Assembly: GCA_964401835.1 (NCBI GenBank)
Contig: CAYNZP010000010.1
Span: forward strand, 9,312-73,311
Reading direction: 5' to 3'
Length of the DNA: 64,000 bases
Source: an uncultured Planctomycetaceae bacterium
GTDB lineage: Bacteria > Planctomycetota > Phycisphaerae > SM23-33
The position numbers and the translations under genes were made by a program. The number at the start of each line of letters is the position of its first letter. Position 1 is the stretch's first letter. Shown here piece after piece: positions 1 through 64,000 of this stretch. The notes under the pieces were generated by a model. The model was not told the origin of the DNA, did not search any database, and saw nothing but the letters and a program-made list of their open reading frames with translations.

Positions 1-473
1 TTTATTTCAAGGCTGGCCAAAAAATCTGCTTCAACTTTTGCTTGTGAGTTCATATCGATCCAGCTGGTAGCCAGAAACTCTTCTGCAACAACTTTCCCTC
101 GCTCAGCCTGGCTGAAACGCTTATGGGCTAGACTGATGGCGAATGAAGATTCAGACGCCAGGACCAGTACCAACGGGTAGGGGATTGCTCGATGGATGAC
201 CTCTGCAATGCGTTTGTATCGCTTGGGGTTTTTCAGATTCCCCTGGAGGACGGCTATTTCCAGGTATTCTCGTTCTTGGTCTTTGTAAGCAGGAATCTGG
301 ATGGTAGCAGGCTTTAGAATGTACTGCCAGATAATGGTGTCGATATCGTCACGAAAAGCCTTTTTGTCAGTTGCTGTGAGTGTAGCATTATCATAGAAGT
401 GTTTTTTGAATACCCGTTTACCGAGATGACAGTTTTCGGGCATGGCCATGTGATTATAGATGGCCTCAATCAC
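1..473 (-). CDS. DUF4391-family protein (partial, runs off the window)
   Basis: GTG at 473-471 overlaps the helicase stop (GTGA). My translation MIEAIYNHMAMPENCHLGKRVFKKHFY...YLEIAVL...IHRAIPYPLVL resembles DUF4391 proteins that follow SNF2 helicases in type III RM loci. Confidence 0.75.
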   Translation of the reverse strand, partial: MIEAIYNHMAMPENCHLGKRVFKKHFYDNATLTATDKKAFRDDIDTIIWQYILKPATIQIPAYKDQEREYLEIAVLQGNLKNPKRYKRIAEVIHRAIPYPLVLVLASESSFAISLAHKRFSQAERGKVVAEEFLATSWIDMNSQAKVEADFLASLEI

Positions 474-3400
474 GCTTGGGCTGCCTCCCCCGTAATGATC
501 AGATAGGTAACTACCTCGAAGTCATCGATACCTTGGAACGAGTCCTTGGAAAGCACAGTTCCGCCTCGCTGGAAAAGACTTTCGACGCCTTTCTCTTCGC
601 TTTTTCCAGTAATAGCAGCGACAGCCTTGGCGAGCATTGCTTGGTAGGGGGCCATATCTTTGCCGTCAGTAGTAATGGCGTTGAAACGAACAAGGGCTTT
701 TTGGTCGGGAGTTTTTCTGCCGATTGATAGCTTTTTGAAGGCATCCAGAATCTTTTTAGTGTGAGTAAAATTATATCTAATTTCACCCGAATCAGAGACA
801 TAAACCAGAAAGTGTGGCGAGAGCGCGTAGGTGCTGTCGAGTTTGGCCTTGACGTTGTTGCTACGTAGACAGAATATGACTCCGGGTTCGAGTTCTTCAT
901 CAATAAGATTGTCTGGTTGAGTTACAGCAAAGGCTCCTACAGGCATATGCTCCAACCGGTTCGTATTTTCCTTGAGGTATTCTATAAGATCCATGCGGAA
1001 GTCGTTGAGTGTCATGTCTGTGATGGAAATATTATTGGAAAGGTCCTCGATGTCGACGACATTTTCCTGGAGCTGTTCAAGCTGCCTTCGGCGGTATTCC
1101 AAATCATTCATCTTCGAGCTATCATTAAACTCGATAACATTCTCTTCACCAGTGGCGGAAATATCCAGCAGGACCATACGACCGCTAACACGGGCCTCAA
1201 GGTTGATATACTCGTCCAACTCCATGTTTGGCCAGAAGTTGACTAGCTGGATGGTCTTATTTTGAGAACCGAGCCGATCGATTCGGCCGAACCGCTGAAT
1301 GATGCGCACAGGATTCCAATGAATATCGTAATTAACAAGAAAATCACAGTCCTGAAGATTCTGCCCTTCGGAAATACAGTCGGTAGCGATGAGTATGTCA
1401 ATTTCAGCAGTCAGCGATTCGTCAATCTTAGCACGTTCCTTGGACAAGGGCGAAAATGACGTAATTATGCTAATTAGGTCTTTGCGGAGTCCAGGCATTG
1501 TGGTTTTGTTATCGCCCGAACGACCTGTGACAAGGGCTGAGTGTACCCCTAGCGTTTCATTGGCCCAAGTGGCAATGTTCGAGTAAAGATAGTTGGCGGT
1601 GTCGGCAAAGGCTGTGAAGATAATGATCTTTTTATTTCCAGGATTTATCGGGCTTTGGCATTTTTCTCTGATTGTTTCCTTTAGATGTAGTAGCTTTGCG
1701 TCGCGATCTGGACGGATCTCTCTTGCCTCACGAAGTAACTTAACCAGAAGATCCTCATCCTCTTGCAATTCCTGCTTCCAGCGGATTCGATCTACGTCCT
1801 GAATTAGTACTTTTATCTTGTTGCCGATCAGGAAGGGAGCAAATTCCTCGGACTCGGTCTCCACGTCTTCAATATTCAATTCCTCCACTTCAGAGTCGCC
1901 GTGTGAGTCGAGCTTGGCGATGATACCTCTTATATCTCGGAGTAATTTTCCTAATGTGAGACCAAAAGAATTTATTGAGCTTTCCATCCGCTTGAACAAA
2001 TTTACACGCATCAGATGAATTAGGCTCTCTTCGCGATCAATCTGTTTAAAAACAGAACCGCCTTTGACTTTAATATCGTATTTGTTGCCATACTCCTCCA
2101 GCTTATCAGGAATAACATACTTGAGTGGAGCATAGGCACTCAGATTCAACCGGCGAATGTCCCTGTTGATCTCCATTAGCGGAGGGAACAAATCATTTGT
2201 GTCGATATCTGCTTTAATGTTTTTGGGCTTTGCGCGTTCGGGGAATTGGCCAATTTCGGCGATATCGTAGTACTTCTCGATATGCTTGCGTGAGCGAGCG
2301 ATGGTGAGCAAATCCAGAAGTTTGAAATAGTCGAAGTTTAGTTTTTCCAGCAGAATTTCCACAGAACGTTGAGGTTCCTCCAGTTTGAGCCACTGATTAA
2401 ATCGTGTCTGAGCTTTTTTGAGCGTTTGTTCGATACTGGCGATCCCTTGACCGTAAAGGGCGTTATCGACGCCTTCGGTAATGAATGCAACCTGGTTTTT
2501 CAAGTCGTTCATTCGGCTGTTGACTGGTGTGGCAGAGAGCATCAGAACCTTTGTCTTGACTCCAGACTTAATGATGTGGTGCATTAGCCTTGAATAACGG
2601 GTTAAGCCATCCTTTCGGGGTGGATTGTTTCGGAAATTATGAGACTCATCGATAACGACCAGATCGTAGTTGCCCCAATTGATTGTTTCAAGGTTCAGCT
2701 CGCCAGATTTGCCACGGAACCGAGTCATGTCGGTGTGGTTCAAGACGTCGAAATTGAAGCGGTCGGCTGCGAAAAGGTTCCGCTTATCGTTAACCGTATA
2801 TAACGTCCAGTTCTCTCGGAGCTTTTTAGGGCAAAGTACCAGAACACGGTCGTTTCGAAGCTCGTAATATTTGATGATTGCCAGAGCCTCAAAAGTCTTT
2901 CCGAGGCCAACGCTGTCAGCGATTATGCAGCCATTGTACTTCTCGATTTTGTCAATAGCCCCAAGCACACCATCTCGCTGGAACTTGTAGAGCTTGCCCC
3001 AAACTTGTGTATCCTTGATGCCTGTGCGAGTTTTGATAATCTTGTCTTCTTCGAATTCGCCAAGGAGCTCCTGAAAGACGTTGTAGAGTGTCAGGAAATA
3101 TATTAGTTCAGGAGACTTGCTTGCAAAGATATCCTTAACCTGATCTAAAACCGCACTTTTGATATCGATCGTTGCTTCTTGGTTTGTCCATATACCATTG
3201 AACCAACTCAACAAGCCAGCGGTCTCCGTAGCTGTCGTGAAGCAGGTGTTCATCTCATATCTGTCAGATGGGGTGGAACCAAGTCCTGAAGATGTGAAGG
3301 GAGAGCTGCCATGAATGGCAACAGTTTCGCCATTCGGATTTTCAATGTGAAATAGGTTCTGAGGGATAGGGGACGTTACGGCTTTGATTTCCGTCTTATT

Positions 3401-3709
3401 CTCTATCCATTGGGCGCACTCCCGTGCAATTTTTGCCAGGGTCAGAGAATTACGAAACTGGCGATCCATCTCACTTCCGGCAAGGCCAGGCATGCAAAAG
3501 GACTGCGGCTTGTTGTCAACAGACTTGCCATCTGCCAGGGGGAGCAACATGCGAAGGGTGTCAATCTTTATTAATTTCTTCTTTAGGGTGGAAAAGCCGT
3601 AAATGGAAAACAGGTCAGATATAATGGAAATGCGGGCATCCTTCTGGATGCTTTTGCCCAGAACATCACATACTCTTCCTTGTGTTTTATTATCCAGAAG
3701 CATTTTCAT
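470..3709 (-). CDS. SNF2/superfamily-2 helicase with N-terminal PLD-like domain (type III RM-associated)
   Basis: Motifs IIADSVGLGKT, DESHNFRN, LSATP, SEGQNLQD, QRFGRIDRLG; degenerate PLD-like GSSPFT in the N-terminus. Start placed at MKMLLDNK; the ORF track extends to 3787. Confidence 0.88.
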   Translation of the reverse strand: MKMLLDNKTQGRVCDVLGKSIQKDARISIISDLFSIYGFSTLKKKLIKIDTLRMLLPLADGKSVDNKPQSFCMPGLAGSEMDRQFRNSLTLAKIARECAQWIENKTEIKAVTSPIPQNLFHIENPNGETVAIHGSSPFTSSGLGSTPSDRYEMNTCFTTATETAGLLSWFNGIWTNQEATIDIKSAVLDQVKDIFASKSPELIYFLTLYNVFQELLGEFEEDKIIKTRTGIKDTQVWGKLYKFQRDGVLGAIDKIEKYNGCIIADSVGLGKTFEALAIIKYYELRNDRVLVLCPKKLRENWTLYTVNDKRNLFAADRFNFDVLNHTDMTRFRGKSGELNLETINWGNYDLVVIDESHNFRNNPPRKDGLTRYSRLMHHIIKSGVKTKVLMLSATPVNSRMNDLKNQVAFITEGVDNALYGQGIASIEQTLKKAQTRFNQWLKLEEPQRSVEILLEKLNFDYFKLLDLLTIARSRKHIEKYYDIAEIGQFPERAKPKNIKADIDTNDLFPPLMEINRDIRRLNLSAYAPLKYVIPDKLEEYGNKYDIKVKGGSVFKQIDREESLIHLMRVNLFKRMESSINSFGLTLGKLLRDIRGIIAKLDSHGDSEVEELNIEDVETESEEFAPFLIGNKIKVLIQDVDRIRWKQELQEDEDLLVKLLREAREIRPDRDAKLLHLKETIREKCQSPINPGNKKIIIFTAFADTANYLYSNIATWANETLGVHSALVTGRSGDNKTTMPGLRKDLISIITSFSPLSKERAKIDESLTAEIDILIATDCISEGQNLQDCDFLVNYDIHWNPVRIIQRFGRIDRLGSQNKTIQLVNFWPNMELDEYINLEARVSGRMVLLDISATGEENVIEFNDSSKMNDLEYRRRQLEQLQENVVDIEDLSNNISITDMTLNDFRMDLIEYLKENTNRLEHMPVGAFAVTQPDNLIDEELEPGVIFCLRSNNVKAKLDSTYALSPHFLVYVSDSGEIRYNFTHTKKILDAFKKLSIGRKTPDQKALVRFNAITTDGKDMAPYQAMLAKAVAAITGKSEEKGVESLFQRGGTVLSKDSFQGIDDFEVVTYLIITGEAAQA

Positions 3710-3884
3710 CTCTTTGAAGGTTGATTCAATAACCCAACTGCCACATAAAATCGAGCTATTGTTCAAAAAATCAATTGGCGTCATCAATTGGCCGGGAAAT
3801 GCTGATACTCAGAAAAGCCTCCCCGTTTGTTCCAAGTAACGCGTATCCAATATTTAACAGTGGTTGGAGCTTGTTGTCAATTGT

Positions 3885-4943
3885 TCAGCTATGATGTAAC
3901 TGATGCTCAAGGATGGGATTTGCGGTTGGTAGGCCCAGGTGGTGGAGTGCTAGGTTGGTAAGTGTTCGTCCACCAGGTTCAATGTTAATCAGGCCGCGGT
4001 TATGCAGAAAAGGTTCGATTTCGACGGTGATAGTGTCGATATCGAGACCGAGTTTGGCTGCGATGGTGCTCAGGCCGAGTTTGCCTGTTGGGCTGGTGCC
4101 GATAGCTGTCAGATAATCACGGGCTGCCTGGTCGAGTCCAAGATCATCGATATTCATCAGCTCGAAGGCCTCCTCGACGATTGCCCCTGTTACACAACCA
4201 TCTTCAATTTCACCCCGGAACAACCTGGCTTGTAATCTTGTAAAGGTTCTATTCAGCAGATTAAGTGCTGTACGAGGCACGCCCATAGCACGCCTGGCTA
4301 TTAACTCGGATGCAGCTGGTGTGATATGTTGGCCCATTGAAGAAGCGGCTTGCAATATAATCTCCGTCAATTCACTTTCGCTGTAAAGCTGGAATGGCCA
4401 CTTAATCCCGCATCTATTAACAGCTGCCATGCCACGCTTTTTGAGTTTTCCCAGATAATTCGTGATAAAGATTATAGAGCATGCAGCTATCCAGATCGTA
4501 GCTGGACGGCTTCGGCCAGCTAACTTGACGTCCAGAATTATCCGACCGTCTGGACTATCAGGTTCGAGCACTTTATGCAACATTTCAAAGAGCTTGGTAG
4601 GCATTACTTCGGCTTCATCGATACACAGTATGTCATTGCAAGCTTTGGCGGGCTCAACAAGGAAGCCGCGTTCGTCATAGCCATCCGCATTGAGCATGGC
4701 CAGCAGTTCTGAAAGGCTCACTGCATCGACAGTGCTTCCAAGTGCCATCTTCAGGCCTACACCGCGGTAATTTGCCAGTGCATGTATAAGGGCAGTCTTT
4801 CCAAGCCCGGGCGGTCCGAAAAGCACCATATGCGGTAGGGGCCGATTATCGACACGTGAAGCGTCGGCTTCGTCAATAAGTAATTTTATCAACTTTTCCT
4901 GTCCTATAAATTGGTCTAATCGTCTTGGTCGCCATGTACTCAT
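3885..4943 (-). CDS. Divergent RuvB-like AAA+ ATPase
   Basis: RPRRLDQFIGQ start, GPPGLGKT Walker A, IDEAE Walker B, GVPRTALNLL, C-terminal winged helix (EIEPFL...GGR). AGGAG SD. Symbol withheld because it is a divergent element-borne paralog. Confidence 0.85.
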   Translation of the reverse strand: MSTWRPRRLDQFIGQEKLIKLLIDEADASRVDNRPLPHMVLFGPPGLGKTALIHALANYRGVGLKMALGSTVDAVSLSELLAMLNADGYDERGFLVEPAKACNDILCIDEAEVMPTKLFEMLHKVLEPDSPDGRIILDVKLAGRSRPATIWIAACSIIFITNYLGKLKKRGMAAVNRCGIKWPFQLYSESELTEIILQAASSMGQHITPAASELIARRAMGVPRTALNLLNRTFTRLQARLFRGEIEDGCVTGAIVEEAFELMNIDDLGLDQAARDYLTAIGTSPTGKLGLSTIAAKLGLDIDTITVEIEPFLHNRGLINIEPGGRTLTNLALHHLGLPTANPILEHQLHHS

Positions 4944-5166
4944 AGGCTACTCCTTTCGTAAATTAAAACTCTGTTCCATGCATTCTTTTTTAGTACGCCT
5001 AACTCTAGGTATAGTAAAGGCCTAGGTGGGAACTGGAAATATTTCCCAAGTATTGAGATAGAAAAATCATATCGAATTCTTGCAAAATCATGCAACATGC
5101 ATACAATTAAATTAAAATGAACAGTAATCGCATCTAGTTGAAAATTGTTAGACAAGGAGCAACAAA

Positions 5167-5823
5167 ATGAAAAAAAGGCAAAACCAAAAAAGTGATATTG
5201 AACAAAATGAGTACCTTTCAAGCATTTGGGAGTTTGAGAGTGAAGATGAAAAGGTTCAAATGTTAGAGACGATTACTGAGAAAAATTGCGGTGAAAAACT
5301 CCAACTTATCCGAAAGATGTCTGGAATATCTCGGAAGGAACTTGCAGATACTCTTGGAGTCGCAGAATCAACTATTTATCGACTTGAAAAGTCAAATACT
5401 TTGCCCAGTAATGATTTTATGCTTAGATTGAGTGCATTAACAGTTATTGGTGTTTCAAAGTTCAAAAAGTTGAATTCAAAAGATAAAGAAAAAGTCTCTG
5501 ATGCTCTGGCTGCAGCGGGTGGGGCAGCAACAGGTGTAGCTGCATCAATAGCTGCAATTTCATCAGCAGGGACTATAGCTGGGCTTTCGGCTGCGGGGAT
5601 AACATCCGGGCTGGCAGCTATCGGGGGGGGGACGATGCTCGGAGGTGTTGCCGTAGTCGCTTCAATTCCGGTAGCCATGGGTGCAGCTGGGTATGGCCTG
5701 ATAAAGGGTATAAAGGCTATATGTAAAGCTAACAAACTCAGTTGCAAAGAGGTTGATGAGTACTGGGAACTAATCCCTGAAAGTTCTGCTGAGACAAAAG
5801 ACGATACAGATAAATCGGAATAA
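5167..5823 (+). CDS. XRE-family HTH protein with Gly/Ala-rich hydrophobic C-terminal segment
   Basis: GEKLQLIRKMSGISRKELADTLGVAESTIYRLE is an HTH_3-type motif; AAGGAATG...GLSAAGITSGLAAIGGG is a glycine-zipper-like stretch. AAGGAG SD. Confidence 0.8.
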   Translation: MKKRQNQKSDIEQNEYLSSIWEFESEDEKVQMLETITEKNCGEKLQLIRKMSGISRKELADTLGVAESTIYRLEKSNTLPSNDFMLRLSALTVIGVSKFKKLNSKDKEKVSDALAAAGGAATGVAASIAAISSAGTIAGLSAAGITSGLAAIGGGTMLGGVAVVASIPVAMGAAGYGLIKGIKAICKANKLSCKEVDEYWELIPESSAETKDDTDKSE

Positions 5824-5880
5824 GCTCTAGGTTGCGCAACATGTATTTTGTTTTGATAATAATTAGTTAGGGGAAATTGT

Positions 5881-6438
5881 ATGGCTGGATTACATGAGAA
5901 GCTTCGAATTAATCCTTTAAAGCAAGCTATCAATAAAATTAAAAAGTCGACAAGCAAGCTCGGGTGTTTTTTAGGGATTCATAAATACGAATGGGAAAAT
6001 TGGGATACCCACCCCTGCAAAAAAACAGGTAGGTGTTTGCGATGTAAAAAACACAAGGTTGTGACTAAACATAAATTCGGCGGAATGCATTATGAATCTA
6101 ATGTATCTTGCCGCTTAATCCAAGTCTGTGAAAGGTGTGAAGCAGGAATTAATTGTGGCTATTCACATGCTTGGGGCGATGGCTATTTTGACCCTGTTGA
6201 ACCTTGCCAAATAAAATATACATGTGACCGCTGCGGTTGTACCAGGTACGAAGAAAATCACAACTGGGGAGAATGGGTGTACGAATCGCCCGTTTCTTGT
6301 AAATTGATAAGGTTTTGTCGTCGTTGTGATGAACGGGAAGATGGAGAAGTCGAACATAAATGGGAAGATATTTCAGCGACCACTGCTAGATGCGAACACT
6401 GCGGGGAATATTTCACAATCGAACCAGCTGAAGAATGA
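5881..6438 (+). CDS. Cys/His-rich repeat protein (tandem Zn-ribbon-like units)
   Basis: About five repeats of roughly 31 aa with the pattern H-x-W/F...C-x5-C-x2-C. Confidence 0.7.
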   Translation: MAGLHEKLRINPLKQAINKIKKSTSKLGCFLGIHKYEWENWDTHPCKKTGRCLRCKKHKVVTKHKFGGMHYESNVSCRLIQVCERCEAGINCGYSHAWGDGYFDPVEPCQIKYTCDRCGCTRYEENHNWGEWVYESPVSCKLIRFCRRCDEREDGEVEHKWEDISATTARCEHCGEYFTIEPAEE

Positions 6439-6451
6439 TTTACATGATATT

Positions 6452-7120
6452 TTAACTCGCCGAAAGCTCACACGCAGTGAGATTTAGCATGAAGTCGCAA
6501 TCAGTGATTGGAAAACGTCTCAGGAATTGTGCATACCGGCTGATAAGCAGCCCTGCAGCAACATAGGCTCCGTAGATGGTCATTTTGGCCGTACATGCAC
6601 CTTGCTGGACCTGCTCGGCTGAGAATAACGTGCCTGGATAGTGCTTTCGGCTCTGCTCGTCAGTAGCGGAGAGGATTCTTATTGAATCCCCGCCTTTTAA
6701 GCGTGCATCAAAGAAACCAGCAGCCTTGTCCTTTACAGCTCTCCAAATCAGCTCACGGGTCTGAATACTGTCGACGCAGCAGAAGACTACGTCGTAATCA
6801 TCGTCGCGGCTTCTCGAAAAACGCCTGTTGATGATATTCACGTGACAGTGGCTGTTTATCTCTGCTATATGCCTGGCAAGTGCATCCACTTTGGTCTCGC
6901 ACAGGTCCGTTTCCAAAAAACCCTGACAGGCAAGATTTACCTCATCTACGGTATCGAAGTCGCATATGGCAATGTCCGGACAGCCTATGTGGGCCAGCTG
7001 CCTGACTACCAGTGAGCCGACAGCACCGCAGCCGACGACAATAGGCCTGAACTGCGCTAATCTGTCAGATGGTATGATGTCCTTCTGTCTTATGTATCTA
7101 TTCGATGTAATTGCGTTCAA
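6452..7120 (-). CDS. ThiF/E1-like adenylyltransferase
   Basis: GCGAVGS nucleotide-binding loop, DFDTVDEVNL, CCVDS, DAR; candidate active-site Cys in GACTAK. Confidence 0.9.
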   Translation of the reverse strand: MNAITSNRYIRQKDIIPSDRLAQFRPIVVGCGAVGSLVVRQLAHIGCPDIAICDFDTVDEVNLACQGFLETDLCETKVDALARHIAEINSHCHVNIINRRFSRSRDDDYDVVFCCVDSIQTRELIWRAVKDKAAGFFDARLKGGDSIRILSATDEQSRKHYPGTLFSAEQVQQGACTAKMTIYGAYVAAGLLISRYAQFLRRFPITDCDFMLNLTACELSAS

Positions 7121-8016
7121 AATTGCACCTCCATTTCTGCATTAGCTGCATTGTCAGAATCAACGTAATCTTCCATGTACCAGTTCTCGTCCGGATCGAT
7201 ATTTAGGTCGGCTTCGAGTTCCAGAATCTCCTGCTGAAGTGATTCAAGTTCTGCTTCAAGTTCATCGGTATTCTCGCCGGTTTGTTTTCGCTGCTGGATT
7301 TGCTCGTAAAGCCCATCGAACTGTTCGTAAAGCTCTGACCGCTGGTTCTTAAGCATGGTCTCGTCGTCCAAGCCCTGGCCTTTTTGTTTCTGTTTACAAG
7401 AACCGCCGAGGCCAGAACCAAGGCCGAAACTTTGAAAAACCATTGGCTTAATGTTCTTTTTGTATTCTTCGTGCCAGTCGTTTTGATTGCTGGCCTCGAA
7501 TTGGCCGCTATAGTCAATCTCGACGTCGAGAAGGACCTGGACGATATAACCAGAGCTGATATTGCTTCTCAGGCGTGCATAGTGCTTGCCACCCTGGGCA
7601 AGGATGAACATGACGGCCCAGTCGCATTTGCCGAAGACGCGCTTGAAAGTCTCTTCGTCGGTCATACTGGGGCTGGGCGAATCGCCCGGATGGCTATGGC
7701 ACCAGATGCGGGCAAAGTTTTCGGGCTGTCGGTTATTATCGACGACCTGAGTTTCAAAAAGATCCGCCACGGCTTCATCTTTAAAGCTGACGCTTGCTAC
7801 GGTATTTTCCTGCTCGACGGTCATAAAATCTATGATATGCAGCGGGTCGTCATCAGCGGTGATACCAAAGCCACCGACTTCGGTATTCCCGGCGTCTCTC
7901 ATGAAAAGCAATTTAGCCCACGCCGTAGGTGAAAATCTCAGCACGGGTTTTCTGGGTGCTTTTCCTTTTGAATCTGATTTAGTCAATCTATTCTCAGGTA
8001 ATTGTTTGGTGTTCAT
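7117..8016 (-). CDS. JAB/MPN (JAMM) metallopeptidase, deubiquitinase-like
   Basis: EVGGFG plus HSHPGDSPSPSMTD (HxH-x7-S-x2-D). Start moved to MNTKQ at 8016, which has a GGAG SD. Acidic coiled-coil C-terminal tail. Confidence 0.88.
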   Translation of the reverse strand: MNTKQLPENRLTKSDSKGKAPRKPVLRFSPTAWAKLLFMRDAGNTEVGGFGITADDDPLHIIDFMTVEQENTVASVSFKDEAVADLFETQVVDNNRQPENFARIWCHSHPGDSPSPSMTDEETFKRVFGKCDWAVMFILAQGGKHYARLRSNISSGYIVQVLLDVEIDYSGQFEASNQNDWHEEYKKNIKPMVFQSFGLGSGLGGSCKQKQKGQGLDDETMLKNQRSELYEQFDGLYEQIQQRKQTGENTDELEAELESLQQEILELEADLNIDPDENWYMEDYVDSDNAANAEMEVQF

Positions 8017-8980
8017 CGATATTCTCCAATTCTTCTTTGCAGGAACATGCAAAATCTTCCAGGCACTTCTTGCATATTGGCTGCTCGCAGTCGGGGCATT
8101 TGGTAAGACAGGCATAACAATAACCTTCATCGCAGATGGGACATTTTCGCAGGCAGCCATTGCAAGTTGCCTCTCCGCAATCGCTGCAATAGCTGACGCA
8201 CTGGTCGCAGAAATCGTTATCACATGAATGGCACCAGTAAGTACTCTCACTGTCGCATAGATACCCGCAGTCGTAGCAGGATAAACCGCACCAATCGTCC
8301 AGTGATACGTATGGACTGTCCGGGTTGTAGGTTTCTAAAACCGAGACCATTACCTGAAAGAAGTCACCGATTCTGCCATTAGTGAGGGCAGCTCGGACCA
8401 CCGACAGGCCATCGCCCATACAGACACGTTCATCACTTACATGAGGATGAGTCACAATGGAATTTGAAGCAGCTGGATTGGGATTTAAAGCAACAACCCT
8501 TACTGATTGGTCTTCCGGCTTTTCGAGGTGGCTTATATCCAGCCGTATCTCGAAATCACCAAGGAAGACACCTTCAAGCTCGATAGGGTCGGTAGTGATA
8601 AAAAGTTCGTCAGACTCTCTGTCCCATTGCAGATTGCCAAATTCACGCTCCGCAGCCTTGAGTTCTTCATAGATGTCTCTAACTGAGGGGGTAGATTTGA
8701 GCTGGACAATCTGGTCGATGGTATTCTGCAGGCTGGTGACGTAGTATGGTAAGTCCCTGATGCTTTGCGACATTTTTGAGAGGACTTTTCCACGTGTATC
8801 GTCCCAGCAATGTGCCAGGCAAAGATTGAGTTGCTTCTTTGAGGTTTGCAGATGGCTGGCTTGATCAAGAAGCTGTTGTATCCTGCGAATTAACTGCCTG
8901 TAATCATCCTTATGAAACTCAAACAGCTGGCTGCGAATACGAGCAGCTATCCGAAGGATTTGCTTATCTGGAATGCTCAT
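7994..8980 (-). CDS. Prokaryotic E2-like protein with C-terminal Cys-rich array
   Basis: THPHVSDERVCMG matches the UBC-fold HP(N/H)...C active-site pattern; nine CxxC motifs at the C-terminus. Start MSIPDKQ at 8980 has a GGAG SD. Confidence 0.72.
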   Translation of the reverse strand: MSIPDKQILRIAARIRSQLFEFHKDDYRQLIRRIQQLLDQASHLQTSKKQLNLCLAHCWDDTRGKVLSKMSQSIRDLPYYVTSLQNTIDQIVQLKSTPSVRDIYEELKAAEREFGNLQWDRESDELFITTDPIELEGVFLGDFEIRLDISHLEKPEDQSVRVVALNPNPAASNSIVTHPHVSDERVCMGDGLSVVRAALTNGRIGDFFQVMVSVLETYNPDSPYVSLDDWCGLSCYDCGYLCDSESTYWCHSCDNDFCDQCVSYCSDCGEATCNGCLRKCPICDEGYCYACLTKCPDCEQPICKKCLEDFACSCKEELENIDEHQTIT

Positions 8981-9037
8981 GATATTACTCCAAAAAGCTC
9001 CCGAAAAACTCACGGTAAATCCACAAAATGAAACAGA

Positions 9038-9063
9038 GACTGGCGGATTTTCGGCCACCAGCC
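9038..9063 (-). terminator. Hairpin just downstream of the Ubl gene (weak terminator or stabiliser)
   Basis: Minus-strand GGCTGGTGG/CCGCCAGTC stem with G-U pairs, followed by a T-rich tract. Confidence 0.4.
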
Positions 9064-9089
9064 TCTGCCCCAAGAGTTTAAATGCAGTT

Positions 9090-9314
9090 TTACTTTCGCG
9101 CGCCATCTATTTTCGTGGGAGTTATCGTCACCCGGTCATCTTTTTGCAAGACATAGTCGCTTGATACAGGTTGACGGTTAACCCTGATAAGATAATCGCA
9201 CGTTTCTCCATTAGGAATCTTTTCGGCAAACAGCTGCGACACAGTTGTGCCTCTGTTTACCTCGATATAGTTGGCGAATCCGGCTCCGTCGTTGTTGATG
9301 AAAAGTATACGCAT
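9090..9314 (-). CDS. Ubiquitin-like (ThiS/MoaD beta-grasp) protein
   Basis: 74 aa with IRVN...VLQKDDRVTITPTKIDG-ARK beta-grasp pattern; AAGGAG SD; first gene before E2-JAB-E1. Confidence 0.85.
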   Translation of the reverse strand: MRILFINNDGAGFANYIEVNRGTTVSQLFAEKIPNGETCDYLIRVNRQPVSSDYVLQKDDRVTITPTKIDGARK

Positions 9315-9340
9315 GGTGTTTTCTCCTTATGAAAACGTGA

Positions 9341-9372
9341 TAAAGAAAAGTCAGCGCACACCATATGCGCTG
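9341..9372 (-). terminator. Putative intrinsic terminator/attenuator between DUF2958 and Ubl
   Basis: CAGCGCA (9352-9358) and TGCGCTG (9366-9372) form a stem, followed on the minus strand by ACTTTTCTTT. Confidence 0.5.
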
Positions 9373-9412
9373 CAGTTTTTAAACAATTTGAAATTGATGG
9401 CGGGAATCAGCT

Positions 9413-9718
9413 TTAGCGGAACAGCTTAGGGGCGATTTCTTTGAGGGGTTTGGGCTGCCAGTACAGGTCGCGTTCAATGGGCAGGCCAAGTGGGCCACGG
9501 ATTGATTCCAGCTCTTTTAAACTGAAATACCCAAGCTCTTTTTCAAAGCCGTCTACGAGGCCGAAGAATAAATCCTCGCCATCGAATTCGGTCACATACC
9601 ATGTCCATTGGCTCGTTGGAGTAAAGAACTTGACTATTGCTATGGCATCTCCACCTTTGGATTCCTGAGAATACAGGGGAGGGAGTTTCTTTCTTATTTC
9701 TTGTGTCAGTAGTTTCAT
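9413..9718 (-). CDS. DUF2958-family protein
   Basis: KFFTPTSQWTWYVTE...FFGLVDGFEKELGYFSLKELESIRGPLGLPIERDLY is typical of DUF2958. Start MKLLT has a GGAG SD. Confidence 0.85.
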   Translation of the reverse strand: MKLLTQEIRKKLPPLYSQESKGGDAIAIVKFFTPTSQWTWYVTEFDGEDLFFGLVDGFEKELGYFSLKELESIRGPLGLPIERDLYWQPKPLKEIAPKLFR

Positions 9719-9782
9719 TTGTTTTATCTCCACAAACAGGTATGGGAATTGTTCTCTAAGAATCCGACCGATTGGAACAGCT

Positions 9783-10367
9783 TCATTGCTGGCCATTGGT
9801 CAGGTCCTTGAGCTGATCAATCAACTTAGATGCATCAGAAAGACTCAGCTCGGAAGGGTTGCAGTCGCATCTGGTCTGGACTTCCTGCTCGGCCTCAAGG
9901 CCCAGCCTCTCGCAAATGGCTTTGACAGCACGCAATTGGGCCTCAGTCGCAGGTCGATTTGCTCCATTTGAGCTATTGGTAAGGCCAAGTTCTTCATCTA
10001 CAGCCATTCGGGCCATAGAAAAGAGCTTTTTGATACGTTCGTGCAGCAATTCGGCATCTTCAGCGGCCGAGCTTTCCAATTCCATCTCCACATTTACGGC
10101 TGCACCGCGCGAGCCGTAGTTGGGTTGGCCTATTTTGCGGTTTATCCCGCAGTTCAATTTAATCATGGCAGTATCTCCTTGTGATTCAAAAGGTGGGGGC
10201 TTATCGCCAATAAACACAGCGGCCAATTCGTCTTTGATCTTTTCACCTTCATCATTCGTATTGCTTTTTTGGGAATTTGGGCCTTTATGATTCAATGGCC
10301 GCTTCGCCTGGAAAGTGTTCCAAGCCCTTCTTGCAAAATAAGGATTGTGCATTGATTGATAGCGCAT
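9783..10367 (-). CDS. Hypothetical protein (strong internal start MIKLNCG at 10166)
   Basis: SD-like sequences precede both 10367 and 10166; C-terminal RPATEAQLRAV...LSLSDASKLIDQLK segment of the kind seen in mobile-element proteins. Confidence 0.7.
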   Translation of the reverse strand: MRYQSMHNPYFARRAWNTFQAKRPLNHKGPNSQKSNTNDEGEKIKDELAAVFIGDKPPPFESQGDTAMIKLNCGINRKIGQPNYGSRGAAVNVEMELESSAAEDAELLHERIKKLFSMARMAVDEELGLTNSSNGANRPATEAQLRAVKAICERLGLEAEQEVQTRCDCNPSELSLSDASKLIDQLKDLTNGQQ

Positions 10368-10396
10368 GGGATTGCTCCCTTTGTTGATGGCAGGGA

Positions 10397-10672
10397 CTAA
10401 AAAGGCGGTGTTATTAAATCTTGAATTTCATAAAGATTCAGCATCTGCCCCCAGATTTTAGCTGCATTGGTTTTGACCAGCTCGATTCGACGCCTGATGA
10501 TGGCCTTGTCTCTGTGAATCTGTGATTGTTTATTCTCGCTGTGGAGTTTGCCTGCCAGTTGAAGCTCTCCATATCTGCGAACAAGACGGAGATATTCCAG
10601 CATTTGACGTGAATACTTTTCGGATAGTTTTTTGGCTATTTCTTTCTTTGTAGGGATATTTCGTTTACTCAT
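10397..10672 (-). CDS. Hypothetical basic protein
   Basis: Co-oriented in the minus-strand gene string with short spacers. Confidence 0.55.
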   Translation of the reverse strand: MSKRNIPTKKEIAKKLSEKYSRQMLEYLRLVRRYGELQLAGKLHSENKQSQIHRDKAIIRRRIELVKTNAAKIWGQMLNLYEIQDLITPPF

Positions 10673-10689
10673 ATATTTGAGCCTTTCAT

Positions 10690-11196
10690 TTACACACCCA
10701 GGACGGCTTTTCGCTGTTTACGCTGTATCTTCAGCCACTGGGGCCAGAGCTGTGGATAACAATCGTGTAATAGACGCTTTCTCTGGCGGAATTGCTTTTC
10801 CTTGCGTTTACTTCCCGGGCCTTTAAGAAGATGCCTGTTCCATTTTTTCAGCCAGGCCAGGAGCTCCCTGCCTTCCTGCATATCCAGACTTGCAGATGTT
10901 GGGATAGGCTTTGCCTTCGGTATAAACGGCTTGGTGGCTGGTTTGGGTGAACGTCTCTTTTTAGCAGGACGGACTGTCCTCGGTGGAGCATGTCTGGTCG
11001 GGAGAATTGGGCCAAGGATTCTGGTGGCTTCATTGGCCGTCGAACACATGCCCAGCCCAAGAGGTTTAGGAGAACTTGTAATACGTAATGTTCCAACATG
11101 GCATTTTGGGTCTTGGGCGAGCTTTTCCAGCTCCAGCTTCTGGGTGAATCGAAGCTCTGTTACAACTTCATCTATAGGAATCGTTTCTGGTGGCAT
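10690..11196 (-). CDS. Hypothetical basic, Pro-rich protein
   Basis: 168-aa ORF with a GGCGGTG SD-like sequence, first gene after the structured intergenic region. Confidence 0.55.
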   Translation of the reverse strand: MPPETIPIDEVVTELRFTQKLELEKLAQDPKCHVGTLRITSSPKPLGLGMCSTANEATRILGPILPTRHAPPRTVRPAKKRRSPKPATKPFIPKAKPIPTSASLDMQEGRELLAWLKKWNRHLLKGPGSKRKEKQFRQRKRLLHDCYPQLWPQWLKIQRKQRKAVLGV

Positions 11197-11218
11197 ATTT
11201 CACCGCCTTTCAGGTTAC

Positions 11219-11254
11219 AAAAAAGGATGCGGGCAAATTTCTTCATCCACATCC
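11219..11254 (-). terminator. Intrinsic terminator at the 3' end of the candidate RNA
   Basis: Minus-strand GGATGTGG/CCGCATCC stem followed by TTTTTT. Confidence 0.65.
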
Positions 11255-11733
11255 TGGACATCTATATTAAACTCCGCCACGGTTCGCCATTTCACAAGAC
11301 CGCTCTGTCTCCAGCATCTAGATGATCGCGCTTGCCAGCGGAGTAAGGGAATCGATGCTTGATGATGGGTTATCCCTACGTCCCCAACTGTACGGGATAC
11401 AGCTAAGGAATCGCACCGGCTTGCCGTCGCTGCATTATGGTTGCCTCCACCTATGCAGCCGGATTCACGCTGAATCGCCGGAAAAGCGTTTTCTGGTCAG
11501 CCGTCTCTAAGACACGTTGCCCTAAGTGGGATTGGAATTGTACCAATAGCCGCGAGGGACGTTTCCCAGTCGTACCGCCAGGCCGAAGCACAAGGATTCA
11601 CGCTGGCAAGGTCGACCAATATAGGCAGGACCGGCCAGCTACCGTAAGCTCCACGTGGACCGCTCTTGTACGTAGCACCTTGGGCCTATGGCTTTATAGT
11701 GCTTACTGTCCACGCTTGATGCAATAAAACTAC
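11219..11733 (-). ncRNA. Candidate large structured non-coding RNA (about 500 nt)
   Basis: No convincing ORF; many stems plus long-range complementarities; G-U pairs in the flanking hairpins favour the minus strand. Not recognised as a known family. Confidence 0.6.
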
Positions 11734-11766
11734 AAAAAGCACGCAACGGCTTTCACCGCTGCGCAC
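11734..11766 (-). terminator. Intrinsic terminator after ORF 11774-12304
   Basis: Minus-strand GTGCGCAGCGG-TGAAAG-CCGTTGCGTGC followed by TTTTT. Confidence 0.7.
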
Positions 11767-11773
11767 TGGCAGG

Positions 11774-12304
11774 CTAGAATCTAACTTTCATTTTCATGCG
11801 CCTTGCTGCTGTCAAATTGAGACCCAAGAACATATGACAGGCACTGCTGAGTGAATTGGGAAAAGTATTGTTTTGGCTATCTTCACCCCATACGTCCGCT
11901 CTGTGCTCGCGGATTGTGCGGATTGCGGCCGCTAGCCTTTGATGGCCGCTGTCTGCAATAAAGGCACTGACAGCCGCTATTTCACGCTCACGGGCCTTTT
12001 TTGTGCCTTCTGATACTTCTGCGCTCGCCTCTGTAATCCATTTCTCCAATTCTTGCGACACTCTGCGGGCAAAATGCGGCTGTTCGAGAATGTCCGCAAG
12101 GTCGGTCGGTTTGAAACTGTCGAACTTCAAACCAAAAGCGGACTTGATAAGTTTTCCGAATCTCGCACTGGCTCCACCATGCTTAAGACCAAGCACGCAC
12201 GCTGTAAGCATGTCTCGCGCTTCTTTTAACTCACGTGCTCTTACATCAGGTTGATTTTGCTCCGCGCTTTGCGCACCGGTAGCATCTGCAATTTCTGTTT
12301 GCAT
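11774..12304 (-). CDS. Hypothetical protein
   Basis: 176-aa ORF with TAAGGAG SD and a downstream terminator. Confidence 0.7.
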   Translation of the reverse strand: MQTEIADATGAQSAEQNQPDVRARELKEARDMLTACVLGLKHGGASARFGKLIKSAFGLKFDSFKPTDLADILEQPHFARRVSQELEKWITEASAEVSEGTKKAREREIAAVSAFIADSGHQRLAAAIRTIREHRADVWGEDSQNNTFPNSLSSACHMFLGLNLTAARRMKMKVRF

Positions 12305-12576
12305 GGTATTACTCCTTAAAGAATGCGTTTTTATTGCACCAGCAGCTACACACTACTGGCCGTATTGCATTGATAACTTGCTTTCTGTAAAAGAAGCAAC
12401 GGGGCGGAAAAAGCTTTTGCATAGGGGGGCGGGCTTAGACATCCCAGAGAAGGTAATCGCCCTCAGCGGACTATGGGTTACTCCCAAGGCAACGAGCGGG
12501 CCAAATGAAGAGCTGATGGGGTTGGGGGGCCTAATAATTTCCCAGGCATGAATTGGTATCAAAAGATCGTTAAGTC

Positions 12577-12617
12577 AAAAAAAAATCCAGGCCCTTTTTT
12601 ATTGAGCCTTGGATTTT
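12577..12617 (-). terminator. Putative terminator after the J-domain gene
   Basis: AAAATCCA(A)GGC/GCCTGGATTTT stem followed by a long T run on the minus strand. Confidence 0.55.
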
Positions 12618-12683
12618 AACTATTTGAGGTTTTGGGCGTTCTTGTAAGTTTACTTTAATCGCCAGATGCTAAATTTTCTTAAG

Positions 12684-13418
12684 CTAAGTGAGATCTACCT
12701 CCAATAAATGCTCTACATAATCTTCCCCTGTTTGGAATACACCATTGATTATATAGCGACAGAAGTACTTTGAACGAGGTCGTAGCGGTGGGAATAAAAG
12801 AATTCCGTCAATTCTACTTTTGGGAGCAATGAAATCATTGTGTATATTATAATTCCCGTCTTCTCCTACCCAATAAAAAGAGCTATCACTGGGTGAATAT
12901 TGATAACCACGATCATCGATAAGATAGCTTATTGGGCCAGGACAAAAACATGTTACAGACTGACTGGTTTGATTAAACACAACAATAAAAAGTGCTGACT
13001 TTACGCTAGGTTGCTCATCGTCTGAAAAAGTTTGAAGGTAGTGAGAGTAATTTATTCCTCGAATTCCGATAGCTAATGAAGAACCGGCTGTATACTTACG
13101 ATCAAATACGACTAATGACGAATTTTCCTCCACGATTTCTTGAAGAGCCTGTTGTAATTCGTCATCGTTGAAAAGGATGTCCTCAATATTCTCAAAATCC
13201 ATTGGTTTAAATTGGTTTTCTTTCGGTTCTGACTGATTATTGAGAAATTCTGCGGCCTCAACAACCTCTCTAGTTAGTCGAGTGAAAATCGCAGCTTGGT
13301 CACCTGGGTGATTGTCTGGATGCAGTGCTTTCAGCAGGTTTCGCTTGGCATCTTTGACTTCAATCGCGGTGAACTCCCCTGATAAGCCGAGTACTTCTAA
13401 TGCCTTTTCAACGTCCAT
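12684..13418 (-). CDS. J-domain protein with unknown beta-rich C-terminal domain
   Basis: ALEVLGL...VKDAKRNLLKALHPD, with the HPD motif intact. Confidence 0.72.
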   Translation of the reverse strand: MDVEKALEVLGLSGEFTAIEVKDAKRNLLKALHPDNHPGDQAAIFTRLTREVVEAAEFLNNQSEPKENQFKPMDFENIEDILFNDDELQQALQEIVEENSSLVVFDRKYTAGSSLAIGIRGINYSHYLQTFSDDEQPSVKSALFIVVFNQTSQSVTCFCPGPISYLIDDRGYQYSPSDSSFYWVGEDGNYNIHNDFIAPKSRIDGILLFPPLRPRSKYFCRYIINGVFQTGEDYVEHLLEVDLT

Positions 13419-14553
13419 TTTCAATACCTTTTATAAAATCAGAATATCCAGTCGAATAAAATTTCCGTCTCCGTATAAGAGCCAAGCCTCCGAATGAAAG
13501 CATAACCAACGTTGCCGGTTCCGGAACAATCACAGGGTCATAAGCCAGCCAAATGTTGTTATCCTCACCAACATAGGATATGACTGGATTGCCTTCATAG
13601 TCGTACTCGAGGCCGACGGTGCCCGCTAGTGGCTCAATTCCTTCGAGAGAAGGGAAAGTTGGCCCCTGATATTCTAAAATATCAACTGTGGGTACTTCTA
13701 CGGCCGTCCAGTCGCTGCCATTACCGGTAAAGGCGTAATAGAGCTTTGGATTGCCCATTCCGTCATCTGAGACATAGGCCGTGCCAATCGTTCCGTTGCC
13801 ATCAGTGGCGATGGGCAATACGCCTTGGATATTTTGAGCATTAGGCAGCCCGGTTTGATTCCATAGCCCTGTACGCACATTAAAATCGCAGGCAATGCCA
13901 TTCATGCCATCGTATGCAACGAAAACTGGACTATCATGCGAATCGAAGATTAGAGCTGGTTGCTGGGGCATGTAAGGAATGCCACCGATCCCCCAGCCCT
14001 GCGTCCAACCGCCGGTAAGGCTGCTGTAGTGATAATATTCACCAGCTGTTATTACACCGACTTCACCGCTGCTCGAAACCGCCAATGAAGTATTGTTTGC
14101 ATCATAATTCTGGATTGAAGGCAGCGAATACCAGGCCCCGTTATCGCGATAGCTGATACCGCCCAAATCCGCCTTCCAGAGTCTTCCCTGGCTGTCAAAG
14201 GTCATGTAATTGGCCTGTATGGACGCCGGGCCGTATTGATTAAGGACTATGCCGCTACCGAAACTGTCCCATGCAGCAACTTCACCTGTTGAGCTGCTGG
14301 CCGCTCGAATGGTGGAAGGTTCAAGGAGAGTGTTATTTGTGATTTCATACCAGCCCGTTGGATACATGACCGCAGCCTGATCGCCTGAGAAAATGACGGG
14401 CCAGGTGTTGCCGCTTCTCATCCCCAAGGCAGAACCAGCAGGGCCATTTGCTTGGATCTCTGTATTTTGGAAATACCAAGCAAGATCAGCCATAGCATTG
14501 CAGGTTAACAGAGAAATCAGAACAACCGCCGTCAGGATCGTCTTTTTAAACAT
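13408..14553 (-). CDS. PEP-CTERM sorting-domain surface protein
   Basis: N-terminal signal peptide; VPEPATLVMLSFGGLALIRRRK sorting motif. Confidence 0.88.
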   Translation of the reverse strand: MFKKTILTAVVLISLLTCNAMADLAWYFQNTEIQANGPAGSALGMRSGNTWPVIFSGDQAAVMYPTGWYEITNNTLLEPSTIRAASSSTGEVAAWDSFGSGIVLNQYGPASIQANYMTFDSQGRLWKADLGGISYRDNGAWYSLPSIQNYDANNTSLAVSSSGEVGVITAGEYYHYSSLTGGWTQGWGIGGIPYMPQQPALIFDSHDSPVFVAYDGMNGIACDFNVRTGLWNQTGLPNAQNIQGVLPIATDGNGTIGTAYVSDDGMGNPKLYYAFTGNGSDWTAVEVPTVDILEYQGPTFPSLEGIEPLAGTVGLEYDYEGNPVISYVGEDNNIWLAYDPVIVPEPATLVMLSFGGLALIRRRKFYSTGYSDFIKGIENGR

Positions 14554-14691
14554 TTCTTACCCCTTTCTTCAATTGAGCCAAATAAGCCAAAAGTCGACAC
14601 ACGTCGACATATAGTCGTCTTGGAAAGTGCCTGAAGAAGCGTGAAGTGATCGTGTACCCCCAAATACAAAAAGGGACCGCCGATTACTATC

Positions 14692-14808
14692 TTGACGGAG
14701 AGCCTGCGACAGCTCGCACACAAGAATTCACCGACGGGTCCCATATCATTGGGACCCGCTTCGCGTTCATCATTGTGTGCATTCGTAAACGTCGCAGTTT
14801 TCCGTCAA
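14692..14808. repeat. Long imperfect inverted repeat (rod-like hairpin, 117 nt)
   Basis: Nested arms TTGACGGA/TCCGTCAA, CTGCGAC/GTCGCAG, GCACACAA/TTGTGTGC, CGGGTCCCA/TGGGACCCG. Confidence 0.8.
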
Positions 14809-15596
14809 CACAACGCTTGGCCAGGCCAAATTTCAATTGTCAACATACTATCTTACATTAGCCTAACATATCCGACAAGTGGCTTTAACGCATATATTTG
14901 GGGATGGGGGCCAAAATGTGTTTTGGGGATTGGCTAGAGCTTGGTATGCCAGCCCCTGGGGGCCAGGAACTGCTAGCCTAATGAAAGACAATACCAAACG
15001 ATGTATGCACTAATTAAAAGGCCTAGAGTGATCCATTTCCAATAACCCCAAGGTTGCTTGCTCAGAAGTATTACCCTTAATTAACATCTTCATTCTGGAT
15101 AAAATTGAAGGTTCCGCATCTTGAAAAAACCATAATGTTACGGTTAACTGTAACCGAAATTCTTTCATCACAAACACCTTTGTAATTTCAATAACTATTG
15201 ATAAATACTAGGGATAGAGCGAAATAACCTACTGGAATCCTTTATTAAATTTTAGTTCAGTGTTAGTTTGACAATAATCAGATAAGTGCTTGTAATAAAG
15301 TTGGTTAGATAATTAGGGCGGTCAGATTAGGCAATGCAAGATTGTCAATAGCGGCAATCTGCATAACCTCTTGCCATAAAGATAGTTAAGTAATATAAAG
15401 GAGGAAATGTACCTGGTCGGGAGGCAACGAACGGCTTTTAGCCGTTCATGCAACATATATAGCCCAGTATTAGGTCAATGCAGCGTCAGGAGGGAAGAAT
15501 GCTGAACTTTTATCAATTGCTTACTACTTAACTCCTTTAATCGAGCAAACCGCCTTTTTTTTTCTACGGATCTGCAAATAACAAAGTTAGCATCAT

Positions 15597-16826
15597 TTAG
15601 CTCTTTTGGGTCTTTTTCCCCCTAATTATTCGCTTGATTGAGGCGGGTTTCATTTTTAAAGAGCATCCTTCAAGATTGCCATTGTATTTGCCTTCGATTA
15701 ATTCTGCGATTCGTCCTGCAGGACATCCGTCTTTATGCCATTGCCAAATGTCTTTATTTCTTTCAGTAATATACTCGCTTCTGGTTTTAGCGTTTGTTTT
15801 TTCAGATCCGGCAATCCTTTTTTTAAGCCACTTTAAGGATTCCAAAACATTGTGAAGGTAATTTGGCATTTCGGATCCAAGGATATTTTTCCTGAGATCA
15901 TCAACCGCTTCAGGAGGGATATCGTCGAATTTTACAGGAAGAATGTTCAATTGAGCGTTTCTTGGTCGCCCAACGAGATAAATTTGAATCAAGGACAAAG
16001 CATTATTTGATGCCTTGTTATTGGTGCTTAAAAACCCATCTCTTATTTTGTTAAATTTTTTAATTGGTATTTCCAAGGGGCAATTATTACCCAACCTGTT
16101 TGCCAATTCATCAATTGTAATAATCATCAATGCCAGGCGGTTAATTGCCTCTGAAATTACAAAATCTCCTAAAATTGGAAATGGAATCCCCCTTACGAGC
16201 CGTTTCTTTTCGGTAACAAGATATTGTTCTAATACTGAATTTTTGCTGAACAGAAATTCTGGTTCCAGCAAAGGACGTTTCATGACATTCAAAAAGAGAT
16301 ATCCCAAAGAAAACCAAGGGATCGTAGGGGAACTCTGCCATGATCGTACGAACGACATATTATTACGATTACCAACAGATTTTAATTCTCGAACTAGCTT
16401 ACCTTCGTATTTCTGTAACGCTTTCAGTAAAGAAAGATCAGGATTTGATCCACCTCCAATGCCATTTTGGTTTGAAGGGTACTTCTTTTCCCATTCTTTT
16501 ATTAAGGATGCAAATGTTCTGTCGGTTTCGTCAGGAACAGAGCTATTATTTTTTCTTCCTTTATTCTGTTTCAAAATAGCTTCGAGCGTTTTGGGAAGGA
16601 TATTCTTCCATAAATCTTGTATTGGTCCATTTGGTTGATTCACATCTTCCCAGCTTTGTTTGGCGTAACCTTTTAAAACTTTAAGGTTCTCAGAATCCTC
16701 TAAGATATTGGAAATGGTAAGGGCTATATTCTGTGGTCCATCAAACAGCCAAGCTATTGCTGCTTTTTGTGTTTTTTGCTTTGGAAAAGAATGAATTGCT
16801 TTATCAATCGAAGCAGATCCAACCAT
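15597..16826 (-). CDS. Hypothetical AT-rich protein with probable C-terminal HTH
   Basis: 409-aa ORF with GGGAG SD; C-terminal ERNKDIWQWHKDGCPAGRIAELI...SIKRII; divergent from the replication gene. Confidence 0.65.
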   Translation of the reverse strand: MVGSASIDKAIHSFPKQKTQKAAIAWLFDGPQNIALTISNILEDSENLKVLKGYAKQSWEDVNQPNGPIQDLWKNILPKTLEAILKQNKGRKNNSSVPDETDRTFASLIKEWEKKYPSNQNGIGGGSNPDLSLLKALQKYEGKLVRELKSVGNRNNMSFVRSWQSSPTIPWFSLGYLFLNVMKRPLLEPEFLFSKNSVLEQYLVTEKKRLVRGIPFPILGDFVISEAINRLALMIITIDELANRLGNNCPLEIPIKKFNKIRDGFLSTNNKASNNALSLIQIYLVGRPRNAQLNILPVKFDDIPPEAVDDLRKNILGSEMPNYLHNVLESLKWLKKRIAGSEKTNAKTRSEYITERNKDIWQWHKDGCPAGRIAELIEGKYNGNLEGCSLKMKPASIKRIIRGKKTQKS

Positions 16827-16931
16827 ATTATTAAACTCCCACTTTCCTAAAACCTACCTTTATAAGTTTCCGATATGAACTAACTTGTATCCACGCAAGG
16901 CCTATCTGTCAAAAAAAAGCGAATCCACAAA

Positions 16932-17064
16932 GCGGATAAATATTAGTCAAATTATTTTTTCATCCGCCCTAAATTTTTTGCAGCGTTAAGCCTTTTTTAA
17001 AAAAAGGTTAAGCCAAGAAGCAAAAAATATTGCGGATAAATGGCCGGATTATACCCGGATAAAC
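16932..17064. promoter_or_regulatory. CGGATAAA-type repeats upstream of the replication gene (operator or iteron-like)
   Basis: GCGGATAAAT at 16932 and 17032, CCGGATTATA at 17044, CCGGATAAAC at 17055, in an AT-rich context. Confidence 0.5.
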
Positions 17065-17144
17065 CGTCCCTTACGATCCGTGGGTAAGATAGTTGCAACA
17101 AGCATGATGTTAGAAACTTTTATATTAATTCGGAAAGGAGAAAA

Positions 17145-19805
17145 ATGCAAAACCTCATTGATCCTCAACAAATAGCAGCTTGGCTGCAAATATTTATGCC
17201 ATCCGGCCAAGTGACTGAATTACGTGCTCTAAATGTAGTTCGCCCAGACTTTAGACGCCCTCACACGGAGAGCGGTTATTTCGATGATCCTTTCGCCTTA
17301 GCAAATGCCGCGGCAGGCATCACTTGTGCAAAAGGAATTTACTTTGTCCCAAACCCGATTAAGCCGGCTCTTCTGGCACGAGCTCAGAACCATCTTTATT
17401 GTCCAGGGCAGGGGGACAGTACAACAACTGATTCAGATATTGTGTCCAGGCGATGGTTGCTCGTCGACCTAGATCCGATACGACCAGCGGGGATTTCTTC
17501 TTCTCAGGTGGAACACGATATGGCTCGTCAGAAAGCGCGAGAGATCACCGCGTATTTGTGTAATTCGGGGTGGCCTTTACCGATTTGTGCAAGTTCCGGC
17601 AACGGTTTCCATCTGCTTTACCGTATCGATCTTCCAACTGATGACGGGGGCCTTGTAAAGAATTGCTTGGAAGTGCTTGCAGATTTCTTTGATGACGACA
17701 AGGTTACTGTAGATCGCAAGGTCTTTAATCCTGCACGCATTTGGAAGCTCTACGGAACACTGGCTTGCAAGGGGGACAATGTTCCTGAACGGCCACATAG
17801 GGTTTCTAAGATAATTTATGCATCAGATGAACTCAGTCTGGTTCCAAAAGAATATTTGAAAAGCCTTGTTTCCTCAAAAATGCAAGGCCAATCAACAACT
17901 GTCTCAACTATTACAGATAGCAAAGTCGATAATACAGCTAATTCAAAGAGTTCATTTGATCTTGAGCAATGGATAAAGGTCCATGAATTAGATGTTGTTG
18001 GACCACGGCATTGGGCCAACGGAGGGCGAAAATGGGTTTTTAACGAGTGCCCATGGAATCCTGAACACAATGATAGATCCGCTTTTATTCTCCAACTTCC
18101 CAATGGTTCCGTGAGCGCGGGTTGCCACCATAACGGCTGTGCTGGCAAGGGGTGGCACGACCTAAGGGACTTAGTCGAGCCTGGTTGGCGAAATCGCAAA
18201 GGCCCACAGTATGGCGACAAAACCGACAAAACCTTAAACTTTAGTGACGTTTTGTCGCTGTCGCAATCTTCTTTTGTTCCCTACGAACCTTTTCCGGTTG
18301 AGCTTTTCCCGGAACCAATCCAAACTTTTTTAAAGAGCGGAAGTTCGGCCCTTTGTTGCGACCCTGCCTATATAGCGACGCCCTTGCTGGCAGGATTGAG
18401 CGTAGCCATTGGAAACACTTGTAAAATCCAGTTAAAGAGGGGATGGACAGAGCCTGCTGTTATCTGGTCCGCAATCGTAGGTGATTCAGGCACCCTTAAA
18501 TCACCAGCAATTGATCTAGCCCTTAAGTTCATCAGGGAAAAGCAGGACGAAGAAATGCAGCTTTATAAAGCGGCTTGTGAAGATTACGAGCGGAATAAAG
18601 ATGAATATTTTCAAGCAATGGTGGATTGGAAGAAGAATCAAGAAGGTGAGGTCCCTAGCCAACCAGTTGAACCAATCTCAACCCGGTGGATTGTCGGGGA
18701 TATCACTGTTGAAAGCCTGGTTCAAATCCTTCAAAACTCAGAGCGCGGGCTTCTGCTTCTTAGAGATGAGTTGTCCGGCTGGATCAGGTCATTCGATCAA
18801 TATAAAAGTGGGAAAGCTGGCGATGCCGCACATTGGTTAGAGATGCATCGAGCTGCAACGTTGATCGTTGACCGGAAAAGTAGTGACCCAAAAACAGTTT
18901 ATGTGCCTCACGCAGCAGTTAGCGTAACGGGCGGAATCCAACCTGAAATATTACAACGTGTTTTGGGCCGGGAATATTTTGAAAATGGGCTGACTGCAAG
19001 GTTGCTTTTAGCCATGCCCCCACGTCAACCAAAAAGATGGAATGAACAAGAAGTTGATTCTTCCGTTGAACAAGCGATGGCAGGCTTATTCAAGAACCTT
19101 CTAAGCCTTCAGTTCAATAGTCAAGCTGAATCAACTGCTCGCCCAAACATATTACACCTAAGTGATTCTGGTAAGGTGGCTTGGGTCAAATTCTTCAACG
19201 AGCATGCCGACGAACAAAACGCGCTCTCTGGTGACGAGTCAGCCGCTTGGTCGAAGCTCGAGGGTTATGTAGCACGTTTTTCATTGATTATTCATTTAGT
19301 CCGGTGGGCAGTCCAGGATCCGAGTTTAGAAAATGCAAATGTTATTGATGAAAAAAGCATCACCTGTGGAGTAAAGCTTGCGAGATGGTTTGGCAATGAA
19401 GCACGTCGGGTTTATGCCGCTTTGAGAGAAACTCCAGAGGCGAAGGAAATCCGAAAGCTTATTGAAATGATTCAACGAAAAGATGGGCAAATATCTGTAC
19501 GTGAACTGATGCGGAATGGCCCGAAAGCATATCGTAAAAATGCGAAAGTAGCAGAAGTTGCTTTACAATCCTTGGCCGAAAAGGGTTTTGGAGTTTGGGT
19601 TGATCAACCGAGCACTTCTCACGGAGGTCGGCCAACAAAAGTGTTTGTGCTGAAGGTAAGCGGCGACGGCGACAAAACCGACGATTCCTTTGTAACCGAT
19701 CAAACCACTCCCTCGCAGAAATTTGAAATTATTTTGCCCACAGGGTCATTAACAGACTGGCCTGAGTTTGTTCCGATTAATTCTGAGGATAATAAGGGTA
19801 GATAG
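17145..19805 (+). CDS. Primase-like / DUF3987 replication protein
   Basis: N-terminal LVDLDP...SSGNGFHL primase-like motifs; CPW..H...CHH..C Zn site; GDSGTLKSPA P-loop and RDELSGW typical of DUF3987/YfjI. AAAGGAG SD. Confidence 0.82.
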   Translation: MQNLIDPQQIAAWLQIFMPSGQVTELRALNVVRPDFRRPHTESGYFDDPFALANAAAGITCAKGIYFVPNPIKPALLARAQNHLYCPGQGDSTTTDSDIVSRRWLLVDLDPIRPAGISSSQVEHDMARQKAREITAYLCNSGWPLPICASSGNGFHLLYRIDLPTDDGGLVKNCLEVLADFFDDDKVTVDRKVFNPARIWKLYGTLACKGDNVPERPHRVSKIIYASDELSLVPKEYLKSLVSSKMQGQSTTVSTITDSKVDNTANSKSSFDLEQWIKVHELDVVGPRHWANGGRKWVFNECPWNPEHNDRSAFILQLPNGSVSAGCHHNGCAGKGWHDLRDLVEPGWRNRKGPQYGDKTDKTLNFSDVLSLSQSSFVPYEPFPVELFPEPIQTFLKSGSSALCCDPAYIATPLLAGLSVAIGNTCKIQLKRGWTEPAVIWSAIVGDSGTLKSPAIDLALKFIREKQDEEMQLYKAACEDYERNKDEYFQAMVDWKKNQEGEVPSQPVEPISTRWIVGDITVESLVQILQNSERGLLLLRDELSGWIRSFDQYKSGKAGDAAHWLEMHRAATLIVDRKSSDPKTVYVPHAAVSVTGGIQPEILQRVLGREYFENGLTARLLLAMPPRQPKRWNEQEVDSSVEQAMAGLFKNLLSLQFNSQAESTARPNILHLSDSGKVAWVKFFNEHADEQNALSGDESAAWSKLEGYVARFSLIIHLVRWAVQDPSLENANVIDEKSITCGVKLARWFGNEARRVYAALRETPEAKEIRKLIEMIQRKDGQISVRELMRNGPKAYRKNAKVAEVALQSLAEKGFGVWVDQPSTSHGGRPTKVFVLKVSGDGDKTDDSFVTDQTTPSQKFEIILPTGSLTDWPEFVPINSEDNKGR

Positions 19806-19830
19806 TTTTAATTAAGGAGACACAAAAAAG

Positions 19831-20580
19831 ATGAAATCTAATAAGAATATTACAGGTACCAAAGAATGGGCGGTCCACAACGTGAATTGCTGCACCGGCT
19901 GCAATCATGATTGTATCTATTGTTATGCTCGTTCAATGGCTTTACGGTTCAAGCGAACTACGCCTGAATCGTGGCCTAATGAGATTATACGTGATGGACA
20001 AGTCAGTAAAGCTCGTAAGAAACTCAGTGGAACAGTAATGTTCCCGACCACTCACGATATCACTCTTGGCAATCTCAATGCTTGTGAGACAGTGCTAAAG
20101 AAACTCCTCGTAGCTGAGAATCGGGTCCTTGTAGTTTCCAAGCCGCATATGGAATGTATCGAAAGGCTATACCGGGCACTTGCAGAGTATAAAGACCAAA
20201 TACTCTTTAGATTCACTATTGGGGTGATTGATGATGAATTGCGATCCTTCTGGGAACCTGGTGCCCCAGCCTTTGATGAACGTTTAGCATGTCTGAAGTG
20301 CGCGTTTGAAGCTGGCTTTGATACCAGCGTAAGCTGTGAGCCATTACTGGAGCCTTGGAACGTCCAGAGCCTTGTAGAAGCCCTCAGGCCATTCGTGACG
20401 GACAGTATCTGGATCGGGAAGGCCAATCGACTTCAGCAAAGAACCCGATGGAAATACCCCAAGGGGCACGTTGAAGTAGAACGGCTGCTAAAGTGGCAAA
20501 CGGATGAAAAGGTGCTGGAAGTATATGAAATGTTCCAAAATGATCCTTTAGTGAAATGGAAGGAATCATACAAGGATTGA
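19831..20580 (+). CDS. Radical SAM protein (SplB/DUF5131-like, element-associated)
   Basis: TGCNHDCIYCYA CxxxCxxC motif, VSCEPLL; AAGGAG SD. Confidence 0.8.
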   Translation: MKSNKNITGTKEWAVHNVNCCTGCNHDCIYCYARSMALRFKRTTPESWPNEIIRDGQVSKARKKLSGTVMFPTTHDITLGNLNACETVLKKLLVAENRVLVVSKPHMECIERLYRALAEYKDQILFRFTIGVIDDELRSFWEPGAPAFDERLACLKCAFEAGFDTSVSCEPLLEPWNVQSLVEALRPFVTDSIWIGKANRLQQRTRWKYPKGHVEVERLLKWQTDEKVLEVYEMFQNDPLVKWKESYKD

Positions 20581-20722
20581 ATCGGATTAGCCCGTCCGGA
20601 AATGGCAGGTTTGGATGTTTAAGGTAGTCCGAAAATTACAACGATTATGTTGATTCGAATGTTAGATAAAAAAGAAAATATCTGTTAGAAGTTTTAAGTG
20701 AGATTATAGAGGTAGATAAGCC

Positions 20723-20935
20723 ATGGAAAAAAAAGAGAAGACAAAAAGACAAGCCTACCGGCTTGAAGAGGCAGCAGAGGTTATCGGTGTTTCTGGTAGA
20801 CATTTGCGCAAGTTCATCCAAAAGGGGCAATTGAAATCTTTTCATCTGGGACGTAGCTTACGCATTTCAGTCAATGCATTGGATGATTTCGTTCGCGCCC
20901 TTGAGAACAATCCAAAAGAAGAAGTTGGCGATTAA
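20723..20935 (+). CDS. Excisionase-like HTH_17 DNA-binding protein
   Basis: YRLEEAAEVIGVSGRHLRKFIQKGQLKSFHLGRSLRI, directly upstream of the integrase. Confidence 0.85.
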   Translation: MEKKEKTKRQAYRLEEAAEVIGVSGRHLRKFIQKGQLKSFHLGRSLRISVNALDDFVRALENNPKEEVGD

Positions 20936-20993
20936 GCAGCCGCAGCGGTAGGATTTCCTCAAGTGACTTGGGGAATAGTGAAGGAGACGGAAA

Positions 20994-22370
20994 ATGGCTA
21001 GGATTCATATTGATAAGAGGACCAAAAAGCCGACGCGATCTATTCGCTTTGACTTGAACGGAAAAGAACACGAAATCAGGTTTGGAAAAGTAACACAAAA
21101 ACAGGCAGAAAGTGCTCGGTTATTTATTGAAGATCTGATTAGCTCTAAATCAACAGGCAGTTCACCGCGTCCTGCAACTCAGGGATGGATATCGAACTTA
21201 CCCGACAAAATCCGCAAGAGAGTTGAAAGGGCAGGACTGATTGGGCCTCAGGAACATAAGGAATCGCCTTTTTTGGTTGATTGGGTCCAGAAATATATAA
21301 ACAGTCGAACAGATATAAAACCCAGTACTTTGAGCGGGTTTAAACAGGTTCATAGGAATTTGCATCAATTTTTCGGTGATACAAGACGATTGGATGATAT
21401 TTCTCCAAGCGATGCTGAGGATTTTAAGATATTTCTCAAGGAGGAAGGCTTGGCCGAAGCAACCATTCGCAGGAGATGCAGACGGGCTAAGCAATTATTC
21501 CGTAAAGCCGAAAGAATGAAACTGATAACTGAAAACCCCTTCATAGATATTAAGTGCGGGGATATTGCTAATGAGGCACGGAGATATTTCGTCAGCGAGG
21601 AAGAAATGGAGGCGGTGCTATCAGCCTGTCCCGATGTCCAATGGAAGATGATATTCGCATTGGCTCGATATGGAGGTTTGCGTACCCCTTCGGAAACTTT
21701 AAAACTCCGTTGGAAGGACATTAATTGGAACACAAAGCGGTTTATCGTTAGAAGCCCAAAGACGGAAGGGCATGGCAAGCCTAGCCGGAGAGTGCCGTTA
21801 TTCCCGAAGCTGCATGAAATTCTGCTTGAAGGCTTTGAACAGGCTCAAGAGGGGGACGAGCACGTCATAACCCGGTATAGCGACTCTAGGGCGAATCTAA
21901 GGACACAGGCCCACCGTATTATCAGGCGTGCAGGGCTTGAGCCTTGGCAGAAAGTATTTCAGAATTGCCGGTCGAGTTGTGAGACAGAACTGATGGAAAA
22001 TCCATTATTCCCAATTCAGGCGGTGGTCGCTTGGCTCGGTAATACTCCATCGGTAGCTCTCAAACATTATTTACAGGTTCGAGAAGAGCACTATCAAAAG
22101 GCGGTGGAAAAATGTCCCCCAAATACACCCCCTGAACACAGCGGAATAGCCCAGAATAATGCGGAACGCCAAGACGGTAGAAATCATAAAGCCTTGCCAT
22201 TCCGTTCTGTTCCTAAGTATTCACAAATAAAGGACTTACGGGACTCCCCGAGTAGGACTCGAACCTACAACCTAGCGGTTAACAGCCGCTCGCTCTACCA
22301 ATTGAGCTATCGGGGAAGATTATTTTGCAGAATACAGCAAACGCTACCAGAGGCTGCAAAAACTCAGTAA
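20994..22370 (+). CDS. Tyrosine recombinase / integrase
   Basis: SAM-like core-binding region; GGLRTPSE (R), SPKTE (K), FQNCR, WLGNT, KHY (Y). The 3' end reads through tRNA-Asn in antisense. Confidence 0.92.
   Translation: MARIHIDKRTKKPTRSIRFDLNGKEHEIRFGKVTQKQAESARLFIEDLISSKSTGSSPRPATQGWISNLPDKIRKRVERAGLIGPQEHKESPFLVDWVQKYINSRTDIKPSTLSGFKQVHRNLHQFFGDTRRLDDISPSDAEDFKIFLKEEGLAEATIRRRCRRAKQLFRKAERMKLITENPFIDIKCGDIANEARRYFVSEEEMEAVLSACPDVQWKMIFALARYGGLRTPSETLKLRWKDINWNTKRFIVRSPKTEGHGKPSRRVPLFPKLHEILLEGFEQAQEGDEHVITRYSDSRANLRTQAHRIIRRAGLEPWQKVFQNCRSSCETELMENPLFPIQAVVAWLGNTPSVALKHYLQVREEHYQKAVEKCPPNTPPEHSGIAQNNAERQDGRNHKALPFRSVPKYSQIKDLRDSPSRTRTYNLAVNSRSLYQLSYRGRLFCRIQQTLPEAAKTQ
22244..22316 (-). 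tRNA. tRNA-Asn (GTT)
   Basis: Reverse complement TCCCCGATAGCTCAATTGGTAGAGCGAGCGGCT-GTT-AACCGCTAGGTTGTAGGTTCGAGTCCTACTCGGGGAG folds as a cloverleaf; CCA not encoded. Confidence 0.96.
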
Positions 22371-22470
22371 AGCTCAAAACCCCGCCACCGCGGAGACGAG
22401 AGCACAATAACATAATAAATCATCCAAATAAGTCAAGACCCTGGCAAGCTATTTTCGCGCCTAAACCAAC

Positions 22471-23760
22471 TTAGGCAACAGAAATCTTGAATCCGGCGAT
22501 GATCTTATCCAGGCGTTTTTGCTTTTCGGCGTATCCGGACTGCTCGGTCTGGCGGGCAGTGTCGATTTCATCGAAATTATTGGCCAATGCCGAGACTATA
22601 TTAGCATCCAATGCGCCGTCGGCTGCCTGTCTTTCAAGAATGGAGAGAATTGTGTTTTTAGCCAGTCCTTTTCGATAGGGGCGCTCTTCTGAAAGTGCGG
22701 TGAAGCAATCCGCGACAGCCATGATACGGGCACCCAGTGTCAAGTCGCGTGCCTTATGGCGGAACGGATAGCCGGTACCATCCAAACGTTCGTGATGGAA
22801 CGCAGCCCATTCGCTTATCTGCGGCATGCCACCGATTGTTTTGAGAATCATGAAGGTGTCATAAACATGAACCTTCATAATACTCCATTCTGCCGGGGTT
22901 AGCTTGCCGGGTTTATTGAGAATTCTGGTTGGCACTTTGAGTTTTCCCAAATCGTGGAGATAGCCGGCTGCTCGCATCAGCCCCAGCTCTCGTGGCGAAA
23001 AGTTGGACTTTTCTGCCAGGACGACAGCGCTGGCAGAAACACCTGCAGAATGTGTAGCTGTCCATGGACTCAAAGAGTCAACGATTCGGCCGAACATTTC
23101 TGCAATTGGGCCCAGCGTTTTTTCATCTATGGATAAATTAGGCCAATCTATCTGATCCAGCAATATGCTGTAGATTCGATCTGAAACAACATCAAGCCAG
23201 AAAGCATCCGGTTCAGAAATCTCACGAAAGACTTCGATACAGTCTGGATGAAACCTTCTTCCCGACAACATTGTGATTTGATTTGTTATTTTTTCTGCCT
23301 GATCAAGTATATGAGCATCGCGGTTAATAGATCGCTCAACAGCATCTGCAATCGCGATTATATGACTGGAAAGTGGTACGGCCTGACCGTTTCTCTCTGC
23401 CCCCTTGCCATTCGACCAGAAAATATGGTGGTGGAGAATGATCTCGGCTGCCTGCCTTAAAAGGGGGTTGTCTTTGAGCAATTCATACCCCACCTCGGAG
23501 TGCCATGAAACAGCTTCCAGTTTCCGCAGATGCAACCCCTTTATGCGGTTTTCGACACGAAGCATACCGATATCGTGCAAGGCAGCGGCATGGAACAGAG
23601 TAATTAATTCCGACGTCTGCATCCCCAGTTTCCGGCCTATATGGAGACTGATATATGCCACGCGGTGCTGGTGGTCAGTTATGTCCGGATGGATACAGTC
23701 CAGAGCCTTTGAAAGCGACAGGACGAGTCTGTGAAGCGGAACACAAGTGTTTATTATCAT
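22471..23760 (-). CDS. Tandem HD / HD-GYP cyclic-dinucleotide phosphodiesterase
   Basis: Two HD domains (LHDIG, LHDLGK); HHERLDGTGYP; RPYR. Confidence 0.9.
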   Translation of the reverse strand: MIINTCVPLHRLVLSLSKALDCIHPDITDHQHRVAYISLHIGRKLGMQTSELITLFHAAALHDIGMLRVENRIKGLHLRKLEAVSWHSEVGYELLKDNPLLRQAAEIILHHHIFWSNGKGAERNGQAVPLSSHIIAIADAVERSINRDAHILDQAEKITNQITMLSGRRFHPDCIEVFREISEPDAFWLDVVSDRIYSILLDQIDWPNLSIDEKTLGPIAEMFGRIVDSLSPWTATHSAGVSASAVVLAEKSNFSPRELGLMRAAGYLHDLGKLKVPTRILNKPGKLTPAEWSIMKVHVYDTFMILKTIGGMPQISEWAAFHHERLDGTGYPFRHKARDLTLGARIMAVADCFTALSEERPYRKGLAKNTILSILERQAADGALDANIVSALANNFDEIDTARQTEQSGYAEKQKRLDKIIAGFKISVA

Positions 23761-24009
23761 TGCCTCTTGTCCTTTGTCAATAAACTCTAACTCTCTGAAT
23801 TCATCGGCAATTACATAACCCAAGATAAGTAAGGAGATAAAAAATCCCTTTTTTCAGAACCAACGGAACGGAATTTGGAGATTCGGAAAAAGATTGCCTT
23901 TTTTCGGAATTTGACGAAGATATATGCCTGATTTCTCGGCTCGTAAGCCTTACCTGTGAAAGTGAGGAAAATGCCGTAAGTAGAAGTTTGAGATTACCCG
24001 GAAATTTTC

Positions 24010-24321
24010 ATGCGTATTCGTTGCTTTGATTGCCGAAAGAAGATTCAAATAGACGAAGCCTTTGCCGGTGGTATTTGCCGCTGTCCGTTCTGTAAGTCGA
24101 TGATTTCTGTGCCGCAAAAGAAGAGAAAGAATAAATGTCCGGAAAGGCCTTTGGAACCTTCAGCCAAGGCTGATTCTTCAAACTTGCAGGCTCAAAAATC
24201 TATCCAGCCTGAGCAGATTCCCATAGCCGACCCCGCAAAATTCGTGGGCATCTTAAAACTTGCAATCACCGGCGCTCTTGTCGCGGCCGGGGCGGTAGTG
24301 GCATTTTTCATTTTCACATAA
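24010..24321 (+). CDS. Zn-ribbon protein with C-terminal TM helix
   Basis: CFDC...CRCPFC and a hydrophobic C-terminus. Confidence 0.7.
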   Translation: MRIRCFDCRKKIQIDEAFAGGICRCPFCKSMISVPQKKRKNKCPERPLEPSAKADSSNLQAQKSIQPEQIPIADPAKFVGILKLAITGALVAAGAVVAFFIFT

Positions 24322-24448
24322 TTTTGCCCACCGAGAAATTTTAAAAAATCACTAACTCAAGCCTTGCTTAGAAGCGATTAAACGGCTATTGATATGAACC
24401 TTTGAGTCAAAATTTTGGCAGTTTTGTTGTCGTTTAGGAGAGTTAAGG

Positions 24449-25246
24449 ATGATCATTATCGGTGAAAAGATTAATGCGACACGTAAATCTATCGCGGCAG
24501 CCCTCGAGGCACGCGATGCGGATATGATAATCAAGACCGCAAAGGAGCAGGCCGACGCAGGCGCAAATTACATAGACATCAATGGCGGCGACCCCCGTGA
24601 AGGTCAGGAAGCCAAAAACATGGAATGGCTGGTTGATCTGGTGCAGGAAAATGTCGACATTCCGCTGGCCATTGATACTGCCGATACAAACGCGATGAAA
24701 TTAGGGCTTTCCAAAGCTAAGAAACGTCCGATCCTTAATAGTATTTCGCTTGAAGAAGACCGCTTGGGGCCGATGCTTCCGATAGCTACTGAGCACGACT
24801 GCATGGTTGTAGCGTTGCTGATGAGCGACAGCGGCACACCGAGCGGCATTGATGACAGGTTCAACAATGCCAAACAGCTCATAGGAAAGCTCACTGATAT
24901 CGGCAAAAAGATTGAAGATATCATTGTTGATCCATGCTTTCTTCCTGTTTCAACCGATGGCCAGGCAGGCAGAACAGTTGTCGATGCCATCCAGAAAATC
25001 CATGAAGAGTGGCCCGGAATTCACATCGGTGGCGGTTGCTCCAATATCAGCTTCGGCCTGCCGAAGAGAAAACTTGTCAACTTTGCACTGCTAAGCCAGG
25101 CGATTTACCACGGTATGGACGCGGGTCTGATAGATCCTTGTATACCGGGAATAATGTCTACCATTTATTCTGCAGAGGCTGTGGCTGGAAAGGACGACTT
25201 CTGCATGAATTACGTGATGGCCGAGCGAGAAGGCAAACTCGGTTAA
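24449..25246 (+). CDS. Pterin-binding methyltransferase (AcsE-like methyltetrahydrofolate:corrinoid methyltransferase)
   Basis: IIIGEKINATRK, IDIN, AIDT, ILNSIS, VDP, GCSNISFGLP. Confidence 0.85.
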   Translation: MIIIGEKINATRKSIAAALEARDADMIIKTAKEQADAGANYIDINGGDPREGQEAKNMEWLVDLVQENVDIPLAIDTADTNAMKLGLSKAKKRPILNSISLEEDRLGPMLPIATEHDCMVVALLMSDSGTPSGIDDRFNNAKQLIGKLTDIGKKIEDIIVDPCFLPVSTDGQAGRTVVDAIQKIHEEWPGIHIGGGCSNISFGLPKRKLVNFALLSQAIYHGMDAGLIDPCIPGIMSTIYSAEAVAGKDDFCMNYVMAEREGKLG

Positions 25247-25273
25247 TTTCCGTCATCAAGGGCAGCGACAGGT

Positions 25274-25313
25274 AGTAAACGGAAACTGGTTAAGCGCCGA
25301 ACCGTTTACTTTT
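25274..25313 (+). terminator. Putative terminator
   Basis: AGTAAACGG/CCGTTTACT stem followed by TTT. Confidence 0.45.
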
Positions 25314-25388
25314 GTTCGCGACTCTTTTTTTATTCTAATCATTCTGCCACTTGCCAGTTAAGTTTCTGGTTGTTATCCTTCTTTGAAC

Positions 25389-26120
25389 ATGTCCGTAACT
25401 AAAAGCAAGATTAGGAAGAATCTCGAACAGATCAGCGAAAACATCGCTGCAGCCTGCGATCGCTCCAAGCGCCAGCTGGAAGAAGTCCGTATCATCGCGG
25501 TTACTAAGACGGTAGGGTCGCCCGAGATAAAGAGTCTGCTGGATCTTGGCGTGAGAGATTTTGGCGAGAGCCGGGCCAAACAGCTCTATGACCGCGCTAC
25601 CGAGCTTAACGGCTATTTTCAGAGAAGCCGTAACAGCGATATTTCTGCCGACCATGTGAATTGGCACATGATAGGCCATCTCCAGCGTAACAAGGTCAAG
25701 GCAGTGTTGGAAGTTGCAGACGTTGTCCATTCGATAGATTCTCTACGTCTGGCCGAGGAACTCAACTTGCGGGCCGAGCGCATGGGCCGAGTCGTTGATG
25801 TGATGATGCAGGTCAACTGTTCACAAGAACCCCAAAAGTTTGGTGTGCCGGTTGGTGCAGCGACGCATCTTGGCGATATGATCTGTACGATGAAAAACCT
25901 GCGATTGGTCGGCCTGATGACGATGGCTGAGCTGGTCGAAGATCCGGAAAAGGCCCGCCCGGCATTTGTCCGTCTGCGTGAGCTTTTCGATGAAATGAAG
26001 AAGGAAAAGATCGGCGGGGAAGCCTTCGAGCACCTCTCAATGGGGATGAGTAACGACTACCAGGTAGCTGTCGAGGAAGGGGCGACGCTTCTCCGCATCG
26101 GCACGGCACTTTTTGAATAA
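25389..26120 (+). CDS. yggS: PLP homeostasis protein YggS/PROSC
   Basis: [35 protein letters not shown]. Confidence 0.93.
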   Translation: MSVTKSKIRKNLEQISENIAAACDRSKRQLEEVRIIAVTKTVGSPEIKSLLDLGVRDFGESRAKQLYDRATELNGYFQRSRNSDISADHVNWHMIGHLQRNKVKAVLEVADVVHSIDSLRLAEELNLRAERMGRVVDVMMQVNCSQEPQKFGVPVGAATHLGDMICTMKNLRLVGLMTMAELVEDPEKARPAFVRLRELFDEMKKEKIGGEAFEHLSMGMSNDYQVAVEEGATLLRIGTALFE

Positions 26121-26184
26121 TCTGACGAACTCTTAACTACTCAACGCTTCAATTATCGCTTTGCAGAAGGCAAGCAGGTCGTCT
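25957..26184 (+). repeat. Direct repeat, copy 1 (228 bp)
   Basis: Matches 27908-28135 with only two mismatches seen, both near the right end. Confidence 0.95.
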
Positions 26185-26309
26185 TAACTCGGAAAATCTA
26201 CCAATATCTAATTAAGAACTAAGATGGAAATGCCGAATAAGGTCATATAAGCCTTTCTTTCATGGGGTAAAGGGTCATAGGCTAAGTTTTTGATTATAAG
26301 GGGTGTGAG

Positions 26310-27767
26310 ATGGAAAATGTATCCAGCCATGGAAGAACCGAATCTGAAAACTTATGGCTTGATAATGTTGCCAATATCAGGGGCAATCCGAAATGCTTTC
26401 TTTGCCGCACGATTCATATTCTGCCGTTTACACGCTGTAAGTACTGTGACCTGACCCATATAGGCCAATGCCCAACGGTTAAGGCAGGTGTTTTCCTCCT
26501 TGCCATGACAACCGGAGCGGGAATTGCAGCTTGTATGGTTGAGGGCTGGCTTGCGCGAACAATCTTGGTTGTTATGGGTCTGGTTGCCATGGCCTTTCTG
26601 TTGCATATAAATTCGTACAGTAACGAAAAGCAACGAAATCGCTTACGCCTCGCACATATGCATAAGGAGTTAGACGAGCAGCACGATTTTCTTAAAGAGC
26701 TGTCCCCTTTAAATACTCTGGAAGATTGCCTTGACCATATCGTCAAAAACGCTTCAACTCGCTTAAAATGCCACCGTGTTTCGATAATGATTCCCGACGA
26801 AAACCAGGAATATCTGCATATTGCCGCAGCCTGTGGTTTGCCAGAAGAGGTCATCAAAAAAACACGTATTCCGATTGGAGAATATGTGGCAGGACGCGTT
26901 TTCCAAAACAATGGCCCGATTCACATCAGTAACACCGATACTTCTGATTGGTCCTCAAGACTGCCGATTGCTTCCCATTCCTTCATGTCTGCGCCTCTTC
27001 TGTTTTCCGGCATGCGATGGGGCGTTTCAAGGCTGGGGGTATTTAGTGTCACCGATCCAATCGGACGTACAGACTTCAGCATAGATGACGAATTTGTCTT
27101 TAGCAATATTTGTGAGGCTTCGGCAGTCGCTATCTTCAATCATATGGCCCTTGCGAAAATAAAACAGGGCAATGTCGAATTTCTGGAGACAATGGTCAAT
27201 GCTATTGAGGCTAAAGACAGATACACACGCGGCCATAGCGATCGAGTAAGTAAGTACGCTCTTGCAATGGGCCGAAGTCTGGCCTTAAGGGATGAAACCC
27301 TCCAGCAGTTGCAAATGACCGCGCGTCTTCACGATATCGGCAAAATCGGCGTACCCGATGCGGTTTTACTTAAGCCCGGCCGATTAAATCAGGAAGAGTG
27401 GCAAGCGATTCAGAGACATACGGATATCGGTGCGAAGATGCTTGCGCAGGCATCAATTGTCTCCAGCACTATTGATGCGATACGCGGACATCACGAGCGT
27501 CTTGACGGTTCTGGCTATCACGGCCTGACTCGGCCGGAAATTCCTATTATGGCAAGGGTTATTGCGGTTGCAGACGCCTTTGATGCCATGACTACTCCCC
27601 GGCCCTATCGTGAACCGTTAGGCATCGAAGAAGCACTCTCGGAACTCGAACGCTGCCGCAATCAGCAATTCGATTCGGCATGTGTGGATGCACTTATTGA
27701 CTGCCTTAACGCTGGTGAATTTGATGAGTGGCTATCGGCAAAGCACCAAAGAAGCGTTTCCAGATAA
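26310..27767 (+). CDS. Membrane-anchored GAF + HD-GYP protein
   Basis: Two TM segments, GAF region, KDRYTRGHS, LHDIGK, HHERLDGSGY, RPYR. Confidence 0.9.
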   Translation: MENVSSHGRTESENLWLDNVANIRGNPKCFLCRTIHILPFTRCKYCDLTHIGQCPTVKAGVFLLAMTTGAGIAACMVEGWLARTILVVMGLVAMAFLLHINSYSNEKQRNRLRLAHMHKELDEQHDFLKELSPLNTLEDCLDHIVKNASTRLKCHRVSIMIPDENQEYLHIAAACGLPEEVIKKTRIPIGEYVAGRVFQNNGPIHISNTDTSDWSSRLPIASHSFMSAPLLFSGMRWGVSRLGVFSVTDPIGRTDFSIDDEFVFSNICEASAVAIFNHMALAKIKQGNVEFLETMVNAIEAKDRYTRGHSDRVSKYALAMGRSLALRDETLQQLQMTARLHDIGKIGVPDAVLLKPGRLNQEEWQAIQRHTDIGAKMLAQASIVSSTIDAIRGHHERLDGSGYHGLTRPEIPIMARVIAVADAFDAMTTPRPYREPLGIEEALSELERCRNQQFDSACVDALIDCLNAGEFDEWLSAKHQRSVSR

Positions 27768-27780
27768 ACTTATTGGAAGG

Positions 27781-27815
27781 AAAAAAAAGGCCACTCTTAT
27801 AGTGGCCTTTTTTTT
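27781..27815. terminator. Bidirectional intrinsic terminator
   Basis: A8-GGCCACT-CTTAT-AGTGGCC-T8. Confidence 0.85.
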
Positions 27816-27907
27816 ATACCTTTTTTGATATCACATTTTGTGATCTTATGGCAGTTTTGAAAACTAAAAAATTCGTGTCATATAATTCGCCGAACCTATT
27901 GGGACTT

Positions 27908-28135
27908 GCCCGGCATTTGTCCGTCTGCGTGAGCTTTTCGATGAAATGAAGAAGGAAAAGATCGGCGGGGAAGCCTTCGAGCACCTCTCAATGGGGATGA
28001 GTAACGACTACCAGGTAGCTGTCGAGGAAGGGGCGACGCTTCTCCGCATCGGCACGGCACTTTTTGAATAATCTGACGAACTCTTAACTACTCAACGCTT
28101 CAATTATCGCTTTGCAGAAGGCAGGCAGGTCATCT
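27908..28135 (+). repeat. Direct repeat, copy 2 (contains a yggS 3' fragment)
   Basis: Near-identical to 25957-26184, offset 1951 bp. Confidence 0.95.
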
Positions 28136-28605
28136 GGCTTTCTCGAGGTTATGACGTTTCCGTCTACAACGCATTCTTCGTCGATCCAGTCGGCTCCGGC
28201 GTTTATCATGTCGTGTTTAATAGCCATGAAACTTGTCGCACGCTTGCCTTTCAATGCCTCTGTGCAGCAGAGCATCCAGCCGCCGTGGCAAATAGCTGCC
28301 AGGACGATATTTGCTTCGGTACACTGCCGGATAAAGTTAATCATTGATTCATCCCGTCGCATATAGTCCGGGCACCAGCCGCCGGGTACTACAACTGCAT
28401 CGAAATCGCTTCCCATTACGTCGGCAGCTGCGACATCCGAGGTGCATGGATAACCGAGTTTGGAAGGATAGGTTTTGTTGGCTAGGGGAGCAACCAAGAC
28501 AACATCGGCACCTTCCTCCTTAAGACGATAATACGGATACCAAGCCTCCAGTTCCTGATATTCCCTGTCGAGCATTATCGCAATTTTTTTACCGGTTATT
28601 GCCAT
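28084..28605 (-). CDS. PfpI/DJ-1 family protein (type 1 glutamine amidotransferase-like)
   Basis: ELE, VVPGG, AAICHG, VVDGNVITSR. Confidence 0.92.
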   Translation of the reverse strand: MAITGKKIAIMLDREYQELEAWYPYYRLKEEGADVVLVAPLANKTYPSKLGYPCTSDVAAADVMGSDFDAVVVPGGWCPDYMRRDESMINFIRQCTEANIVLAAICHGGWMLCCTEALKGKRATSFMAIKHDMINAGADWIDEECVVDGNVITSRKPDDLPAFCKAIIEALSS

Positions 28606-28645
28606 GGAAGTGTTCCTTATCTCAAGATATGCGAAGTGAGTCTAA

Positions 28646-28718
28646 TGGAGATGAGGGGATTCGAACCCCTGACCTACGCATTGCGAACGCGTCGCTCTCC
28701 CAACTGAGCTACATCCCC
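28646..28718 (-). tRNA. tRNA-Ala (CGC)
   Basis: Reverse complement GGGGATGTAGCTCAGTTGGGAGAGCGACGCGTT-CGC-AATGCGTAGGTCAGGGGTTCGAATCCCCTCATCTCCA with the G3-U70 identity pair. Confidence 0.96.
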
Positions 28719-28794
28719 AAGGTCAGACAAAATATATAACAAATTTTTAGATTTTGTGAAAACTAATTCCGCTGGAGTTTAATAATCTTAACCT

Positions 28795-29742
28795 TCAAAT
28801 AGCAAAAATTGCCGCCACAGTATAGCAAATGCCTCCGGCGATAATGGGTGTGGTAATCCAGCCGAGGAATATCCGTAGCAGGATTTTGTGATCAATTGTT
28901 TTGACGCTCTTTGCAATACCTATTCCAAGCACAGCTCCAATAATTGCCTGGCTGGTCGAGACGGGAACGCCAATAAGAGCGTATATGTGAACCGTAATAG
29001 CTTCGGACAAAACTGCTATGAATGCAGAAAATGCCCCTAGCTGAACAAGCCGGCTTCCGACGGTGAACATGACGTTTCGGCTGTAGGTTATCACGCCAAG
29101 TGCGATACTAGCGCCGCCGACCAGTACAAGGATAAGTTCTGCATTCTCGAATCCGTCCAGCAGGCCTGTTGTGTAGAAAACTCCTGTAACATTGGCGACG
29201 TTGTTGGCCCCGAGGGCGTATGCGCCGTAAGCACCGCTTAAAAGAAGGGCGGCTTTAAGAAATATGGACCGGTTGATTAAGTTTAAGCCAAGTCTGTCAA
29301 ACAGCCAGCCGAGCACCGGATAAAGCACAGCTGCTATTATCGCAGCGCCAATTGGCGTGCCGACCCAGCAGATTACGACCTTTGTCAGTTTTGACCACAC
29401 AACCGCTTCGGGATTTAGATAGAGGCCCATTCCCAATATCGCACCGACAACCGCCTGCGAGGTCGATACGGGCAGTTTAAACGTCGTCATCAAAAGAACG
29501 GTAAGGCCAGCTATGAGCGAGACCAGCATCGCTGACTGAGCCGTCTGGCTTGACAGGCCGCTGAGAGTTTGAATGCCCTCGCTTCCCTGAAGCAAGGCGC
29601 CCAGAATGATAAAAACCGATGAGAGTATTACGGCAGTGCGGAACTTTATCATCCGCGACGCCACGGCAGTACCGAAGACGTTCGCTGCGTCGTTGGACCC
29701 AAGGGCCCAGCCCAGAATGACTCCACCAGAAAGTTGGTACAT
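28795..29742 (-). CDS. PiT-family inorganic phosphate transporter
   Basis: GSNDAAN and GANNVAN signatures; PVSTSQA occurs twice. Confidence 0.92.
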   Translation of the reverse strand: MYQLSGGVILGWALGSNDAANVFGTAVASRMIKFRTAVILSSVFIILGALLQGSEGIQTLSGLSSQTAQSAMLVSLIAGLTVLLMTTFKLPVSTSQAVVGAILGMGLYLNPEAVVWSKLTKVVICWVGTPIGAAIIAAVLYPVLGWLFDRLGLNLINRSIFLKAALLLSGAYGAYALGANNVANVTGVFYTTGLLDGFENAELILVLVGGASIALGVITYSRNVMFTVGSRLVQLGAFSAFIAVLSEAITVHIYALIGVPVSTSQAIIGAVLGIGIAKSVKTIDHKILLRIFLGWITTPIIAGGICYTVAAIFAI

Positions 29743-29806
29743 GAAATTAGTAAAAACCCAGCCGAACTGATAGTAATCCAAGTTCAGCTGGGTCTAGCCC
29801 TAAAAC

Positions 29807-30463
29807 CTAACTTTGTCTCTTAACCGCTATATTCCTCAGCCGGTCAGCCGCGTTTTCCGCTCTGTCCGAAATCGAACCTATTTCCAGGACAAGTTCCTTT
29901 AGGAGGATTTTATCAGCCTTGTCTATATCTGAATTGAATATCTCTTTAATCAGCATCCGCTCAATTATGTCGGATTGACTTTCCTTTTCGCTCACCCGGT
30001 TCGCGCCGACGTTGACCTTTTTGACCTTGCCGAAAAGATCTCGCATGGTTTGGCAAAGCACACCGTGGGAATCGATGTTTATCTTGATTAATTGCTTGAA
30101 CTGCTCTGTAAAATTATTCGGCACGTCCATGTTCTGGGTCCATAGCTGATAAAGTACGGACTCGCATTGATTCGGTACCAGGTCTATCGCTTCGAGCATG
30201 CCGAGAATGTCGCCCCGGGATTCGGGGATAAGGGCTTTGTCGTACATGTCAGCCTCTATCTTGCGGCGGATATCGTCAGCATTTCGTTCGTGCGAGTGGG
30301 TCTTCTCGAGCAGTTGCTCGAAAGTTTTGCCCAAGCCTTGCGTGAAATAGACCTCAAAGGCCTCTCCGAATGACTTGATGCAGCTTTCCGTTTCCAGGAG
30401 ATAGTCTTCTAAAGCGTCTTGAACCTTTTTTTCTTTTTTCCAAAAGAGCATGCTTTTCTCCAT
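29807..30463 (-). CDS. DUF47 (PhoU-like) Pit accessory protein
   Basis: ERNADDIRR, ESQSDIIE, ISDRAENAAD; adjacent to PiT. Confidence 0.88.
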   Translation of the reverse strand: MEKSMLFWKKEKKVQDALEDYLLETESCIKSFGEAFEVYFTQGLGKTFEQLLEKTHSHERNADDIRRKIEADMYDKALIPESRGDILGMLEAIDLVPNQCESVLYQLWTQNMDVPNNFTEQFKQLIKINIDSHGVLCQTMRDLFGKVKKVNVGANRVSEKESQSDIIERMLIKEIFNSDIDKADKILLKELVLEIGSISDRAENAADRLRNIAVKRQS

Positions 30464-30561
30464 AACCCTTGTATTTTAGGGGTAGTAAATTGAATTTGCT
30501 CAATTTGTAATTTGGCAATTCTATGAATATGTTATGAGTTATTCAATGTTCAGAGGTTTTT

Positions 30562-31584
30562 TTATTTTTCGCAGTTGTAGCTGCAGAAGGGTTCTGAGGC
30601 GAGATAATTACCCGTTGCCGCGAATGCCCTGGCCCTGCAGCCTCCACAGATAGCCTTGAAATCGCAACTCTCGCATTTACCTTCGAGGTCCAAATTCCGC
30701 AAATTGTTGAAGACAGCCGAGTTGTTCCAGATTTGAGCCAGATATTTATTGCGAACCGAACCGCAGCTTTTTGGCAAATAACCGCAGGGGAATACCTCGC
30801 CAGTGTGGCTGACGAATACGACGGAAAGGCCGCACAGGCATCCTCGCTCACTGGTAAGAGTCGCGCCGCGTTGGGCTGCTATGCGATAATAGTGGGGGGC
30901 GCAGGTTACTCTCAACTCAAGCGACTTTTCGCTGGCTAATTGCTTGTCGCACACCCATCCCAAAACCCGTTCATAACGCTTGGCTGAGAGTTGATGCGTT
31001 TTTGCAATCTCAAGCCCACAGCCTACCGGAACCAGAAGGAAAAGATGAATCGCAACGGCATTGAGAAATTCTGCAAGCTCATAAAGGTCATCTATCCTGT
31101 CAGCGTTGTGGGCTGCGATTGTCGAATTTATCTGAATCGGCATGCCGACTCGATTCAAAGCTTTGATTCCAGCGATAGCCTTTTCGAAGGCTCCAGAGAG
31201 GCCCCGAAATTCGTCGTGCGTCTGTGGGTCGGGCCCATCCAGGCTTACAGCGACTCTTCTAAAGCCAGCCTTGACAACTTGGCTGGCAGTCTTGTCGTTT
31301 ATGAGTGTGCCGTTTGTTGCAAGGGCGGTCGGCAGGGAGAGGGAACCGGCGTATTGGGCCAGTTCTTCCCAGTCATCTCGCAAAAGAGGTTCTCCACCGG
31401 AGAAAACTACAACGGGTTTGCCAAGGTCTGAGACCGAATCAAACACCTTTTTGACTTCATCAGTTGAAAGTTCATTGTCACTATCCTCAGTTTCCAGACG
31501 TCGGCAATGCACACACGATAAGTTGCATCGGCTGGTGGATTCCCAGAATAGCATTCTAAGTTGTGGGGTTTTTGTTGGGTTCAT
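30562..31584 (-). CDS. ahbD: Radical SAM/SPASM protein, heme b synthase-like
   Basis: FWESTSRCNLSCVHCR, LLVPVGCG, TCAPHYYR, GCLCG, SPASM cysteines. Confidence 0.75.
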   Translation of the reverse strand: MNPTKTPQLRMLFWESTSRCNLSCVHCRRLETEDSDNELSTDEVKKVFDSVSDLGKPVVVFSGGEPLLRDDWEELAQYAGSLSLPTALATNGTLINDKTASQVVKAGFRRVAVSLDGPDPQTHDEFRGLSGAFEKAIAGIKALNRVGMPIQINSTIAAHNADRIDDLYELAEFLNAVAIHLFLLVPVGCGLEIAKTHQLSAKRYERVLGWVCDKQLASEKSLELRVTCAPHYYRIAAQRGATLTSERGCLCGLSVVFVSHTGEVFPCGYLPKSCGSVRNKYLAQIWNNSAVFNNLRNLDLEGKCESCDFKAICGGCRARAFAATGNYLASEPFCSYNCEK

Positions 31585-32738
31585 TGGGCTATCTCCTCGT
31601 CAGTAAGATAGCAGGCTGGGTCGTCTCCCCAACTTTCACCAGTTGCAGCCTCTGCTCTTGCGCGAAGATTGCCGTTACATGCATCAAGCCACCTGCAATG
31701 GCTGCAGCGACACTTAAGATGTTTTTTGCGGTCGCGAAGCTGCCTTAAAAGCGTATTTGATTGATCTGACCAGATTTCGCTGAATCGCTTTTGGCGGACA
31801 TTACCAAGGACCTTGTCCCGCCAGAACTGGTCAGGAAGAACACTACCGTCCCAACTGACGCAGCCGATGGTTATGCCGGACGAATTCCCGCCGTTCATTT
31901 TTAAAAGCTCCAGACATCGCTGGGCCTGGGTAGGATTTTCCCTAAGCAGTCGCAGGAAAACGTAAGGGCCGTCAGCGTGATTATCTACTGTCAGCACTTC
32001 CACCTTTTTGTCGTTCGAGTTTAGCATAGCAGTGCGGTCGATTATCAAATCAAGCGTATCTCGAGTTTGCTGTTGCGACATCGCCTCATTGCGAAGATTG
32101 TTTCCCCGGCCGGCGTAAACAAGATGGTAAAAGCATATACGCCGGATATCTTCCTGGTCGATTAAATCAAATACGGCTGGGATTTCGCGAAAGTTGCTCT
32201 GGCTCATCGTCAGGCGAAGGCCGACCTTAATCTTGGCCTTGTGGCAATTTCGAATTCCCATTAATGCAGATTCAAAAGCTCCGTCCTTGCAGCGGAATTC
32301 ATCGTTAGTTTGTTGCATGCCGTCAATACTAATTCCAGCATAATCGAGCCCAGCCGATGCCAGTTTCTCGACAAGCTTTTCCGAAATGAGCGATCCGTTA
32401 GTTGAAAGGACACATCTAAGGCCGGCTTTTTTGGCATGAGAAATTAGATCGAAAATGTCTTCACGCAAAAGTGGTTCACCACCGGAAAAGAGCACTGCCG
32501 GACAGTTGAACTCGGCCAAATCATCAATTAAAGCGAGGCTTTCATTGGTCGTAAGTTCGTCTTTATCAGCACAGGCGCCACTGGCTGCATAGCAATGCTG
32601 ACATTTGAGGTTGCATCTTTTCGTGCAATTGAAAACGACAATAGGCCTTTTCTCAAGGGCGCTAACATTTTTTTGCCCGTAGCGAAGATTGTCCGAAGCT
32701 TCATTAGTTCCGCAGTAAAGTTTTGATATTCCGATCAT
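31581..32738 (-). CDS. ahbC: Radical SAM protein, 12,18-didecarboxysiroheme deacetylase-like
   Basis: MIGISKLYCG, CNLKCQHCY, FYHLVYAGRG, LTVDNHADG, GGNSSG, DPACYL. Confidence 0.82.
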   Translation of the reverse strand: MIGISKLYCGTNEASDNLRYGQKNVSALEKRPIVVFNCTKRCNLKCQHCYAASGACADKDELTTNESLALIDDLAEFNCPAVLFSGGEPLLREDIFDLISHAKKAGLRCVLSTNGSLISEKLVEKLASAGLDYAGISIDGMQQTNDEFRCKDGAFESALMGIRNCHKAKIKVGLRLTMSQSNFREIPAVFDLIDQEDIRRICFYHLVYAGRGNNLRNEAMSQQQTRDTLDLIIDRTAMLNSNDKKVEVLTVDNHADGPYVFLRLLRENPTQAQRCLELLKMNGGNSSGITIGCVSWDGSVLPDQFWRDKVLGNVRQKRFSEIWSDQSNTLLRQLRDRKKHLKCRCSHCRWLDACNGNLRARAEAATGESWGDDPACYLTDEEIAQ

Positions 32739-32819
32739 GTCAACACGAATAGAAAAAAGAAATTTGGATTATGTAAATAATAACAAACCAAAGGGGGGTG
32801 TTGATGTTAAAATTCGTAA

Positions 32820-33836
32820 TTAGAGTTGCGGCGTATCGATTTTTGGTGAATATTTTTTGACCAGCTTAATCAAATCATCCTGTTCTGGTTGAATTTCCAG
32901 AGAAACATTCCATGCTTCCAGGCCTTTTTCGCGATAATTGGTTTGGGCCTGTTCCAGAATAAATTTGGTCATGTAAACTACCCCGATTCCTCGATAGGCC
33001 GTTGGACTGTCTGTTTCGAACTCGACAGATTTTTCGTAACATGCCAGAGATTTGTCGTAATGCTCAAGATAATATAGGCACCTTCCCATTTGCTCCCACG
33101 CTGCAGAGTTTTGGGGATCATGCTTGGCAGCCACCTCAAAAGCTCGCAGGGCGGCCTTGATCCTGTTTTGCCGCATATATGTCGATCCCAGGTTGAGCAG
33201 GATGTTCGGCTGGTTGGTATCTATCTCAAGAGACTGTTTATACGCCTTGACGGCTTCATAAAGATGATTTTGGCTGTCGTAGATTATTCCAAGGTTGCTC
33301 CAAGCTTGTGGGCTGTCGCCATCTATGCGGACGGCTTCCTTGCAGTATTGCTCGGCAAGTTCATATTTGCCCATTTGGAAATAGCATGCTCCGATGTTCA
33401 GATTTGCGTCGAAATCTTCCGGCTGAATTGTAATCGCCCGAAGATAGACCTTCACGGCCTGACGCAGGTATTGTTGAGCACGATTGAAGGATTGGCAACT
33501 TTCTGCGAGCAACTGGTACGTTACCGCGAGATTATATTGTGGCTTAAATGCATAGGGATTGGTCTGACAGGCTGTTTCGTAGTAGTGCTTGGCGACCTCG
33601 TAGTTGCCGCGTTTACGATGGATGTCTCCTGCGGCTGCAAAAGCTACCGACAGATGAGGATCCTGCTTTATCGCTTCAGTGAGTTCGGTAAGTGCAGCAT
33701 CGAAATCACCCTGGTCGGCCAGTATCTGGCTCATTACATAATGGTCGATGGCTTGTTGCGTCTGAACCTGGCCATCGCACCCTATGATAACGAGCATTGT
33801 AACTGCAGGCAGTACAACAAGCAGTCCTTTGCGCAT
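32820..33836 (-). CDS. TPR-repeat lipoprotein
   Basis: Lipobox-like IIGC; multiple TPR units. Confidence 0.85.
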   Translation of the reverse strand: MRKGLLVVLPAVTMLVIIGCDGQVQTQQAIDHYVMSQILADQGDFDAALTELTEAIKQDPHLSVAFAAAGDIHRKRGNYEVAKHYYETACQTNPYAFKPQYNLAVTYQLLAESCQSFNRAQQYLRQAVKVYLRAITIQPEDFDANLNIGACYFQMGKYELAEQYCKEAVRIDGDSPQAWSNLGIIYDSQNHLYEAVKAYKQSLEIDTNQPNILLNLGSTYMRQNRIKAALRAFEVAAKHDPQNSAAWEQMGRCLYYLEHYDKSLACYEKSVEFETDSPTAYRGIGVVYMTKFILEQAQTNYREKGLEAWNVSLEIQPEQDDLIKLVKKYSPKIDTPQL

Positions 33837-33980
33837 TTAAGCTGCCTCCATGGTAAAACTTATCCTTGTAAACGTACTTCAGATGTATTTTTTAGTATCC
33901 AAAGGCCTTTTGGTCAAGTAAATGATATTTCAACTATGCCCAAGCCCGAGCAGATATGTACAATAAAACCTTATTTTGAT

Positions 33981-34331
33981 ATGAATATGAGATATAAGGC
34001 CCCTAAATCTATGAGACTCTCTCGCCGAAACGATATCTCACGTATTTTTCACCAGGCCAGCCGAGCAAACGATGGAGTGATTACGCTTTATGCGTTGCGT
34101 AATGAGCTTAACCACAGCCGCTTAGGTGTAGGGGTGTCAAAGCGTCATGGTAACGCGGTCTGCCGAAACCGCATAAAACGGCTTTGCAGGGAAGCGTTCC
34201 GGCTGAGTCGGCCGGAATTGCCAAACGGGTTTGATTTTATGGTTGTTCCACGCGTTGGGGCAGAGTTCACGCTGGAAAAATTAAAATCCTCGATAAAATC
34301 GCTTTCCAAACGCCTAGCCGACAATTCTTGA
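33981..34331 (+). CDS. rnpA: Ribonuclease P protein component
   Basis: [28 protein letters not shown] (RNR motif); the real start is far downstream of the 33090 ORF start. Confidence 0.92.
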
Positions 34332-34350
34332 CAAAAAGGGCATAATCCAA

Positions 34351-34560
34351 GTGAAGCAGTTTTTGATATTTCTTGTGCGACTCTACCAGTTGACCTTGTC
34401 GCCTTATATTGGGATGCACTGCAAGTATATGCCTACATGTAGCAATTATTTTATTGAAGCATTACAAAAGCGAGGCGCTTTGCGCGGAACACTATTGGGG
34501 ATCTGGCGTATTATCCGTTGTAACCCGTTGAGCAAGGGGGGCTGCGACCCGGTGCCGTAA
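34351..34560 (+). CDS. yidD: Membrane protein insertion efficiency factor
   Basis: YQ..SP...[10 protein letters not shown]...RIIRCNP...GGCDPVP. Confidence 0.93.
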
Positions 34561-34567
34561 GCCGGAA

Positions 34568-35311
34568 CTATTTTTTATAAATCCTCGGGAACTTACCCCG
34601 CAAAGTTCCTTCGCCTGTTATGCTTCTTTCTCCGATGCGAGAAATATCAAGCTCCCTGTCGATTTTTGTTTCGCCGGGTTCGCCGATTATTTTCATAGCT
34701 TCTTTGAGGCTGTCGGTTACGCAGAAAAGATCCATGTCCGATGCATCAACTTTCGGCTTGCCGTTACTCAGCAGCTTTTTTTCCATCCATTCGACAAGAC
34801 CCTTCCAGTAGCTTCGGCCTATAAGTACGATCGGGAACCTTTCCGCCTTTCCAGTTTGGATGAGCGTCATAGAGTTGAAAAATTCGTGCAGCGTCCCAAA
34901 CCCCCCCGGAAAACAAACAAACGCAGATGAATATTTGACGAACATCACCAACCGGGCGAAAAAGTAGCGGAAATCTACTCCGACGTTAGCGTAGGGGTTA
35001 GCCATCTGCTCGTGAGGAAGCATGATATTCAGGCCGACGCTACGGCCGCCAACGTCGTGAGCGCCTCTGTTAGCCGCTTCCATAATTCCCGGCCCGCCAC
35101 CTGTGATTATCGAAAAACCATTCTCACAGAGCATTCTGGCAAGTTTCCTGGTTTTGATGTAGTCCGGGTCGTTTCTTAGAGTTCTTGCAGACCCGAAAAA
35201 GCTCACAGCCGGACCAATTCGGGACATGGTCTCGAAACCTTCAACAAATTCGCTCATAATTCGGAAAATACGCCAGGTGTCATCGCTGGAAAATTGCTGA
35301 TTATTTGACAT
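34568..35311 (-). CDS. LOG family / TIGR00730 Rossmann-fold protein
   Basis: FGSAR, TGGGPGIMEAAN, PGGFGTLHE. Confidence 0.92.
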   Translation of the reverse strand: MSNNQQFSSDDTWRIFRIMSEFVEGFETMSRIGPAVSFFGSARTLRNDPDYIKTRKLARMLCENGFSIITGGGPGIMEAANRGAHDVGGRSVGLNIMLPHEQMANPYANVGVDFRYFFARLVMFVKYSSAFVCFPGGFGTLHEFFNSMTLIQTGKAERFPIVLIGRSYWKGLVEWMEKKLLSNGKPKVDASDMDLFCVTDSLKEAMKIIGEPGETKIDRELDISRIGERSITGEGTLRGKFPRIYKK

Positions 35312-35457
35312 TTCAACTCCCACTAAACAAGAACACTATGAAAAGCCATCCTTGATTTTATCGGTTATTTACCCCGCAAAAAAGTTGAAGATTTGACAAA
35401 TCCGCTCAACTATTGCCTAATCTAGGGCTTTGTCGGCAGTTTTAGCAGGAAGAAATC

Positions 35458-36279
35458 ATGAAGAAGACACTTTTGGTCATAATTTGCGGTTTTATTCTCG
35501 GCGGTTGCGGCGGCCAGTATATTCTTACTGTCCCAGACCAACTCGCTCCAGCCAGCGGTGAGGCGACTACTGTTGTTCGCTTGCAACGTAGCGAAGTATG
35601 GGCTTATGCGCCGGCGGTAAAATCAGCTGTGATGCGTTTTCAGGTTGGCCCAGGTTTGGAAAGGGCAGCCTATACCGACAAACTTGGTTATGCAGGTACG
35701 ACCATTCCAGCCGGTGACAAAACAGGCCGATTTCTTATGACGGTATCCCATCTGGATATCGAGGGAGATGAGGTTATTGCAGAATCGCTTTTCTATGTTT
35801 GGGACACTGAAAAACCCGTTGTGGCTGTCGATTATAGCTGTCTGCGGTTTGGCAGCGGCGATGGTGCCACTCAGCGGGCCATCAGTCGTGTTTCAGAAGT
35901 TGCGAATATCGTTTACATGACGCGCAGTCCGGTTTCCCGGCACAGCGGTATGCACAAAAAAATTATTTCCGGCGGCTACCAGGACGGGCCTATCCTGCTT
36001 TGGCAGCGGGAGCGTTGGCACGTTGTCCGAGAAGGGCGATTCAAATTGCCTCGGGTAGTTGTAGAGTCGCGTCTGGTAAGTCAACTCGGGCAATTAAAGC
36101 AGACTTTTCCCAAGCTTAATGTGGGCATTGGTTCTTCGCGATTATCAGCTAAGGCTTATAAGCAGGCTGGTATGAATTCTGTTAAGCTGGCCGAGTTGGT
36201 CGTGGGCGATATAGATATAAATCGTCTGTTGTCGAGCCCTGAAATTAACTCAGGTAATTCCGAGGGAACAGGCTTATAA
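35458..36279 (+). CDS. Hypothetical lipoprotein
   Basis: Lipobox LGGC after a hydrophobic stretch. Confidence 0.7.
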   Translation: MKKTLLVIICGFILGGCGGQYILTVPDQLAPASGEATTVVRLQRSEVWAYAPAVKSAVMRFQVGPGLERAAYTDKLGYAGTTIPAGDKTGRFLMTVSHLDIEGDEVIAESLFYVWDTEKPVVAVDYSCLRFGSGDGATQRAISRVSEVANIVYMTRSPVSRHSGMHKKIISGGYQDGPILLWQRERWHVVREGRFKLPRVVVESRLVSQLGQLKQTFPKLNVGIGSSRLSAKAYKQAGMNSVKLAELVVGDIDINRLLSSPEINSGNSEGTGL

Positions 36280-36300
36280 TAGCCCGCCAGACCAACTCGA

Positions 36301-37407
36301 ATGAAAAAAGCCAACGACAATAATCCTGAAAAGATATTGGTTTTTCTTCCCAATTGGGTAGGCGATGCTGTGATGGCTACCCCGGCACTACATGCTTTGA
36401 GGGAGTATTTCAGTTCATCCGAAATCACCTATCTGGGTCGGCCGGCGGCTTTGGCTACTCTTGAGGGATTAAAACTCGCCGATTCAGGTATAGTCGATTT
36501 CACTCGCGCTCAGCCCGGGTTTTCCAGCACTGTTCGACTTTTGCGACAAATACGAAAAGAATATTTTGACTTGGCCATTTTATTTCCCAACAGCTTCCGC
36601 ACGGCGATGTTTTCCAAGCTGGCAGGCGTAAAACGGATTGCCGGTTACGACCGAGACGGGCGCGGTTGGCTGATGAAATATAAAGTCCAGCCACCCCGGG
36701 ACGCTTCGGGCAACCTTCAGCCGATCTCAGCTATAGATTATTACAACGAACTAGCACGAAAACTCGGTGCTCACGTCAATTCGCGAAAGATGACTCTGGC
36801 TGTTTCCCAGGAAGCTGAAGCCCATGCAGACGGACTATTAGCCCAGGCACAGATAGATAAAACCAAACCGATTGTCATACTGAATCCCGGGGCATCGTTC
36901 GGCGTAAGTAAAATATGGGATTCTGACCGTTACGCAGCCCTTGCGGACAAGCTAATTGAGCGGCGAGGTGCACAGATAATTATAAACGCCGCTCCAGATG
37001 AGAAGCATGTCGCAGCTCATGTTGAAAAGATGATGAAAAACACGCCAGCGATCAATTTCGCCAATCACGAAAATACGCTCACTCTTCTCAAGAGCATGAC
37101 AAAACGCTGTGATCTTCTGATTACAAACGATACTGGAGCAAGGCATTTTGCGGCGGCATTTTCGATAGGCGTGGTTACCATCTTTGGCAGCACCGATCCG
37201 CGGTGGGCACAAATTGATTATGATCTGGAGCGAATCGTTCGGGTAGATGTTCCGTGTTCGCCATGTCAGAAAAAATATTGCCTTCAACCGCCCGGCCCCC
37301 AATATCATCGGTGCATGGACGCGATTACACCTGATATGGTCTTGGCTCCGGCTGAGGAATTACTCGACTTATTGACGAGTCAAAAAGGTTCAAGGGGGAT
37401 TAAATAA
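36301..37407 (+). CDS. waaF: LPS heptosyltransferase II (GT9)
   Basis: PNWVGDAVM, PNSFRTA, LNPGA, NDTGARH, IFGST. Confidence 0.88.
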   Translation: MKKANDNNPEKILVFLPNWVGDAVMATPALHALREYFSSSEITYLGRPAALATLEGLKLADSGIVDFTRAQPGFSSTVRLLRQIRKEYFDLAILFPNSFRTAMFSKLAGVKRIAGYDRDGRGWLMKYKVQPPRDASGNLQPISAIDYYNELARKLGAHVNSRKMTLAVSQEAEAHADGLLAQAQIDKTKPIVILNPGASFGVSKIWDSDRYAALADKLIERRGAQIIINAAPDEKHVAAHVEKMMKNTPAINFANHENTLTLLKSMTKRCDLLITNDTGARHFAAAFSIGVVTIFGSTDPRWAQIDYDLERIVRVDVPCSPCQKKYCLQPPGPQYHRCMDAITPDMVLAPAEELLDLLTSQKGSRGIK

Positions 37408-38222
37408 TGCCGGTGGGTCAGGACTGCGATGAACTGCTGGTCAGTGCGCTCAAGCGAGAGTCCCTCGATAGTGTGGAAGGGGCCTTCGCCTACGATAGCG
37501 GAGAAGACCTGAATAAACCAAATCTTCAACATCGTCGCAGGACGCGTTTATCTGTGGCTGATGACAAAGGCCGAGTGCATGAGCTTTATCTTAAGCGCTA
37601 CGGTCAGGAAAAGCTTAAGGATAAACTAAAACGAATTTTCACATACGGTTGGAATTCCAGCCCGGCAAGGACAGAATTTGAAAATATTCGCTCTGCCCGC
37701 AAAGCCGGCGTTCTGACAATGCGTGAAGTGTTCTGCGATGAGCAACGTGGATTTCTTGGGACCAAACGAAGCTGCATAATCGTAACAGCCGTTCCTGGAG
37801 ATGCTCTGGAAAGATGCGGTGAAGAATTTTTATCGACCTTTTCAGACGATGCTGCTGCAACGGCTGCTTTCACCAATCAGCTTGCAATTCTGGTACGGAA
37901 ACTGCATGGAGCTGGTTTCGTTCATCGCGATTTATATGCGTCGCATGTTTTTCTGGATAATAGCTCTGGTGGGGTTCAGCTTTACCTTATTGACCTTGCC
38001 CGCATGTTTGCGCCAAAATGTCCCTGGCGTCGATTCAGGTGGAAAGTAAAAGACCTGGCCCAGCTGAAATTCTCTATGCCCAAAAGTTGGGTTGAAGATT
38101 GCTGGGGTCAGTTTCTTGTAACATATCTCGGCAAAGAAGACGCGTCCAGGTTCGGCCGCTATAATTGTGCGATTGATCGCAAGGTGTCATTTATGCATCA
38201 CCGGGCAAAAAGGAAAGTTTGA
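37407..38222 (+). CDS. LPS kinase (Kdo/WaaP/InaA family)
   Basis: YLKRY, HRDLYASH, LIDL, KDLAQL. Confidence 0.85.
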   Translation: MPVGQDCDELLVSALKRESLDSVEGAFAYDSGEDLNKPNLQHRRRTRLSVADDKGRVHELYLKRYGQEKLKDKLKRIFTYGWNSSPARTEFENIRSARKAGVLTMREVFCDEQRGFLGTKRSCIIVTAVPGDALERCGEEFLSTFSDDAAATAAFTNQLAILVRKLHGAGFVHRDLYASHVFLDNSSGGVQLYLIDLARMFAPKCPWRRFRWKVKDLAQLKFSMPKSWVEDCWGQFLVTYLGKEDASRFGRYNCAIDRKVSFMHHRAKRKV

Positions 38223-38226
38223 GTGG

Positions 38227-39381
38227 ATGAGGATAGCTTTTGTAATCGAAAACCTGACTCCATCGCGCGGAGGGCGAGAGACGTCCACGGCTCAGATTGC
38301 CTTGGCTATGGCTAGGACCGACAACGAGGTTAGTGTTCTGTGTCAGTCAGCTGATTGGCAAGGCAGCGGTGTAGAGATAGTTCAACTCGGCTGTCGTGGT
38401 AGTTCCCGGTTGGCGCAGTTGAAGAATTTTATAGATGACCTTGAAAGGACCGTTGCTCAGCGATCTTTCAATATAATCCATGCGACACTCCCTGTTCCAT
38501 GCGCTAATGTCTATCAGCTTCGTGGCGGGACCATTGTTGCACAGAAGCGGGTATCTTTGCATAAAAGAAAGGGGCTCAGCAGAAGCATAGCTCGGATAGC
38601 AAATGAGTTTAATTCTTTTCGTCGATACATGAGCCGTCTTGAAAAACAGCTTGTAAGCAATCCTGATGTGCTATGCCTTGCTGTCAGCGAAATGGTTTCT
38701 CTGGAGTTGGAGCATTTCTACCGTCGCTGTGAAGGCGTCCAAGTTGTCTATAACGCAGTCGAAGCGCCGGACCCTCAGGACGAAGACCTTGAACTTCAAC
38801 GAAAAAAGAATCGCTCTGAAATTGGGGCCAAGGATGACGATATTGTCTTTCTCTCGGTTGCGAATAATTTCCGTCTCAAAGGCATACCGGAGACAATCAA
38901 AGCATTTTCCCGATGGGTGAAATCGGATGGAAAAGGCAAAAAGGCCAAGCTGGTCATTATCGGAGCTGATGATCCGGATAACTGTAAAAAATCAGCCAGT
39001 CGGGTGGGAGTGGGAGATAAGGTCGTTTTCCAGCCGTACGTTGATAATATTTTCAGTTGGTATGCTGCTGCAGACGTCTGTATCCTGCTCAGCTGGTACG
39101 ATCCTTGCAGCCGGGTTGTGCTCGAAGCGACTCGGATCGGATTGCCTTCCATAACAACAGAACTTAACGGGGCAGGTGAAATCCTCACGCATGGTGGCGG
39201 TGTTGTAGTAAGTTCGCCAGAGGCAATAGATGCGATCATGGATGCCATGGATGTGCTTGCCGCCCCGAAGAAACGACAAAATTTCAGCAGGTCTTGTATA
39301 CAGGTAGCTGGCCAGCTTAGTATAGAAAACCACATAGAAGGTCTGCTTGATATTTATAAGGAACTTTTGCAAAACAGATGA
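38227..39381 (+). CDS. Glycosyltransferase family 4 (WaaG-like)
   Basis: RGGRE, ANNFRLKG, YDPCSRVVLEA. Confidence 0.88.
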   Translation: MRIAFVIENLTPSRGGRETSTAQIALAMARTDNEVSVLCQSADWQGSGVEIVQLGCRGSSRLAQLKNFIDDLERTVAQRSFNIIHATLPVPCANVYQLRGGTIVAQKRVSLHKRKGLSRSIARIANEFNSFRRYMSRLEKQLVSNPDVLCLAVSEMVSLELEHFYRRCEGVQVVYNAVEAPDPQDEDLELQRKKNRSEIGAKDDDIVFLSVANNFRLKGIPETIKAFSRWVKSDGKGKKAKLVIIGADDPDNCKKSASRVGVGDKVVFQPYVDNIFSWYAAADVCILLSWYDPCSRVVLEATRIGLPSITTELNGAGEILTHGGGVVVSSPEAIDAIMDAMDVLAAPKKRQNFSRSCIQVAGQLSIENHIEGLLDIYKELLQNR

Positions 39382-40040
39382 CAGAAAACCCAATGATATT
39401 GTTTGTTGTTTTTCCGCTTGTCGCTTATCTGATTGGTTCCACTCCGTTTGGAGTAATAATTGCCCGTTGCAGGGGTGTCGATCTTCGCAAAGTAGGCAGC
39501 GGAAATGTCGGTGCGACAAATGTTGTGCGGTCAGTCGGCCAGATATGGGGTTATCTCTGTTTCTTGCTCGATGTCACCAAGGGTTTTGTTCCAGCTTTCC
39601 TGGCTGGTTTATTACTGGCTGGAAAGGACTCTGCAGAGATGTCTGTAATAAGTCAGGCTTCATGGCTGTCGGTCGGTTGCGGTGCGATATTCGGACATGT
39701 TTTCAGCTTCTGGCTGAAATTCAAGGGTGGTAAGGGTGTGGCGACGGCGCTCGGTGTTGTACTTGGGATTTTTCCTTATTTTACCTATGCCGGGATATGC
39801 GCATTAGGAATCTGGATTGGGGTTACGCTCATTAGCCGATATGTTTCGCTAGGGAGCATAATTGCAGCCTTGGCCTTTCTGCCTTTGTTCGCTTTATTCA
39901 ATATGGAACAACTCGTCAATCTCTGGCCACTGCTTATTTTTGCAGCAGCGATGATAATTCTGATTCTGGTTCGTCATCGCACAAACATCCGTCGCCTTCT
40001 TAAGGGGCAGGAAAATAAGATAGGCCAAAAAGCGTCTTGA
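39378..40040 (+). CDS. plsY: Glycerol-3-phosphate acyltransferase
   Basis: [32 protein letters not shown]. Confidence 0.95.
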
Positions 40041-40093
40041 AAATTATTACCCAAAGTGGATTTGTCCCCAAAAAGTTAAGAATTCACCAGACT

Positions 40094-40945
40094 TTACATT
40101 TGTCCGTTAGCGATAGAAATTACTTTGGCCAATCGCTCAGCGCAACCTTCATCGATCATCTTTTTAAGTTCATCGGCTGAGTAGAAAACCTCAAGCATCA
40201 TCGTTCCGTTGTAGTTAATGTCGCAAATAGCCTTGGCAAGAGCGTCTGTGTCAATGCTACCATAGGTCGGCATGAGATGTTCGTCACCTTCACTGGAATT
40301 GTCGGAAAAATGCATGTAAATCATTTGGTCTGCGGTTTGACCGACAGCTTCTACGGGATTACCCACCATATTGGCATGGCCGGAATCAAAACACATGCCG
40401 GTTGATGGTGCTCCCAACTCTTCCAATATTGCTACAAGTTCCGTAATGTCCGAGCCGACCGGATGATAACCTGGCAGGTTCTCGAAAGCATATGTTACTC
40501 CTATTTCCTTGCCGAATTCTCCCAACTCTACGATAGATTTTTTCAGTTGAGATATTCGTTTGTTTCGCTCTTCTTCACTCACTCCTTCATGGCGAATAGT
40601 AGAACAGTGCACAACTACGAGTGACCCGCCTAGCATAAGTACGAGATCGCCTTCAGCTTTGAATATATCAACCGCGAATCGTCTTGCACGTTTGTCAGGT
40701 GAGGATGGATCGAATTCTTCCCCGAAAACACCATGAAGACTGTCACACGGCATTTCACCTAGAGCCAGCACTTCTCGCATCTTTTGAACGGGGATTTGAG
40801 CCTTCTGATTGCGATATGCCTGAACCACTTCGCAGCCGAGTTTACGCATGCAGCTAAGCCATTCTTTCGGGGGGAAGTCATCGAAACCTATTGGAGCAAC
40901 CGTCCCAAGTTTTATTTTCATTCCATTATCCTTACAGCTGTCCAT
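40094..40945 (-). CDS. Sugar phosphate isomerase/epimerase family TIM-barrel protein
   Basis: FENL, FDSGHA, HFSDN, MLEV. Confidence 0.85.
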   Translation of the reverse strand: MDSCKDNGMKIKLGTVAPIGFDDFPPKEWLSCMRKLGCEVVQAYRNQKAQIPVQKMREVLALGEMPCDSLHGVFGEEFDPSSPDKRARRFAVDIFKAEGDLVLMLGGSLVVVHCSTIRHEGVSEEERNKRISQLKKSIVELGEFGKEIGVTYAFENLPGYHPVGSDITELVAILEELGAPSTGMCFDSGHANMVGNPVEAVGQTADQMIYMHFSDNSSEGDEHLMPTYGSIDTDALAKAICDINYNGTMMLEVFYSADELKKMIDEGCAERLAKVISIANGQM

Positions 40946-40955
40946 TCCCTAGTTT

Positions 40956-42011
40956 TTAATTTGCACTGATGGCTTTGCGAATAAATTCAGCTCGAGCTTC
41001 GCTTCGCTGCTCGGGTGCCATCTCTTTATCGAGTATTTTCTGCAAATGTGCCGGTTGAGTCATCAGGAAAAGTTCGTTGACTGTTTTGATATCAATATCT
41101 TCAATTTGACCGAGATTGACGCCAAGTCGTACAAGTGAAAGCAGGTACATTGTCTCTTCAGAACTGACAAGTTTTGCATTCCGTAGAATTGCCACAGCCC
41201 GTGATATCTTGTCTTCGACTGACACTGCCCGATTTTCCATCAATCCTTCTCGGGCATGTCGTTCATAATCAATAAATTGCGGCACGATCAGGTTGCAGAA
41301 TTCATTAACCAGATCCTCTTCGCTTTTGCCGAGTGTCGTCTGGTTTGATATCTGGAAGAAATCACCTGTTGCCTCGGTGCCTTCGCCATATAGGCCGCGA
41401 ATCGCCAGCCGCATATCGCGTGCTGCACGGAAGGCTTTTTCAATCTCGCCAGTCATTTTCAGTGCGGGCAGGTGAAGCATGACGCTCAATCGCAAGCCGG
41501 TTCCTGCATTTGTCGGGCAAGCCGTCAAGTAGCCGTATTTGCTATGGAAAGCAAAATCGAGCCTGTTTTCAAGATAGTCATCAATCTTATCTATGTCTTT
41601 TATTGCTTCAGTCAGCTGAAGGCCGCTTCGTAGAACCTGAATGCGGAGGTGGTCTTCCTCATTTACCATTATCGCAACAGTCTCGTCGCCGCTGACTGCT
41701 ACTCCACGCGGATGCTGGGCCTGGCTTTGCTGACGGGAAATAAGGTGTCTTTCTACGAGAAGCTTGCGGTCGAGTTTTGACGCCTTTTCGATATCAACGT
41801 AGAACAAGCCCTTGGCAATATCGGCTGAAAGGATTTCGCTACGTAGCTTGTCTTCAAGTTCTCGCTGTTGCTGAGCATTGCACCTGGCCAAAAAAGGTGT
41901 GCCAGCCAGGTTCCTTGCCAGCCTGACACGGGAGGAAATCACAACATCATGCATCGGGCCAATTCCGCGAAGCCACTCGCCTGCCTGTTTGGTTAGTTCG
42001 GCAAGGGTCAT
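40956..42011 (-). CDS. mcsB: Protein arginine kinase
   Basis: SSRVRLARN, NEEDHLR, GYLTACPTN, QISNQTTLG. Confidence 0.95.
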   Translation of the reverse strand: MTLAELTKQAGEWLRGIGPMHDVVISSRVRLARNLAGTPFLARCNAQQQRELEDKLRSEILSADIAKGLFYVDIEKASKLDRKLLVERHLISRQQSQAQHPRGVAVSGDETVAIMVNEEDHLRIQVLRSGLQLTEAIKDIDKIDDYLENRLDFAFHSKYGYLTACPTNAGTGLRLSVMLHLPALKMTGEIEKAFRAARDMRLAIRGLYGEGTEATGDFFQISNQTTLGKSEEDLVNEFCNLIVPQFIDYERHAREGLMENRAVSVEDKISRAVAILRNAKLVSSEETMYLLSLVRLGVNLGQIEDIDIKTVNELFLMTQPAHLQKILDKEMAPEQRSEARAEFIRKAISAN

Positions 42012-42496
42012 GAATTCTCAAACTCCTTTATCTGATCGCGGAGAATCGCTGCACGCTCATAATCTTCAGAATTTATCGCCGCCTTGAGCTGGGCCCGAAG
42101 ACGCAAAAGAGAATTCTGCTTCTTCTGGTCGCTTCCGACGCGGTGGGGCACCTTGCCAACATGCTGGGTTGCGCCTTCCTGGGCCCGCTCGAGCAGGCCT
42201 GCAAGTGCGGGCTCGAAGGCGTCATAGTCGTACGGACAGCCAAGCAGGCCCTTCTCACGGAATTCAGAGAATGTCATCCCGCATACTTCACAGGTAAGGT
42301 CAGTAATATCTTTGCCGGCTGCGCTCTGGAGCACGAAGTCCTCAAGCAACTGGCTTATGGGGACATTAGCCTTTATTGTAATTCCCTCTGTCGAGGCGCA
42401 ATCCTCGCAAAGATGCTTTTCGAACTTTTGGCCGTCAACTATCTCTGTGAGGTGGATAGTTGCGGGCTTGTTACATTTATCACATTTATATTTCAT
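42008..42496 (-). CDS. mcsA: McsB activator (UVR-domain Zn-finger protein)
   Basis: CxxC motifs, GLLGC, HVGKVP, EDYERAAILRD. Confidence 0.92.
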   Translation of the reverse strand: MKYKCDKCNKPATIHLTEIVDGQKFEKHLCEDCASTEGITIKANVPISQLLEDFVLQSAAGKDITDLTCEVCGMTFSEFREKGLLGCPYDYDAFEPALAGLLERAQEGATQHVGKVPHRVGSDQKKQNSLLRLRAQLKAAINSEDYERAAILRDQIKEFENS

Positions 42497-42542
42497 GACG
42501 ACTACTCGCTATCCTAAGAAAAACCCGAAGGATGCGTCAAGA

Positions 42543-42917
42543 TCACGTTTTCATATAGTACGAGGCGCAACAGTCTCGCGTTTCGGTAACTGTAACTTTA
42601 TATAACTTATAACCGCCATTAAGCCTGGCTTGGAGTCTATTAGCTAAAACTTCCGCAACACGCTCAGCTGAGGCGCCTTTTTTGTCAAATTCGTCCATTG
42701 AGTCCAGGTTGGTTCCATTGAGTTCGGCTGCGATCGATTTCATGGCCCGAGCTACCTCGACAAAGTCGATTACGATTCCCTGGGGCTGATCGAGTTCATT
42801 GGATCTGAAATACGCTGTAAACACCCAATTATGCTCATGCGGCTTCTCGAAAGAGCCGTCCGGTAGCAGTATTGCGTGTGTTGCGGTAAATTCGTTTTTT
42901 ACGCTTACTTCGTACAT
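42543..42917 (-). CDS. queD: 6-carboxytetrahydropterin synthase / PTPS family
   Basis: FTATH, PHEHNW, VIDF, SAERVA, VTET. Confidence 0.75.
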   Translation of the reverse strand: MYEVSVKNEFTATHAILLPDGSFEKPHEHNWVFTAYFRSNELDQPQGIVIDFVEVARAMKSIAAELNGTNLDSMDEFDKKGASAERVAEVLANRLQARLNGGYKLYKVTVTETRDCCASYYMKT

Positions 42918-43000
42918 TGTACTCTCTAACATTCTACACAACTTATTGAAGTGTGGAAGGCAATAACCTTAAGGGCTTAAAAACGTGGGGCTTTGTGAAA

Positions 43001-43873
43001 CTAAGTTATTTTCTGGAGATATCCGCGGGCCGTTGCAAACCAACCGCTTCCCCAACTGTTCATTCCGTGCAGAAGAAGCGTTGCGATAGCTACTGAGGTC
43101 ATTTCGTCATGGTTCTGGTCTATATAATTAACTACGGCATCGCGATCGTTGCGGACAGGTATTATCTCTGTATGCTCGTGTGAGTCTTTTGCCTCGGCTG
43201 CGAATTTGAGGATCTTGGCGATTTCAGCATTTACCTTCAGGTCGAAAATCAGCTCCGGCTGCAGAATTTGTCTGTCACGGATAAGCCCCAGGCAGATGCC
43301 CTCTGTAACCATTGCGGAACCTATGTCCAACTCTTCAGACAATTCACTTAACATTATCAGGTACAGGTCGATTTTTGTTGTGTCGCTTAGTGCGTGTTCG
43401 ACCATCCCGCCAATAGCATCTATCTTGCCGGCGTTGAAAAAAATTCGATTACTGCGTCGGCCCAGAACTATAAATCCGTCAGAAGTAACAACAGACGCCG
43501 AGACTCCCAGTGCGTTAGCCAGACTTTCTTCCCCATAGGTATAACGAATTTGGGCTTGGGAAAGGTTCGTTCCGACAAATTCTCTGTAATCGGTATGGCC
43601 AAGGTTGAGAGTAAGGTTATCTTCCTCTACAGAGCAAAAATCCAATCGGCAGAGCTGGCCGTTGTAGAGGTTTATATTTTCCTCTTCGGCTCGACGCTGC
43701 TGCTGTGCCCATGTCTGCTCTATGACTTTTTCGACATCTTTATGGGAAGGGCGTTTTTGGTCAGACCACTTAATCTTAATTTTCTCCGGCGCAAAGCTTC
43801 CCGCGACATCCAGGAAGAAGACCCCTAGGTCATGGCTGCCGTCATATGTTTTTTTTGTTTCCTTTGACAACAT
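43001..43873 (-). CDS. NUDIX-fold hydrolase (NUDT22-like)
   Basis: YNGQLCRL, TDYREFVGTN, LGVSA, ELSEELD, PEL. Confidence 0.75.
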   Translation of the reverse strand: MLSKETKKTYDGSHDLGVFFLDVAGSFAPEKIKIKWSDQKRPSHKDVEKVIEQTWAQQQRRAEEENINLYNGQLCRLDFCSVEEDNLTLNLGHTDYREFVGTNLSQAQIRYTYGEESLANALGVSASVVTSDGFIVLGRRSNRIFFNAGKIDAIGGMVEHALSDTTKIDLYLIMLSELSEELDIGSAMVTEGICLGLIRDRQILQPELIFDLKVNAEIAKILKFAAEAKDSHEHTEIIPVRNDRDAVVNYIDQNHDEMTSVAIATLLLHGMNSWGSGWFATARGYLQKIT

Positions 43874-43881
43874 CTTTCCCC

Positions 43882-44868
43882 CTACAACCAGTCAGCTAAC
43901 TGCTCTGCAAAATAAGTAATAATCAAATCTGCTCCGCTACGCTTAATGGCAGATGTTACTTCCAACACAGTTGTCTTTTCGTCAATCCAGCCTGCGTTGG
44001 CAGCGGCTTTTATCATCGAATATTCACCACTGATATTATAGGCAGCTAGTGGCGCATCAAATTTTTGTCGAATTTTCGAGATTATGTCCAGGTAGGGCAG
44101 AGCCGGCTTGACCATGAAGATATCGGCGCCTTCTTCTAGGTCTGCAGCTGCTTCGGGGCAGGCCTGACTTGGTGAGCGATAATCCATCTGGTAGGATTTT
44201 CTGTCCCCAAATTGCATATTGCTCTCGGCTGCATCACGGAAAGGGCCATACAGGCTCGAAGCGAATTTCACCGCATAAGACATAATTGCAGTCGTTTTAA
44301 GTTCTTTGTCGTCAAGTGCCTGTCGTATTGCTGCGACCTGTCCGTCCATCATCGCTGATGGCGCTACTATATCCGCGCCGGATTTGGCATGAGAGATAGC
44401 TACCTTTGCGAGCAATTCAAGCGCAGCGTCATTATCTACCTCAGCCTTGCCTTTGGGGGAGCTTACAACCGGGCCGCAATGCCCGTGATCGGTATATTCG
44501 CAGAGACAGACATCAGTTATGACGACAATTTCCTCGAAGCGTTTTTTTATCTCTCTACAGAGTCTTTGGACACCAGCCTTCTCGTCCCATGCTTTGGAGC
44601 CTTGTGGGTCCTTTTGGTCGGGTATGCCGAAAAGAAGTACAGCCCGGAGGCCTTTATCTGCCCAGCGTGCAACGGTTTCAATCGCCGTATCGACGGAGTA
44701 TTGGAATTGGTCCGGCATGGATGGGATTTCTTTTGTTATGGCGGTTCCTTCGCGCACGAAAAGCGGCGCAATGAGTTCATCTTTACAGAGTCGGACTTCT
44801 GCGAGCATTTCGCGAAGCGTCGCATTGTATCGCAACCGCCTCAGGCGTTTTGTCGGAAATTTTGCCAT
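43882..44868 (-). CDS. hemB: Porphobilinogen synthase
   Basis: DVCLCEYTDHGHCG, APSAMMDG, YGPFRDA, MVKPA. Confidence 0.96.
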   Translation of the reverse strand: MAKFPTKRLRRLRYNATLREMLAEVRLCKDELIAPLFVREGTAITKEIPSMPDQFQYSVDTAIETVARWADKGLRAVLLFGIPDQKDPQGSKAWDEKAGVQRLCREIKKRFEEIVVITDVCLCEYTDHGHCGPVVSSPKGKAEVDNDAALELLAKVAISHAKSGADIVAPSAMMDGQVAAIRQALDDKELKTTAIMSYAVKFASSLYGPFRDAAESNMQFGDRKSYQMDYRSPSQACPEAAADLEEGADIFMVKPALPYLDIISKIRQKFDAPLAAYNISGEYSMIKAAANAGWIDEKTTVLEVTSAIKRSGADLIITYFAEQLADWL

Positions 44869-44964
44869 AGGATCCATAACCAATAGTCTGAAAGATAATA
44901 TGATACCGGAAGTTAGGGCTTTTTTGAAATAAAAGGTTCCCCATGGCCACTCAAGTGAGTTATT

Positions 44965-46833
44965 TCAGACGTCTCTTTGTCGGCTGGAAAGGAGGACAAT
45001 ATCCCGTAGATGTTCTCCATGGGGGGCAGATAGCCATCGCTCTGTAAAACCATGTTCCTGAACGATATGCGCAACAGCCATAAGTGCACGGAGGTGATAG
45101 TTACGCTGGTCAGCCGAACCGACCAGTACGAATGCTGTCTGGACTGGGACATCGGATTGGGGGAAAAGTACACCGTCTTTACACCTCACAAGTAGGATAT
45201 CGAAGAGCTTATCGCCCTCGACAATGACGTGCGGTATCGCCAGTCCCGGCTGAATTACCGTACTGGACCCCTTTTCGCGGGCCAAAAAGAGTTTTAGTAG
45301 TTCTTCTTTTGTAGTGTCAAGTCGCGGCGCCAGCGCGTCGGCTGCCCGGTTGAATAACTCGTTTGAATCTATCGAACCTTCAATATCGAGAATGGCGCAG
45401 TTGCTGATAAGTTGGTCGAAACGGTCGTGTGTTACCTCATCCCGCTCGAGCGCTATTTCCCTGAGTTCCTCTTCCAGTTCGCTACGGTATATCTCTTTCG
45501 AGACGATATTCTTAACCATGTAGATGAATGCGCTCTCACGGTCAATTCGCGGCCGGATATAAATCACATACCACATCACGCCGATTAGAGCGAAAATACC
45601 CGTTGTTATGAGAGGAACAGCGCCCATCTCAGTAATGAGGAAGATATATAACACGATCCCAATAATCTGGAACCACGGGTAGAAGGGGCAACGGTAAAGC
45701 GGCCGATAGTTCTGAATCTTGCTTCCCCGCATGATAATCACAGCCAGATTAACCATCGCAAAGAGCATCAGCATCATTGTGCTGGCGACCTTGACGAGGT
45801 TTGAGATGCTCAAGGCTGCGATGACGACAATCATGAACGCCCCCGTAATCACTATGCTAATTACGGGCGTGCCGAATCGCGCTGAAGTTTTCTGAAATAT
45901 TGCAGGCAGCAAGCCGTCATGGCTCATTGCCATCGGGCTTCTCGAAGCCGTAAGTATGCCGGAGTTAGCCGTAGTGATGAAGGCTAGCATTCCTGCAAGT
46001 GCCAGTAAAATCATTCCCGGCTTTGCCAGAAACACGTTGGCAGCTGTGCTAAGCGGTGTGTAATTAGTATAGCCCGTTTGTTCATCATACAGCTGAGCCG
46101 GTTCCAGAACGCCTTCGGTAACGAATATGGCGGCCACATAAACAAGAGAAACAATAATCAATGCTGCAAACATTCCCGCCGGCAGTGTTCGGCCTGGGTT
46201 TCTGACCTCACCTGCAACAGAAGCGATCTTGGTAAGCCCGCCGAACGAGACGAAGACCAGGCCGGCCGTGGCTAGGACTTCTTTCATACCTTTATCCATG
46301 AAGTTCTCAAACGAAGAATGCTTAACTTCGCCAATGCCGAAAACCACGAATATCCCTAGCACTGACAGGAGAATGGCAACCATAATAATCTGGGCTTTGC
46401 CGGTCTGCTTTACACTGATTATGTTAAGGGCCATAAAAAAGACGCAGCAACCAATGGCGATAAGCTTGATGTGCCAGTCTGAAGCATCCGGCCAGATGAG
46501 TTGGGCAAAAGCTCCAATACCGATCAATGCGAATGCGCTTTTAAGTGATATGGATAACCAATTCGCCAGGCCTGCAAAAATTCCGGGCAATGATCCCATG
46601 CTTCGTTCGATGAAGAAATAACTCCCGCCGCTTCGGGGCATGGCACTTGCGAGTTCTGCCTGACTCATCGCAGCTGGAATTGCCATCAGGCCAGCCAGAG
46701 CATAGGCCAGTAACATCGCTGGGCCAGACTTTCTAAAAGCCAGGCCCGGCAGGACGAACAAACCGCTACTGATCATCGCGCCTGAGGCGATGCAGAAAAT
46801 ACCCCAGAATCCTAATTTTCGTCTTAACTTCAA
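44965..46833 (-). CDS. APC-family amino acid permease fused to a PTS EIIA-like domain
   Basis: GAMISSG, ELASAMPRSGG, multiple TMs; C-terminal GLAIPH. Confidence 0.88.
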   Translation of the reverse strand: MKLRRKLGFWGIFCIASGAMISSGLFVLPGLAFRKSGPAMLLAYALAGLMAIPAAMSQAELASAMPRSGGSYFFIERSMGSLPGIFAGLANWLSISLKSAFALIGIGAFAQLIWPDASDWHIKLIAIGCCVFFMALNIISVKQTGKAQIIMVAILLSVLGIFVVFGIGEVKHSSFENFMDKGMKEVLATAGLVFVSFGGLTKIASVAGEVRNPGRTLPAGMFAALIIVSLVYVAAIFVTEGVLEPAQLYDEQTGYTNYTPLSTAANVFLAKPGMILLALAGMLAFITTANSGILTASRSPMAMSHDGLLPAIFQKTSARFGTPVISIVITGAFMIVVIAALSISNLVKVASTMMLMLFAMVNLAVIIMRGSKIQNYRPLYRCPFYPWFQIIGIVLYIFLITEMGAVPLITTGIFALIGVMWYVIYIRPRIDRESAFIYMVKNIVSKEIYRSELEEELREIALERDEVTHDRFDQLISNCAILDIEGSIDSNELFNRAADALAPRLDTTKEELLKLFLAREKGSSTVIQPGLAIPHVIVEGDKLFDILLVRCKDGVLFPQSDVPVQTAFVLVGSADQRNYHLRALMAVAHIVQEHGFTERWLSAPHGEHLRDIVLLSSRQRDV

Positions 46834-46942
46834 TTAATTGGCCCTCTTATGCCAACTGTCAGCTTAAGTTATTGATAAACCCCTGTCGATAAGAAAACAG
46901 CCCTTGTTACATAACTCCTACGTTATTTTAGGGAGCAATTTC

Positions 46943-48361
46943 ATGTTTAAAATCAAATCGCGAAACAGCACCGCAGGGCGGGAAGTTCTCGGTGGCATAA
47001 CTACCTTTATGGCTATGAGCTATATTTTATTCGTCCAGCCGGCAGTGCTTTCAAAGACAGGTATGGACGCAGGCGGGGTTTTCATGGCTACCTGTATATC
47101 GTCCGCCGTCGCCTGCATTATTATGGGTCTGCTTGCGAACTACCCCATAGCCCTTGCACCGGGTATGGGCGAAAACTTTTTCTTCGTCATCACGCTTTGT
47201 GGAGTAGGAGCCGCAGCAGGCGCTTTTAAGCTTTCCTGGCAAGAGGCGCTTGTGCTGACAGTTATTACGGGCCTGATATTTCTCACGCTGGCGCTTGTGG
47301 GATTTCGCAGCCGGCTTTTAAACGCGATACCAGACTCGCTCAAAAGCGGCATCGCAGCTGGCATCGGCCTGTTTATCGCGCTTATCGGTTTTGAATGGGG
47401 CAATATCGTCACGCATCATCCAGTTACATGTTTGCAGCTGGCTCCGATGGAAGGGAATTATGTTGCGGCTTTGGCTTTGCTGGGGCTTGTCGTCACCCTT
47501 GCATTGTCTGCTTTTCACATTCGCGGCGCGATACTAATTGGAATTCTCGTAACAACCATAGTGACCTGGCTGCTTGGCCTGCTGCCGGATATAGATACAA
47601 TCAAACTTGCCTATCCGATAGGTATTCCCAGTGGGCTCGGAGAAACGGCGGGAGGTTTTTTACAGGGTTTCGGCTCACTGAAAGAGAAGCTGCTAAGCCC
47701 TAATTGGCTGGATGTGGTTTTCTTCGCGTTCATACTTCTTTTCATGGATTTGTTCGATACTGTCGGTACGCTTGTTGGCGTCGCGAGCAGGGCTAACCTT
47801 ATGCAAAACGGCCAGCTGCCAAGGGCGGAGCGGGCACTGTCTGCAGATGCCGTCGGCACAGTTGTCGGAGCTGGCTTGGGAACGAGTACCGTAACCAGCT
47901 ATATCGAGTCAATCACCGGTGTCGCCTCAGGTGCCAGAACCGGCTTGGCGGCGATTGTTGCGGGTCTATGCATGCTGGTTGCACTGTTTTTCCAGCCTTT
48001 GGTAGGGATGGTCGGTGGGGGAGTTGTTATCGGTGACCCGAATGTAGCCAATCCCATTTTGAAATATCCGATGATCGCACCAGCTTTAATATTTGTTGGA
48101 GCGCTTATGATACGAGCTATACGTAATATTCATTGGGATGACATTACCGAGGCGCTGCCAGCCTTTCTGACGATGGTTACGATGCCGTTTGCCTATTCGA
48201 TATCGCACGGCATAGCTATCGGGTTTATCTCATACGCAGTCGGAAAACTGGTTACAGGCAGAGTAAAGCAATGCCCCATTCTGGTCTACGTCTTAGCTGC
48301 TTTGCTACTGTTTAGATATGTAGGATTTGACCTAATCAAGCTGCTAATTGGCCTTGGGTGA
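46943..48361 (+). CDS. NCS2/AzgA-family purine permease
   Basis: TTFMAMSYI, APGMG, DLFDTVGT, YIES..G...GARTG. Confidence 0.92.
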   Translation: MFKIKSRNSTAGREVLGGITTFMAMSYILFVQPAVLSKTGMDAGGVFMATCISSAVACIIMGLLANYPIALAPGMGENFFFVITLCGVGAAAGAFKLSWQEALVLTVITGLIFLTLALVGFRSRLLNAIPDSLKSGIAAGIGLFIALIGFEWGNIVTHHPVTCLQLAPMEGNYVAALALLGLVVTLALSAFHIRGAILIGILVTTIVTWLLGLLPDIDTIKLAYPIGIPSGLGETAGGFLQGFGSLKEKLLSPNWLDVVFFAFILLFMDLFDTVGTLVGVASRANLMQNGQLPRAERALSADAVGTVVGAGLGTSTVTSYIESITGVASGARTGLAAIVAGLCMLVALFFQPLVGMVGGGVVIGDPNVANPILKYPMIAPALIFVGALMIRAIRNIHWDDITEALPAFLTMVTMPFAYSISHGIAIGFISYAVGKLVTGRVKQCPILVYVLAALLLFRYVGFDLIKLLIGLG

Positions 48362-49495
48362 GCTTAAAGGCTGGCGGAGAATTACCTCTCGTCCGTGACG
48401 TTGGACTTTGATAATTACTGTCTGATTTGCACCGGTTGCGCGGACAGCGCCAACAAACTCGGCTGGGTTGCGAATCTCATAGCCGTTGAATTCTGTAATA
48501 ATATCTCCGATTATCAACCGACCGGCAGTTTCTCCAGCCGAGCCCCGAACAAAGCCGACAACCTTCACTCCATTGCCAGCAGCTTTGACCTGTGCGCCCA
48601 ATCGGGCTTGGTTTGAACTGGCCTCACCCCATGGAAGTTGTAGCGATTGGGACCAGTTTAAAAAGTCTTTTTCTATTTCGTAGATAGGCTTTAAAAAAGC
48701 CTTTTCCATAGCTTTCCTGCCGGAGGTGTCCTTGCTGAAATTTGATTTGTAATTATTGTACCACTTAGACAATTTGTCATTCTGGTAGAGATATAGCATA
48801 ATGTAACGAGACTGTGCATATGCAAGCCTGGTGTCTTTGTGAAATTCCTTACGTGACATTTGCAGGAATTTGTCCAGGGCAATCGTTTCTTTTTTGCGTA
48901 TGGCAGCCTGCAGGGTAGTAAGCCTTCCATCGACCTGCGGGATAAAGCTGCTGTCAGTGACTTTACTTGCCTCGAATAGACACGCCAGACCCTCAACTAT
49001 CCAGATTGGATGGTTCTGATCGGCTGCAGCCATGTCTGAGTGGTGCAAGGCGTGTGTAAACTCATGAACGAGTACTCTACTTCGGTCGATGGATATAAGC
49101 TCTCGCTGCGGGGGTTTATAAAAGCCTGTAATATTTTTGGCAGGAGCTAGCGGGGTATAATCTTTTGACAGGGGAAGGATAACGGTTACGTTCCATTTCA
49201 GTTCCTCGCGGAAGAGAATCGCTCTCTGGAAATCCGTGAAAGTTGAAAGGAGATTCGTGGTCTCGTTTAAGTGCTTATCGTCCAATGCGCTGATGTAGAT
49301 AATGTTTCGAGTTTCGTCGATTTTCGCTTCATAGTCCGGGCCAAATTCTGTGAGCCTGGCTTGAGCTATTTCGAGAGCCAGATTTGCTAAATCGCTCTGT
49401 TGTGCAGCACAAGGGCTCCAAGCCCATAGGAGAGTTGAAATGAGAAGGGCTGTGTATGGAATCTTACCCGCGTTTTTTGACAAATAATTCATCAT
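48344..49495 (-). CDS. Secreted zincin-like (HEXXH) protein with C-terminal PDZ domain
   Basis: Signal peptide; VHEFTHALH...WIVEGLA; PDZ-like GDIITEFNG. Confidence 0.78.
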   Translation of the reverse strand: MMNYLSKNAGKIPYTALLISTLLWAWSPCAAQQSDLANLALEIAQARLTEFGPDYEAKIDETRNIIYISALDDKHLNETTNLLSTFTDFQRAILFREELKWNVTVILPLSKDYTPLAPAKNITGFYKPPQRELISIDRSRVLVHEFTHALHHSDMAAADQNHPIWIVEGLACLFEASKVTDSSFIPQVDGRLTTLQAAIRKKETIALDKFLQMSRKEFHKDTRLAYAQSRYIMLYLYQNDKLSKWYNNYKSNFSKDTSGRKAMEKAFLKPIYEIEKDFLNWSQSLQLPWGEASSNQARLGAQVKAAGNGVKVVGFVRGSAGETAGRLIIGDIITEFNGYEIRNPAEFVGAVRATGANQTVIIKVQRHGREVILRQPLSSPKAN

Positions 49496-49687
49496 TATGC
49501 GGGTTTTATCGTCAATTGCCGGCAGGGGGGTAAGTAAGGAATCCTGCTTTTACTATTTGTTAAAGCGTTTTCTCTGTTTCTTTTGGAATAGTGGGCCTGA
49601 ACTACTTGACGCCCAAGATATTGGCAGATAGACTATTTAAGTAACAATATATAGACAAAACCGGCCATTTGTAGGGGTATCAAAACT

Positions 49688-50194
49688 ATGCAATGTCCCT
49701 TCTGTGGACACGATGACGATAAGGTTGTGGATTCCCGCAGCTCTGAAGGTGGCAGAGTTGTGCGGCGGAGAAGGCATTGTCTTGCCTGCAATAAGAGGTT
49801 CACCACCTACGAGCGGCCCGAAGAGTCTGTACGGCTTACGGTTATCAAGAAGGACGGTTCGCGTGAGCCTTACGCCCGCCAGAAGATAATCGATGGTCTC
49901 CAGATGGCCTGTTATAAGCGGTCTGTTACAGACGAGCAGATTAGCCAAATAATCGAAGCGACCGAGGAGGCGATTTTCCGCAGTTACGACAAGGAAGTCC
50001 CCTCCAATTTTATTGGCGATACTGTTAGCGGTATCCTGCGAGAAGTCGACAAGATTGCTTATGTTCGTTTTGCCAGTGTGTACAGACAATTTACGGATGT
50101 AGGTGAGTTAATAGACGAAGCGACGGATGTAAAAGACGCATCCCAGCCTGGGCCGGGCCAGCGGGATTTATTTGACGGCTCGGAAGAGAAATAA
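49688..50194 (+). CDS. nrdR: Transcriptional repressor NrdR
   Basis: MQCPFC, VVDSR, RRRRHC..C..RFTTYE, ATP cone, AYVRFASVY. Confidence 0.97.
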   Translation: MQCPFCGHDDDKVVDSRSSEGGRVVRRRRHCLACNKRFTTYERPEESVRLTVIKKDGSREPYARQKIIDGLQMACYKRSVTDEQISQIIEATEEAIFRSYDKEVPSNFIGDTVSGILREVDKIAYVRFASVYRQFTDVGELIDEATDVKDASQPGPGQRDLFDGSEEK

Positions 50195-50250
50195 GGATTC
50201 GGCTGGTATTTGTTTGAATTTTTATTGTCCCAACAGGGAGGTTTGGCGAC

Positions 50251-50802
50251 ATGGATGGATCAGGGAAGATCCGTATCATAAAACGCGACGGTGAAGTTGA
50301 AGATTTTGACCCTTCAAAGCTGGCGGGCACTTTCTGGAGGGTAATGAAGGGTTGCGAGGGATGCACCTTCTATCATGCCATTCAGCTTTCTGTCGCAGTC
50401 GAGCTTTACCTCGAGAAAACACATCCTCATTGCATTTCGAGTGCGGCATTGTTCGAGATGTGTCTTAAGGTATTCCGCCAGGTTGAATTGGTCGAAGCTG
50501 CCGAATTGCTGGAAGACCATCAAAATTGGCGCAGCCAAAGGCGGTTACAGGTAAAGGTCAGGCATGACCGTGGTGAAATTACACTGTGGGACAAAAATTG
50601 GCTGGCTCGGGTGGCCAGTGGATATTGGAACCTTTCACTCACTACCGGTCGGATTCTTGCAGCTGACATCGAAAAACAACTTCTAGAAGATGCCGACGAA
50701 ATAATTCCAAGAAGCATGATTATCGAAATGCTGAACGCTCGCGTCGCACAGTTCGGTCTGGCCGATGCCGTGCCCGTGCGTCCCAAGGCGACATCAATAT
50801 GA
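50251..50802 (+). CDS. ATP-cone domain protein
   Basis: IIKRDGEVEDFDPSKL at the N-terminus. Confidence 0.75.
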   Translation: MDGSGKIRIIKRDGEVEDFDPSKLAGTFWRVMKGCEGCTFYHAIQLSVAVELYLEKTHPHCISSAALFEMCLKVFRQVELVEAAELLEDHQNWRSQRRLQVKVRHDRGEITLWDKNWLARVASGYWNLSLTTGRILAADIEKQLLEDADEIIPRSMIIEMLNARVAQFGLADAVPVRPKATSI

Positions 50803-50815
50803 AGTAAGGAAACCA

Positions 50816-51913
50816 ATGGCTCAAACCAAGCACAACGAAGTAATCCACAAGATTCAGTCAGAGGCGGAAAGTGTCTATAAAAAGATTACAAAACGCCAAA
50901 AGCCGACTATGAAGCTGCCGATTCGGGCACTTTCCAATGTCAAATACAGTCTCAGGCCAGGCCATTTTCAATTGCGCGGTAAAAACAAGATCCGTACCTT
51001 GACGGTCAACACTGTCAAGACATTTGCCCAGACACTAAAGATGCTCGCGATGAGTGACAACCTAATCCAAAGCGGCCGCCATTCAACAAAGCGAGAAGCG
51101 TATTATCAGGCCTATAACTGGGGCGAGGCTGCCTTCTCCAGCCAGGAAGAGTCCGATACCGTCATGGACGATGTCGAGGCCATGCTCACTACAAACCGCG
51201 AGCAGTTGTGCTTCAGGGCAGACGAACACGGCGGGGACGTTGCCGGTGAGTTGATAGTTATTGACCGCGACCGCCGAACCGGAAAGAAACTGGAAATAGA
51301 TTGCACTAAATTTGGCAGCGGGGCTTACAGCGTACCGACGGTTGTAGAAGATTTGAAATTCAAAACCAATGCGAAGTTTATCCTCGCAGTAGAAACCAAG
51401 GGTATGTTCGAACGGCTGGTTGAGGAGGACTTCTTCGATACTAATCATTGCATATTGGTTTCGATGAGCGGAGTTCCCAGTCGAGCCTGTCGACGTTTTA
51501 TCCGCAGACTTAGTGACGAGAAGAAATTGCCCGTATACGTTTTTACTGATGGTGACCCTTATGGGTATTTTAATATTTACCGGACACTCAAGGTAGGTTC
51601 GGGCAATGCGGCTCACCTTAACGAATATTTCTGCGTTCCAAAAGCCAGGTTTATTGGTGTTACGCCAGATGACATCGTCGATTACAAACTGCCGACCCAC
51701 CCGCTTAAGGATGTCGATAAGAAGCGTGCGATGGACGCAATGAAAAATGACCCGTTCATTAAGCATCACAAGCCATGGCAGCAGGCTGTTACGAAGATGC
51801 TCAAGATGGGTGTTCGTGTCGAACAGCAGGCGCTGGCCAAGCACGGCCTGGAGTTCGTAGCTAGGACATATCTGCCCCAAAAGCTAAAAAAAGCTTCATC
51901 CTTCCTGCCATAA
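50816..51913 (+). CDS. top6A: DNA topoisomerase VI subunit A (Spo11-like)
   Basis: TKREAYY catalytic Tyr region, QEESD, AVETKGMF, TDGDPYG TOPRIM, EQQAL. AAGGA SD before MAQTK. Confidence 0.9.
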   Translation: MAQTKHNEVIHKIQSEAESVYKKITKRQKPTMKLPIRALSNVKYSLRPGHFQLRGKNKIRTLTVNTVKTFAQTLKMLAMSDNLIQSGRHSTKREAYYQAYNWGEAAFSSQEESDTVMDDVEAMLTTNREQLCFRADEHGGDVAGELIVIDRDRRTGKKLEIDCTKFGSGAYSVPTVVEDLKFKTNAKFILAVETKGMFERLVEEDFFDTNHCILVSMSGVPSRACRRFIRRLSDEKKLPVYVFTDGDPYGYFNIYRTLKVGSGNAAHLNEYFCVPKARFIGVTPDDIVDYKLPTHPLKDVDKKRAMDAMKNDPFIKHHKPWQQAVTKMLKMGVRVEQQALAKHGLEFVARTYLPQKLKKASSFLP

Positions 51914-51926
51914 GCAGGATTTTCGA

Positions 51927-52604
51927 TTAATCTTCCGGCAATTTGCCGCGATAGTCCAGCATCGGAATAGGCGAAACTACACTGGTTGCGATGTTAGACA
52001 AATGGGCGGCTACTCTTTTGCAGAATCTGGCTGTAAGAACGTGTGCAACAGCTTCATCGGCAGCGATCTGGTCTTCAACGCTAAGAAGCTGTTGGACGAT
52101 AAGGTCACACTTTTTAGTAATCCCACCAGCTTCGTCCAACACCTTATAGGCGATATCCTTGTCTGCATCCATAAAGGCCTGTTTTGCCTGCGGGAAAAGA
52201 GAAAGCACTTCGGTGCGGATATCATGGAGTGGCTTGGAAAATTCGGGATGATGATATTCGTGGCGGTAGAACTTGCCTATTTCAAAGATGTTCTTGCCAT
52301 AGTCGCCAATACGCTCAGCATCTTTGACTACGCTCATAAGCACCAGGCACGCCGCCATGTCAGACTGATGGCCGACGCTTAAGTGTGTTATGATCTGCTC
52401 GCGTATCTTCCGTTCGATCTCGTTGATACTTTTATCGTTGGCGTACAACTCGTCGGAGACTTTGCTCCACTCTGCCGAACGCATCAACACCTCGAAGGCA
52501 CGCTCAAATATCCCTTGGCCTATATCGAGCATCTGGCCGAGTTGGCCTATCATTTCTGAAAGTTCATTAACACCGCGTAACGCCCTGAATATCTCTTTTA
52601 GCAT
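51927..52604 (-). CDS. PhoU-domain protein
   Basis: DKSINEIERKIR, KDAERIGDY, KRVAAHLSNIA. Confidence 0.85.
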   Translation of the reverse strand: MLKEIFRALRGVNELSEMIGQLGQMLDIGQGIFERAFEVLMRSAEWSKVSDELYANDKSINEIERKIREQIITHLSVGHQSDMAACLVLMSVVKDAERIGDYGKNIFEIGKFYRHEYHHPEFSKPLHDIRTEVLSLFPQAKQAFMDADKDIAYKVLDEAGGITKKCDLIVQQLLSVEDQIAADEAVAHVLTARFCKRVAAHLSNIATSVVSPIPMLDYRGKLPED

Positions 52605-52630
52605 TCTGAAGTCTCCTAAACTTCCCTAAG

Positions 52631-53908
52631 TTATCTTATGAAAATGTTTACAGCCAAGATAGTTAATATCGGAACCGCTAAGAAAACAACCAAAATATAA
52701 ACAGCAGCCATAATCCGCCTACGTGAGGCAAGTTTGGCATATCCTTTTGCCAGAGAAATCGGAATCCACTTTAGAGGCCAAAATATACAAGTTCCAAAAA
52801 TATTGAACAGAAGATGCCCGAGCGCTACGGCAAGTCCACTTGCAGCGGCCAACTGCATAGCCTGCCCGCCTCCTGTTGCTAATGCCGCTGCCGCCAAACC
52901 TGCCAAGATGGATGTTATAGTAGTTCCGATATTGGCCCCAAGTGTATAAGGATAAATCTGATCAATCCTCAATACTCCAGCTCCAATTAGCGGAACAACA
53001 AGCGAAGTTGTAACAGAAGAACTTTGAACCGTAGCCGTTACAATTATGCCGACGATGAAGCTTATGGATGGGCTTCTAAAAAGTGTTCTGCTGAATAAAC
53101 CACTCAGGCGACCTTGTAATAAACCCCTGAGCATTTTTACCATGAAAAAGAGCGCGACGAATAAAAGAATAATAGCGACTGCGGCTTCAATAATACCGGC
53201 AACGGTAGGGGGAAAGCCGAAAAAGTCCAATAAAAGCCAATCTAATCCCTTGCTGACCGGTTTAACGGCCATTTTGACGAAAGAGAATTTTTTAGGACTG
53301 GTTTCAAAAAAAGCTTTTCCACCAAGCCAATCGGCGAGCACATTAGCCGGTCGGGAAATAATCCCAAAGGCTACTTCGAGTGGCAGAAGTATAAGGACAC
53401 TTAGCACATTGAAAATATCGTGGACTATTGCACCAGCCAGAGACCTTCGAAATTCCAGTCGCCGTGTTAAATGCGCCAGGGAAACAAGAATATTGGTAAC
53501 CGAAGTTCCAATATTGGCGCCCATAATAATCGGAATCGCCATTTCCAGGTTAATCTGACCGGCGGCGACAAGAGTGACGGTAAAAGACGTTGTAAAGCTA
53601 CTGGACTGCACAAAGGATGTAACCAGGATGCCCACACACAACCCAGCCAGCGGATGAGCGGCATAGCCGAAAAGCTGATCCATGAAATCCTTACTGGAGG
53701 GAACCAATGCAACTGTCTTCAAGCCATGGCCCATCAGGTTGATGGAGGCAATGAAAAGATAAAGAGCTGCCATAATCACCAGGCTACGGAACCAATCTTC
53801 GCCATGATGCTTTAGCTTTTCCATAAATGTTTGCGGTTCGGGATTGACCAGCGCCCCATCAATTCCAGGAGAATGTACAAATGCGTGAAGTGACCCTATA
53901 GTTCCCAT
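52631..53908 (-). CDS. Na+/Pi cotransporter (NptA/SLC34-like)
   Basis: VQSSS twice and GANIGT twice. Confidence 0.92.
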   Translation of the reverse strand: MGTIGSLHAFVHSPGIDGALVNPEPQTFMEKLKHHGEDWFRSLVIMAALYLFIASINLMGHGLKTVALVPSSKDFMDQLFGYAAHPLAGLCVGILVTSFVQSSSFTTSFTVTLVAAGQINLEMAIPIIMGANIGTSVTNILVSLAHLTRRLEFRRSLAGAIVHDIFNVLSVLILLPLEVAFGIISRPANVLADWLGGKAFFETSPKKFSFVKMAVKPVSKGLDWLLLDFFGFPPTVAGIIEAAVAIILLFVALFFMVKMLRGLLQGRLSGLFSRTLFRSPSISFIVGIIVTATVQSSSVTTSLVVPLIGAGVLRIDQIYPYTLGANIGTTITSILAGLAAAALATGGGQAMQLAAASGLAVALGHLLFNIFGTCIFWPLKWIPISLAKGYAKLASRRRIMAAVYILVVFLAVPILTILAVNIFIR

Positions 53909-54057
53909 TTAATTTTTCCCAAAAAAGCCTAAGAATTAGATTCCATTCCGCGGGAATGATAAAGTCAGTGAGCAAAATCGGCAAGGCGAAAGCTAAATAA
54001 AGCTTAAAAAACCTTTAATCTTAATAGGAACTTGGCAATTTCCCCATTTGGGGGCAT

Positions 54058-56775
54058 TTATTTGGCATCCATCCAGTTTTTGCCGACTCCGATGTCAACT
54101 TTCAGCGGCACTTTTAGCTTGATTGCCCCTGTCATCTCGGCCTCAATCATGTTTCGTTCGGTTTCAATCTGGTTTTCAGGGATTTCAAATAAGAGCTCGT
54201 CGTGGATTTGCAGCAGCAACCGGCTGGGGTGGTTTTCGCTTTCTATGCGTTGGGCGATATTTATCATTGCCTGCTTGATAAGGTCAGCAGCTGAACCCTG
54301 AACAACTGAATTAATGGCCAATCTCTCAGCTGCTGCACGGCGAATGGCACTGCGGGCGGTAATATCAGAGATTCTCCGCCGCCTACCCAAAATCGTCTCG
54401 ACGTAGCCATTTTTCCTGGCCTTGTCGCCGCAGGCCTTGAGGAATTCCTCAATTCGCGGGAACCGGTTTTTATATTTCCTAATGAACTCAGCTGCCTCAG
54501 TCCGTGGGATTCGCAGTGTAGCCGAAAGCCCAACAGCCGTCTGGCCATAGACAATGCCGAAGTTTACCGTCTTTGCCCTGGCCCGTTGGTCCGCAGTTAC
54601 TTCATCGACTGAGACGCCGAAAACCTCCGCTGCGACAATCCGGTGGATGTCATGGCCCTCCTTGAAGGCCGCCATAAGTGTTTCTTCCTCGGCCAGGTGT
54701 GCAAGGACTCGCAGCTCGACCTGAGAATAGTCAGCCGAGAGAAGCACAAAACCATCGTCGGCAACAAAGGCAGAACGAATCTTTCGGCCTTCTTCAGTGC
54801 GGATGGGGATGTTCTGCAGATTCGGGGAGCTGCTCGAAAGCCTTCCCGTAACAGTAGCTGCTTGATGAAAACTTGTATGAATGCGGTTTGTCTTCGGGTT
54901 GATGCATTGGCTCAGGCCAGCAAGATACGTGTTCAGCAGTTTTGTCAGCTTTCGATAGTCAAGCAGCAGGGCCGGAAGCTCGTGCAAAATAGCAAGCTGC
55001 TCCAGCACAGATGAATCCGTGCTCGGGCCGGTCTTTTTCTTTTTCAAAACGGGAAGATCGAGTTTTTCAAAAAGTATCTCTGCAAGTTGCTTGGGAGAGT
55101 CCGGGTTAAAATCCTGACCGGCAGAGGAAATTATCTGCACTCGCAAATCGTCTGCCTTGGCCGAAAGCTCAGTTTCCATCTTCCTCAATGTTTCAAGGTC
55201 GAGTTTGATTCCAGCCATTTCCATGTCGGTAAGGACTGGCATGAGTTTCATTTCGAGGTTTTCAAAAAGATCGGTGAGGTTTTCCTTTTCCATATCTTTT
55301 TCCAGCAAATCAGCCAGCCGTAGCGTTACGTCAGCATCTTCGGCGGCGTAGGAACTCACAAGCTCAACCGGCACGGTGTCCATGGTTGTCTGTTTTTTGC
55401 CTTTGCCTATAAGCTCACTAATGGGCGTGCAGTGATGGCTTAGATACTCCTCGACCAGTACGTCCAACTTGAAGCTGGTTCGTGTTGAATCCAGAACATG
55501 AGCTGCCATAAGGGTATCGAACATTTTGCCGCCAAGTTCGATGCCGGCATTTTTCAGGACGATCATGTCGTACTTTAGATGATGACCGATTTTGGTGATG
55601 CTTTCGCTTAGAAGAATCGGTTCGAGCTTTTTGCGAACGGTTTCTATATCGAGTGTTTTGGCTCCAAGAGGGCCTTTGACTGGGATATAAACGCCGCTGC
55701 ACGGCTTCCACGAAAGCGAAATGCCCACAAGTTCAGCTCGCATCGGTTCAATCGCGGTTGTTTCCGTATCGACAGCTAGGCGTTTGACTTTTTTTAGCTC
55801 TTCAACCAGGCAGTCCAGTGCTTCCAGAGTGTCAATGCAGCTATATTCGAAATCTTTGGTTGTTGTGGGTGCTGATTTTTTTGTTTTTTGTGGAGCTTCA
55901 ACCTTTTCAGTTGTAACACTTGCGTTTTGAAGTCTTTCTACAAGTTTTTTGAAACCCAGTTCCTCGAAGATCGGATAAATTGTCTCGCTCTGTAATCCTT
56001 CGAATTTCAAATCTTCGAGATTGAGTTCCATAGGAACATGTCGGTCAAGTGTGACGAGTTTTCTTGCAAGAGGGATGTTGTCGGCGTTTTTGAGTACTTT
56101 TTCCCGCATCTTGGGCGTCAGTTCTTCTGCATGCTTGACAACCCCCTCAGCCGTGCCATATTGATTGATAAGTTTGGCAGCTGTTTTTGGGCCAACACCT
56201 GGGATGCCGGGGATGTTGTCTGTCGTATCGCCGGAAAGTGTTTGAATCTCAACAGCCTGGGAAGGCGTATAGCCTTTGTTCTTTTCGATTGTTTCAGGGT
56301 CGAGGATTTCGTTTTTCATCGGATCGAGCAGGCTGACATTTTTGGTGAGGAGCTGATCCAGGTCCTTATCACGACTGATGAGCATGACATTGAAATCCTG
56401 CGAGGCGAACTTCTGGGCCGCTGTTGCCATTATGTCGTCTGCCTCATAGCCGGTTACCTCGAGTATCGAGATGCCCATCGTCTTGACAATCTCAATTATC
56501 CGCTTTACCTGCGGAAGCAGGTCTTCTGGCATGGGCTTGCGGGTGGCTTTGTATTGCGGATAAATCTTGCGACGCTCGAGCTTTTCGCTCGGACCATCGA
56601 TGGCCATTGCCAGGTATTTAGGTTTGTAATCATCGATAAATTTCAGCAGCATCTGGCTGAAAACATAGGTCGCGCGTGTTGGTTCCCCCGACGGGCTTGT
56701 AAGGTCGCGGAAGGGGGCGTAGTATGCCCGGTAAATCTGAGAGTGGCCGTCAATTATGTAAAGTGTTTCTGCCAT
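54058..56775 (-). CDS. polA: DNA polymerase I
   Basis: 5'-3' exonuclease region (IDG, EADD), DTET 3'-5' exonuclease motif, ADYSQVELR, QIHDEL. Confidence 0.97.
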   Translation of the reverse strand: MAETLYIIDGHSQIYRAYYAPFRDLTSPSGEPTRATYVFSQMLLKFIDDYKPKYLAMAIDGPSEKLERRKIYPQYKATRKPMPEDLLPQVKRIIEIVKTMGISILEVTGYEADDIMATAAQKFASQDFNVMLISRDKDLDQLLTKNVSLLDPMKNEILDPETIEKNKGYTPSQAVEIQTLSGDTTDNIPGIPGVGPKTAAKLINQYGTAEGVVKHAEELTPKMREKVLKNADNIPLARKLVTLDRHVPMELNLEDLKFEGLQSETIYPIFEELGFKKLVERLQNASVTTEKVEAPQKTKKSAPTTTKDFEYSCIDTLEALDCLVEELKKVKRLAVDTETTAIEPMRAELVGISLSWKPCSGVYIPVKGPLGAKTLDIETVRKKLEPILLSESITKIGHHLKYDMIVLKNAGIELGGKMFDTLMAAHVLDSTRTSFKLDVLVEEYLSHHCTPISELIGKGKKQTTMDTVPVELVSSYAAEDADVTLRLADLLEKDMEKENLTDLFENLEMKLMPVLTDMEMAGIKLDLETLRKMETELSAKADDLRVQIISSAGQDFNPDSPKQLAEILFEKLDLPVLKKKKTGPSTDSSVLEQLAILHELPALLLDYRKLTKLLNTYLAGLSQCINPKTNRIHTSFHQAATVTGRLSSSSPNLQNIPIRTEEGRKIRSAFVADDGFVLLSADYSQVELRVLAHLAEEETLMAAFKEGHDIHRIVAAEVFGVSVDEVTADQRARAKTVNFGIVYGQTAVGLSATLRIPRTEAAEFIRKYKNRFPRIEEFLKACGDKARKNGYVETILGRRRRISDITARSAIRRAAAERLAINSVVQGSAADLIKQAMINIAQRIESENHPSRLLLQIHDELLFEIPENQIETERNMIEAEMTGAIKLKVPLKVDIGVGKNWMDAK

Positions 56776-56846
56776 ATTAATTTGTATTATCCCTGAATTC
56801 CGTGCAGTTAAATTCGGTCAATAAATTAAATTTTAAACGCTGGTAA

Positions 56847-58520
56847 TTACAAATTCATTAACGATTCGGTGTCAAGTTGCTCGCTCACCTTCCGCTTCAG
56901 TATTTTCAGTGTTGTGCTTTGCGGAAATTCTCCCGGCCAAACGCCAAACAGTTTGGGCCTTTTGTAATCAGCCAGGTTTAGACAGATGGTTTTGACTTCT
57001 TTGCGGAGAATTTCATTGATTGTTGCAGGGTCTTCCTCCGTAATGTTTTCTTCATTTGGAACAACTAGAGCAACTATCTGCTCAATCTTTTGATTCTTGT
57101 CTGTAGAAGTCAGTCCAATTACACAGACTTCCTTTATAAGGGGTGATTTCGAAATTTCAGCTTCAATTTCTTCCGGGAAGACATTTTTTCCATTGGAATC
57201 TATAATAACGTTTTTCAGCCGCCCGGTTATGTAGATGAATCCCTTTTTATCGATTCGGCCGATATCTCCCGTGTGCAACCAGCCGCCTTTTATGGTTTCT
57301 TCCGTTGTTTCGTGGTCTTCGAAATAACCAGCCATTATGTTAGACCCGCGAACAGCAATCTCACCTGTACCATTTTCAGTATTGACCATCGGAACTATCT
57401 TTGCTTCTACGCCTTTTACGCATTTGCCGACCGAGCCAATTCTGTGGTGTTTGGGTGTATTTGAGCTTATTACCGGGGAAGTTTCAGACAGTCCATAACC
57501 CTGAAGTATGGGGATACCTAAGCCGGTGAAGAATCTTGCCACTTCATCATCAAGGGCTGCTCCTCCGGAAACAAAAAACCTCAAATTTTTTCCAAGTTTC
57601 TTTCTGGCGCCGCTGAATACGAATTTCCCCAAGTGAACTCTTCGAACCTCGCAAAAGCTGGCGGCATTATTAAGGAACCAGAAAAGCTTGCGACGCCATG
57701 AAGGCAGTTTTTCAATTTTTATAACAGCCGACTTATATAAAAGGCGGGCAATCGCAGGCACTATTGTGCACAACGTAACGCCAGCATCATTAAAAGCGCG
57801 AGTTATGGATTTTGGATTTAACGAATCCAGATAGGTGATACTTGCACCTACATGTACAGGTAAGAGAAAGCCAACTGTCTGTTCGAACATGTGATTCAGT
57901 GGAAGCAAAGAAAGAAACATATCTCTTGTAGTACATTCCAGCATCTTTGTGCAGGCAGTAACATTGGAGATGACATTTTCATGAGTGAGCATGACTCCCT
58001 TGGCGTTGCCGGTTGTACCAGACGTAAACGAGATTGTCGAAATATCGGCCATATTACACGGGGAGTATATTTCAAGATTAGCATCAGACGGTGAATCGCC
58101 AATTTCTGAAAGAATATCATCAACACAGAGAGTTTTGATGTCGGCAAGCGTTTCCAGTGATTCACTTAAATATTTGAGTTTGTTTTCAGTAGTCAGAAGT
58201 ATTTTTGTTCCGCTGCGCTGGAGGATGGACTTGATTTCCAAGGCCTTGAGTTTCGCGTCAATCGGGATGAATGTCGCGCCTGTCAGATGAATTGCGAAAT
58301 AACTTACAGGCCATTCGGGGCGATTTTTATCAAGAAGCGCAACCGGCATATTTTTGGCCGCTCCGAGCTCGATAAGCTTTTGGGCCAGGATTTGTGACTT
58401 GTAAGCGAGTTGTCGATATGTCAGTTTAGAGAGACTCCCATCATCCGATAATTTCTGCAGAGCGACCTTGTCGGGGAATGATTTGCTGCTGTTTATAAGA
58501 ATATCGGCAATATTGTTCAT
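56847..58520 (-). CDS. Long-chain fatty acid-CoA ligase (AMP-binding)
   Basis: FTSGTTGNAKG, QGYGLSET, TGDIG, GRLKN. Confidence 0.92.
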   Translation of the reverse strand: MNNIADILINSSKSFPDKVALQKLSDDGSLSKLTYRQLAYKSQILAQKLIELGAAKNMPVALLDKNRPEWPVSYFAIHLTGATFIPIDAKLKALEIKSILQRSGTKILLTTENKLKYLSESLETLADIKTLCVDDILSEIGDSPSDANLEIYSPCNMADISTISFTSGTTGNAKGVMLTHENVISNVTACTKMLECTTRDMFLSLLPLNHMFEQTVGFLLPVHVGASITYLDSLNPKSITRAFNDAGVTLCTIVPAIARLLYKSAVIKIEKLPSWRRKLFWFLNNAASFCEVRRVHLGKFVFSGARKKLGKNLRFFVSGGAALDDEVARFFTGLGIPILQGYGLSETSPVISSNTPKHHRIGSVGKCVKGVEAKIVPMVNTENGTGEIAVRGSNIMAGYFEDHETTEETIKGGWLHTGDIGRIDKKGFIYITGRLKNVIIDSNGKNVFPEEIEAEISKSPLIKEVCVIGLTSTDKNQKIEQIVALVVPNEENITEEDPATINEILRKEVKTICLNLADYKRPKLFGVWPGEFPQSTTLKILKRKVSEQLDTESLMNL

Positions 58521-58571
58521 GGCACCCGTTTTGTTTAAATTCAGAAGCCCCAAACACAAACCACAGCCGCT

Positions 58572-59447
58572 TTAGGATACCGCAAGAATGAACAAATACG
58601 CTATTGGTGCCGCTAAAAGCGGGGAATCAATTATATCAAGTACTCCGCCGAATTCCGGGACGAGTGCGCCGCTGTCTTTCTGCTGGGCAGAGCGTTTGAG
58701 GAGGCTTTCGCAAAGGTCTCCGAATTGTCCGGCCAGCCCGATAACGACCCCAAAGATCGCAGCCTGCCAAAGGCTCAGTATTTCGACTTGCAGAATCCAC
58801 ACAGCTAACATGCTGATACCAGCAGCAGTCGCCAAGCCACCAACAAGGCCTTCCCAGCTCTTTCCCGGTGAAAGCCACGGAATCATCTTGTGTCTGCCAA
58901 TGAATGAACCGGTGAAATAGGCGCCGATATCGGTGAATTTGACAGCTGCCAGGAATACTATGAGCATCCCCACGCCATAGCTCAACCGAAGAGCAAGAAC
59001 GATCGCACCACAGCTGCCAAGATAAATAAACGCCAGCAGAGTCGAAGAAATGCGTCTGAAGGCATCTTCAATTTTGAATCGTATCATCTGTTCGGCAAAT
59101 ATCAGCAGCAGGGCAATTGCCAAAACCAAAAGCAACTGCTGGGCAGTTGGTTCATCTGCAGAGATATATTGCCACCAGAAAGGAAATGTCCCCAACGCGG
59201 AGGTACATAAGATTCCGGAATACTTAAGAACGTTCACTCCAGCCCCGGTTGCCAACCGGGCTATTTCCAAAAAGGCGAGCACTGCCAAGGCCAGCATCAA
59301 AATTGAAATGGGGAGTCCGATTATTCTGGAAGGATATTCAAAGGCTTCCAGAATGTTTTCTGATTCATTTTCCTTTGACCAGTCCAGCCAGAGAATTCCG
59401 GCCAGGACTGCTATCATTAAAGTTCCAAAAAGAATTCGCTTTGCCAT
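58572..59447 (-). CDS. cdsA: Phosphatidate cytidylyltransferase
   Basis: DIGAYFTG, SPGKSWEG, GDLCESLLKR, KDSG, GGVLDIIDS. Confidence 0.93.
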   Translation of the reverse strand: MAKRILFGTLMIAVLAGILWLDWSKENESENILEAFEYPSRIIGLPISILMLALAVLAFLEIARLATGAGVNVLKYSGILCTSALGTFPFWWQYISADEPTAQQLLLVLAIALLLIFAEQMIRFKIEDAFRRISSTLLAFIYLGSCGAIVLALRLSYGVGMLIVFLAAVKFTDIGAYFTGSFIGRHKMIPWLSPGKSWEGLVGGLATAAGISMLAVWILQVEILSLWQAAIFGVVIGLAGQFGDLCESLLKRSAQQKDSGALVPEFGGVLDIIDSPLLAAPIAYLFILAVS

Positions 59448-59513
59448 GTTGTGTATTAAACGCAACTGCCAAGCCAAATGCCAGAGTGGATTAAAAATTG
59501 CATACTATGAGGC

Positions 59514-62192
59514 TTACGCCTCTTCCAGAAAGATATTGTAAAGTTCTTCTGAGGTTTTGGCAGCCAGTACCTTTTCTCGGCCTGAAGCGTCCAGGATTCC
59601 CATCACAGATGCTACAAATTGCAGATACGGATCGGTGCCATCCTTGGGGGTAACAAGAAGCACAAATATCCGTGAAGACTGGCCATCGGCGGAATTAAAA
59701 TCGATGCCGTCTGGTTTGATTCCAACGGCACAGACGAGATTGTCTACTGCATCCGTACGGCCGTGCGGTATGGCAACGCCAGCTTCCATTCCGGTGGACA
59801 TTTTTTCTTCTCTGGCCATGACCGCCTCATAGGCAGCCTTGGCATCCCTGATTAATCCATGTTGGTCAAGAGAATCAAGAAGTTCCCGGATGATTTCCTC
59901 TTTGTTGTTGCCCGAGAGGTTTGTAATCATCAGCTCTGGACGCAAGTAATCTTTGATGTCGAACTGGGCTGTTGCAGCCGCAGCTTGACGTCGTTTCTTG
60001 CGTTTTTGTATCGCGGCTAATTGGGCAGCCTTAGGCCTTGTTATAAAGGCTTCATAAATGTCCCGGGCATTTCTGCCCGAAAGTATCCTCTCTCTTCCCT
60101 TTGCGTTGAGTACCTGGCTGACACTGGACATGAATTGAACGTGTGGGGTAGGTTTGCTGGCAGGAGAAAGTGTAAGAATAAATATCTTTGCCGGCAAGTC
60201 GTCCATTGAAGCAAAATCCACGCCTTCGGCGTTGATACCTATAGCACAGACAAGACGATTGACAGCATCGGTCTTGCCGTGCGGAATGGCAACGCCATAT
60301 TGCAGTCCTGTCGACATGCTTTTTTCCCTGCTCCAGACGGCCTTGCGGGCAGCTTTTACATCTTTGAGATGACCGTTGTCTAACAAAACCTTAAGTAACT
60401 CGTCAATGATTTCTTCTTTTGTTTTGCCTTTGAGTTTTGGCTTGATCAGGGAGGGTGTGAGATAGCTCCTCAGGTCCAATCCAGTAGGTGTGAATTGTGA
60501 CTGTTGGAGGAACCTTGTCCCAATATTGTCAGTATCCAGCGGTTTGCGCATTTCGCGAATCGCCTGCTCCAGAGCCGCAACAGCTTCCAACATGGCAGTA
60601 TTGACAAGCGAGACATCACCCTGGTTGCAATGAAACTCCAACTCCGTGCCGGAATGAGTAAAATCGATGATTACAGCTTCCTTGCGGAGTTGGTAAAGTT
60701 TTTCGTCATGACTTAACAGATGTACAAAAAAGCCCTCCGATTCGAACACCGAAGAGAGCTTGTCGACCATAAATTCAGTAATTTCAGGTGATGGAAACTC
60801 GAAATTGACTTTGGCCTTGGTTTGCTCGTCTCTTACTTTCTTGCGGATTCCGGGACGGTTTTTCCGGAACGACAGCACCAATGCTGGCGGGGCGATCACG
60901 GTGTTGATGATTATCATGATGATAACTGCGGCGAACATTGCAGGACTAACTATATGTGCAGCTAGACCAATACCGGCAATGATAAGGGCGACTTCGCATC
61001 TCGGAGCCATTCCAAGTCCGATACGCATAGCGCCGCGCAAATTGAAGTTTGCGAGCATTGCAGGCAAACCGCATCCCAGCACCTTGGCCATTAGGGCTGC
61101 AAAGGCATAGAACACTCCGAAGAGAATAACGGCCGGATCCTGCAACTCGGCAAAGTTAATCCTCATTCCCATCACGCAGAAGAAAATCGGCACGAGAAGG
61201 GCGTAGATTGGTTCAAGCTTTTCACGAACGACATGGCTGATGTCAGCCTTGGATAATGATAAACCCATGACATAGGCGCCGATAATCATCGCCAGGCCAG
61301 CTTCTTCAAAAAAGCCCGCGAGAATAAGCGCCAGGCCGAACGCCATAATGGCAATCGAAGTGCGGTCATGGAAACATTTGAGAAGGAAACTGATTTTCCG
61401 GGATGTTATCAGTCCAATAATTGTCGCGGCCAGCCAGACCCCCACCGCTTTTGCACCGATTAAGCCAATGTGTCCCCAGTCAACAGTTCCGGTAGCCTCG
61501 GAAGCAGTTGCAAAACCCATCACAACAGCTAACAGGATAATTCCCGCTACATCGTCTATCACTGCAGCGGAGAGTATAGTAACACCTTCAGGCGAGTGGA
61601 GCTTTCTTCTTTCCGCTAATATCCTGGCCGTAATTCCGACTGACGTGGCGGTCGTGATAAGGCCCATAAACAGACATTGTGGCGCCAGCGGGCCAAGAGA
61701 CTCTCCAAAGATGGATTCCGAAAAGAGCATCACGGTTCCGATGCCGAACGCGAAGGAAAAAATAATTCCGCCCAGCCCAGCCAGTCCACCTGCAAGCGAA
61801 TACCTGAGCAGCAATCCCAAATCGGTCTCAAGGCCAACAGTAAATAGCAGTACAATCGCAGCCACTGAACTCAGGCCATATAGTTCGGGAGAAATAGGAA
61901 ACTCACCACTCATGGGGAACAGGCCATCAGGAAAACCATTAAAACCAATGCTTCCCAACAAGTAGGGGCCTATTATCATGCCGACGACAAGTTCACCCAG
62001 AGCGCCAGGGAGGCGAATCCTCTCGAAAAGAATATTTCCCAATTTGACCGCAAAGAGTATCACACCGAGTTGGATGGCAAGCATCATCATGCGATGAGTC
62101 ATTTCCCCTCCGGCGGTGTCTGCGTCAGAGGCAAAAGCTGCTGCAGGGAAGATGCAAATTGCCATAAATGTAAATAGGTGTTTTCTTTTCAT
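59514..62192 (-). CDS. CPA2 cation:proton antiporter with two C-terminal PTS EIIA-like domains
   Basis: GLETD, TATSVGIT, AAVIDD; MSTG...GVAIPHG occurs twice. Confidence 0.9.
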   Translation of the reverse strand: MKRKHLFTFMAICIFPAAAFASDADTAGGEMTHRMMMLAIQLGVILFAVKLGNILFERIRLPGALGELVVGMIIGPYLLGSIGFNGFPDGLFPMSGEFPISPELYGLSSVAAIVLLFTVGLETDLGLLLRYSLAGGLAGLGGIIFSFAFGIGTVMLFSESIFGESLGPLAPQCLFMGLITTATSVGITARILAERRKLHSPEGVTILSAAVIDDVAGIILLAVVMGFATASEATGTVDWGHIGLIGAKAVGVWLAATIIGLITSRKISFLLKCFHDRTSIAIMAFGLALILAGFFEEAGLAMIIGAYVMGLSLSKADISHVVREKLEPIYALLVPIFFCVMGMRINFAELQDPAVILFGVFYAFAALMAKVLGCGLPAMLANFNLRGAMRIGLGMAPRCEVALIIAGIGLAAHIVSPAMFAAVIIMIIINTVIAPPALVLSFRKNRPGIRKKVRDEQTKAKVNFEFPSPEITEFMVDKLSSVFESEGFFVHLLSHDEKLYQLRKEAVIIDFTHSGTELEFHCNQGDVSLVNTAMLEAVAALEQAIREMRKPLDTDNIGTRFLQQSQFTPTGLDLRSYLTPSLIKPKLKGKTKEEIIDELLKVLLDNGHLKDVKAARKAVWSREKSMSTGLQYGVAIPHGKTDAVNRLVCAIGINAEGVDFASMDDLPAKIFILTLSPASKPTPHVQFMSSVSQVLNAKGRERILSGRNARDIYEAFITRPKAAQLAAIQKRKKRRQAAAATAQFDIKDYLRPELMITNLSGNNKEEIIRELLDSLDQHGLIRDAKAAYEAVMAREEKMSTGMEAGVAIPHGRTDAVDNLVCAVGIKPDGIDFNSADGQSSRIFVLLVTPKDGTDPYLQFVASVMGILDASGREKVLAAKTSEELYNIFLEEA

Positions 62193-62234
62193 CTCAAAAC
62201 ACATCTTTTTTTAAACAAGCGGTTTCACGCAATT

Positions 62235-63005
62235 TTATTCAGGGTTGTTCAAGCCGCCGAAGCGCCTGTCTCGGTTGGAATAGGCAAGGATTGCCTTATG
62301 GAGCTGCTTTTCATCGAAATCCGGCCAATTAGCGTCTGTAACGTAAAATTCTGAATACGAAAGTTGCCAGAGCAGGAAATTGCTCAATCGCATCTCTCCA
62401 GAGGTCCGGACGAGAAGGTCCGGATCCGGAACATTGGCCGTATCGAGTGAGTTCGAGATTAATTGTTCATCGATATCGCTGGGATTTATTTTGCCTTGTG
62501 TGACTTTTTCGGCAATAAGTTTAAGGGCGTCTGCCATCTCTGACCGCGAGCCGTAATTCAGAGCCAGGCACAGAAACATTCCGGTGTTTTTGTTGGATTG
62601 TTTTATTGCTTCGTCCAGTTCTGTCAGGACGGTTTCCGGAAGCCCTTCACGCCGACCCAGGTGAACCAGGCGTATGTTGTTTTCCTGAACGGTAGGGCGT
62701 TCAAGAACCAGATATTCAGCATAAAGACCCATTAGTGCCTGGACTTCATCCTTGGGTCGGTTCCAGTTTTCAATAGAGAAACTGTAAAGCGTAAGAGACT
62801 CGATTCCGAGCCGGGCTGCCTCTTTGACGATTTTTCTTACAGTTTTTGCCCCTTCAATATGACCGGCCGTGCGGGGAAGACCTCTTTGCTGAGCCCATCT
62901 GCCGTTTCCATCCATAATGATCGCGATGGATTTTGGCATTTTTTCACTGTCTATGCCCAACTCTTTCCGAGCGGCGGTTATCTCTTCAAGGCTGGGGCCT
63001 GCCAT
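62235..63005 (-). CDS. uppS: Undecaprenyl diphosphate synthase
   Basis: IIMDGNGRWA, FSIENWNRP, RTSGEMRLSNFLLWQ, RRFGG. Confidence 0.96.
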   Translation of the reverse strand: MAGPSLEEITAARKELGIDSEKMPKSIAIIMDGNGRWAQQRGLPRTAGHIEGAKTVRKIVKEAARLGIESLTLYSFSIENWNRPKDEVQALMGLYAEYLVLERPTVQENNIRLVHLGRREGLPETVLTELDEAIKQSNKNTGMFLCLALNYGSRSEMADALKLIAEKVTQGKINPSDIDEQLISNSLDTANVPDPDLLVRTSGEMRLSNFLLWQLSYSEFYVTDANWPDFDEKQLHKAILAYSNRDRRFGGLNNPE

Positions 63006-64000
63006 TATTTCAAGCCCTCGACCATGGTCTTATGAATTATAGTCTGTTTTCTACCCGGGCCTATGCCTATCGTTCCTACCGGTCGGCCGAGGATTTCCTC
63101 GAGCCTGTTGACATACGCCTTTGCATTTGCCGGGAGGTCTTCGAAGCTTTCACATTCGGTTATTTCTTCTTCCCAGCCAGGCATGGTTTCATATATGCAC
63201 TCGGCATTTTCCATGGCCGTTGGGTCGAAATCTTCAAGTTCTTTACCGTTGACTTTGTAACCGGTGCAGATTTTTAACTCATCAAAGCCGCTCAATACAT
63301 CCACCAGCGAAAGGGCGAATTCGGTAACGCCGGAAAGATCTGCTGCGTAGCGCACCGCAAAGGCATCGAACCAGCCGCAACGGCGGGGCCTGCCTGTCGT
63401 GGTCCCATATTCATGTCCACGGTCTCGCAATCGTGAGCCTGTTTCATTGTCCTGCTCGGTCGGGAAAGGTCCGGAACCAACACGCGTTGTATATGCCTTG
63501 ATTACGCCGACAACCTGCCCAACTGCTGACGGCGGAACACCTGCACCTGTGGGAACGCCGCAGGCTGTTACCGGAGAGCTGGTGACGTAAGGATAAGTGC
63601 CATGGTCTATATCCAGCAAGCTTCCCTGGCCTCCCTCAAAGAGGATGCGTTGGCCGTTGGAGATGGCTTTTCTTAGCATGGCTCCGGTGTTGCAAATAAA
63701 CGGCTTGAGTTTTTCTCCGCATTCGATGTACTGCTGAATGATCTCATCTGGATTTATTGGATCTGCATTGTAAAGAGCGTCAAACGTCTGGTTCTTTATC
63801 TCGGCAATTTGGGTGATTTTCTGTCTCAAAAGTTCTGTGTCGATTAACTCACCAACGCGGATAGCTGTCGAGCGATTGGCCTTGTCGCTATAACAAGGTC
63901 CTATGCCACGAGCTGTAGTTCCGATCTTTTTGCCAGCCAGTTTGCTTTCACTCAGAGTGTCCTGAAGCTTATGCCACGGCATGACAACCTGGGCAGCTGA
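63005..64000 (-). CDS. purA: Adenylosuccinate synthetase (partial, 5' end outside window)
   Basis: IGTTARGIGP, FEGGQG, GTYPYVTSS, EYGTTTGRPRRCGWFD. Confidence 0.96.
   Translation of the reverse strand, partial: SAAQVVMPWHKLQDTLSESKLAGKKIGTTARGIGPCYSDKANRSTAIRVGELIDTELLRQKITQIAEIKNQTFDALYNADPINPDEIIQQYIECGEKLKPFICNTGAMLRKAISNGQRILFEGGQGSLLDIDHGTYPYVTSSPVTACGVPTGAGVPPSAVGQVVGVIKAYTTRVGSGPFPTEQDNETGSRLRDRGHEYGTTTGRPRRCGWFDAFAVRYAADLSGVTEFALSLVDVLSGFDELKICTGYKVNGKELEDFDPTAMENAECIYETMPGWEEEITECESFEDLPANAKAYVNRLEEILGRPVGTIGIGPGRKQTIIHKTMVEGLK

Follow-up and report, generated by a model that had tools for sequence, protein, structure and literature searches.

A putative ubiquitin-like conjugation operon of Planctomycetota with a zinc-finger-like array fused to its E2-like protein

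The window, meaning the whole 64,000-nucleotide stretch of DNA analysed here, contains four consecutive minus-strand genes at 6452–9314, encoding a ubiquitin-like protein (Ubl), an E2-like protein, a JAB/JAMM metallopeptidase and an E1. Rechecking the coordinates finds all four where the original prediction had placed them, and the overlaps it described among E2, JAB and E1 measure 23 nt (E2/JAB) and 2 nt (JAB/E1). Between the Ubl gene (9090–9314) and the E2-like gene (7994–8980) lies a 109-nt spacer, in which a consensus scan places a putative minus-strand terminator, a hairpin of 18 pairs followed by a T-run (9029–9072); terminator-like sites in the region show no excess over shuffled versions. 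Upstream, on the same strand, a gene for a 127-residue DUF2958 protein (9413–9796; PF11171, E = 1.1e-19) is a frequent companion of the operon, with a homologue on the same strand at most 3 kb upstream in 29 of the 53 related loci whose upstream sequence reaches 3 kb or more, or about 55–60% of loci. Of the 60 related loci with room for all four genes, 58 have the order Ubl–E2–JAB–E1 on one strand, and this order recurs in three contigs classed as viral (L087–L089). Codon-by-codon inspection verifies the catalytic motifs that had been described as intact: HPHV-x5-C in the E2, the JAMM motif in the peptidase, and the ThiF domain with its cysteine in the E1.

The Ubl is a 74-residue, ThiS-like predicted beta-grasp protein whose sole family match is ThiS/MoaD. 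The window protein matches ThiS (PF02597) at E = 0.006, below the Pfam cut-off, and 29 of 36 family members match it at E ≤ 0.01. A search of the Ubl profile against solved structures gave no informative relative, with designed proteins first and then MoaD at E = 0.28. The protein ends ...TPTKIDG-ARK, and the earlier observation that its glycine is masked extends to the whole family, in which extra residues follow the glycine in every member. This glycine (Gly71 in the window protein) is present in 72 of 72 members and is followed by alanine in 71 (Ala72 in the window protein, then a two-residue tail); the tail after the glycine is variable, 1–13 residues long in 68 of the 72 and absent in none. 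Because alanine follows so uniformly, the mature end could be either Gly or Gly-Ala, leaving it uncertain where the Ubl is cut and which of its residues is activated. Head-to-tail di-Ubls are encoded in two of 71 relatives (L001 and L012), with the junction ...KIEGA-A(R/K)xLF..., an arrangement that calls for a processing protease.

The E2-like protein, with 328 residues, combines a helical hairpin, a candidate catalytic core and a cysteine array. The 328-residue form is taken as the real one because homologues begin at that start; a longer reading frame from 9106 (370 residues) was rejected, its first 42 residues being without conservation. The core (residues 95–232, 8285–8698) is predicted to adopt a UBC fold, an alpha/beta arrangement of an N-terminal helix, a four-strand meander and then helices, in an AlphaFold model with a pLDDT of 88.7 and a pTM of 0.83. 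All 43 matches listed in a Foldseek search of this model against the PDB are E2, UEV, RWD or UFC1 chains, with probabilities up to 0.99, TM scores of 0.5–0.58 and weak E-values (at least 0.024, none at or below 0.001). In an hhalign comparison with UQ_con-type E2s (91% probability, E = 1.2e-6), HPH falls over HPN and cysteine over cysteine. The question that the original prediction had left to be checked, whether the 328-residue protein might lack a UBC fold, is thus answered in favour of that fold by core model, Foldseek and hhalign alike. The active-site motif HPHV-x5-C corresponds to H178-P-H-V...C187 (H178-P-H180 at 8441–8449, C187 at 8420–8422); in the family alignment T177, H178, P179, H180, V181, C187 and G189 are invariant, with cysteine at position 187 in 81 of 81 members and HPH equally constant. 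No Pfam, NCBIfam or PADLOC model recognizes the E2, and PADLOC has no model matching either Ubl or E2. The Pfam E2 families (UQ_con and Prok-E2_A to Prok-E2_E) give no match to the window E2 at E ≤ 10 and none to 42 E2 core sequences at E ≤ 1, and the E2 family profile retrieves no solved E2 of whatever kind from PDB sequences at E ≤ 10.

The core is flanked by two further regions. Residues 1–94 (8699–8980) form, in the AF2 model, an antiparallel hairpin of two long helices, 5–57 and 60–93, with pLDDT above 90; no other part of the protein varies as much, the mean top-residue frequency here being 0.35 against 0.62 in the core. Residues 233–313 (8042–8284) hold nine CxxC pairs plus C312, candidate ligands for about five Cys4 zinc sites. 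Each cysteine of the array is kept in 77–81 of 80–81 sequences while the other positions vary, a pattern suggestive of metal binding. In a profile search against PDB sequences, the B-box of Midline-1 is reached at E = 5e-4 and, more weakly, TFIIH p44 and TRIM21/32; it is from this Cys-rich profile match that the proposed B-box/RING likeness derives. When the full-length E2 model is compared with viral structures by Foldseek, all the matches are short and low in TM score, and the zinc fingers are probably what they match. An uncontrolled prediction of a Ubl–E1–E2 complex, with two E1 copies, Ubl residues 1–72 and full E2 as the scored partner, stayed under the mark of 0.32, at 0.09 and 0.27, and is taken neither for nor against binding.

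The JAB/JAMM metallopeptidase (299 residues, 7117–8016) consists of a catalytic domain at about residues 25–190 and an acidic coiled-coil tail. Its motif H107-S-H109...S117..D120 (HSH-x7-S-x2-D, 7657–7698) is preceded by E46, and the JAMM Glu, His, His, Ser and Asp, like C176 of the E1, show either no variation or a conservation of 97% or more among 69–75 sequences. The protein matches Prok-JAB at E = 4e-5, slightly below the Pfam cut-off, and the PADLOC JAB models at about 3e-5; among solved sequences it comes nearest to the Rpn11-like protein 6fjv (E = 3.6e-4) and to Rpn11. The E1 (222 residues, TTG start, 6452–7120) is minimal, a single ThiF-type adenylation domain (PF00899, E = 8.4e-25) with R8/R11/Q12, G30-x-G-x-x-G35 (7016–7033), D54/D56, D117 and invariant C176 (6593–6595), and no rhodanese domain, UFD domain or CxxC zinc site in it. 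Its nearest solved sequences are UBA7, UBA6, ThiF, UBA5 and MoeB, the match being limited to residues 17–125, and its best NCBIfam matches, to ThiF and MoeB models, stay far under the cut-offs in every case.

The family is large and appears in several genomic settings. The E2 core profile collects 2,441 clusters at 50% identity; among the named matches of one search, all relatives are annotated as hypothetical protein. Our literature search returned no paper on the family or on the function of DUF2958, though Burroughs et al. (2011, 2008) or the operon tables for Bil and Bub could list it. Within the window's phylum the E2 core occurs in 15 of 401 sampled genomes, with 1–6 matches each. The 2.5-Mb genome to which the window belongs carries three copies of the operon; the other two, set in unrelated surroundings, share with each other 83.5% nucleotide identity over a span that runs exactly from DUF2958 to E1. 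One of the copies in this genome is a bare cassette amid metabolic genes (glycosyl hydrolase, LarA, AraC-type regulator and alanine racemase), with two function-unassigned genes directly upstream and element backbone genes not nearby. What moves seems to be the cassette itself, in many cases together with DUF2958, and not the particular integrative element proposed for the window.

In the window, the operon belongs to a co-directional string with DUF2958 and a DnaJ-like gene, bounded at one end by DUF3987 and integrase genes and at the other by SNF2 and RuvB-like genes. A tyrosine integrase adjoins tRNA-Asn 12 kb from the operon. The assignment of this region to an integrative element is supported in part, by the integrase beside the tRNA gene and the element-type flanking genes; no att repeat was found, as no second copy of the tRNA-Asn 3′ end occurs in the window or genome and the contig left of the integrase holds no shared word of at least 12 nt. 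Recurrent neighbours of relatives are HerA/TraG-like and Orc/Cdc6-like ATPases, a weak ArdC-N match and families of small modular proteins. One relative carries the full operon on a contig of 191 kb that has terminal repeats, a completeness rating of 100% and phage-like genes around the operon; the viral status of such contigs follows the collection's own classing together with phage-like neighbours in L087. Terminase_6N and Phage_capsid have no match in any of five viral records searched, and PHROGs returned nothing for the Ubl, E2, JAB or DUF2958 proteins.

On balance we think it likely that the operon encodes a cascade for conjugating a Ubl to proteins, which travels as a small mobile cassette and acts in conflicts between mobile elements and hosts. 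The steps proposed here all derive from sequence, fold and homology. The JAMM peptidase would trim the pro-Ubl at ...KI(D/E)-G-A, shedding its variable tail, and in tandem-Ubl relatives would split the units apart. In Type II Bil, a JAMM peptidase cuts pro-Ubl ahead of E1 activation (PMC10557695), and in Candidatus Caldiarchaeum subterraneum a JAMM enzyme trims pro-Ubl likewise (PMC5654768). The minimal ThiF-type E1 would then adenylate the freed Ubl C terminus and hold it as a thioester on C176, from where the Ubl would pass to C187 of the UBC-type E2, beside HPH; thioester conjugation itself is predicted from sequence. As the E2 carries what would be its own target-selection parts, the variable hairpin and the putative zinc fingers, it would act as an E2 with a built-in E3, moving Ubl onto target lysines, and the zinc-finger array may choose the targets. 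Direct target choice without an E3 is proposed for Bil E2s (PMC11601596). The JAMM enzyme may also strip the tag.

The most likely role is that of a conflict system carried and exchanged by mobile elements and phages, and by analogy with Bil, in which the Ubl is conjugated to a phage protein and phage resistance results, we favour tagging of the proteins of invading phages or rival elements. The setting of the cassette on elements and phages, next to backbone-type genes, fits a function that serves the element as well as it fits defence. The same conjugation chemistry might act for the mobile element or phage, in establishment, replication, transfer or counter-defence, by tagging host or element proteins, an alternative that we judge unlikely overall but give real weight. 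It would suit the DUF2958/DnaJ-like string among SNF2, RuvB-like, DUF3987 and integrase genes, the HerA/TraG-like, Orc/Cdc6-like, weak ArdC-N and small modular proteins beside relatives, and the full operon that the 191-kb terminal-repeat contig carries amid phage-type genes; tagging in the service of the element has also been suspected for PRTRC-type cassettes of plasmids and ICEs. Against it, the bare cassette copy sits among ordinary metabolic neighbours with no element backbone near, having several divergent copies in one genome is more usual for defence or addiction modules, and many true defence systems also ride on elements and phages.

As opposed to a conjugation cascade, a sulfur-carrier pathway would have the JAMM-trimmed, E1-adenylated Ubl turn into a thiocarboxylate that supplies a cofactor, tRNA or metabolite. 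JAMM trimming of masked sulfur carriers has precedent in QbsCDE (quinolobactin synthesis) and CysO/Mec (cysteine synthesis), so a masked glycine with a JAB and an E1 is by itself no proof of conjugation; ThiS/MoaD is also the only family that the Ubl matches, and ThiF and MoeB models lead the E1 matches, if far under their cut-offs. We nevertheless regard this pathway as highly improbable, since no complete locus is without the invariant UBC-type E2 and its classical His...Cys site, the E1 lacks a rhodanese domain, Ala after a single Gly stands in place of Gly-Gly at the end of the Ubl, and the cassette is mobile, multi-copy per genome and found on phage contigs. The original prediction had preferred conjugation over sulfur transfer on the ground that no thiamine or Moco genes are nearby. 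This ground holds, as no rhodanese or other sulfurtransferase, thiamine, Moco or biosynthetic genes occur in the neighbourhoods scanned, and to it the sequences add the invariant E2 cysteine, the always-masked glycine and the di-Ubl genes, all of which favour conjugation. It is very doubtful that the E2-like protein is a UEV/RWD-like adaptor or zinc-finger scaffold, with the E1 conjugating or merely adenylating the Ubl directly, for although UEV and RWD domains are among its fold matches and the lack of a usable complex prediction leaves E1-to-E2 transfer with no interface model behind it, HPH and C187 are invariant (81/81) and line up with the corresponding HPN and Cys in active E2s, and inactive UEV/RWD domains are without that cysteine, as noted for RWD-like bacterial domains in PMC1779556.

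Taken as a conjugation cascade, the operon represents a large family whose E2 lies outside the models of Pfam, NCBIfam and PADLOC. Its presence on elements and phages, with divergent copies per genome, suggests a role in genetic conflict. It is only recently that experiments have demonstrated ubiquitin-like conjugation in bacteria, in the CBASS, Bil and Bub systems, and each of these systems revealed a new mode of target choice and a link to eukaryotic immunity. The compact set described here, a 222-residue E1, a 74-residue Ubl and an E2 with seemingly built-in E3-like fingers, makes an attractive minimal model that could show how E2s came to pair with RING or B-box modules, and the Gly-Ala end and di-Ubl genes raise the question of which residue is activated.

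Comparison with Bil, Bub and PRTRC, which had been suggested as a check, shows that by defining features the operon belongs to none of them, nor to CBASS. PRTRC (ParB-related, ThiF-related) cassettes, which we take to be a Ubl/E1/E2/JAB-type set on mobile DNA, differ in that the E1 here reaches 38.7 bits against the cut-off of 144.75 of the PRTRC ThiF model TIGR03736; the other PRTRC models and ParB have no match at E ≤ 0.01 among ten proteins scanned. With CBASS Cap2/Cap3 and Bub, the operon shares E1, E2 and JAB chemistry found in bacterial conflict systems, and its JAB and E1 weakly match the PADLOC CBASS ‘JAB’ and ‘E1-E2’ models. Type II CBASS has an E2–E1 fusion and a CD-NTase, whereas the genes here are separate, the Cap3 match reaches 17.4 bits where the cut-off is 200, and no CD-NTase is found among the ORFs scanned. 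Nor do those ORFs include the DUF6527 protease of Bub, and both candidate catalytic cysteines (C176 and C187) are invariant here, whereas Bub is without them and uses an oxyester route (PMC11601596). ThiS/MoaD sulfur carriers end in Gly-Gly and occur with sulfurtransferase/rhodanese and linked genes; the Ubl here has Gly-Ala, and such genes were not found in the neighbourhoods scanned.

The likeness to Bil is closer. Bil has the same gene order of Ubl, E2, JAB deubiquitinase and E1 (PMC10557695, PMC11601603). In both, the genes are separate and unfused with no distinct E3, and Ubl architecture varies, multi-beta-grasp forms included; JAB pre-processing of the Ubl is shown for Type II Bil and predicted for the present operon. 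The components themselves are distinct. Type II Bil has a multidomain E1, with inactive and active adenylation domains and a CYS domain, and a CEHH-type E2, as opposed to the single 222-residue domain and classical HPH...C site found here. The Ubl of Type I Bil is ISG15-like with two beta-grasp domains, whereas the present one has a single ThiS-like domain, is 74 residues long and is tandem in only 2 of 71 relatives. The E2 further differs from that of Bil in its N-terminal hairpin and fused putative zinc-finger array.

These components point towards the eukaryote-like prokaryotic operons (Ub, E1, UQ_con E2, small RING and Rpn11-like JAMM), which occur in Candidatus Caldiarchaeum subterraneum and in some Planctomycetes, Actinobacteria and Acidobacteria. 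The E2 core shares homology with UQ_con E2s from the same phylum, active site falling over active site; the best solved match of the JAB is the Rpn11-like 6fjv; JAMM removal of a pro-Ubl tail is shown there (PMC5654768); and a zinc-finger component goes with the E2. Four UQ_con-type E2s of the window's phylum (L118–L121) bear the same C-terminal CxxC array. UQ_con matches number 0 in the window's genome and at least one in 53 of 401 genomes of the phylum. The differences are that the E2 here falls short of the UQ_con model entirely, that the Ub of those operons is of the ubiquitin family and ends GG whereas the present Ubl is ThiS-like and ends G-A, that the fingers are fused to the E2 rather than borne by a separate RING protein, and that the UQ_con loci seen run E1–E2–JAB. 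It is possible, and offered tentatively as a long view against which the odds still run, that the family forms one more major branch of bacterial ubiquitination, closer to the tools of eukaryotes than Bil, Bub and CBASS are: a one-chain E2–E3 hybrid with TRIM-like parts, an Rpn11-like protease and pro- or poly-Ubl precursors, a set that integrative elements and large phages would move between Planctomycetota, with variable finger and hairpin surfaces setting invader or host targets. The best reading of the comparison is that the operon has a layout like that of Bil, with components nearer to the eukaryote-like E2 and Rpn11.

All four operon genes lie close together on the window’s minus strand, and base composition is unremarkable. 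Starting upstream, the Ubl gene (9090-9314, 74 aa), preceded by an AGGAGA ribosome-binding site, is separated by a 109-nt spacer from the gene for the E2-like protein (7994-8980, 328 aa), which overlaps the JAB gene (7117-8016, 299 aa) by 23 nt; the E1 gene (6452-7120, 222 aa) has a TTG start and a 2-nt overlap with the JAB stop. A 370-aa reading of the E2 gene was rejected because all 35 homologues begin where the 328-aa form begins. Consensus scanning alone located two further features: a terminator-like hairpin between Ubl and E2 on the minus strand (9029-9072, 18 pairs followed by a T-run), which could allow Ubl output above that of the enzymes, and a second palindrome (9352-9372) between Ubl and the DUF2958 gene that lies upstream on the same strand (9413-9796).

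The E2-like protein has no match in Pfam, even at E ≤ 10, nor in NCBIfam, PADLOC or PHROGs. A word-indexed search returned 297 relatives, the nearest 46% identical, and those with names are all ‘hypothetical protein’ from Planctomycetota. An alignment of 36 sequences contains an invariant T-H-P-H-V...C-x-G block that includes H178 and the candidate catalytic C187, the latter being Cys in 81 of 81 sequences. AlphaFold2, run with an alignment, gives a confident full-length model (pLDDT 91.2) that begins with a long hairpin of helices (residues 5-93), continues with an alpha/beta core (residues 100-216) and ends in a beta-rich tail studded with cysteines. UBC E2s are among the best Foldseek matches of the whole model, with weak E-values. 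Modelled by itself (residues 95-232; pLDDT 88.7, pTM 0.83), the core has only E2, UEV, RWD or UFC1 chains among the matches listed (43 of 43), with probabilities up to 0.99, TM scores of 0.5-0.58 and E-values never better than 0.024.

Because these E-values are weak, the core was put to an independent profile–profile test. Of 401 genomes sampled from the phylum, 53 encode E2s of the UQ_con type, whereas the window’s own genome encodes none, and hhalign was used to compare a profile of 23 such E2s with one built from 42 core sequences. The two align over 89 columns with 91% probability (E = 1.2e-6), HPH falling opposite HPN, C187 opposite the catalytic cysteine of the E2s, and YNPxSPY opposite YNxKSPL. 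Because the active sites align in this way, yet Pfam E2 families give no match at E ≤ 1 to any of the 42 core sequences, the protein is, on profile evidence, a real but very divergent E2 of the classical type. Conservation is highest in the core (mean top-residue frequency 0.62) and lowest in the N-terminal hairpin (0.35), which varies even more than the non-cysteine positions of the tail (0.42).

Beyond residue 235, the alignment of 36 shows nine conserved CxxC pairs. Nineteen ligand cysteines, expected to hold about five Zn, are each retained in 77-81 of 80-81 sequences, with variable positions between them. A profile search of PDB sequences places the Midline-1 B-box at the top (E = 5e-4), followed by weaker matches to TFIIH p44, TRIM21, TRIM32 and RNF213 fingers; the profile being so rich in cysteine, the B-box likeness should be read as a pointer and not as proof. 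Repeat number varies among members, with an extra unit in two relatives (P0013 and P0030) and repeated matches in viral ones. Fusion of an E2 to a zinc-finger array is, as far as the finger model reports it, a wider theme in the phylum, beyond the family studied here, because four UQ_con-type E2s (L118-L121) carry a C-terminal CxxC array that the finger part of the family model recognises (domain E 2e-6 to 6e-8). These E2s, of which L120 703-2235 is one example, show an FHPNI...C active site.

The window Ubl itself reaches ThiS at only E = 0.006, but in 29 of 36 members of the family the ThiS match has E ≤ 0.01, down to 3.3e-6. The original prediction held that the C-terminal glycine is masked, and this proves correct for the window and a rule for the family, because every Ubl carries a tail past its conserved glycine (72 of 72 sequences). 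The tail is 1-13 residues long in 68 of the 72, 31 and 52 residues in two others and 74-75 in two tandem forms; no sequence ends at the glycine itself and five end at Gly-Ala. The residue after the glycine is Ala in 71 of 72, and cleavage may thus fall either after Gly or after Ala. Two relatives encode head-to-tail di-Ubls (L001 2332-2769, 146 aa; L012 5256-5690, 145 aa), with the junction falling at the conserved ...GA end (...KIEGA|ARLLF... and ...KIDGA|AKVLF...), a polyubiquitin-like arrangement that calls for a processing protease.

A candidate for such a protease is JAB. It matches Prok-JAB at E = 4e-5 and PADLOC CBASS-type JAB models at about 3e-5, and retains E46, H107, H109, S117 and D120; its closest solved protein is the Rpn11-like 6fjv (E = 3.6e-4), then Rpn11. 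Its last ~110 residues form an acidic, coiled-coil-like tail. Past a variable linker, the C-termini of the family’s JAB proteins share a brief motif of acidic and aromatic residues (such as ...DLWDExEV...; ...ENWYMEDYV... at the C-terminus of the window protein, 7117-7180), which may be a docking peptide.

The E1 is plainly an adenylation domain of the ThiF family (PF00899, E = 8.4e-25) and scores well under the cut-off of every named NCBIfam model (PRTRC ThiF, 38.7 bits vs 144.75). Across 36-69 sequences it conserves the Arg finger R8, R11, Q12, the GxGxxG motif, D54/D56, D117 and a single invariant cysteine, C176. This cysteine lies 59 residues past D117, a spacing that we take to match that of the crossover-loop cysteine in E. 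coli ThiF and MoeB. Motifs of rhodanese, UFD and zinc sites are absent from the E1, and its closest solved sequences (UBA7, UBA6, ThiF, UBA5 and MoeB) align over the nucleotide-binding half only.

A scan for E2 relatives in one genome per species found 99, of which 80 loci were kept, 73 of them labelled planctomycete and the others archaeon (2), uncultured bacterium (2), Actinomycetes, SAR324 and Victivallales. Searches with the window proteins detected JAB in 75 of the 80, Ubl in 72 and E1 in 69. When contig ends are taken into account, 60 loci have space for the full operon, and all of these except L035 and L059 (58 of 60) contain it, each time as Ubl-E2-JAB-E1 on a single strand. Among 53 loci with sufficient flanking sequence, 29 have DUF2958 no more than 3 kb upstream and on the operon’s strand. 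Genes that recur around planctomycete loci include HerA/TraG-like and Orc/Cdc6-like ATPases, small modular protein families and a weak ArdC-N match. Ten loci also encode, near E1, a conserved ~220-aa protein of no known family (NSWNRSTSYAN, GINGRSGGY, two CxxC pairs), directly 3′ of E1 in L024, L032, L033, L038, L046, L049, L050, L062 and L078 and ~5.6 kb downstream in L061.

An exhaustive search with the core profile gave 2,441 clusters at 50% identity, 790 of them at E ≤ 1e-30. In nearly all of the 2,441 the core spans roughly residues 95-231 of a ~340-360-aa protein. In the protein atlas, the E2-like protein belongs to a cluster without a name, whose 2,546 members are largely planctomycete. 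At E ≤ 1e-10 the core occurs in 15 of 401 sampled genomes of the phylum, with 1-6 matches per genome, and 12 of these 15 belong to one family.

In the window, the operon follows a same-strand run of DUF2958, unknown genes and a DnaJ-like gene, and is itself followed by an SNF2 helicase and a RuvB-like ATPase. Upstream, at 8-13 kb, come genes for DUF3987 and radical-SAM proteins and for a tyrosine integrase that adjoins tRNA-Asn. The integrase ORF (20994-22370, plus strand) runs into the tRNA-Asn gene (22241-22317, minus strand), an overlap expected at an attachment site; no second copy of the tRNA-Asn end was found in the contig or genome, and the search for an att repeat gave none. Two plus-strand ORFs converge on E1: the product of one (5881-6438; 185 aa) is full of repeated Cys pairs and has no family match and no homologue in the 80 related loci, and that of the other (5167-5823) is an HTH protein, Gly/Ala-rich in its C-terminal half, that matches the PADLOC BnzA and RmrA models (E 1e-10 to 1e-9).

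The same genome (2.5 Mb, 23 contigs) holds two further DUF2958-Ubl-E2-JAB-E1 sets, on contigs C4 (L084, 9152-12322) and C7 (L085, 4688-7892). Their four operon proteins are 43-60% identical to those of the window, and their DUF2958 proteins 69-70%. Between themselves, the C4 and C7 copies share 83.5% DNA identity over 3.2 kb, exactly from DUF2958 to the E1 stop, with only two short similar pieces outside, upstream. Two genes of unknown function lie just upstream of the C4 copy, which is otherwise surrounded by ordinary metabolic genes. From these alignments, the mobile unit looks like the cassette rather than the particular element of the window.

Relatives are also encoded on six IMG/VR contigs: L087-L089 carry Ubl, E2, JAB and E1 in order, L086 carries E2, JAB and E1 at a contig end, and L090 and L091 are distant relatives. 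The 191-kb L087 record has terminal repeats, is rated complete by CheckV and surrounds the operon with phage-type neighbours (NinI-like phosphatase, HNH endonuclease, DprA-like protein, RNA ligase and TnpB). Between its Ubl and E2 lies an additional 284-aa ORF (8910-9764) with a weak E2-family match (E = 8e-4), which may be a second, degenerate E2-like protein.

We propose that the JAMM peptidase would strip the Ubl tail and split di-Ubls, that the E1 would adenylate the new C-terminus and hold the Ubl on C176, and that the Ubl would then be handed on to C187 of the E2. Trimming by a JAMM enzyme before activation has been shown in Type II Bil and in Candidatus Caldiarchaeum subterraneum, in the sections cited (PMC10557695; PMC5654768). 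Targets would be chosen by the variable hairpin and finger array of the E2 itself, and therefore no separate E3 would be needed; the cited part of one study proposes that Bil E2s choose targets directly (PMC11601596). Removal of the tag may be a further task of the JAMM enzyme. As to role, we favour a conflict system that would tag invaders, as in Bil, and this is the weakest part of the proposal: a cassette in the service of the element or phage that carries it would suit the context almost equally well. It also deserves mention that the Ubl might be a sulfur carrier trimmed by the JAMM peptidase, for which QbsE/QbsD and CysO/Mec provide precedent. Against this, a Cys-bearing E2 is obligatory in the operon, the neighbourhoods scanned hold no rhodanese or biosynthetic partner, the Ubl end is Gly-Ala and the distribution is mobile and phage-borne.

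Considered as a conjugation system, the operon has the gene layout of Bil, as presented in the cited sections (PMC10557695; PMC11601603), but lacks the two-domain Ubl that defines Type I and the multidomain E1 and CEHH-type E2 that define Type II. It differs from Bub, as outlined in the cited part of PMC11601596, in having both catalytic cysteines and no DUF6527 protein among the ORFs scanned, and from CBASS in having no E2-E1 fusion and, among the same ORFs, no CD-NTase; by NCBIfam thresholds it is not a member of PRTRC. None of classes 6a-6e, in the portion of Iyer et al. 2006 cited (PMC1779556), has its make-up. Closest in the look of their parts are eukaryote-like Ub/E1/E2/RING/Rpn11 operons, known from Caldiarchaeum and, in a review passage (PMC4197634) citing Burroughs et al. 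2011, from some Planctomycetes; the operon departs from them in its Ubl, in the sequence of its E2, in its fused fingers and in its gene order. A full-text literature search found no paper on the operon family or on DUF2958 function, and Burroughs et al. 2011 or 2008 or supplementary tables might list the family. We rate the operon family as a new form of an already known bacterial type of Ubl conjugation.
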